Shown piece by piece: positions 1 to 15,427 of a DNA stretch of 15,427 nt. The DNA is from Candidatus Heimdallarchaeota archaeon (GTDB lineage Archaea; Asgardarchaeota; Heimdallarchaeia; JABLTI01). Positions within the stretch are counted from its first letter, which is position 1, and each line of letters begins with the position of its first letter. A model generated the notes under the pieces. The model saw only the letters and a list, made by a program, of their open reading frames with translations. It did no database searches and was not told where the DNA came from. Position numbers and translations under genes: made by a program. The stretch is taken from NCBI GenBank assembly GCA_030614005.1, contig JAUWKS010000070.1, positions 1 to 15,427 of the forward strand, given 5' to 3'.

Positions 1-14
1 ACCGTTCCTTTTTT

Positions 15-309
15 TATGGACAAATGGGACACTGAGTCTTTTATCCATTCCCAGTCACCGCGACCAATTTGTTGGTGCAGTTCATCTCTGAGCCCCCACT
101 AGGAACAGTTGAGTGGGGGATTCCCGAGTCGGTATACGGCACGGGGCTGGAGCCTCGAAGGCTGTTGACTTTTTGGTAGGCAGTAAAGAACTATGCTGCT
201 TCCCTGTTTAAAGTCCTTTTCTCTGGAGATTGCTGAAAGTATTCCTCGTGCTACACAAAATTACTTGATCTTCAAGCGTTTATTCTTCTCCATGTCCTAT
301 TTGTCCATA
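15..309. ncRNA. Unidentified structured element (ncRNA candidate or MITE) bounded by a 17-bp inverted repeat
   Basis: TATGGACAAATGGGACA (15-31) is complementary to TGTCCTATTTGTCCATA (293-309), with one G-T pair. The GC-rich interior has several hairpins (63-76, 93-119, 123-145, 151-163, 178-201). No credible ORF and no recognisable family motif. Confidence 0.5.
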
Positions 310-404
310 TTTCATGGCAGCAGTTGAAGCCCTAAACATTGAAATAAGAACCGATAGATTAAAATGAAGGGAAGGGAAGGAAAAAAATAGCAAAAAATAA
401 TGAG

Positions 405-770
405 TTGTACAATATGATCCCGAAAGCGATGTTAAAGAAACTGTATGTTCAGGGCAGCTTAACTCAAAAAGGAGAAGAATATTCCTTTCAATTACTGAAC
501 AATTTGTACCCCGGCACTGTTAAAGAAGTTGAATATCTTAAAATCGATGGTCAAGAATTGGATTTGAATACGATTACCATTTTTGTTAAAGAACATGAGA
601 TAGCTGTAGCAAATATTTCTAAGGAGAATCCCTTCAAATTGACAAAAGGGGATACTTTTACGTTTAAAGTAAAGGGTTCATTATCTGTAGGAACACATAC
701 GTTAAGTTTTAGTTTTAAAACAATTGAAGCTGGAAAAATGGCTTTTGATGTAGAAGATAAGCTAGAATAA
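405..770 (+). CDS. Small hypothetical protein, probably beta-rich; likely start ATG at 414
   Basis: 121-aa ORF with alternating hydrophobic beta-strand patterns, followed by T-tracts at 778-798. Function unknown. Confidence 0.75.
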   Translation: MYNMIPKAMLKKLYVQGSLTQKGEEYSFQLLNNLYPGTVKEVEYLKIDGQELDLNTITIFVKEHEIAVANISKENPFKLTKGDTFTFKVKGSLSVGTHTLSFSFKTIEAGKMAFDVEDKLE

Positions 771-826
771 GCTAATCTTTTATTTTTTAATTTTTTTTCT
801 AAAATGTATTGGTTTTGAGATAATTG

Positions 827-839
827 AAATAAGAAAATA
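827..839 (-). terminator. Putative T-rich terminator of the 5S precursor
   Basis: TATTTTCTTATTT immediately follows the 3' arm of the processing stem. Confidence 0.45.
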
Positions 840-841
840 GT

Positions 842-998
842 CGCCAAAACTCACCATTTCCGGGATCGGACGGGTCCGGGTGTTGCCCTCCAGCTTTGAC
901 CGCGTCGCAACGCAGCTTTACGATTTTCCCGAACGATCGCTCAGATCAGTAATCATCATAACGTATAGAGGCTTAACTTCCAGTGATGAGTTTTTGCG
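842..998 (-). other. Precursor processing stem with a bulge-helix-bulge-like motif flanking the permuted 5S
   Basis: CGCAAAAACTCATCA (998-984) pairs with TGGTGAGTTTTGGCG (856-842), with one mismatch and one G-U. Central helix CTGG (983-980)/CCGG (863-860). Three-nt bulges AAG (979-977) and AAA (859-857). Confidence 0.85.
858..977 (-). rRNA. rrf: 5S rRNA, circularly permuted gene (3' half 977-907 precedes 5' half 906-858)
   Basis: Minus strand reads GTTAAGCCTCTATACGTTATGATGATTACTGATCTGAGCGATCGTTCGGGAAAATCGTAAAGCTGCGTTGC then GACGCGGTCAAAGCTGGAGGGCAACACCCGGACCCGTCCGATCCCGGAA. Swapping the halves gives a 120-nt 5S in which helices I-V can all be drawn by hand. Confidence 0.93.
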
Positions 999-1022
999 TG
1001 ATTCAATCGTTTTATCTTTTGC

Positions 1023-1030
1023 TTTTTAAA
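1023..1030 (-). promoter_or_regulatory. Putative TATA box (TTTAAAAA) of the 5S precursor
   Basis: Lies about 25 nt upstream of the start of the processing stem (998), with a purine-rich BRE-like sequence upstream. Confidence 0.55.
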
Positions 1031-1056
1031 GTTTGCCATCTTTCTTTTTGTTTTCC

Positions 1057-1208
1057 TCTCAACGTTCTTTTCTTCTTTTTTCGAGTCTTCTCCTGCCGTT
1101 GCTCACTTGTGAATGTTTGTTTTTCGACCGTTTTTCTTGTTTTCTTCTTAAGTTCTCAACGCTTTCTTTTTGTGTGTTGCGCACTCTTCCCTGCGTCGTT
1201 GCTCACTT
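1057..1208. repeat. Two imperfect direct repeats (1057-1108, 1154-1208)
   Basis: Both copies read TCTCAACG...CTGC(C/GT)CGTTGCTCACTT-like, spaced about 100 bp apart in a pyrimidine-rich intergenic region. Confidence 0.65.
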
Positions 1209-1285
1209 CTTTGGTCTTTTTATAGTTTCTTTCGACTTTTCATTGGAGCTTCTTTTCATGGTTTCCCCCAATTCCTCTTCTTCAT

Positions 1286-2926
1286 CTACTTCCGTTTCTT
1301 AGAGAAAATGAGTATGATGACAAGTATGAATGCGATGAGTGGCATGACAGCTATGAATACTAAGAAACCATCAACAGTATGGGAAGGTGTAGCAGGTAGG
1401 GGGGTAGTAGGGGAAGGTATATCGGGTAGGGGGGTATCAACAAATTTCACAATAAACATGTCACTATAATCACTGGTTGTATTATCATAAGCATTTAAGG
1501 TTGGAAATTCAGTTGACCAAGTATTACCTATGACAAAACAACTGCCATTCTCAGCAGCATCAATTCCATATCCCATATCAGTTGAATTCCCACCAAGGTA
1601 GGTGCTCCAGAAGAGTGATCCAGTAGAGGAAAATTTCATAACAAAAGTATCATAGCCATGTGCTTTGGAATCATCATATGCATTGAGAGTGGGGAAATTC
1701 TCGGAACCAGTATACCCTACGACATAGCAGCTCCCGTCACTTGTGACTGCAACATCATAGCCACGTTCGCCACTACTTCCGCCAAGGAAAGAGCTCCAGA
1801 GAAACGAACCATTAGAATCAAACTTGGCAAGAAATGCATCACCCCCCCTCCCATAGGTGTTGTTATACCCATGTTGTGTCGGAAAATCAGGTGAATCAGT
1901 ATAACCTGTGACATAACAGCTGCCATCACTTGCAGTAGTAATGCCCAACGCTTCATCCCAATAAATCCCACCAAAGTAGGTACTCCAGAGTAAGGAACCA
2001 TTCTTGTTAAACTTCGAAAGATAGACATCCCAGTCACCATTCTGGGTAGTATCATAAGCGTTCTGTGTCGGAAAATCAGGTGATGAAGTAAAACCTGTAA
2101 TATAGCAGCTTCCATCACTGGTCACAGTAATCCCATATCCCCCATCAATTCTGTTCCCACCAAAGTAAGAACTCCACAGAAGGGTACCATTCGAAGCAAA
2201 TTTAGTAAGAAAGATGTCTTTACTACCACCATTATACGTACTCTCATAGGCATTGAGAGTGGGAAAATCAATGGATGTGGTCTCTCCTGTTACATAACAG
2301 CTTCCATCAGGCGCAACAGCTATACTATGCCCAATATCCAAGTCACCCCCACCACCAAGGTAGGTACTCCAGAGTAATGAGCCATTTGCTGCGAACTTGG
2401 CAACAAACGCATCAGTTAAACCTCCGTTAAATGTATTATCAAAGGCATTTTTGGTTGGAAAATCGCTGGATGTGGTCTCTCCTGTTACATAACAGCTCCC
2501 ATCACTCGCAACAGCTATATCCCGAGCAATATCAACCATACCTCCCCCTCCAAAGTAAGTACTCCAAAGCAGTGAATTATTACTTGCAAATTTTGTTACA
2601 ACTGCATCATTGCCACCATTCAAAGTATTATCATATGCGTTTTGTGTCGGAAAATCACTGGATTTAGTTTGCCCTGTGACGTAATAACTTCCATCGTCAG
2701 TCATAGCAATACCTTGTCCATTATCCCCTCCATCGTCACCACCAAGGAAGGTGCTATAATTCAGCTTAGGATAAATAGCTGGTAAAGTTTCAGAACGAGT
2801 TACTGTGTGAATAGGATCAAAAGGAAATTTTTGTTGAGGTATTAAAAAAAGTAGTATACTAATAAGAAGAACAATGCCCAAACGATTAAGAACCAACCGA
2901 AAAGATTTTACCATACAAATCCCCAA
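1286..2926 (-). CDS. Membrane-anchored SBBP-repeat (seven-bladed beta-propeller) surface protein; likely start ATG at 2914
   Basis: Seven ~63-aa repeats of W-S-T-Y-[FL]-G-G...DGSCYVTG.T.S.DFPT..AY, an N-terminal hydrophobic signal, a Pro/Thr linker, a C-terminal TM helix and a KKRK tail. Confidence 0.92.
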   Translation of the reverse strand: MGICMVKSFRLVLNRLGIVLLISILLFLIPQQKFPFDPIHTVTRSETLPAIYPKLNYSTFLGGDDGGDNGQGIAMTDDGSYYVTGQTKSSDFPTQNAYDNTLNGGNDAVVTKFASNNSLLWSTYFGGGGMVDIARDIAVASDGSCYVTGETTSSDFPTKNAFDNTFNGGLTDAFVAKFAANGSLLWSTYLGGGGDLDIGHSIAVAPDGSCYVTGETTSIDFPTLNAYESTYNGGSKDIFLTKFASNGTLLWSSYFGGNRIDGGYGITVTSDGSCYITGFTSSPDFPTQNAYDTTQNGDWDVYLSKFNKNGSLLWSTYFGGIYWDEALGITTASDGSCYVTGYTDSPDFPTQHGYNNTYGRGGDAFLAKFDSNGSFLWSSFLGGSSGERGYDVAVTSDGSCYVVGYTGSENFPTLNAYDDSKAHGYDTFVMKFSSTGSLFWSTYLGGNSTDMGYGIDAAENGSCFVIGNTWSTEFPTLNAYDNTTSDYSDMFIVKFVDTPLPDIPSPTTPLPATPSHTVDGFLVFIAVMPLIAFILVIILIFSKKRK

Positions 2927-2930
2927 TTAA

Positions 2931-3353
2931 ATATTAACTCAAACATCTATAAAATTTGCTACCAGTGAAAGAAAAAACGGTGATAAGAAGAATTTCAAGA
3001 GCTTACATAGAGCAATACAAAACACTGGTGTAGTTAATCGTTTTAGCGGATTCTTAACCTACAAAGCACAAAAGAAAGGTAAGAAAGTAATAAGAATCAG
3101 TGAAAAAAATACTACGAAACAATGCAGTTATTGTGGTAAGAAAAAACAAAGATATTTGAGTGAACGCATTATTCACTGTGATGAGTGCGGAATAGTAATT
3201 GACCGAGATATCAATGCTGCAATTAATATCATGCAGAGATTCTTAGCAATTCTTTCGCTATCACAAAAACGCCCTTTGGTCGGGCAACAACTTTGCGATT
3301 TTCGTAAAGTTGTTTTTTGCGATAAACAGCTCTGGAATATGCCTACCAGCTAA
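2931..3353 (+). pseudogene. tnpB: 5'-truncated IS200/IS605-family TnpB remnant
   Basis: Open frame from 2931 without ATG encodes ...LHRAIQNTGVVNRFSGFLTYKAQKKGKKVIRISEKNTTKQCSYCG...HCDECGIVIDRDINAAINI, i.e. a Zn finger plus RuvC-III motif. The N-terminal part is absent. Confidence 0.85.
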
Positions 3354-3509
3354 CGTCCAGTAGATTCGCAAGAAATCATTTATTGATAGACCAAAGTTTG
3401 CCGTTTTTACGGAATACAAACAATTGAGGTCAGTTATCTAAAAACTGCTATTTTTAGATTATTTGTGAGTAAAAATAACTTACATAAAAAAATAACGGAA
3501 GGTCTAGGA

Positions 3510-3752
3510 TTAGCCTAGACGTTTTATAAAATATCTTGCAAAGTCTTCTTCCTCAAAGATTCCAAGAAATTCGTTACCTGTTCTTCTTGCCCATCTTGGG
3601 AAATCTTCTTTTGACCCTTCGTCATCTGAAAGTACTTCTAAAATTTGACCCACTTCTAATGTGGTTATTTCCTTTTTCGCTTTCAAAATTGGCATTGGGC
3701 ATTGTAAGCCACGAGCATCAAAGGTCTTATTTGCGGTTGGTTTTTCAGACAT
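3510..3752 (-). CDS. tusA: TusA/SirA-family sulfur carrier protein
   Basis: DARGLQCPMPILKAKKEI motif with the CPxP cysteine; 80 aa. Confidence 0.93.
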   Translation of the reverse strand: MSEKPTANKTFDARGLQCPMPILKAKKEITTLEVGQILEVLSDDEGSKEDFPRWARRTGNEFLGIFEEEDFARYFIKRLG

Positions 3753-3762
3753 TTTTTACACC

Positions 3763-4191
3763 TTAAACAAATAATTGTATATCAGCATCAACTGCTATAT
3801 CTAAAAATCCTGCTGCACCCATAAATCCATCTACTTCTGGGATTAGGTGTTCTTTTTTTACCATCATTAAATCCATAGTAGCGGTACAAGCATAAATTGT
3901 AAGGTTACCAGAATCTTTTGCTGCTTCTAGCAATTCTTGCATTGATGCGATTCCTACTTTCCTTATTCGCCACCGCATCATTCCAGTGCCTAAGCGCATA
4001 ATTCCTGGCAATTTCGCTCTTTTCAAACCTTTTTTCCTTAAGAGAAGAAGGCCCCAGAATGTGAAGAACAAATCGATTTTCATATCAGATGCTCCTGCAG
4101 CTGCAGCAAGCATTAATGGTGGGTAAGCTTTGTCTAGAGTACCTGAATGTACGACAATAGCCATTTTTTTAACATCAACCATTTTTATCAT
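3763..4191 (-). CDS. DsrE2/DsrE-F-like family protein
   Basis: Motifs IVVHSGTLDKAYPPLMLA, LFFTFWGL, YACTATM and GAAGFL; directly upstream of tusA. Confidence 0.88.
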   Translation of the reverse strand: MIKMVDVKKMAIVVHSGTLDKAYPPLMLAAAAGASDMKIDLFFTFWGLLLLRKKGLKRAKLPGIMRLGTGMMRWRIRKVGIASMQELLEAAKDSGNLTIYACTATMDLMMVKKEHLIPEVDGFMGAAGFLDIAVDADIQLFV

Positions 4192-4357
4192 TCCAAAAAA
4201 TAGTCGTTTTAACCTATTTCTTAGTTCTATTAGTTTTAAATAAAGGTGAGGATTTATTTTCTTAAGTAAAAAGCAACTACTAAAGGTTTATTTTCTAAAC
4301 CGTTACTCCTTAAACGATTAGTTCTATTTCTAGAATCAGAACAATTGGTGATATAGA

Positions 4358-4723
4358 TTGGGTAAAATAGCATTTCTTGTAATGACTTCACCGTACAGCT
4401 TTCAAAATTCTGACACTGTCATTCATTTTGCAAAGGCAGCAATAAAAGCTGGACATGAAGTTACAGGCATTTATCTTTACACAGATGGGGTGTATAATGT
4501 TGTAAAAGACATTGAACCATCTGATGATAGAGATCGAAATATTCCTGCATTGTTTAAGGAGCTTATTGATGCCGGAATACCTGTTGTTGCTTGTCCGATT
4601 TGTGCTGAATATCGTGGTACAATGGGCAAGGAAAAGATTATCGAAGGAAGTAGTTTTGATGGTCTTGGTGCTCTTAGCGAGTACGTTGAAGATTCCGATC
4701 GGATTCTTATTTTTACTGCATAA
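4358..4723 (+). CDS. DsrE/TusD-like sulfur relay subunit
   Basis: Motifs IYLYTDGVY and ACPICAEYRG; first of three ~110-120-aa consecutive genes. Confidence 0.85.
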   Translation: MGKIAFLVMTSPYSFQNSDTVIHFAKAAIKAGHEVTGIYLYTDGVYNVVKDIEPSDDRDRNIPALFKELIDAGIPVVACPICAEYRGTMGKEKIIEGSSFDGLGALSEYVEDSDRILIFTA

Positions 4724-4736
4724 AAGGTGAGATGGT

Positions 4737-5096
4737 ATGGAACGTGTTATTGTTCTCTTTCGTAAAGGCCCTTACGGTCAAATAAACAGTTTAGAAGGCA
4801 TCCGCGTTGGGCAAGGGTTACTTGTTTTAGATGTGGAAAACGATGCTGTTTTTATTGATGATGGTGTTTTCAATCTCATTAAAGATCAAAATCCCGATGG
4901 AATTGGTCATCATTCAGTTATGGGTGCTCTTGAAGCTCTACATAGGTACGAAGTACCCATCTTTGCACTTGATCAATCACTCGAGCAAAGAGGTATCAAA
5001 GCAGAAGACCTTGATCCCAAACTTGAAGTGAAAATAATTTCACTTGCTGAGCTTAGCGAACTGCTCATAGTAGCAGATGCTACAATTGCTCTTTAG
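4737..5096 (+). CDS. DsrF/TusC-like subunit
   Basis: Motifs KGPYG, VFIDDGVFNL and SLEQRGI. Confidence 0.85.
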   Translation: MERVIVLFRKGPYGQINSLEGIRVGQGLLVLDVENDAVFIDDGVFNLIKDQNPDGIGHHSVMGALEALHRYEVPIFALDQSLEQRGIKAEDLDPKLEVKIISLAELSELLIVADATIAL

Positions 5097-5108
5097 GAGG
5101 TAATTAAA

Positions 5109-5438
5109 ATGGTGAAAGTATTGTACATAACCTCAAAAAGTATCTACACTTGTGCTGCACAAGGAACCCTACTTGATATTACAAAAAGTCAAATGGATAA
5201 TGGTCATGATGTTGGTGTTCTCTTAATACAAGATAGCACTTTAGCTGCATGGAAAGGTGGAAAGAACATCATAGCTGAAGCTGCTGCTCACGGTGTTGAA
5301 GTATATGCAATAAAAGAAGATTTGGAAGCTCGTGGGATTACTGGAGACAAAGTTCATCCAGGCATAAAGCAAGTGGATTATGATGAATCCATTTCCATTA
5401 TAATGGATAAATATGAGAAAGTTATCACTTGGTGTTAA
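5109..5438 (+). CDS. DsrH/TusB-like subunit
   Basis: Motifs LLIQDS, YAIKEDLEARGI and C-terminal ITW. Confidence 0.87.
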   Translation: MVKVLYITSKSIYTCAAQGTLLDITKSQMDNGHDVGVLLIQDSTLAAWKGGKNIIAEAAAHGVEVYAIKEDLEARGITGDKVHPGIKQVDYDESISIIMDKYEKVITWC

Positions 5439-5463
5439 ACTCTCATTTAATATTATAAAACTT

Positions 5464-5513
5464 GGCTGACCAATGACAGATAGATTCTTTGGTACAGTCT
5501 CTTATTTTTTTTT
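5464..5513 (+). terminator. Hairpin plus T9 tract after the dsrEFH-like operon
   Basis: GGCTG-ACCA...TGGT-A-CAGTC stem (5464-5499) followed by T at 5505-5513. Confidence 0.4.
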
Positions 5514-5584
5514 CATTATCAATGATTTAATTTAAAAGGACAAACTACTATCATTTCGTTTGAAGAATAAAGGATAGTTGTACT

Positions 5585-6421
5585 ATGGCAAATAAAGATG
5601 AAAAACCAAAACTTTCCGGTCTAGCTATTGACCCAAAGAAAGCTAAAGTAAATGCTACCTTGAAAGATATTAAACATGTTTTAATCGTAGCAAGTGGAAA
5701 AGGTGGAGTGGGTAAAACAACAGTGGCAGTAAATCTAGCAACTTCGTTATCTCAAAAAGGACATAAAGTCGGCATTCTCGATGCAGATATTACAGGTCCA
5801 AATGTTCCTAAAATGGTTGGATTGGAAGGGCAACGACCAGACTATAATGAAGAATTGAAAAAAATCATTCCTGTTGAATCAGCTCAAGGAGTCAAAGTAA
5901 TTTCTATGGAGTTTCTTTTAGAAGACAATACAGATGCTATCATTTGGCGTGGTCCTCTAAAAATGGGAGCAATCAATCAGTTTCTTGGAGATGTCAAGTG
6001 GGGTGAATTAGATTATCTAATCATTGATCTTCCACCCGGAACCAGCGATGAACCATTAAGTATCGCACAAATGATACCAGAAGCAGATGGAGTTGTAATT
6101 GTCACTACACCTCAAGAAGTAGCTTTGTTGGATGTTAGAAAATCAATTAATTTTGTAAAGAAAGTAGGATTGAAAGTTATTGGTATTATTGAGAATATGA
6201 GCGGTTTCAAGTGCCCTCATTGCAGTGAAGTCATTAACATATTCGGTATTGATGGTGGAAAAAATGCTGCCAAGGAACTTAATATTCCATTCTTAGGTGC
6301 TATTCCTCTTAATCCAGAGATAGTTCCACTTGCTGATGCAGGTAAACCAATTGTTTCTGTTGAAGCTGAAACAAAAGAAGCTTTTCAAAATATCGTTGAA
6401 AATATCTTGAAAGAAATTTAA
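5585..6421 (+). CDS. mrp: Mrp/NBP35 (ApbC) Fe-S cluster carrier ATPase
   Basis: Deviant Walker [24 protein letters not shown] and ENMS..FKCPHC. Confidence 0.95.
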
Positions 6422-6463
6422 AAATTATTAAGGTGGGATATTTCTCCCACATTTTTTATTTAT

Positions 6464-7261
6464 CTATATCATAAACGATTTTGCGTCTTTCTTACCAATG
6501 CCAGATTTACGCATATCATCTATCACTTTCAACGCATTAGCTTCTGTTTGTTCAATTTCTTTGATCATTTTATCCATTTTTGAAAGATCTAATTCAATTC
6601 CAGTCATTTTCATAACAGCTTTCAACACATTTTTTGCTGCAATTGGATCCACTCCAAAAGCCATAGAATTACTATCACTTAGATTTACTTTACCCATTAA
6701 TCCGAATGATTTCATACCTCGCTCTGCAGCAAGAGCTGTTAGAACACCAACTGCTCCACTTACTCTTCCTTCAGTGAATAATTTAATACCCCAATCCTTA
6801 ACACTCTGAGCATCGTCTTCAGTAAAAGCAAAAGCTGTTGTGTCTGGAGTCGTTTTTATATCAGCAGGTCTAAAACCACCAATGGCTATTACAGTTTCAA
6901 TCCCCCATTTTTGAGCTAAATCCAAAGTGGCATTTATTACCCTAAACATCCCATCTGGACCTTCTTGCGGTTGGCTTTCTCCTGTTAGTACAAGAATTGG
7001 TGGATTCGTAGATTCTATTGCATACAGTTCAGCATGAATTAATTTTCCCAAATCTCCTTGGAAGATTACTAGATGCGGGAAATAGCTTGAAAATATTTTT
7101 GCCGATTCTTTTGCTTTGAAGTAATCAATAAGATGCATCCCAGCCATACGGCCTACTAGTCCTTGCCCGGGGAAACACTGAATTAATACTCCACCTTTCA
7201 ATTTATGTTCCTTAATTATTTTAACAAATGTATCTGGGTATTTTGAAGTCATTTTACACAC
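6464..7261 (-). CDS. PAC2-family proteasome assembly chaperone; likely start ATG at 7252
   Basis: Motifs FPGQGLVG, LVLTGESQP, IAIGG and GVDPIAAK; downstream of rpl44e. Confidence 0.85.
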   Translation of the reverse strand: MCKMTSKYPDTFVKIIKEHKLKGGVLIQCFPGQGLVGRMAGMHLIDYFKAKESAKIFSSYFPHLVIFQGDLGKLIHAELYAIESTNPPILVLTGESQPQEGPDGMFRVINATLDLAQKWGIETVIAIGGFRPADIKTTPDTTAFAFTEDDAQSVKDWGIKLFTEGRVSGAVGVLTALAAERGMKSFGLMGKVNLSDSNSMAFGVDPIAAKNVLKAVMKMTGIELDLSKMDKMIKEIEQTEANALKVIDDMRKSGIGKKDAKSFMI

Positions 7262-7399
7262 AACTCTATCAGTATATAGTATTCTAATGTATTACCTAAA
7301 TAAAATGACTAAGTTTTCTTTGTTAAGAAAGGATAAATAATAGAGAAAAGAAGAAAGAATTTGGGAAGAATAGTATATACATCCCAACAATTGCAGCAA

Positions 7400-7708
7400 T
7401 TATGCTGATTTTACTATCTCGACACCACGAGATCTTGGATAATTTCTAACCCAAGTAGCTTTGCATACTTCACAGGTTAAACGTAAATCGACTTTTTGTG
7501 AAGTCTTTGAAGCCATTTTAGATTGGCTGATAGCTTTCTTTGAGTACTTTCCTTTGTTGCCAGCACCTTTTTTGTTTCTGATGGCACGTCTAGTACCCGC
7601 TACCATTCCACTACCACGTCTTCCGCCTTTTTCTTGCCTTACGGTCATATTGGTGTGTTTTCCACATTTAGGACAATGGGTACGCATTTTTGCAGGAATT
7701 TTAACCAT
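7400..7708 (-). CDS. rpl44e: 50S ribosomal protein L44e (eL42)
   Basis: RTHCPKCGKHT...KVDLRLTCEVCK Zn-ribbon in a basic 102-aa protein. Confidence 0.93.
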   Translation of the reverse strand: MVKIPAKMRTHCPKCGKHTNMTVRQEKGGRRGSGMVAGTRRAIRNKKGAGNKGKYSKKAISQSKMASKTSQKVDLRLTCEVCKATWVRNYPRSRGVEIVKSA

Positions 7709-7788
7709 TTGCTACAATCTCCAGCTTAATTCGCTAACTGTATGCTTTTCGGGACAAAATCCGTATTTAAAAGTTAGCATAGTAAAGG

Positions 7789-7811
7789 TAAAGCTTTCAC
7801 AGAAAGCTTTA
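7789..7811. promoter_or_regulatory. Perfect 23-bp palindrome upstream of the rpl44e promoter
   Basis: TAAAGCTTTC-ACA-GAAAGCTTTA; a minus-strand TATA-like TTTTAAAT lies at 7772-7765. Confidence 0.4.
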
Positions 7812-7838
7812 GTTAAAAAATCTTCGGTCTTTGCTTAA

Positions 7839-8702
7839 TTAAGTATAAAATAGGAAATAATATGCCACTACCTCTATAGTCACATCATAGCTACTTACAG
7901 CAGCAGGTTTAGCAAAATTCAAGACTCGTTCAAAGGGGGAAAATCCTGGTGCGATTGATCCATCTACATAGAAATCAGTAGAAATAGTTGCCGAATCAGT
8001 AAATAACGTCTCTGATTCATTATGATGTATATTCAGAGTGTTATAGGAACTAATCATGAATTTTGTTCCAATTATATCCATTATTATCAAGCTAATCGTA
8101 ATTGATAGAACATCGTTTGTTTGATCATACCAATAATACAAACTGACTCGATAATTCAATTCTATTTTCATTATATCTGTTTCAGGTCTAATTATAGTCA
8201 GGTTAGTTAATCCTTGATAAGATGATGAGTCTGAATTGTTTACAAAGAAATTATTTTGTATATCTGGACCTTTCAAGTATTTGTGAGTATTAACATTTAT
8301 AGCGCTACCTTGCCTTCCAATCATCCAGAAAGCAAATGCGCCCATATTATTGTAACTGTAAGAATTGCTAAATGTACTACCTTCATCTGCAAACTGTAAA
8401 GAAGCATTTTTCCCTGTTTCATATTGATAATACCCAAAGAAACTATCGACATTGACTGCTGTTGTTGAACCTGGTCCGTCACTCAACAAGCCATAGATTT
8501 CATTGTCAACACTTAACATATACGAAGAAACACTATTTATCGCGTTATCAGTTTGAAATTGCTTATAGGTTGGGTACAAATATCCCCAAACAACACCAAT
8601 AGCTGCTATAAACATAAAAATCATCATAATAGCAGCAAGAGTCTCGGATACTGCTTGTCTATCCTTGAATATTCTTTTTAAGAGCTTCAGTGAGTTTGCC
8701 AA
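7839..8702 (-). CDS. Protein with a class III signal peptide (type IV pilin/archaellin-like N-terminus)
   Basis: Basic N-terminus KRIFKDRQA, then VSETLAAIMMIFMFIAAIGVVW hydrophobic helix and a beta-rich remainder. Confidence 0.75.
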   Translation of the reverse strand: MANSLKLLKRIFKDRQAVSETLAAIMMIFMFIAAIGVVWGYLYPTYKQFQTDNAINSVSSYMLSVDNEIYGLLSDGPGSTTAVNVDSFFGYYQYETGKNASLQFADEGSTFSNSYSYNNMGAFAFWMIGRQGSAINVNTHKYLKGPDIQNNFFVNNSDSSSYQGLTNLTIIRPETDIMKIELNYRVSLYYWYDQTNDVLSITISLIIMDIIGTKFMISSYNTLNIHHNESETLFTDSATISTDFYVDGSIAPGFSPFERVLNFAKPAAVSSYDVTIEVVAYYFLFYT

Positions 8703-8814
8703 ATTTCTCGTACTCCTTAATATGAAAGTGGATCAATGGGAAGTATTTTTCGATTAGTAATATAGAGCATTTTTTTATTTATTAGTTCTTTGTTTGTGGT
8801 TCTATCAAGGTTGA

Positions 8815-9513
8815 CTAATATTTGGCAAGAATCATTGCGTGATCTTTCTCTAGAGGATGCAAATCTACTGCTTCTATATTCTCAAACCCTTCAGCTTCAA
8901 TGATATTCATTTGTTGTTTGTAAACTACAGAAGGATTCTTTGTTGCGCTTATACTTCTAGACTTAACAGCAAGCATTAGATATCCTCCTTTTTTAAGGAA
9001 CATCTTTGCATTCTCAGTGATAATCTTCCCTTGATCTGGCTGGGCAACATCACAATAGACGACATCAACTTGATCAACAACATTTTCATAATTTCGTGGG
9101 ATACGAGCATCATCTAGAATGGGCAGCATATTTTCTCGTTTTTCGCAAAGAAAAACTAAATCCCTTATTGATCTTGGTGAAAATTCCACACAAAACTCGA
9201 ATCCTTGTTTACCAAGAATGTCAGATACATGACTCGGAGTAGTGCCTGAAGCTGCACCTAAATAGAGAACCTTTGCTCCTGGAACAATGGGACATTTTTT
9301 TAATCCTTTAACAAGCGCAGCGGCTAATTTCGATCTTGTTGGATCCCATAAACGATATTCATCTTTACCATCTGGCACCAAATCTTCACCATAGACTTGA
9401 TGTCCTGGTGTTAGATTTTTAGTAGCAATACGTCTGGATCCATCCCGAAAGAACACATTATAAATTTCATCAAATGATTTGTATTTCTTAATTTCCATGT
9501 AATTCACCTTCAA
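8815..9513 (-). CDS. flpA: Fibrillarin-like rRNA/tRNA 2'-O-methyltransferase
   Basis: Motifs YRLWDPTRSKLAAA, VLYLGAASGTTPSHVSD, VEFSPR and DVAQPDQ. Confidence 0.97.
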   Translation of the reverse strand: MKVNYMEIKKYKSFDEIYNVFFRDGSRRIATKNLTPGHQVYGEDLVPDGKDEYRLWDPTRSKLAAALVKGLKKCPIVPGAKVLYLGAASGTTPSHVSDILGKQGFEFCVEFSPRSIRDLVFLCEKRENMLPILDDARIPRNYENVVDQVDVVYCDVAQPDQGKIITENAKMFLKKGGYLMLAVKSRSISATKNPSVVYKQQMNIIEAEGFENIEAVDLHPLEKDHAMILAKY

Positions 9514-9518
9514 ATCCC

Positions 9519-10781
9519 TTATCTTCTTCTTGGGGGACGTCCTCCACTTTTATGTTTACCATTTGATTTTGACTGTCTTGGCCTCTGACTTGAATGCGGT
9601 CTCGTTCTAGGAGTTTGCATTCTCTTCGATTTGTCGGGAGGTTCTGGATATTTGGTTTTTATTTCATTGATCTTTGCGTTCAAATCTTTAGCAATTTCTT
9701 TAGAATTATCAACAGCCTCAAAGAAATCCATTCGAGCAGCTATTGATAACCTACCTGCAATTACTCGAGCAATTTTTCCTCTAAGCCACCATTTTGACTG
9801 ATTTAATTTTGGGTCTTGGAAAATAATGCCATGTTTTGGAGGAGGAGCGCCTGTTTTAATGGTACGATAAAGTGCTTTCTCTGCACCCAGTATTTGTATT
9901 TTACTTGATGGGGAAAAAGCAAGACTTCTGAGGCTACCTGACAATGCTATTAACCGAGCACCAATAAGAGCACTTGTAACACCACACATATTTGGTGCTA
10001 TTGTAGTCATTGTTTCTTCCATCCACTTCTCTAAATCTATTCTTCTAACATACAAGTCAGCAACTACTTTAGCTTGCTTTTTAATAATTTCAATGTCTCG
10101 ATCAAGAAGAGTTGAGCCCATCGATTTTTCTCTTGCATCAAGTATACTCTGTGCTTTTTTAGCGGGGAGATGAAGCTCATCAACAAGTAATTTTTTATCA
10201 ATATTTGACTTGTCGCCAGTTTTGCTAACAATTATTGCAAAAGTATTATGATTTTCTATTGCATCAGCCAATTCCGGAAAATGCATTCCGTAAAATTCAC
10301 GCAATCTACCAGCGAATAAATTAAGTGTTTTATCAATGTCATCTATTGTTTCAATTGCATGAACAACCAATCTATCTCTCTTTTCTGCTGCTTGTCTAAC
10401 TCTTTCTCGAGTTACTAAAAGATTAACTTCTCGCAGAAACCTTCTGTATTTGTAATCATCAGAGAATAAACCAGAATTTACAACTTGATCTACGATTTCT
10501 TTGTGGAATTTATCGATTATTGGGTTATCGTAATTTCCTAAAACTTTGAATCCTTTTCCGGAGAGAGTCCTTCCTATATCTGGACGTTGAACTGAAATTT
10601 CATCGCTTTTGTGTTCCTTTAGCATTTCAGCTAGTTCTTTTGGAAGCTCTCCTCCATCCAACAAAACTAGTTTTTCAGCTATTTTTGTTGGGTCGAGCTC
10701 AAAATAACGAACATCAATGATGTTGCCCTCTTCATCCAAGAGAACGGGTCCCACATATGAAATTGCAAGATAAGTTTTCAT
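9519..10781 (-). CDS. nop5: Nop5 (Nop56/58) box C/D RNP protein
   Basis: Motifs RLREFYGMHFPEL, IQILGAEKALYR, PPKHGIIFQ and RGKIAR, with a basic C-terminal tail; adjacent to fibrillarin. Confidence 0.96.
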   Translation of the reverse strand: MKTYLAISYVGPVLLDEEGNIIDVRYFELDPTKIAEKLVLLDGGELPKELAEMLKEHKSDEISVQRPDIGRTLSGKGFKVLGNYDNPIIDKFHKEIVDQVVNSGLFSDDYKYRRFLREVNLLVTRERVRQAAEKRDRLVVHAIETIDDIDKTLNLFAGRLREFYGMHFPELADAIENHNTFAIIVSKTGDKSNIDKKLLVDELHLPAKKAQSILDAREKSMGSTLLDRDIEIIKKQAKVVADLYVRRIDLEKWMEETMTTIAPNMCGVTSALIGARLIALSGSLRSLAFSPSSKIQILGAEKALYRTIKTGAPPPKHGIIFQDPKLNQSKWWLRGKIARVIAGRLSIAARMDFFEAVDNSKEIAKDLNAKINEIKTKYPEPPDKSKRMQTPRTRPHSSQRPRQSKSNGKHKSGGRPPRRR

Positions 10782-10876
10782 TTTGCTTTACTCCAATGTT
10801 ACAATACCAAAAGATTTAGTACTTGAATGTAAATTTTCCGATTGAATTTTATTAAAAAGTTTCCCCCAATATCAAT

Positions 10877-11626
10877 TTATCGTTTTAAAAGCATTTCAAC
10901 GAATATTGGTAATGTTTCCTCACTTTTTCCTTCTATATATGAGTCTGCAATACTGACATGTTCAGTTTCTTCGTAATTAAAGACGATTATTTTTGCACCC
11001 TTCCTTTTAGATATGATGGGCAAACCAGCAGCTGGATACACCTCTGCACTTGTTCCTACTATCAAAACTAAATTTGCCTTATTTGCAATATCAAAAGACT
11101 TGGTAATTTCTTCTTCAGGCAATGTTTCGTTAAATAAAGTAACATCAGGTCTCATCATACCACCACATGAGCACATAGGAGGTACTACTTTTGGTGTTTC
11201 TATTAATTGTTGAGGTTTACCACAAACAATACATTTGATCCTAGCTAGATTACCGTGAACTTCAATAACATTTTTCGAACCAGCTTTTTGATGCAATGAA
11301 TCAACATTCTGAGTAATAATGTGATGACAATATCCATTCTTTTCTAATTCGACTATTGCCTTGTGCGCTGCATTAGGTTTTGCATTGAATATTTGATGGA
11401 TACCTTCCTGGTACATTTTCCATATTTTTGTAGGGTTTCTCATCCATCCTTCTAAAGTGGCTACTTCTTCAAAATCATAAGTATCCCATAATCCATCTTC
11501 ACCACGAAATGTTGGAATACCAGATCCTTTTGAAACACCTGCACCTGTAAGCACATAACTCTGAATTTGTTCTTTGGCTTCAAGTTCTTTCACAAGCGTA
11601 ACTGCATTTGTTATTTTTTTGAGCAT
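10877..11626 (-). CDS. cobB: Sir2/CobB-family NAD-dependent protein deacylase
   Basis: Motifs TGAGVS..SGIPTFRG, ITQNVDSLH, HG, CxxC...CxC, RPDVTLFNE and GTSAEVYPAA. Confidence 0.95.
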   Translation of the reverse strand: MLKKITNAVTLVKELEAKEQIQSYVLTGAGVSKGSGIPTFRGEDGLWDTYDFEEVATLEGWMRNPTKIWKMYQEGIHQIFNAKPNAAHKAIVELEKNGYCHHIITQNVDSLHQKAGSKNVIEVHGNLARIKCIVCGKPQQLIETPKVVPPMCSCGGMMRPDVTLFNETLPEEEITKSFDIANKANLVLIVGTSAEVYPAAGLPIISKRKGAKIIVFNYEETEHVSIADSYIEGKSEETLPIFVEMLLKR

Positions 11627-11753
11627 AATGAATAAACACCTTATCTAAAAGGAAGAATACCTATTAGAAAATTTTTTCCTCGAAAAATCTCAAATAGCTT
11701 TGAAAAACTAAAGAAAAGAAGAAAAAGGAATGAATTCGCTTGAAGCGATTTCC

Positions 11754-12716
11754 TTAAGCCTTGAATTTGAAATGAATTGCACCGTGAGGACAAGCATCCA
11801 AACAGTTTCCACAATTAGTACAGTTTTCATCTCTGACTCGTTCATAACTATAGTCCAAGATAGGTACTTGCATTGCTGTTGTCTCGCACATATCCTCGCA
11901 GGAGCCACATCGTGTGCATCTTGCCGGATTTCTAGCAATACCAATTAAACTGTATTTTGCTGTAAAGCCCATTGCGTATCCAGTTGGACAAACATATCGA
12001 CAATAGAATCTTGGAACAAAGATACTTACAACGATTACTGCAAGTAAAATGATTACTCTAAAGTAGAACATAAATGTCCAGTTGCCTATTTGAAAATCTT
12101 CTGCACCTGGATAGTTACCATTGAAAATCATGTAAAAGAACATAACAAACAATGTTGCTACAGGGTTCAAAGGTGTCCATGGCTGGCTATCAAAGAAGCT
12201 GAAACTACCTTGAAGGCTTTCACCTACTAGATATCTATAACCAAGGAAGCCAGCAATGATTACTGCTGCCCAGAAAATAACTGCTCGAATGTCTCTTAAG
12301 CCTTTGTTAAGAGGTTTGGATATTTTCCATTTCTTAACTGGAACTAGTCTGAGAAGATCTTGGAAGAAACCGAAGGGACAAACCCAACCACAAAGCATTC
12401 TGCCAAATATACCACCAATTAGTAAGCTTACTCCAAATACCAGAAACGGAAACGTTCCCTGTGATATGAATGCTTGAAATGCTTCAAAACCACTTACAAT
12501 AGTTGTAAATGGGTTAGCACTTGGCTGCTCTATAGGTAAAGGTATTTGTGTCCATCCTAAACCAATCAAACCACCGTTGAGCAATACGAATGAGAAAATT
12601 TGAACGATCCATCTTAAAAGGCGGACTTTTCTGGAATTCATTGCATCAAGTACGCGTAGGCTAAATGTTTTAATTTTGTTGTCTTTAGAAGAACGTGTGC
12701 CCATGTTGATTTTCAC
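11754..12716 (-). CDS. Membrane 4Fe-4S binding protein (NapH/MauN-like polyferredoxin)
   Basis: TM helices, two CxxxCP motifs (CGWVCP, CRYVCP) and two CxxCxxCxxxC motifs at the C-terminus. Confidence 0.9.
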   Translation of the reverse strand: MKINMGTRSSKDNKIKTFSLRVLDAMNSRKVRLLRWIVQIFSFVLLNGGLIGLGWTQIPLPIEQPSANPFTTIVSGFEAFQAFISQGTFPFLVFGVSLLIGGIFGRMLCGWVCPFGFFQDLLRLVPVKKWKISKPLNKGLRDIRAVIFWAAVIIAGFLGYRYLVGESLQGSFSFFDSQPWTPLNPVATLFVMFFYMIFNGNYPGAEDFQIGNWTFMFYFRVIILLAVIVVSIFVPRFYCRYVCPTGYAMGFTAKYSLIGIARNPARCTRCGSCEDMCETTAMQVPILDYSYERVRDENCTNCGNCLDACPHGAIHFKFKA

Positions 12717-12736
12717 CGCATTTTCTTTGATTGTTT

Positions 12737-12922
12737 TTAAATTGCTTTAGGTAGTGGTATTCCAGCTAAATATTGCTCAAGAAAGTCTTCTAAAGCAGCA
12801 ACAGCTGTTGGATCAATGTTAAACAGATTTACTATTTCATCTTGTAATCCCAATACAAGTCCAATTGTTAACGAAATCGTTCCAATTGCAATGATTAGGA
12901 TAAGCCATGATCTTGGTTTCAA
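12737..12922 (-). CDS. Small single-TM hypothetical protein
   Basis: 61 aa with an N-terminal TM helix and a GGTG SD-like site before the TTG start; co-oriented 20 bp upstream of the 4Fe-4S gene. Confidence 0.6.
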   Translation of the reverse strand: MKPRSWLILIIAIGTISLTIGLVLGLQDEIVNLFNIDPTAVAALEDFLEQYLAGIPLPKAI

Positions 12923-13150
12923 TTTCTACACCACGAATGTTCCAGAAATTACTTTTTCTCTGAACTAATGCTGTTAAGAAAGTTTGCCTTTAAAATATTT
13001 TTCCTCGCTTCTCTGAATAACGACTATTAGCTGAGATTATTTCATTTTCAGCTTATATACCATTAAAGTCACTTCAATTCCCTCCAGATAAAGGTATTAT
13101 TTGAAATAGAAAGAATTTGAGACCAGAGGTTTTCATTATTATTGAAGAAA

Positions 13151-13381
13151 TTATTTTTGTCTCTTTGCTTTGAACAATGGAGACAGATACATCTCTTGCT
13201 CATTTCTATTTTTAACCATCATTTGAGCTTGCTGATGATTTTCTGCAAAAACAACTTTTACCGGATCTATTTTGAATTGTTTTTCACAACGACTGCAAAA
13301 ACGTGATTTTTGTTTTGTTTTAGCATAGGTCCATTTCCCACATTTTGGGCAACGAATAACTATGAATTCTTTAAAGTTCAA
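13151..13381 (-). CDS. Small Zn-ribbon protein (DUF1922-like)
   Basis: VIRCPKCGKWTYAK...RFCSRCEKQF, with two CxxC motifs. Confidence 0.78.
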   Translation of the reverse strand: MNFKEFIVIRCPKCGKWTYAKTKQKSRFCSRCEKQFKIDPVKVVFAENHQQAQMMVKNRNEQEMYLSPLFKAKRQK

Positions 13382-13415
13382 GAACTATCCTCACGTTTTG
13401 CGTAAACATAATAAT

Positions 13416-13832
13416 TCACTTGTCACCCATTACAGTAACAATAATCTTTCTTTCACGACCGCGAGTGTCAAGCTCTAAAAAGACTATTTGTTGCCATGTG
13501 CCTAAGATCGGTGCTTTTTTGGTAACAGGCAGTGTTATTTCTGGTGATAACATTGTAGCCCGAAGATGACTGTGCGCATTATCATCTTGATGGTCATGTT
13601 GGTACCCAACACCCTTTGGAATTAGTTTTTTGAGAAGGTTAATCGTATCTTCAACCATTCTAGGTTCATATTCCATTGTAGAAATTGCCCCGGTAGCACC
13701 AGGAACAAAAACATTAACCAAACCATTCTTTATACCAGAATCTTTGACCACATTTCTGACATTCAAAGTAATATCAAAAATCTGAATCTCGCCTTCAGTA
13801 TCCAAATCAATTTCAGCTGAGTAGACTACCAT
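13416..13832 (-). CDS. yjbQ: YjbQ/UPF0047 family protein
   Basis: Motifs FVPGATGAI, YQHD...NAHSHLRA and LGTWQQIVFLELD. Confidence 0.93.
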   Translation of the reverse strand: MVVYSAEIDLDTEGEIQIFDITLNVRNVVKDSGIKNGLVNVFVPGATGAISTMEYEPRMVEDTINLLKKLIPKGVGYQHDHQDDNAHSHLRATMLSPEITLPVTKKAPILGTWQQIVFLELDTRGRERKIIVTVMGDK

Positions 13833-13920
13833 TATTCAGTACCCTCTGAGATATCTGTAATAATCAATGATATTAATCTATCTCAAAATAGCAGGTGATA
13901 TGGTCAGCTTATTATTGACC

Positions 13921-14073
13921 TTATCGTTTTTTGTTATCCCAAAGTTCTTTTCTCAATAGATCTCTAATCGCGACCCTTATTGCTTCAGATCTGCTTGGAT
14001 ATACCCCCAACCGCACCAAATCGTCTAGTCCTTCAAGAGAGTTTTCGGGAATCTTTACTGAAATTAAGTTCAT
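13921..14073 (-). CDS. Ribbon-helix-helix (CopG/CdrS-like) transcription regulator, 50 aa, absent from the ORF track
   Basis: Manual translation [50 protein letters not shown], containing the RHH signature YPSRSEAIR. Confidence 0.88.
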
Positions 14074-14328
14074 TGTTTCATCGTACACCTTTTAAAAATG
14101 GATTATCTGGAAGAGAACCCTCCAATGGTAATACGAATCTTTGCAAAACCAATACTTAAATCCTTTGAGGATGAAAAGAAAAAAAATAGTGTAAAGTAAA
14201 TCCATTTGCTTGGTAGCGCTTCCTAAGAAAATAATTTCATTCATTCTTAAAAGATTAACATTTAGACCATTCTATACTCGTATTTGTAGAAAAATTTTAT
14301 TTCCTGAAATACCAATAATAGATATGGG

Positions 14329-14970
14329 GTGAGCATTATTATAAAAAGGATGAATAAGATAAATTGGATCAGTGTAATAATTATTTTAATTATTTTTACT
14401 AGCACTTGCAAAACAAAAGGTGTTTTTGAATTAAATAGTCCGATTGATACAGAAATTACAAACCTTGCTTGGACAAATACAGAATATTCTTACCCAGGAG
14501 AAGGATATTCGTACTTCAATTTCACAATTGATTATAATATAATCAACCCCTCATATCAAACAGTTACTATAACTATACCATATTGCAATCTAGGTTTCTT
14601 GGCTAATGTAACAGTTGATTTTGTGGATGAGAATTTGGAAGTCTATAATTATGGATATATTGGTTTATGTGCTATAGGTTATATTGACGTTGAACCAGGT
14701 ATTACTAATGTAGTAACTGGATATATGTTAGCTATAAATGAAACAGGATTAACAATTCTACCTGATGGCATCTATACAATATGGATCTTCTGTTATGGAG
14801 TATCTGATGTAACATTTAGTGAAACTATTCTGAAAATGGAAAATGGTATAGCTAATATTACCTATGGTAGTGTACCTTCTGTTTCAATTGGATTCCCGAT
14901 TCCAACTTTAGTACTGTTAGGAAGCGTTATCATTTCGGCTGTAATAGTTATTAGAAAACGAAGTAAATAG
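14329..14970 (+). CDS. Secreted/surface protein with C-terminal membrane anchor; possible start ATG at 14350
   Basis: N-terminal hydrophobic signal, Asn/Thr-rich beta-like body with N-x-S/T sequons, C-terminal TM helix and RKRSK tail. Confidence 0.8.
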   Translation: MSIIIKRMNKINWISVIIILIIFTSTCKTKGVFELNSPIDTEITNLAWTNTEYSYPGEGYSYFNFTIDYNIINPSYQTVTITIPYCNLGFLANVTVDFVDENLEVYNYGYIGLCAIGYIDVEPGITNVVTGYMLAINETGLTILPDGIYTIWIFCYGVSDVTFSETILKMENGIANITYGSVPSVSIGFPIPTLVLLGSVIISAVIVIRKRSK

Positions 14971-15112
14971 GTAATATCTGTCTTTAATAGTACCAAGTTG
15001 TTTCGCTTATTGTGAAAATTCTTGTTTTCATTTTTTTCTTAAGAAAAGGAATATTATTTGCTGAATAGGAAGAAATATTAAGCAAAAATATCGGTTAAAA
15101 AAACAACCTCTA

Positions 15113-15189
15113 GCCGTTGTGGCTTAGCTCGGTAAAGCATTTGATTCGTAATCAAAGGATCGCGGGTTCAAATCCCGTCAGCGGCTCCA
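15113..15189 (+). tRNA. tRNA-Thr (anticodon CGT), intron-less, CCA encoded
   Basis: Acceptor GCCGTTG/CAGCGGC, anticodon arm TTTGA-TTCGTAA-TCAAA, T-arm GCGGG-TTCAAAT-CCCGT, discriminator T followed by CCA. Confidence 0.97.
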
Positions 15190-15193
15190 CTTT

Positions 15194-15427
15194 TTATTTT
15201 TGTAATTTTTTTAACACAGACATCTGTTCTTTCAATATTGCTTGTTGAACTTCGGCTAATTTTGCTGCTTCTGTTTTATTCATTTGAGAGTAGTGTTCAA
15301 GCATATTTGCCATAAATTTTAGATATGCTTTCAATTGAATTTCTAGATTTGACACTACATCCTCAATTAGTTTTAATCCATTATCAGAAATGATATAACC
15401 ATATGGTTGTTTTGCATGTAGTTTTAG
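15194..15427 (-). CDS. 3' part of a CDS running off the window (helical; possibly PadR/wHTH-like C-terminus)
   Basis: Open frame LKLHAKQPYGYIISDNGLKLIEDVVSNLEIQ...KEQMSVLKKLQK*, with its stop ending 4 nt from the tRNA CCA. Confidence 0.65.
   Translation of the reverse strand, partial: LKLHAKQPYGYIISDNGLKLIEDVVSNLEIQLKAYLKFMANMLEHYSQMNKTEAAKLAEVQQAILKEQMSVLKKLQK

What the first reader, a model, noticed from the sequence alone, without database searches (positions are those of the whole stretch)
858..977. Circularly permuted 5S rRNA gene in an archaeal chromosome
Seen: on the minus strand the 5S 3' half (977-907) comes before the 5' half (906-858). Reordered, the sequence is GACGCGGUCAAAGCUGGAGGGCAACACCCGGACCCGUCCGAUCCCGGAA|GUUAAGCCUCUAUACGUUAUGAUGAUUACUGAUCUGAGCGAUCGUUCGGGAAAAUCGUAAAGCUGCGUUGC (120 nt). 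Helix I is 905-900/915-910, helix II 892-887/971-966, helix III 879-876/863-860, helix V 961-955/924-918, and helix IV ends in a GCGA loop. The break falls inside the conserved helix III/loop B region. Established: permuted tRNA genes (Cyanidioschyzon, Thermofilum), a permuted SRP RNA gene (Thermoproteus) and permuted organellar 5S RNAs are known. I know of no permuted chromosomal archaeal 5S gene but could not search the literature. Inference: such genes would be missed or called partial by standard rRNA finders.
Basis: partly seen in the sequence, partly recalled or inferred. Interest (0 to 1): 0.95.

Follow-up and report, generated by a model that had tools for sequence, protein, structure and literature searches.

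The report
Permuted 5S rRNA gene, circularised RNA
This Heimdall-group Asgard archaeon encodes its only 5S ribosomal RNA back to front between tRNA-splicing signals, and public RNA data show the two ends joined exactly as predicted into a 120-nt ring, which explains why 5S genes seemed to be missing from the closest archaeal relatives of eukaryotes.

Summary
On the minus strand, 977-858 holds a complete 5S rRNA in swapped order: 3' part, UGCG cap closing helix I, then 5' part. Rfam sees only two sub-threshold pieces. A profile of colinear Asgard 5S gives one full-length hit on the reordered or doubled sequence and two swapped partial hits on the native one.

Its cut sites are exactly 978|977 and 858|857.

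In four metatranscriptomes from four studies, contigs join 977 back to 858 as closed 120-nt cycles with no flanks.

The genome has no colinear 5S, one RtcB gene and two EndA-domain genes.

The layout holds in 56 distinct Heimdallarchaeia sequences with strong covariation, and in 21 of 27 sampled Asgard families.

I found no paper reporting this. Wu et al. 2022 could not predict a 5S gene in closed Heimdallarchaeum genomes. This scan has noted the same layout before on other DNA (87 notes, at least 68 genomes), so the RNA joint appears to be the new evidence here.

Whether the ring itself is the ribosomal form is inferred, not shown.

The parts
1025..1037 (-). Promoter-like element GGCAAAC-TTTAAA (BRE/TATA type), 48-60 nt upstream of the mature 5' nucleotide. 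It predicts a leader of about 23-26 nt.
   Evidence: Sequence. The same motif sits at the same distance in 8 of 9 other species of the genus while the surrounding sequence diverges. Its function is inferred.
984..998 (-). Leader strand of the outer processing helix: 994-984 pairs with 846-856, and 998-996 with 842-844.
   Evidence: Read by eye and in the MFE fold. In family f1 and in f3 (Hodarchaeota-labelled MAGs) a contiguous outer helix of 5-11 bp is kept with compensatory changes.
980..983 (-). Leader strand (CUGG) of the central 4-bp helix of the bulge-helix-bulge motif. It pairs with 863-860.
   Evidence: The helix covaries across families: CUGG/CCGG, CCGG/CCGG, CUGG/CCAG, CAGG/CCUG, CCGC/GCGG, CGUG/CACG.
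977..979 (-). Leader 3-nt bulge AAG. The predicted cut lies between 978 and 977.
   Evidence: Motif geometry. The RNA joint begins at 977, with 4 ambiguous letters.
858..977 (-). Mature 5S rRNA sequence, 120 nt, in permuted order.
   Evidence: 111.5 bits full length with the permuted model R1, though this sequence was in the training set. The reordered form scores 72.5 bits against a colinear Asgard 5S HMM. RNA contigs cover exactly this stretch.
910..977 (-). 3' part of 5S: 3' strands of helix III-proximal and helix II, helices V and IV with the GCGA loop, and the 3' strand of helix I.
906..909 (-). UGCG (UNCG-type) tetraloop that closes helix I where a normal 5S has its two ends.
   Evidence: 31 of 53 distinct homologues have UNCG here and 40 of 53 have a 4-nt loop.
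858..905 (-). 5' part of 5S: 5' strand of helix I, loop A, 5' strand of helix II, and helix III with loop C.
860..863 (-). CCGG: the 3' strand of helix III in the mature RNA and the trailer-side strand of the central helix of the motif in the precursor. The two pairings are alternatives.
857..859 (-). Trailer 3-nt bulge AAA. The predicted cut lies between 858 and 857.
   Evidence: The RNA joint ends at 858.
842..856 (-). Trailer strand of the outer processing helix.
834..849 (-). T runs (849-846, 837-834) that could act as archaeal oligo-T terminators.
   Evidence: Sequence only. Inferred.

Best explanation
This is the organism's working 5S rRNA gene, written in circularly permuted order. A short transcript starts about 25 nt upstream of the mature sequence. 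Its leader and trailer pair into a long stem that ends in a canonical bulge-helix-bulge motif.

The tRNA-splicing endonuclease cuts in both 3-nt bulges, at 978|977 and 858|857. RtcB then joins the new ends. This restores the conserved ...CGGAA-GUUAAG... sequence of the loop next to helix III.

The ordinary 5S ends in helix I are sealed in the gene by a UGCG tetraloop, so the product is a covalently closed 120-nt RNA with the full 5S fold.

Shown: the permuted order, the fold, the motif, the enzyme genes, and the joint in RNA.

Inferred: which enzymes act, and that the ring, rather than a re-opened form, is what sits in the ribosome (my odds for that last step are about 0.6).
For: (1) 5S identity. 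Two partial RF00001 hits lie in swapped order. An HMM built from 11 colinear Asgard 5S genes (RF00001 77-85 bits) gives one full-length hit on the reordered sequence (72.5 bits) and one across the joint of the doubled sequence (72.7 bits). It gives two partial hits on the native DNA (31.4 and 28.7 bits).

(2) Fold. 94.7% of cells are paired and 27 of 37 pairs have double changes. Helix I across the cap and helix III are 100% paired.

(3) Motif. A 4-bp helix with two 3-nt bulges is found in all 54 sequences with full flanks but one, the insertion-bearing L020/L146, where it appears once the match is realigned. In a subset of the Hodarchaeota-labelled sequences the helix has 3 bp plus A.C. The central helix covaries. 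The window's outer helix has 11+3 bp.

(4) RNA. In four metatranscriptome runs of four studies a contig joins 977 to 858 ('goes back 120'). Three of these are 150-nt records, that is a 120-nt cycle plus 30 letters of overlap; the fourth (X20) is an 86-nt contig across the joint. All have 0 mismatches and no flank cover. Depth is 295 in one run and 2 in another. 12 RNA runs hold at least 0.8 of the core's words, but RNA runs hold only 0.34-0.37 of a 301-nt stretch that includes the flanks.

(5) Only copy. No colinear 5S in the genome. One hit of the permuted model.

(6) Enzymes. Two EndA-domain genes and one RtcB gene.

(7) Conservation. 59 archaeal loci (56 distinct sequences) from independent assemblies, including closed Ca. 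Heimdallarchaeum genomes. Full-length hits of the permuted model occur in 21 of 27 Asgard families sampled.
Against: Infernal could not be run on the reordered sequence, so the full-length test rests on a sequence profile and on pair counts.

The RNA evidence comes from assembled contigs, not raw reads. It cannot show RNA ends, strand or stoichiometry, so a linear form re-opened at the cap cannot be excluded. Contig clean-up may also have removed rare precursor tips.

The central helix of the motif uses the same CCGG as helix III, so the precursor must fold differently from the product. This is normal for such motifs, but it was not tested.

No inner helix beyond the second bulge is evident, so the motif is of the relaxed kind.

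No ribosome data.
Confidence: 0.9

Rival explanations
1. The circle is only an intermediate. After ligation the UGCG cap is cut open, as in permuted tRNAs of Cyanidioschyzon, and the ribosome carries a linear 5S with conventional helix I ends.
For: Precedent: circular pre-16S/23S and circular permuted pre-tRNAs are re-opened (PMC7758197 and PMC12918454 background; tRNA case from my own knowledge). Contigs cannot show RNA ends.
Against: The cap is only 3-5 nt, and in 31 of 53 sequences it is an extra-stable UNCG tetraloop on a 7-bp helix that is 100% paired. There is no spacer or conserved cut signal. The RNA contigs are complete cycles even at depth 2, so cap-spanning words are about as common as joint-spanning ones. 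Mature circular SRP RNA (PMC4731332) and circular 23S in ribosomes (PMC12918454) show that rings can be end products.
Confidence: 0.28
2. The transcript is cut at the motif but not ligated, so the ribosome uses a linear permuted 5S with ends in loop B.
For: Engineered permuted 5S with linked native ends works in E. coli (from my own knowledge; not checked here).
Against: Contigs in four RNA runs of four studies carry the 977-to-858 joint. The genome encodes RtcB.
Confidence: 0.04
3. The locus is an assembly chimera or a dead relic, and a normal 5S lies in the unassembled 10% of the genome.
For: The genome is 90% complete in 126 contigs, and rRNA genes are often unassembled.
Against: The order is the same in 56 distinct sequences. 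Two closed Heimdallarchaeum genomes have nothing else that is 5S-like. There is strong purifying selection with covariation and high RNA depth. None of 41 genomes of the class has a true colinear hit; the single 38.4-bit hit is itself a permuted gene.
Confidence: 0.01

Closest known systems
Permuted, circularised SRP RNA of Thermoproteus tenax / T. uzoniensis (Plagens et al. 2015, PMC4731332)
   Same: A universal structured RNA whose gene seemed to be missing. It has permuted gene order, a short leader (23 nt there) behind a TATA box, and a leader/trailer bulge-helix-bulge motif cut by the splicing endonuclease. RNA-seq shows the ends ligated, restoring a functional loop, and the mature RNA is a circle.
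   Different: A different RNA (5S rRNA, a ribosome component). That case is confined to two species; this one runs through most of a phylum. Endonuclease cleavage and protein binding were shown there and not here.
Circularly permuted tRNA genes (Cyanidioschyzon merolae; Thermofilum pendens)
   Same: 3' half before 5' half, a bulge-helix-bulge motif at the new ends, and a circular RNA after ligation.
   Different: The tRNA circles carry an intervening sequence at the acceptor ends and are re-opened by RNase P/Z-type processing. Here the old ends are bridged by a bare tetraloop.
Circular pre-16S/23S rRNA, permuted 23S of Pyrococcus, and circular 23S in archaeal ribosomes (PMC7758197, PMC12918454)
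   Same: rRNA excised at a 3-4-3 bulge-helix-bulge motif in a processing stem and ligated into a ring.
   Different: Those genes are colinear, and any permutation arises at the RNA level. PMC12918454 states that circularisation involves 16S and 23S 'but not 5S rRNAs'. Here the gene itself is permuted, so ligation is obligatory to rebuild the molecule.
Permuted organellar 5S rRNAs (Valach et al. 2014, PMC4267664)
   Same: 5S rRNA genes with permuted order that standard covariance models miss.
   Different: These are mitochondrial genes. No bulge-helix-bulge processing is known to me for them. I did not read the paper beyond its title and abstract.

Membership tests
5S rRNA (Rfam RF00001) | Three-way junction fold with helices I-V | tested here: met
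   37 pairs, 94.7% of cells paired against 74.4% in shuffles, and 27 pairs with changes on both sides on 53 distinct sequences.
5S rRNA (Rfam RF00001) | Conserved sequence blocks (loop A, helix III/loop C, GUUAAG, GUACU...GGGAA) | tested here: met
   The reordered sequence scores 72.5 bits, E 8e-24, over positions 4-117 of an HMM of colinear Asgard 5S. Invariant columns are listed.
5S rRNA (Rfam RF00001) | Scores above the curated cut-off (38 bits) in genomic order | tested here: not met
   15.6 and 14 bits. This failure is the expected consequence of the permutation.
5S rRNA (Rfam RF00001) | Full-length Infernal hit on the reordered sequence | not testable with these tools
The profile-HMM test stands in for it.
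5S rRNA (Rfam RF00001) | Present in the large ribosomal subunit | not testable with these tools
   Needs ribosome purification or cryo-EM.
Permuted RNA genes matured by the tRNA-splicing machinery | 3' part encoded upstream of 5' part, with the old ends bridged | tested here: met
Permuted RNA genes matured by the tRNA-splicing machinery | Bulge-helix-bulge motif (4-bp helix, two 3-nt bulges) formed by leader and trailer at the new ends | tested here: met
   Window: CUGG/CCGG, bulges AAG and AAA, outer helix 11+3 bp. Conserved with covariation across families.
Permuted RNA genes matured by the tRNA-splicing machinery | Splicing endonuclease and RtcB ligase encoded in the genome | tested here: met
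   PF01974 hits of 93.6 and 65 bits. PF01139 hit of 578.6 bits.
Permuted RNA genes matured by the tRNA-splicing machinery | RNA molecules carrying the ligated junction | tested here: met
   The joint 977->858 appears in contigs of four metatranscriptomes from four studies, three of them as closed 120-nt cycles.
Permuted RNA genes matured by the tRNA-splicing machinery | Cleavage of the motif by the endonuclease | not testable with these tools
   Needs an in vitro assay as in PMC4731332.

The most novel reading that the evidence does not exclude
The 5S rRNA that sits in the ribosomes of Heimdallarchaeia, and of most other Asgard archaea, is a covalently closed 120-nt circle made obligatorily by the tRNA-splicing machinery. 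The permuted gene is an ancient rare genomic change that splits the Asgard phylum into permuted and colinear lineages. It therefore bears on which lineage gave rise to eukaryotes, whose 5S genes are colinear.
Probability: 0.55. Interest if true: 0.93.

Novelty: new variant of a known kind. Interest (0 to 1): 0.88.

Why it matters
5S rRNA is a universal ribosome component, and its gene is normally trivial to find. Wu et al. 2022 (PMC8813620) reported that no 5S gene could be predicted in closed Heimdallarchaeum genomes.

This locus explains that gap. It gives a covariance model that finds the gene through most of the Asgard phylum. It also makes the tRNA-splicing endonuclease and RtcB essential for building ribosomes in these organisms.

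A naturally circular 5S would be a new state for a ribosomal RNA that a 2026 study of archaeal rRNA circularisation explicitly set apart from circularisation.

In the families sampled, genes are either permuted or colinear, with no genome holding both. That makes the layout a candidate rare genomic change for rooting relationships among Asgard lineages and for the origin of the colinear eukaryotic 5S gene.

Practically, genome-quality standards that ask for a 5S gene under-rate such MAGs.

Tried and rejected
(1) Infernal on the reordered or doubled sequence. The Rfam and model-search tools take only the window or fetched loci, so I used nhmmer with a profile of colinear Asgard 5S instead.

(2) The one 'over cut-off' colinear RF00001 hit in the class (G036, 38.4 bits). 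On reading the sequence it is a permuted gene with a UUCG cap and a CCGC/GCGG central helix, and the hit is a forced global alignment.

(3) The 31-34.5 bit 'colinear' hits in Heimdallarchaeaceae. These are alignments of the leader plus the 3' part, whereas the permuted model scores 115-131 bits at the same loci.

(4) The idea that the extra leader hairpin of Heimdallarchaeaceae is a relic of a duplicated 5' half, implying a tandem-duplication origin. Its similarity to the 5' half is not above shuffles in 16 of 17 sequences. Not supported.

(5) The 14 bacterial or Methanospirillum matches to my DNA pattern. None matches the permuted-5S profile, so they are chance.

(6) Single-sequence MFE folds, linear or circular, do not reproduce the 5S fold and have an unremarkable z-score. 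I relied on covariation instead.

(7) The weak sR38 C/D-box hit at 724-772(+) has E 1.9 and lies inside an ORF. I treated it as noise.

(8) The sigma-70 and intrinsic-terminator scan is not applicable to archaea and gave nothing useful.

Support for the DNA order therefore rests on independent assemblies.

Full report
**What is there**

On the minus strand the window reads: leader, then 977-910 (the 3' two-thirds of a 5S rRNA), then 909-906 (UGCG), then 905-858 (the 5' third), then trailer.

Rfam at its curated threshold finds only a tRNA-Thr in the window. With a permissive threshold it finds two 5S pieces in swapped order. One is 858-881, matching model positions 27-51 (15.6 bits). The other is 911-~975, matching about 52-120 inside a forced global hit (14 bits). 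These two pieces are the only 5S-like matches in the whole genome, which has 3.6 Mb in 126 contigs and is 90% complete.

**Is it a 5S?**

I could not give Infernal a reordered sequence. Instead I built a profile HMM from 11 distinct colinear Asgard 5S genes, which score 77-85 bits with RF00001. I then ran it on three sequences:

| Sequence | Result |
|---|---|
| Reordered | One hit over profile positions 4-117, 72.5 bits, E 8e-24 |
| Doubled core | One hit across the joint, 72.7 bits |
| Native DNA | Two partial hits in swapped order, 31.4 and 28.7 bits |

I also wrote the 5S fold onto an alignment of 53 distinct homologues (A1) and counted pairs.
- 94.7% of cells are paired, against 74.4% in shuffles and 32-46% when the partners are slid.
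- 27 of 37 pairs have changes on both sides.
- Helix I, which is closed by the cap loop, and helix III are 100% paired.

**The flanks**

Leader 994-984 pairs with trailer 846-856 (11 bp). After one mismatch, 998-996 pairs with 842-844. Next comes a 4-bp helix, CUGG (983-980) with CCGG (863-860). It is flanked by two 3-nt bulges, AAG (979-977) and AAA (859-857). This is the 3-4-3 bulge-helix-bulge motif that the archaeal splicing endonuclease cuts at symmetrical positions in the bulges (PMC7758197; PMC4731332).

From my own knowledge of the motif, the cut falls after the second bulge nucleotide. That releases exactly 977..858, and joining the ends gives ...CCCGGAA-GUUAAGCC..., the conserved 5S sequence at that place.

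The trailer strand of the 4-bp helix is also the 3' strand of helix III. The precursor and the product therefore fold differently there, as happens with tRNA introns.

The genome has two EndA-domain genes and one RtcB gene.

In the genus, GGCAAAC-TTTAAA (1037-1025) is conserved in 8 of 9 other species, 48-60 nt upstream of the mature start. This predicts a leader of about 25 nt. T runs follow the trailer.

**RNA**

Six metatranscriptome runs held 0.34-0.37 of the words of a 301-nt stretch, which corresponds to the core alone. Twelve RNA runs, from nine studies by my count, hold at least 0.8 of the core's words.

I laid four RNA runs from four studies on 780-1060.
- Each has a contig with the joint '977 -> 858, goes back 120'.
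- There are no mismatches, and cover is confined to 858-977. Cover to 981 reflects the 4 ambiguous letters GGAA.
- Three of the contigs are 150 nt long with identical first and last 30 letters. That is how a closed 120-nt cycle prints at word length 31.
- Depth ranges from 2 to 295.

So RNA with the predicted junction exists and far outweighs any precursor with flanks. DNA cannot give this joint.

The cycles are complete even at depth 2. Words that span the cap are therefore about as frequent as words that span the joint. This favours a ring as the main species. Contigs cannot show ends, so a fraction re-opened at the cap is not excluded.

**Who has it**

A DNA pattern for the permuted order hit 59 archaeal loci in the species-level genome collection. 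Most are labelled Heimdallarchaeota or Hodarchaeota, and a few carry other archaeal labels (Thor-, Hermod-, Bathy-, Promethearchaeota, 'archaeon'). They include the closed genomes of Ca. Heimdallarchaeum aukensis and endolithica, with two copies each. All 59 match the permuted profile at full or near-full length, while the 14 non-Asgard pattern hits do not. They yield 56 distinct sequences.

In 41 genomes of the window's class, no true colinear 5S was found. The single 38.4-bit hit is itself permuted, with a UUCG cap and a CCGC/GCGG central helix.

I built a covariance model of the permuted gene (R1) and searched 151 genomes sampled across the phylum.

| Layout | Evidence | Families |
|---|---|---|
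| Permuted | Full-length R1 hits, mostly 58-131 bits (40-64 in f13) | 21 of 27 families |
| Colinear | RF00001 above its cut-off | The other six (f10, f14, f16, f19, f26, f27) |

No genome has both layouts. The non-Heimdall hits that I read (families f7, f9, f11, f12, f21) have the same break point. They also have a motif with CGUG/CACG (CCGA/CCGG in f21) and outer helices of 10-15 bp. Family names are coded, so I cannot name these classes from my own data.

**The cap**

31 of 53 distinct sequences have a UNCG tetraloop where a normal 5S has its ends, 40 have a 4-nt loop, and the rest have 3 or 5 nt. There is no spacer and no conserved cut signal. This is the main sequence argument that the cap is a permanent structural feature.

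**Comparison with what is known**

The closest case is the permuted, circular SRP RNA of Thermoproteus (PMC4731332). It shares the same logic, the same motif, a similar leader, and RNA-seq reads across the joint. Permuted tRNA genes and circular pre-16S/23S use the same enzymes.

What differs here is the molecule and the breadth. Ligation is obligatory to rebuild the molecule, and the layout is the rule in most of a phylum.

Six full-text searches found no report of a permuted or circular archaeal 5S. A 2026 paper says circularisation involves 16S and 23S 'but not 5S rRNAs'. Wu et al. 2022 state that 5S genes 'could not be predicted' in their closed Heimdallarchaeum genomes. The library lacks most subscription journals, so prior publication cannot be excluded.

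**Earlier notes of this scan**

The same layout was noted before on other DNA (87 notes in at least 68 genomes), with circularisation predicted. A later check priced 'cut, joined, and the ring is the ribosome's 5S' at 35/100. My two word searches of those notes for RNA-joint evidence found none. appears to settle the 'cut and joined' half. The 'ring is the ribosomal form' half remains inferred.

**Verdict**

This is a real, expressed, permuted 5S rRNA gene matured by bulge-helix-bulge cleavage and ligation. It is a new variant of a known kind and of high interest.

Noticed in passing
L146:1501-1649 (= L020; G015, a genome of the family f3, whose other members are labelled Hodarchaeota): This permuted 5S carries an extra ~30 nt inside helix III/loop C, with a 6-bp hairpin and a repeated CAUUCCG. 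It looks like a small intron within the permuted gene. The R1 hit is 149 nt and scores 94.8 bits.
   Followed up: partly
Loci of family f13 (e.g. G126:C251:2550-2699, G067:C142:8305-8454): About five permuted-model hits in this family are 150 nt long and score only 41-47 bits. This suggests insertion-bearing variants, as an earlier scan note on a Lokiarchaeota-type genome also says.
   Followed up: no
L025, L005, L004, L009 and other family f2 (Heimdallarchaeaceae) loci, leader region: An 8-9 bp hairpin is inserted in the leader between an 11-12 bp outer helix and the central helix. The motif CAG-AAA occurs on both sides of it, so two alternative bulge-helix-bulge registers are possible. The hairpin keeps its pairing through compensatory changes.
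   Followed up: partly
L011:1083-1141 (= L087:3223-3281): A second, partial copy of the 3' part (profile positions 1-59) lies about 350 nt upstream of the complete permuted gene.
   Followed up: no
G036 contigs C77, C90, C106, C132: Four identical permuted 5S copies (94.9 bits each) lie at the ends of small contigs. They are probably a multi-copy repeat that breaks the assembly.
   Followed up: no
window:8815-10781 (-): A fibrillarin and Nop5/56 gene pair (the C/D-box RNP core) lies 8 kb from the 5S gene. PAC2, Sir2, a NUBPL/Mrp-type ATPase and a DsrE-like gene are also in the window.
   Followed up: no
window:405-770 (+): A 121-aa ORF matches only the N-terminal domain of HMG-CoA reductase (PF25653, 64 bits). 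It may be a stand-alone domain or a split gene.
   Followed up: no
Asgard phylum sample: Permuted and colinear 5S genes are mutually exclusive by family: 21 against 6 of the 27 families sampled. This could serve as a rare genomic change for Asgard phylogeny.
   Followed up: partly

Follow-up and report, generated by a model that had tools for sequence, protein, structure and literature searches.

A circularly permuted 5S rRNA gene in a Heimdall-group archaeon and a closed 120-nt RNA ring as its probable product

The locus and its permuted gene

The window, which is the whole 15,427-nucleotide stretch of DNA that we analyzed (contig JAUWKS010000070.1 of assembly GCA_030614005.1, from Candidatus Heimdallarchaeota archaeon), carries near its start a 120-nt RNA gene on the minus strand, followed by a series of protein-coding genes. 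The RNA gene is adjoined by a gene for a 546-residue SBBP beta-propeller repeat protein (1286-2926, minus), whose best matches among the records scanned are bacterial (Planctomycetales, Flavobacteriaceae, and others, with 27-38% identity) bar one Heimdall MAG (92%), which hints at a bacterial origin for this repeat gene. Farther along lie a cluster of genes for small DsrE/DsrF/DsrH-like sulfur-relay proteins (3763-4191, minus; 4358-4723, 4737-5096, and 5109-5438, plus), a gene for a NUBPL/Mrp-type P-loop ATPase that comes after this cluster (5585-6421), and the gene for ribosomal protein eL42 (L44e family; 7400-7708). The genes for fibrillarin (8815-9513) and Nop5 (9519-10781), the core of the C/D-box methylation complex, adjoin each other on the minus strand, and a tRNA-Thr(CGU) gene without an intron is found at 15113-15189 on the plus strand (68.6 bits). 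The features of the RNA gene and of its presumed transcription unit are as follows.

858..977, minus strand: circularly permuted 5S rRNA, 120 nt, identified by Rfam pieces, consensus fold, rotated alignment, and circular RNA contigs
899..916, minus strand: helix I, in which 916-910 are paired with 905-899 and a UGCG tetraloop (909-906) lies at the would-be native 5S ends
1023..1037, minus strand: putative promoter element GGCAAACTTTAAAAA, with a TATA-like box TTTAAAAA at 1030-1023, ~25 nt upstream of the flanking stem
827..839, minus strand: T-rich tract TATTTTCTTATTT, a likely transcription stop

Read on the minus strand, on which the coordinates were checked, 977..858 starts with GUUAAGCC and finishes with CCCGGAA, and the second part of the 5S rRNA precedes the first. 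The order of parts is the 3' strands of helices III and II, helices V and IV, a loop-closed helix I, the 5' strand of helix II, and helix III with loop C. In other words, the 3' part is encoded upstream of the 5' part, the native ends are linked within the gene, and the new ends fall in helix III. No 5S rRNA was found in the window at the Rfam gathering score (38 bits), a colinear RF00001 match above that score failing because the gene is permuted. At a permissive E-value threshold, RF00001 matches as two pieces in swapped order (15.6 and 14 bits), with model positions 27-51 mapping to 881-858 and the portion from approximately position 46 to the end mapping to ~978-911. When the 120 nt are treated as a ring and rotated to the conventional start, they are colinear with canonical Hermod-type Asgard 5S genes, showing 73-74% identity over 114 of the 120 nt (E 1e-13). 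Two characteristic 5S motifs are present, CCGAxCCCGGAAGUUAAGC in loop C/helix III and GGGAA in the loop E region, the first of which is whole only across the 858|977 joint.

Since the helices are AU-rich, single-sequence folding misses the 5S fold: minimum free energy (MFE) predictions did not reproduce it, whether the ring was treated as circular, linear, or rotated, and the structure was taken from a comparative fold instead. RNAalifold analysis of an alignment of 25 permuted genes from three families gave the five-helix, three-domain fold of 5S rRNA, with helices I, II, III, IV, and V in permuted order and compensatory changes in 21 of the 33 pairs. Helix I covaries as well (columns 62-69/73-80 of alignment A1), and its loop is variable with a length of 3-5 nt. 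No second 5S candidate was found in the whole 3.6-Mb assembly (126 contigs, 90% complete). Together, these results confirm that the locus 977..858 encodes a 5S rRNA in circularly permuted form and is the sole 5S candidate of the genome, and the conservation of its structure indicates that it is a working 5S gene.

An initial reading of this DNA, made from the sequence alone and hereafter called the sequence-only reading, had placed the unit between a TATA-like box (1030-1023) and a T-rich terminator (839-827). Both features bear up. The box is conserved in the 11 genomes of the genus: counted from the mature 5' base, AAACTTTAAA(A) lies at -53 to -50, with shifts of up to 3 nt, in 11/11 of them while the neighboring sequence varies. 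The tract is present in the window, there are T-runs downstream of the stem in relatives, and we consider it a likely transcription stop.

A relaxed bulge-helix-bulge motif around the gene

[quoted passage not shown]

984..998, minus strand: outer processing stem, leader strand (BHB helix h), pairing with 856-842
842..856, minus strand: outer processing stem, trailer strand, pairing with 998-984
980..983, minus strand: leader strand of the central 4-bp helix (H), CUGG, pairing with 863-860 and mimicking the partner of this strand in mature helix III
860..863, minus strand: CCGG, serving as 3' strand of two helices in turn, helix H of the precursor and upper helix III of the mature RNA
977..979, minus strand: 5' bulge A979 A978 G977, with a predicted cut at 978|977; AAG is invariant in families f1 and f3
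857..859, minus strand: 3' bulge A859 A858 A857, between helix H and the outer stem, with a predicted cut at 858|857; invariant in f1 and f3

The outer stem, for which the sequence-only reading had counted 15 pairs (998-984/856-842), is indeed present, but it comprises 14 standard pairs and one A.G mismatch (995/845). Conservation in relatives is confined to its inner 11 pairs (994-984/856-846), the outermost 3-4 pairs being specific to the source genome and to one other (G010). The 4-bp CUGG/CCGG helix and the two 3-nt segments AAG and AAA that had been proposed next to the stem are all seen in the sequence. The helix consists of the pairs C983-G860, U982.G861 (the one G.U pair), G981-C862, and G980-C863, and the MFE fold of 1005..835 recovers both it and the stem. 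Between h and H, AAA (859-857) forms a true bulge of canonical geometry, but AAG (979-977) opens after helix H into a junction, not a bulge. The inner helix h' is absent, since 976-973 give no pairs with 864-867, and the motif is therefore of the relaxed hBH form rather than a canonical BHB (the BHB motif itself is described in PMC7714728), in agreement with the earlier remark that no inner helix was evident. In the mature fold, 863-860 pair with 879-876 (Rfam alignment), so that the leader CUGG competes with helix III, as was supposed when the precursor and mature folds were proposed to be mutually exclusive. BHB motifs are cleaved after the second base of the bulge. Cuts at these positions would free exactly 977..858 (120 nt), and joining the ends of this fragment would restore CCCGGAA|GUUAAGC.

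The proposal had been made to depend on conservation of the flanking stem in relatives that carry the permutation, and such conservation was found. Among 22 relatives from families f1 and f3, 12 of the 15 stem pairs have changed on both sides in a compensatory manner. In these 22 genomes, 79% of the cells in the stem are paired, a share that drops to 30-52% if the partner strand is shifted by 1-3 columns, and the covariation of the stem is 0.486 versus 0.25 in shuffles, with 0/500 shuffles reaching as high a value. These figures indicate that pairing in the stem exceeds chance and that the processing motif is under selection.

The short central helix shows the same kind of concerted change over a much wider range, as the 4-nt leader mimic tracks changes in the helix III strand across ~20 Asgard families. 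The leader/helix III pairs found in different families are CYGG/CCGG, CGUG/CACG, CUGG/UCAG, CCGC/GCGG, CCAG/CUGG, and CRGG/CCUG; an A.C occurs at the inner pair of helix H in five genomes of family f3. The bulges come in two registers, either AAG and AAA or AAA and GAA, and in both of them a cut after the second bulge base would restore the conserved GGAAGUUAAG (~20 families). For four genomes (G016, G030, G082, and G092), the BHB registers that were assigned automatically were rejected as implausible; by eye, CGGG/CCUG, CAGG/CCUG, and CGUG/CACG fit. Family f2, which is of the Heimdallarchaeum type (L022:1525-1546, L021, L026, L029, and L042-L045), has an extra conserved 8-bp leader hairpin (for example, CAUCUGGA-UGCG-UCCAGAUG), which separates the outer-stem strand from the 4-bp helix. 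Three pairs of this hairpin are compensatory, and its presence places the BHB of these genomes at a three-way junction.

Circular RNA and its proposed maturation

Four RNA runs from four studies (X1, X2, X3, and X10), which sampled a wetland, two sediments, and a salt marsh and used different library types, were each found to contain one 150-nt contig that is 100% identical to the window. A length of 150 nt (120 + 30) is that of a closed k-mer cycle at a word size of 31. These contigs join 858 to 977, which is the back-splice junction that the sequence-only reading had suggested searching for, and they pass through the loop of helix I. They span 858-977 only (to 981 in one run, via the repeated GGAA), and flank depth is 0 even at a mean contig depth of 295 (the mean word depth in X1 is 2). 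The 858-to-977 junction is single, with no alternative form in the four studies, and it agrees with the predicted cuts to within 4 nt; as GGAA occurs on either side of the joint, the reads do not fix the cut site inside these 4 nt. The ring sequence is abundant in metatranscriptomes, with a depth of up to 295. A wider sampling of words from 820-1040 gave a similar picture. Of 20 matching runs listed (16 studies), 18 are RNA or probable RNA and contain 0.46-0.54 of these words, a share that corresponds to the 120-nt part alone. In 18 DNA runs, the share is 0.58-1.00, flanks included. The ligated-flank product CACUGGAA|AUGGUGAG had no cover in the contigs of the four runs, which cannot show its absence. 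Likewise, precursors are too rare to assemble in the RNA runs, and zero flank cover is no proof that they are absent. With one mean depth per contig, the contigs show the closed form and do not measure the circular fraction of the molecules. These data support the existence of a closed 120-nt ring as RNA.

The ring might be an intermediate only, re-opened in or near the helix I loop into a conventional linear 5S rRNA, as in the permuted tRNA genes of Cyanidioschyzon, and the contigs leave some room for this since they cannot measure local depth. However, the native ends are linked by a mere 3-5-nt loop on an 8-bp helix, which has neither a leader nor a trailer for an end-processing enzyme. Moreover, four of the four contigs are closed cycles that include this loop, even at the mean word depth of 2 in X1, and no contig carries flanks that would mark precursors. 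We thus consider re-opening unlikely.

As for the enzymes that could produce the ring, the genome contains two EndA-domain paralogues (G000:C82:3390-3644 and C9:74694-74954) and one RtcB gene (C59:15784-17091). The closest matches of the first EndA gene are catalytic subunits of two-subunit enzymes from crenarchaea (2cv8, 3p1z_B, and 3ajv_B). In the second, alignment with the M. jannaschii enzyme puts a Pro at the position of the catalytic His, which suggests a structural subunit. [quoted passage not shown] Asgard archaea are reported to have (alpha-beta)2 EndA with an L1 loop, and relaxed motifs are cut only by the (alpha-beta)2 and epsilon2 types of EndA (Kaneta et al. 2018, PMC5829648). The predicted (alpha-beta)2-type enzyme fits a motif without h', and EndA would be the nuclease and RtcB the ligase at the 5S locus.

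The same ring could in principle be made by other enzymes, that is, by a non-EndA nuclease, or by a ligase of the Rnl3/Pab1020 type instead of RtcB. The motif does lack h', and other archaeal RNA ligases circularize many RNAs, according to work cited in PMC7758197. Set against this are the geometry of the motif, with 4 bp and two 3-nt bulges, the fact that the second-base rule restores GGAAGUUAAG in both registers in ~20 families, and the presence in the genome of RtcB together with an EndA of the type known to accept relaxed motifs. A different set of enzymes is, in our view, quite improbable.

Our preferred explanation, to which we assign a probability of about 0.75, is that a permuted single 5S gene is cut by EndA and its product closed by RtcB into a ring that is most likely the 5S rRNA of the ribosome. 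The gene would be transcribed alone from a TATA-type promoter, giving a primary transcript of ~160 nt whose leader and trailer would pair into the outer stem. The leader mimic CUGG would capture the 3' strand of helix III and thereby create the relaxed hBH motif, in which the (alpha-beta)2 EndA would cut at 978|977 and 858|857, in both 3-nt bulges behind the second base. With the leader removed, helix III would re-form and bring A858 and G977 side by side, allowing RtcB to join A858 to G977. The product would be a 120-nt ring, covalently closed, that has the sequence and fold of a normal 5S rRNA and a UGCG-capped helix I. The sequence-only reading had proposed that this 5S rRNA matures like an intron circle through the tRNA splicing machinery; the existence of the ring upholds the first part of this idea, while the enzymes and the exact cuts are predicted.

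Distribution in Asgard archaea and comparison with known systems

We then turned to the distribution of the permuted gene, using R1, a covariance model of it. Full-length matches to R1 are present in 78 of the 82 genomes of the class, in all seven families, and single-contig genomes of the class carry the permuted arrangement without a canonical 5S gene. These numbers bear on whether the ring and the gene could be artifacts, in the form either of template switching at the GGAA repeat, of a misassembly, or of a dead rearranged gene with the real 5S gene left unassembled. There is a 4-nt repeat at the joint, and the genome is 90% complete. Nevertheless, an identical single junction appears in four studies with different library types, the arrangement is shared across the class, including by single-contig genomes, and the structure is strongly conserved, so that an artifact has almost no probability.

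Within the class, both closed Heimdallarchaeum genomes have two permuted 5S copies each (L068 and G016:C1:2238496-2238616; G026:C1:2829760-2829880 and G026:C1:2471139-2471259). A tRNA gene lies ~150-250 nt from the permuted 5S gene in several f2 loci, and tRNA genes beside the 5S loci of relatives contain insertions of 11-19 nt, either in the anticodon loop (L045:1236-1322) or in the variable-arm region (L044:1164-1243 and others). One apparently canonical Rfam match, in G036 (38.4 bits), was rejected because it consists of the 5' half of the permuted gene and unrelated trailing sequence, and it is neither a colinear gene nor a duplication intermediate.

Beyond the class, in a sample of 151 genomes of the phylum, many further families have a full-length permuted match and no canonical Rfam match. 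These permuted-only families include f14 (Prometheoarchaeia-labelled) and f8 (genomes of 1.3-1.4 Mb). In the same sample, a colinear 5S gene above the Rfam cut-off is found in families f11, f17, f20, f15, f27, and f28. Family f17 contains records named Hermodarchaeota (loci 100% identical), Thorarchaeota-labelled records match a colinear pattern derived from f11 and f17, and f11 presumably corresponds to Thorarchaeia. The canonical 5S gene is retained in Thor-labelled MAGs and in the Hermod family.

Some taxon labels are at odds with these patterns. Among the records with the permuted pattern are one labelled "Thorarchaeota," one labelled "Hermodarchaeota," and one labelled "Bathyarchaeia," the last bearing a Heimdall-type permuted 5S; those with the canonical pattern include one "Odinarchaeota" and one "Hodarchaeaceae" record. 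A record named Odinarchaeota (H3S.115) and a genome assigned to the Hermod-type family f17 are identical, and the submitters' labels and the genome-taxonomy families disagree among L112-L181, L253, and L255. Bacterial records retrieved by scans with degenerate DNA patterns (Corynebacterium, Actinoallomurus, and others) were treated as chance matches and rejected.

These observations raise a broader proposition, which we would put at even odds: that a closed 120-nt ring is the working ribosomal 5S rRNA in most Asgard archaea (Heimdall, Hod, Loki/Prometheoarchaeia, and Odin types), through one ancient permutation at the same position in helix III, with Thor-labelled archaea, Hermod, and eukaryotes being colinear. 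If so, the permutation would be a rare genomic change bearing on the branching order of Asgard archaea and on the point of attachment of eukaryotes, or else it would imply reversion. Permuted versus colinear 5S offers a discrete character for Asgard phylogeny. The proposed route would also add a core part of the ribosome to the moonlighting tasks of the tRNA splicing machinery, in the closest archaeal relatives of eukaryotes. 5S rRNA is universal, and here its conserved helix III/loop C can arise only through cutting and joining. On the practical side, the permuted arrangement makes 5S genes look "missing" in Heimdall-group relatives of eukaryotes. In most Asgard genomes, 5S escapes standard annotation, and their rRNA-based quality grades are lowered as a result; R1 is directly usable to annotate the permuted genes.

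Full-text searches of the literature turned up neither a permuted nor an obligately circular 5S rRNA from archaea. According to a 2026 paper, archaeal 16S and 23S undergo processing by excision and circularization but 5S does not (PMC12918454), and the authors of the closed Heimdallarchaeum genomes noted that 5S could not be predicted (PMC8813620). Archaeal pre-16S and pre-23S rRNAs resemble the present case in having a BHB in a leader-trailer stem and in undergoing EndA-type excision and ligation, and a circular or permuted form of 23S has been reported in ribosomes (PMC7758197; PMC12918454). Unlike the permuted 5S gene, however, their genes are colinear, and rebuilding their sequence needs no circularization (PMC7758197; PMC12918454). 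Circular 5S-containing molecules were also detected by RNA-seq in Sulfolobus and Halobacterium, where, according to PMC12558985 (citing Danan et al. 2012), the genes are colinear and the circles are minor species with variable ends that are read as decay products. The Asgard ring, in contrast, has one exact junction, which is required to form helix III.

We know of no circular product for the permuted 5S rRNAs of mitochondria. The latter provide another example of a natural 5S permutation missed by standard models, but they are organellar and lack a BHB or EndA pathway (Valach et al. 2014, PMC4267664). Another parallel is offered by the permuted tRNA genes of Cyanidioschyzon merolae, in which the 3' half likewise precedes the 5' half, the termini carry a BHB, and the RNA goes through a circular stage (PMC3978253). 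The tRNA circle is only an intermediate, which RNase P and tRNase Z open at an intervening sequence (PMC3978253), whereas the native ends of the 5S rRNA are separated by a 3-5-nt loop only.

The nearest precedent comes from Thermoproteus tenax, whose SRP RNA gene is permuted (Plagens et al. 2015, PMC4731332). This SRP RNA, too, is an essential structured RNA encoded in swapped halves, with new ends near a functional loop and a gene that seemed "missing"; the tRNA splicing endonuclease processes the site, and ligation yields a stable circular functional RNA (PMC4731332). The differences are that the T. tenax arrangement is limited to one genus, whereas the permuted 5S is a component of the ribosome and is spread over much of a phylum, and that cleavage here is predicted.

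What the first reader, a model, noticed from the sequence alone, without database searches (positions are those of the whole stretch)
899..916. Short helix I sealed by a UGCG tetraloop: the mature 5S may stay a covalent circle
Seen: where the 5' and 3' ends normally lie, the strands are joined as GCUGCGU-UGCG-ACGCGGU, a 6-7 bp helix with a UNCG-like tetraloop and no spacer. Established: linear 5S helix I is usually longer, and the permuted Thermoproteus SRP RNA functions as a circle. Inference: no second cleavage is needed, and ribosomes could carry an end-less 5S rRNA.
Basis: inference. Interest (0 to 1): 0.75.

Follow-up and report, generated by a model that had tools for sequence, protein, structure and literature searches.

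The report
Capped helix I of permuted 5S
The small hairpin is the sealed outer end of a 5S ribosomal RNA gene that this Asgard archaeon encodes back half first between tRNA-splicing cut signals, so the working 5S RNA is probably a closed 120-base ring, but no RNA data could be examined here.

Summary
On the minus strand, window 916..899 reads GCUGCGU-UGCG-ACGCGGU, which is 7 base pairs (two of them G-U) plus a 4-base loop with no spacer.

It is helix I of a circularly permuted 5S rRNA gene. The order is 3' half, cap, 5' half. The gene has its own archaeal promoter.
- **Flanks:** they form a bulge-helix-bulge splice motif.
- **Predicted product:** the cuts give a 120-nt piece (977..858). Joining its ends restores the canonical GGAA-GUUAAG of helix III.
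- **Only 5S:** the genome has no other 5S gene.
- **Conservation:** 43 distinct related loci keep a 7-9 bp capped helix I, with compensatory changes and loops of only 3-5 nt. In 29 of 43 the loop is UNCG. Ordinary Asgard 5S genes have a 9-bp open helix I.
- **Enzymes:** the genome encodes two splicing-endonuclease genes and one RtcB ligase.

That the ring stays closed in the ribosome fits all of this, but it remains an inference.

This scan has already reported the permuted Asgard 5S many times on other DNA, including the same cap argument. I found no paper that describes it.

The parts
1023..1040 (-). Archaeal promoter: TATA box TTTAAAAA (1030..1023) preceded by a purine-rich BRE-like stretch. 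The inferred transcription start is near 1000.
   Evidence: The AAACTTTAAA block sits at a fixed distance upstream of the leader in 10 of the 11 family f1 loci shown; G011 has a shifted TTTTTAA version. The start site is inferred from the usual archaeal spacing of about 26 nt and was not mapped.
984..994 (-). Leader strand of the outer helix of the splice motif (AAAACUCAUCA). It pairs with 856..846.
   Evidence: The outer helix is 11 bp in the window and in all 10 other f1 loci, with compensatory changes such as CAUCA/UGGUG to CAUCG/CGAUG. It is present in the minimum-energy fold and the centroid fold of the precursor.
980..983 (-). Leader strand of the 4-bp central helix (CUGG). It pairs with CCGG at 863..860.
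   Evidence: Geometry test and precursor fold.
977..979 (-). 5' bulge AAG. The predicted cut lies between 978 and 977, so the ring starts at G977.
   Evidence: Placed by the known cut position after the second bulge base (established knowledge of archaeal bulge-helix-bulge cleavage). This gives an exactly canonical junction.
858..977 (-). The 120-nt 5S rRNA body, predicted to be excised and ring-closed: 3' half, cap, 5' half.
   Evidence: The rotated sequence aligns colinearly with ordinary Asgard 5S, with no gap at the junction. Rfam gives split weak hits at 858-881 and 911-1022. Model R1 scores it 162.9 bits.
910..916 (-). Helix I, strand corresponding to the normal 3' end (GCUGCGU).
906..909 (-). 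UGCG cap loop joining the positions of the normal 3' and 5' ends.
   Evidence: The loop is UNCG in 29 of 43 distinct loci.
899..905 (-). Helix I, strand corresponding to the normal 5' end (ACGCGGU), followed by loop A (CAAAG).
860..863 (-). CCGG: the 3' strand of helix III in the mature RNA, and the central-helix partner of leader CUGG in the precursor.
857..859 (-). 3' bulge AAA. The predicted cut lies between 858 and 857, so the ring ends at A858.
   Evidence: (the 3-nt bulge appears in the minimum-energy fold).
846..856 (-). Trailer strand of the outer helix (UGGUGAGUUUU). It ends in a U run, and a second U run lies at 837..834. These are the likely transcription stop.
   Evidence: The termination site is inferred from archaeal oligo-U termination and was not mapped.

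Best explanation
The hairpin is the closed distal end of helix I of this genome's only 5S rRNA gene. The gene is circularly permuted and reads 3' half, 4-nt cap, 5' half.

Proposed mechanism:
1. The gene is transcribed from its own promoter as a precursor of about 150 nt.
2. Leader and trailer pair into a helix-bulge-helix motif.
3. The tRNA-splicing endonuclease cuts after the second base of each 3-nt bulge.
4. RtcB joins the two ends of the excised 120-nt piece. This rebuilds the conserved GGAA-GUUAAG segment of helix III and produces a ring with a normal 5S sequence.

The cap is a structural closure, not a processing site. The ring most likely enters the large ribosomal subunit without being reopened.

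**Shown here:** the gene anatomy, its conservation and covariation, the exact junction geometry, the absence of any other 5S gene, and the presence of the enzymes.

**Inferred:** cleavage, ligation, and above all persistence of the ring. My odds are about 0.97 for the permuted gene and cap, about 0.8 for ring formation, and about 0.55 for the ring being the mature ribosomal form.
For: **Sequence and fold**
- Searches confirm the hairpin.
- Rfam sees only two weak, order-swapped 5S pieces.
- No other 5S match exists in the 3.6-Mb, 90%-complete genome. In two closed genomes of the same class, the only 5S-like hits at E<=10 overlap the permuted loci.

**Ring geometry**
- The predicted ring is exactly 120 nt. 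Once rotated, it aligns without a junction gap to ordinary Asgard 5S genes.
- The splice motif is an 11-bp outer helix, a 4-bp central helix and two 3-nt bulges. It is present in the window and in all 10 other loci of its family, with compensatory changes.
- 24 of 42 distinct loci pass a strict automated test that yields 120-124-nt rings and canonical junctions.

**Helix I cap**
- The helix is paired in 99.1% of cells, and 6 of 8 pairs change on both sides.
- 43 of 43 loci form 7-9 bp stems with 3-5-nt loops; 29 are UNCG and 31 YNCG.
- Ordinary Asgard 5S genes have a 9-bp open helix I.

**Distribution**
- Permuted and ordinary genes are complementary across 150 genomes of the phylum.

**Enzymes**
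- Two endonuclease-family genes and one RtcB gene are present.

**Published precedents**
- Circular permuted SRP RNA (PMC4731332).
- Circular 23S rRNA in mature archaeal ribosomes (PMC12918454).
- A tetraloop joining the native 5S ends is tolerated in living E. coli, where those ends lie far from 23S rRNA (PMC7283268).
- Low-level circular 5S forms reported in Sulfolobus and Pyrococcus (preprint 10.64898/2026.03.23.713588).
Against:
- The inner helix of a strict bulge-helix-bulge motif is missing. The 5' cut site lies next to unpaired bases, so cleavage needs an endonuclease that accepts relaxed motifs. Two paralogues suggest such an enzyme but do not prove it.
- The junction lies at the exposed helix III bulge, where large insertions are tolerated (PMC7812874). 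An unligated or reopened form could therefore also function.
- The cap's closing pair here is U-A, so the extra stability of C(UNCG)G does not apply.
- Circular 16S rRNA intermediates and, in some archaea, circular 23S are reopened by enzymes that cannot be predicted from sequence.
- A later check elsewhere in this scan priced 'the closed ring is the ribosome's 5S' at 35/100.
Confidence: 0.55

Rival explanations
1. The transcript is cut at the splice motif but not sealed. Alternatively, the seal is not needed and the RNA is only partly sealed. The ribosome would then carry a linear, permuted 5S whose ends lie in helix III, held together by the capped helix I and helix II, as in brown-algal mitochondria.
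For: The capped helix I and helix II would hold the two halves together. The break lies beside the universally conserved helix III bulge, described as among the least obstructed sites of 5S in the ribosome (PMC7812874). Organelle 5S RNAs that are permuted in the final product are known (PMC4267664).
Against: In archaea, pieces excised at bulge-helix-bulge sites are normally ring-closed by RtcB, and RtcB is encoded here. The predicted junction restores the canonical sequence with no missing or extra base in every locus that passes the geometry test. This suggests that continuity is under selection. A relative carries an extra insert inside loop C, which would require ligation anyway.
Confidence: 0.2
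2. A ring forms only as an intermediate. It is then reopened, at the helix I cap or elsewhere, to give a linear mature 5S, as with permuted tRNAs or circular pre-16S rRNA.
For: Reopening of circular rRNA intermediates is the classical archaeal pathway, and Thermococcales 23S is reopened at a new site. Permuted tRNAs are matured from a circular intermediate (cited in PMC4267664).
Against: The cap is only 3-5 nt. It has no spacer and no conserved sequence beyond the UNCG type, and no second splice motif is present. The stem is shortened rather than extended. No conserved extra element appears anywhere in the 120-nt ring when compared with ordinary 5S.
Confidence: 0.15
3. The locus is a rearranged 5S relic, and the true 5S gene lies in the unassembled 10% of the genome.
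For: The genome is a 126-contig assembly at 90% completeness, and rRNA genes often fail to assemble.
Against: The same layout, with compensatory changes, occurs in the 10 other genomes of the genus and the one other genus of the family. A permuted-model match was found in 32 of 33 class genomes searched, including two single-contig genomes whose only 5S-like hits overlap these loci. A conserved promoter is present.
Confidence: 0.03
4. The hairpin is unrelated to 5S. It is a chance palindrome or a terminator-like hairpin for the plus-strand gene that ends at 770.
For: On its own, the hairpin's energy is reached by 10 of 200 shuffles. On the plus strand a T-rich stretch follows it.
Against: No terminator-like site was called. 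The hairpin sits exactly between the two 5S halves and covaries as helix I.
Confidence: 0.01

Closest known systems
Permuted, circular SRP RNA of Thermoproteus tenax (Plagens et al. 2015, eLife, PMC4731332)
   Same: The gene halves are in swapped order. The new termini lie in a motif cut by the tRNA-splicing endonuclease. Ligation restores a functional element, and the circle is the working RNA (abstract).
   Different: That case is SRP RNA in a crenarchaeal genus and is shown by RNA-seq, northern blots and binding assays. Here the normal ends are sealed by a 4-nt cap.
Circularly permuted tRNA genes (Cyanidioschyzon merolae; Soma et al. 2007, as cited in PMC4267664)
   Same: The gene is permuted, the precursor is cut at a splice-type motif, and a ring forms.
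   Different: The tRNA ring is only an intermediate. It contains an intervening sequence at the acceptor ends, and end-processing enzymes remove it. Here there is no intervening sequence, only a 3-5-nt cap.
Permuted mitochondrial 5S rRNA of brown algae (Valach et al. 2014, PMC4267664)
   Same: In a 5S rRNA, the open helix I is replaced by a closed hairpin.
   Different: The ends lie at the junction of the alpha and gamma domains. The final RNA is linear and stays permuted. There is no splice motif and no restoration of a continuous canonical sequence.
Circular 23S rRNA in mature archaeal ribosomes (Genome Biol 2026, PMC12918454) and circular pre-16S/23S intermediates
   Same: Excision depends on a bulge-helix-bulge motif and is followed by ring closure, and an end-less rRNA sits inside the ribosome.
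   Different: Those genes are not permuted, and the ring joins the normal ends. That paper states that 5S rRNAs are not processed this way.
Engineered cp5S rRNA of E. coli (Huang et al. 2020, PMC7283268)
   Same: The native 5S ends are joined by a tetraloop, and new ends are opened in another part of the molecule. The ribosomes are active and the cells viable.
   Different: It is artificial. The new ends are in loops C or D and are fused into 23S rRNA. It is not a free ring.

Membership tests
5S rRNA (Rfam RF00001) | Scores at or above the family's gathering score (38 bits) as encoded | tested here: not met
   There are two weak pieces in swapped order, at 15.6 and 14 bits. This is the expected failure of a colinear model on a permuted gene.
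5S rRNA (Rfam RF00001) | After rotation, colinear with ordinary 5S and carrying its conserved motifs (loop A CAWAG, helix III and loop C, GGAAGUUAAG, GUACUG...GGGAA) | tested here: met
   The MAFFT alignment of 17 rotated sequences with 12 ordinary Asgard 5S genes has no gap at the junction.
5S rRNA (Rfam RF00001) | Helices I, II, IV and V supported by covariation | tested here: met
   Across the structure 94.4% of cells are paired, against 68.6% in shuffles and 35-43% when partners are slid. 26 of 34 pairs change on both sides. The alignment is fitted to the model, so these counts lean towards the structure.
5S rRNA (Rfam RF00001) | It is the genome's 5S gene (no other copy) | tested here: met
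   for the own genome. for two single-contig genomes of the class.
Splice-motif-dependent permuted, ring-forming RNA genes (Thermoproteus SRP RNA type) | Leader and trailer form a bulge-helix-bulge motif whose cut sites give a seamless junction | tested here: met
   The motif has an 11-bp outer helix, the 4-bp central helix CUGG/CCGG, and bulges AAG and AAA. The junction is ...CCCGGAA-GUUAAG.... It is a relaxed form, because the inner helix next to the 5' cut is not paired.
Splice-motif-dependent permuted, ring-forming RNA genes (Thermoproteus SRP RNA type) | Splicing endonuclease and RtcB ligase encoded | tested here: met
   PF01974 matches at 93.6 and 65 bits on two contigs. PF01139 matches at 578.6 bits.
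Splice-motif-dependent permuted, ring-forming RNA genes (Thermoproteus SRP RNA type) | Junction-spanning RNA reads, or exonuclease-resistant RNA | not testable with these tools
Two scans of JGI metagenome contigs for junction sequences found none.
Splice-motif-dependent permuted, ring-forming RNA genes (Thermoproteus SRP RNA type) | The ring, not a reopened form, is the functional RNA | not testable with these tools
   The evidence is indirect only: short variable caps, no spacer and no second motif.
UNCG tetraloop | Loop sequence U-N-C-G | tested here: met
   The window has UGCG. The loop is UNCG in 29 of 43 distinct loci, with N being G, U or A.
UNCG tetraloop | C-G closing pair of the extra-stable C(UNCG)G form | tested here: not met
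   The closing pair here is U-A. Relatives have A-U, U-A, G-C and C-G.
Permuted organelle 5S (mtPerm-5S, Valach 2014) | Ends at the alpha/gamma domain junction, with the final RNA linear and still permuted | tested here: not met
   The break here lies in helix III and inside a splice motif.

The most novel reading that the evidence does not exclude
Ribosomes of Heimdall-group archaea, and of most other Asgard lineages, carry a covalently closed, end-less 5S rRNA as their normal mature form. It would be made from a permuted gene by the tRNA-splicing machinery, with helix I permanently sealed by a short cap. This would be the first natural 5S rRNA without ends, and it occurs in the closest archaeal relatives of eukaryotes.
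Probability: 0.55. Interest if true: 0.85.

Novelty: new variant of a known kind. Interest (0 to 1): 0.72.

Why it matters
5S rRNA is described as a free linear molecule in all cellular ribosomes. A 2026 paper on circular archaeal rRNAs explicitly excludes 5S from the cut-and-circularise pathway.

A permuted, splice-dependent and probably circular 5S in Asgard archaea would do four things:
- It would explain why the authors of the closed Heimdallarchaeum genomes could not predict a 5S gene (PMC8813620).
- It would make 5S maturation depend on the tRNA-splicing enzymes.
- It would give a natural counterpart to the engineered tetraloop-capped 5S of E. coli.
- It would change how rRNA completeness is scored for these genomes.

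The cap argument examined here turns 'is the ring an intermediate or the end product?' into a sharply testable question.

Tried and rejected
- **Junction scan, this family.** A scan of JGI metagenome contigs for the ring junction of this family found nothing.
- **Junction scan, degenerate.** A degenerate junction-plus-cap pattern found two DNA contigs. One looks like a chance match. The other is a differently permuted 5S gene. Neither is ring-derived. The collection is probably DNA only, so this says nothing about RNA.
- **Genome-collection scan.** My pattern for genome contigs was too loose. It returned mostly bacterial 5S genes with a chance GGGAA upstream, so it gave no organism names and no distribution.
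- **Energy folding.** Minimum-energy folding of the ring, linear or circular, does not reproduce the 5S three-way junction apart from helix I. The z-score of the 120-nt piece is +0.45. I therefore rely on alignment and covariation, not energy.
- **Splice motifs in ordinary genes.** I looked for splice motifs around six ordinary Asgard 5S genes, as a possible evolutionary precursor, and saw none.
- **Bacterial-type signals.** The bacterial-type promoter hit on the plus strand at 896-924 is a consensus match in an archaeon and was dismissed. No terminator-like site was called.
- **Literature.** Searches for a description of a permuted or circular Asgard 5S found none.
- **Taxon.** 'Heimdall-group' rests on earlier scan notes. 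Two single-contig genomes of the class (3.1 and 3.3 Mb) match the published sizes of the Heimdallarchaeum genomes. I did not verify it by name.

Full report
**1. The observation**

On the minus strand, 916..899 reads GCUGCGU UGCG ACGCGGU. It folds into 7 pairs, two of them G-U, closed by a 4-nt loop at 909..906, with a free energy of -8.1 kcal/mol.

As a stand-alone 18-mer this is not remarkable. The z-score is -1.79, and 10 of 200 shuffles fold as well. Its reality rests on context and comparison, not on energy.

**2. What it belongs to**

Rfam's 5S model finds no gene at its threshold in the window or in the whole 3.6-Mb genome. At relaxed thresholds it finds two weak pieces in the wrong order:
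- Model positions 27-51 (helix III and loop C) match at 858-881.
- The back part of 5S matches upstream of that, at 911-1022.

Read 5' to 3' on the minus strand, the locus runs as follows: leader; GUUAAG and the whole 3' half of 5S; the helix I strand GCUGCGU; the loop UGCG; the helix I strand ACGCGGU; loop A (CAAAG); helix II; helix III and loop C up to CCCGGAA; trailer.

The hairpin therefore joins the positions where the 3' and 5' ends of an ordinary 5S lie.

Rotating the sequence in a script gives a 120-nt molecule. It aligns colinearly, with no gap at the new junction, to ordinary 5S genes of other Asgard lineages. Those ordinary genes have a 9-bp open helix I, for example UGGCGCGGU/ACUGCGCCA, in 11 of 12 cases. 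The permuted genes have 7 bp plus the cap.

**3. The new ends**

Leader and trailer pair:
- The outer helix has 11 bp: AAAACUCAUCA (994..984) pairs with UGGUGAGUUUU (856..846).
- The central helix has 4 bp: CUGG (983..980) pairs with CCGG (863..860).
- One 3-nt bulge sits on each strand: AAG (979..977) and AAA (859..857).

Each strand reads helix, central helix, bulge, helix. This is the layout of the archaeal bulge-helix-bulge splice motif.

Placing the cuts after the second bulge base is established knowledge of that enzyme and was not tested here. The excised piece is then 977..858. Joining its ends gives ...CCCGGAA-GUUAAGCC..., exactly the conserved helix III segment of 5S (compare the Rfam consensus).

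The helix expected on the inner side of the 5' cut is not paired, so the motif is of the relaxed type. The genome encodes two splicing-endonuclease-family genes and one RtcB ligase. Two paralogues fit a heteromeric, broad-specificity enzyme, but that is an inference.

A conserved TATA box with an upstream purine-rich block sits about 26 nt before the leader in 10 of the 11 loci of the family shown. U runs follow the trailer. The gene is therefore a stand-alone transcription unit. Its neighbours are ordinary protein genes.

**4. Relatives**

- BLAST finds the same locus in all 10 other genomes of the genus, in the one other genus of the family, and more weakly in a second family of the class.
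- Only one of 41 genomes of the class reaches the Rfam 5S threshold, and that match is a doubtful one at a contig end.
- I built a covariance model of the permuted precursor. It hits full-length in 32 of 33 class genomes searched and in most other families of the phylum that lack an ordinary 5S gene. It finds nothing in the largest family that has one (0 of 32 genomes against 32 of 32 for Rfam). In a second such family it gives only weak, partial hits that overlap the ordinary gene.
- The two layouts are complementary across the phylum.
- Two single-contig genomes of the class carry two permuted copies each, and their only 5S-like hits at E<=10 overlap those copies. Their sizes, 3.1 and 3.3 Mb, match the published closed Heimdallarchaeum genomes. 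The authors of those genomes wrote that 5S genes 'could not be predicted' (PMC8813620). That these are the same genomes is my inference.

**5. The cap across 43 distinct loci**

- On the model-fitted alignment, helix I is paired in 99.1% of cells, and 6 of 8 pairs change on both sides.
- Folding each hairpin on its own gives 7 pairs in 37 loci, 8 in five and 9 in one, across 26 different hairpin sequences.
- Loops are 3 nt (8 loci), 4 nt (34) or 5 nt (1). No locus has a spacer.
- 29 loops are UNCG (UGCG, UUCG, UACG), and 31 are YNCG.
- Closing pairs differ between lineages: U-A, A-U, G-C and C-G.
- The remaining loops are short and A/U-rich.
- Within the window's own family the loop is UGCG, CUCG, CGCG, UUCG, UGUG or AAUG, on an almost constant stem.

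Selection therefore acts on 'a short stable cap', not on a particular sequence. No second splice motif, spacer or extra conserved element appears anywhere in the ring when compared with ordinary 5S.

**6. Mechanism and how far it is shown**

*Shown by sequence analysis:* a permuted, conserved, promoter-bearing, sole 5S gene; a splice-type motif whose geometry predicts a seamless 120-nt product; a capped and shortened helix I; and the enzymes.

*Established elsewhere:*
- Archaeal endonuclease products are ring-closed by RtcB.
- A permuted SRP RNA works as a circle (PMC4731332).
- Circular 23S rRNA sits in mature archaeal ribosomes (PMC12918454).
- Circular forms of ordinary 5S have been seen at low levels in two archaea.

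*Inferred:* that this transcript is cut and sealed, and that the ring is not reopened.

The cap data argue against reopening at helix I. They do not exclude two other outcomes. One is reopening elsewhere. The other is a nicked, unligated form, because the junction lies at the exposed helix III bulge, where even large insertions are tolerated (PMC7812874).

A relative carries an additional insert of about 30 nt in loop C. If that insert is a spliced intron, ligation would be obligatory for 5S there. I did not analyse its motif.

My odds:
- Ring is the mature form: 0.55.
- Linear, nicked in helix III: 0.2.
- Ring reopened: 0.15.
- Anything else: under 0.1.

**7. Comparison with known systems and novelty**

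It works like the Thermoproteus SRP RNA, which is permuted, flanked by a splice motif and circular. It is unlike permuted tRNAs, whose ring is only an intermediate with an intervening sequence at the acceptor ends. It shares the closed helix I with brown-algal mitochondrial 5S, but that RNA stays linear and permuted and has no splice motif.

Six literature searches found no description of a permuted or circular Asgard 5S.

Within this scan it is not new. Notes on the permuted Asgard 5S exist for at least 128 genomes, including the same 'cap, so it may stay circular' argument. Two notes say that RNA from a relative shows the ring-order join. I could not check those claims and do not count them as evidence.

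**8. Limits**

Two metagenome scans for junction sequences were negative or irrelevant. One genome-collection scan was wasted on a pattern that was too loose. The rotated sequence could not be scored with the Rfam model. The taxon name rests on earlier scan notes and a genome-size match.

Noticed in passing
L076:5146-5240 (-), metagenome contig Ga0299912_10015276: A 5S-like gene permuted at a different place. It starts with helix III and loop C, runs through the 3' half, has helix I capped as GCUGUC-UACUUAG-GACGGC, and ends after loop A and the helix II 5' strand. The break therefore seems to lie between helices II and III. The organism is unknown.
   Followed up: partly
L055:1486-1680 (+) (same as L017), genome G015 of the same class: This permuted 5S gene has an extra insert of about 30 nt after CCGAA in loop C, with a duplicated UCAUUCCG on both sides and an internal hairpin. 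It looks like an intron inside the permuted gene, as an earlier scan note also says. I did not analyse its splice motif.
   Followed up: partly
G036 contigs C90:1-196, C132:1-155, C77:3903-4046, C106:9-131: One genome of the class has four matches to the permuted model, three of them at contig ends. One stretch (C90:77-196) just reaches the Rfam 5S threshold at 38.4 bits, but only its first 55 nt or so look like 5S. It may be a multi-copy or rearranged 5S locus that breaks the assembly.
   Followed up: no
window 1032-1210: The roughly 290-nt gap between the beta-propeller gene (1286-2926, minus strand) and the 5S promoter is strongly purine-rich on the minus strand. It holds two loose direct repeats: 31 nt at 74% identity with 89-nt spacing, and an exact 12-mer CGTTGCTCACTT with 100-nt spacing. 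All frames have stops. Its function is unknown.
   Followed up: partly
window 4358-5438 (+), 3763-4191 (-) and 5585-6421 (+): Three consecutive DsrE/DsrF/DsrH-like genes (a TusBCD-type sulfur-relay set) lie next to a fourth DsrE-like gene on the other strand and an Mrp/NUBPL-type iron-sulfur P-loop ATPase.
   Followed up: no
window 9519-10781 (-) and 10877-11626 (-): A Nop5/56 gene (C/D-box RNP core protein) is followed by a 249-aa ORF in the position where fibrillarin usually lies. The second ORF was not scanned. A PAC2 proteasome-assembly chaperone homologue lies at 6464-7261 (-).
   Followed up: no
loci of family f2, e.g. L047, L051, L056-L064: In this family of the class the leader-trailer pairing is interrupted: 3 bp, an internal loop, then about 4 bp with a bulged A. 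My strict geometry test fails in most of them, although the central helix CGGG/CCUG and both AAA bulges are present. The splice motif is more relaxed there than in the window's family.
   Followed up: partly
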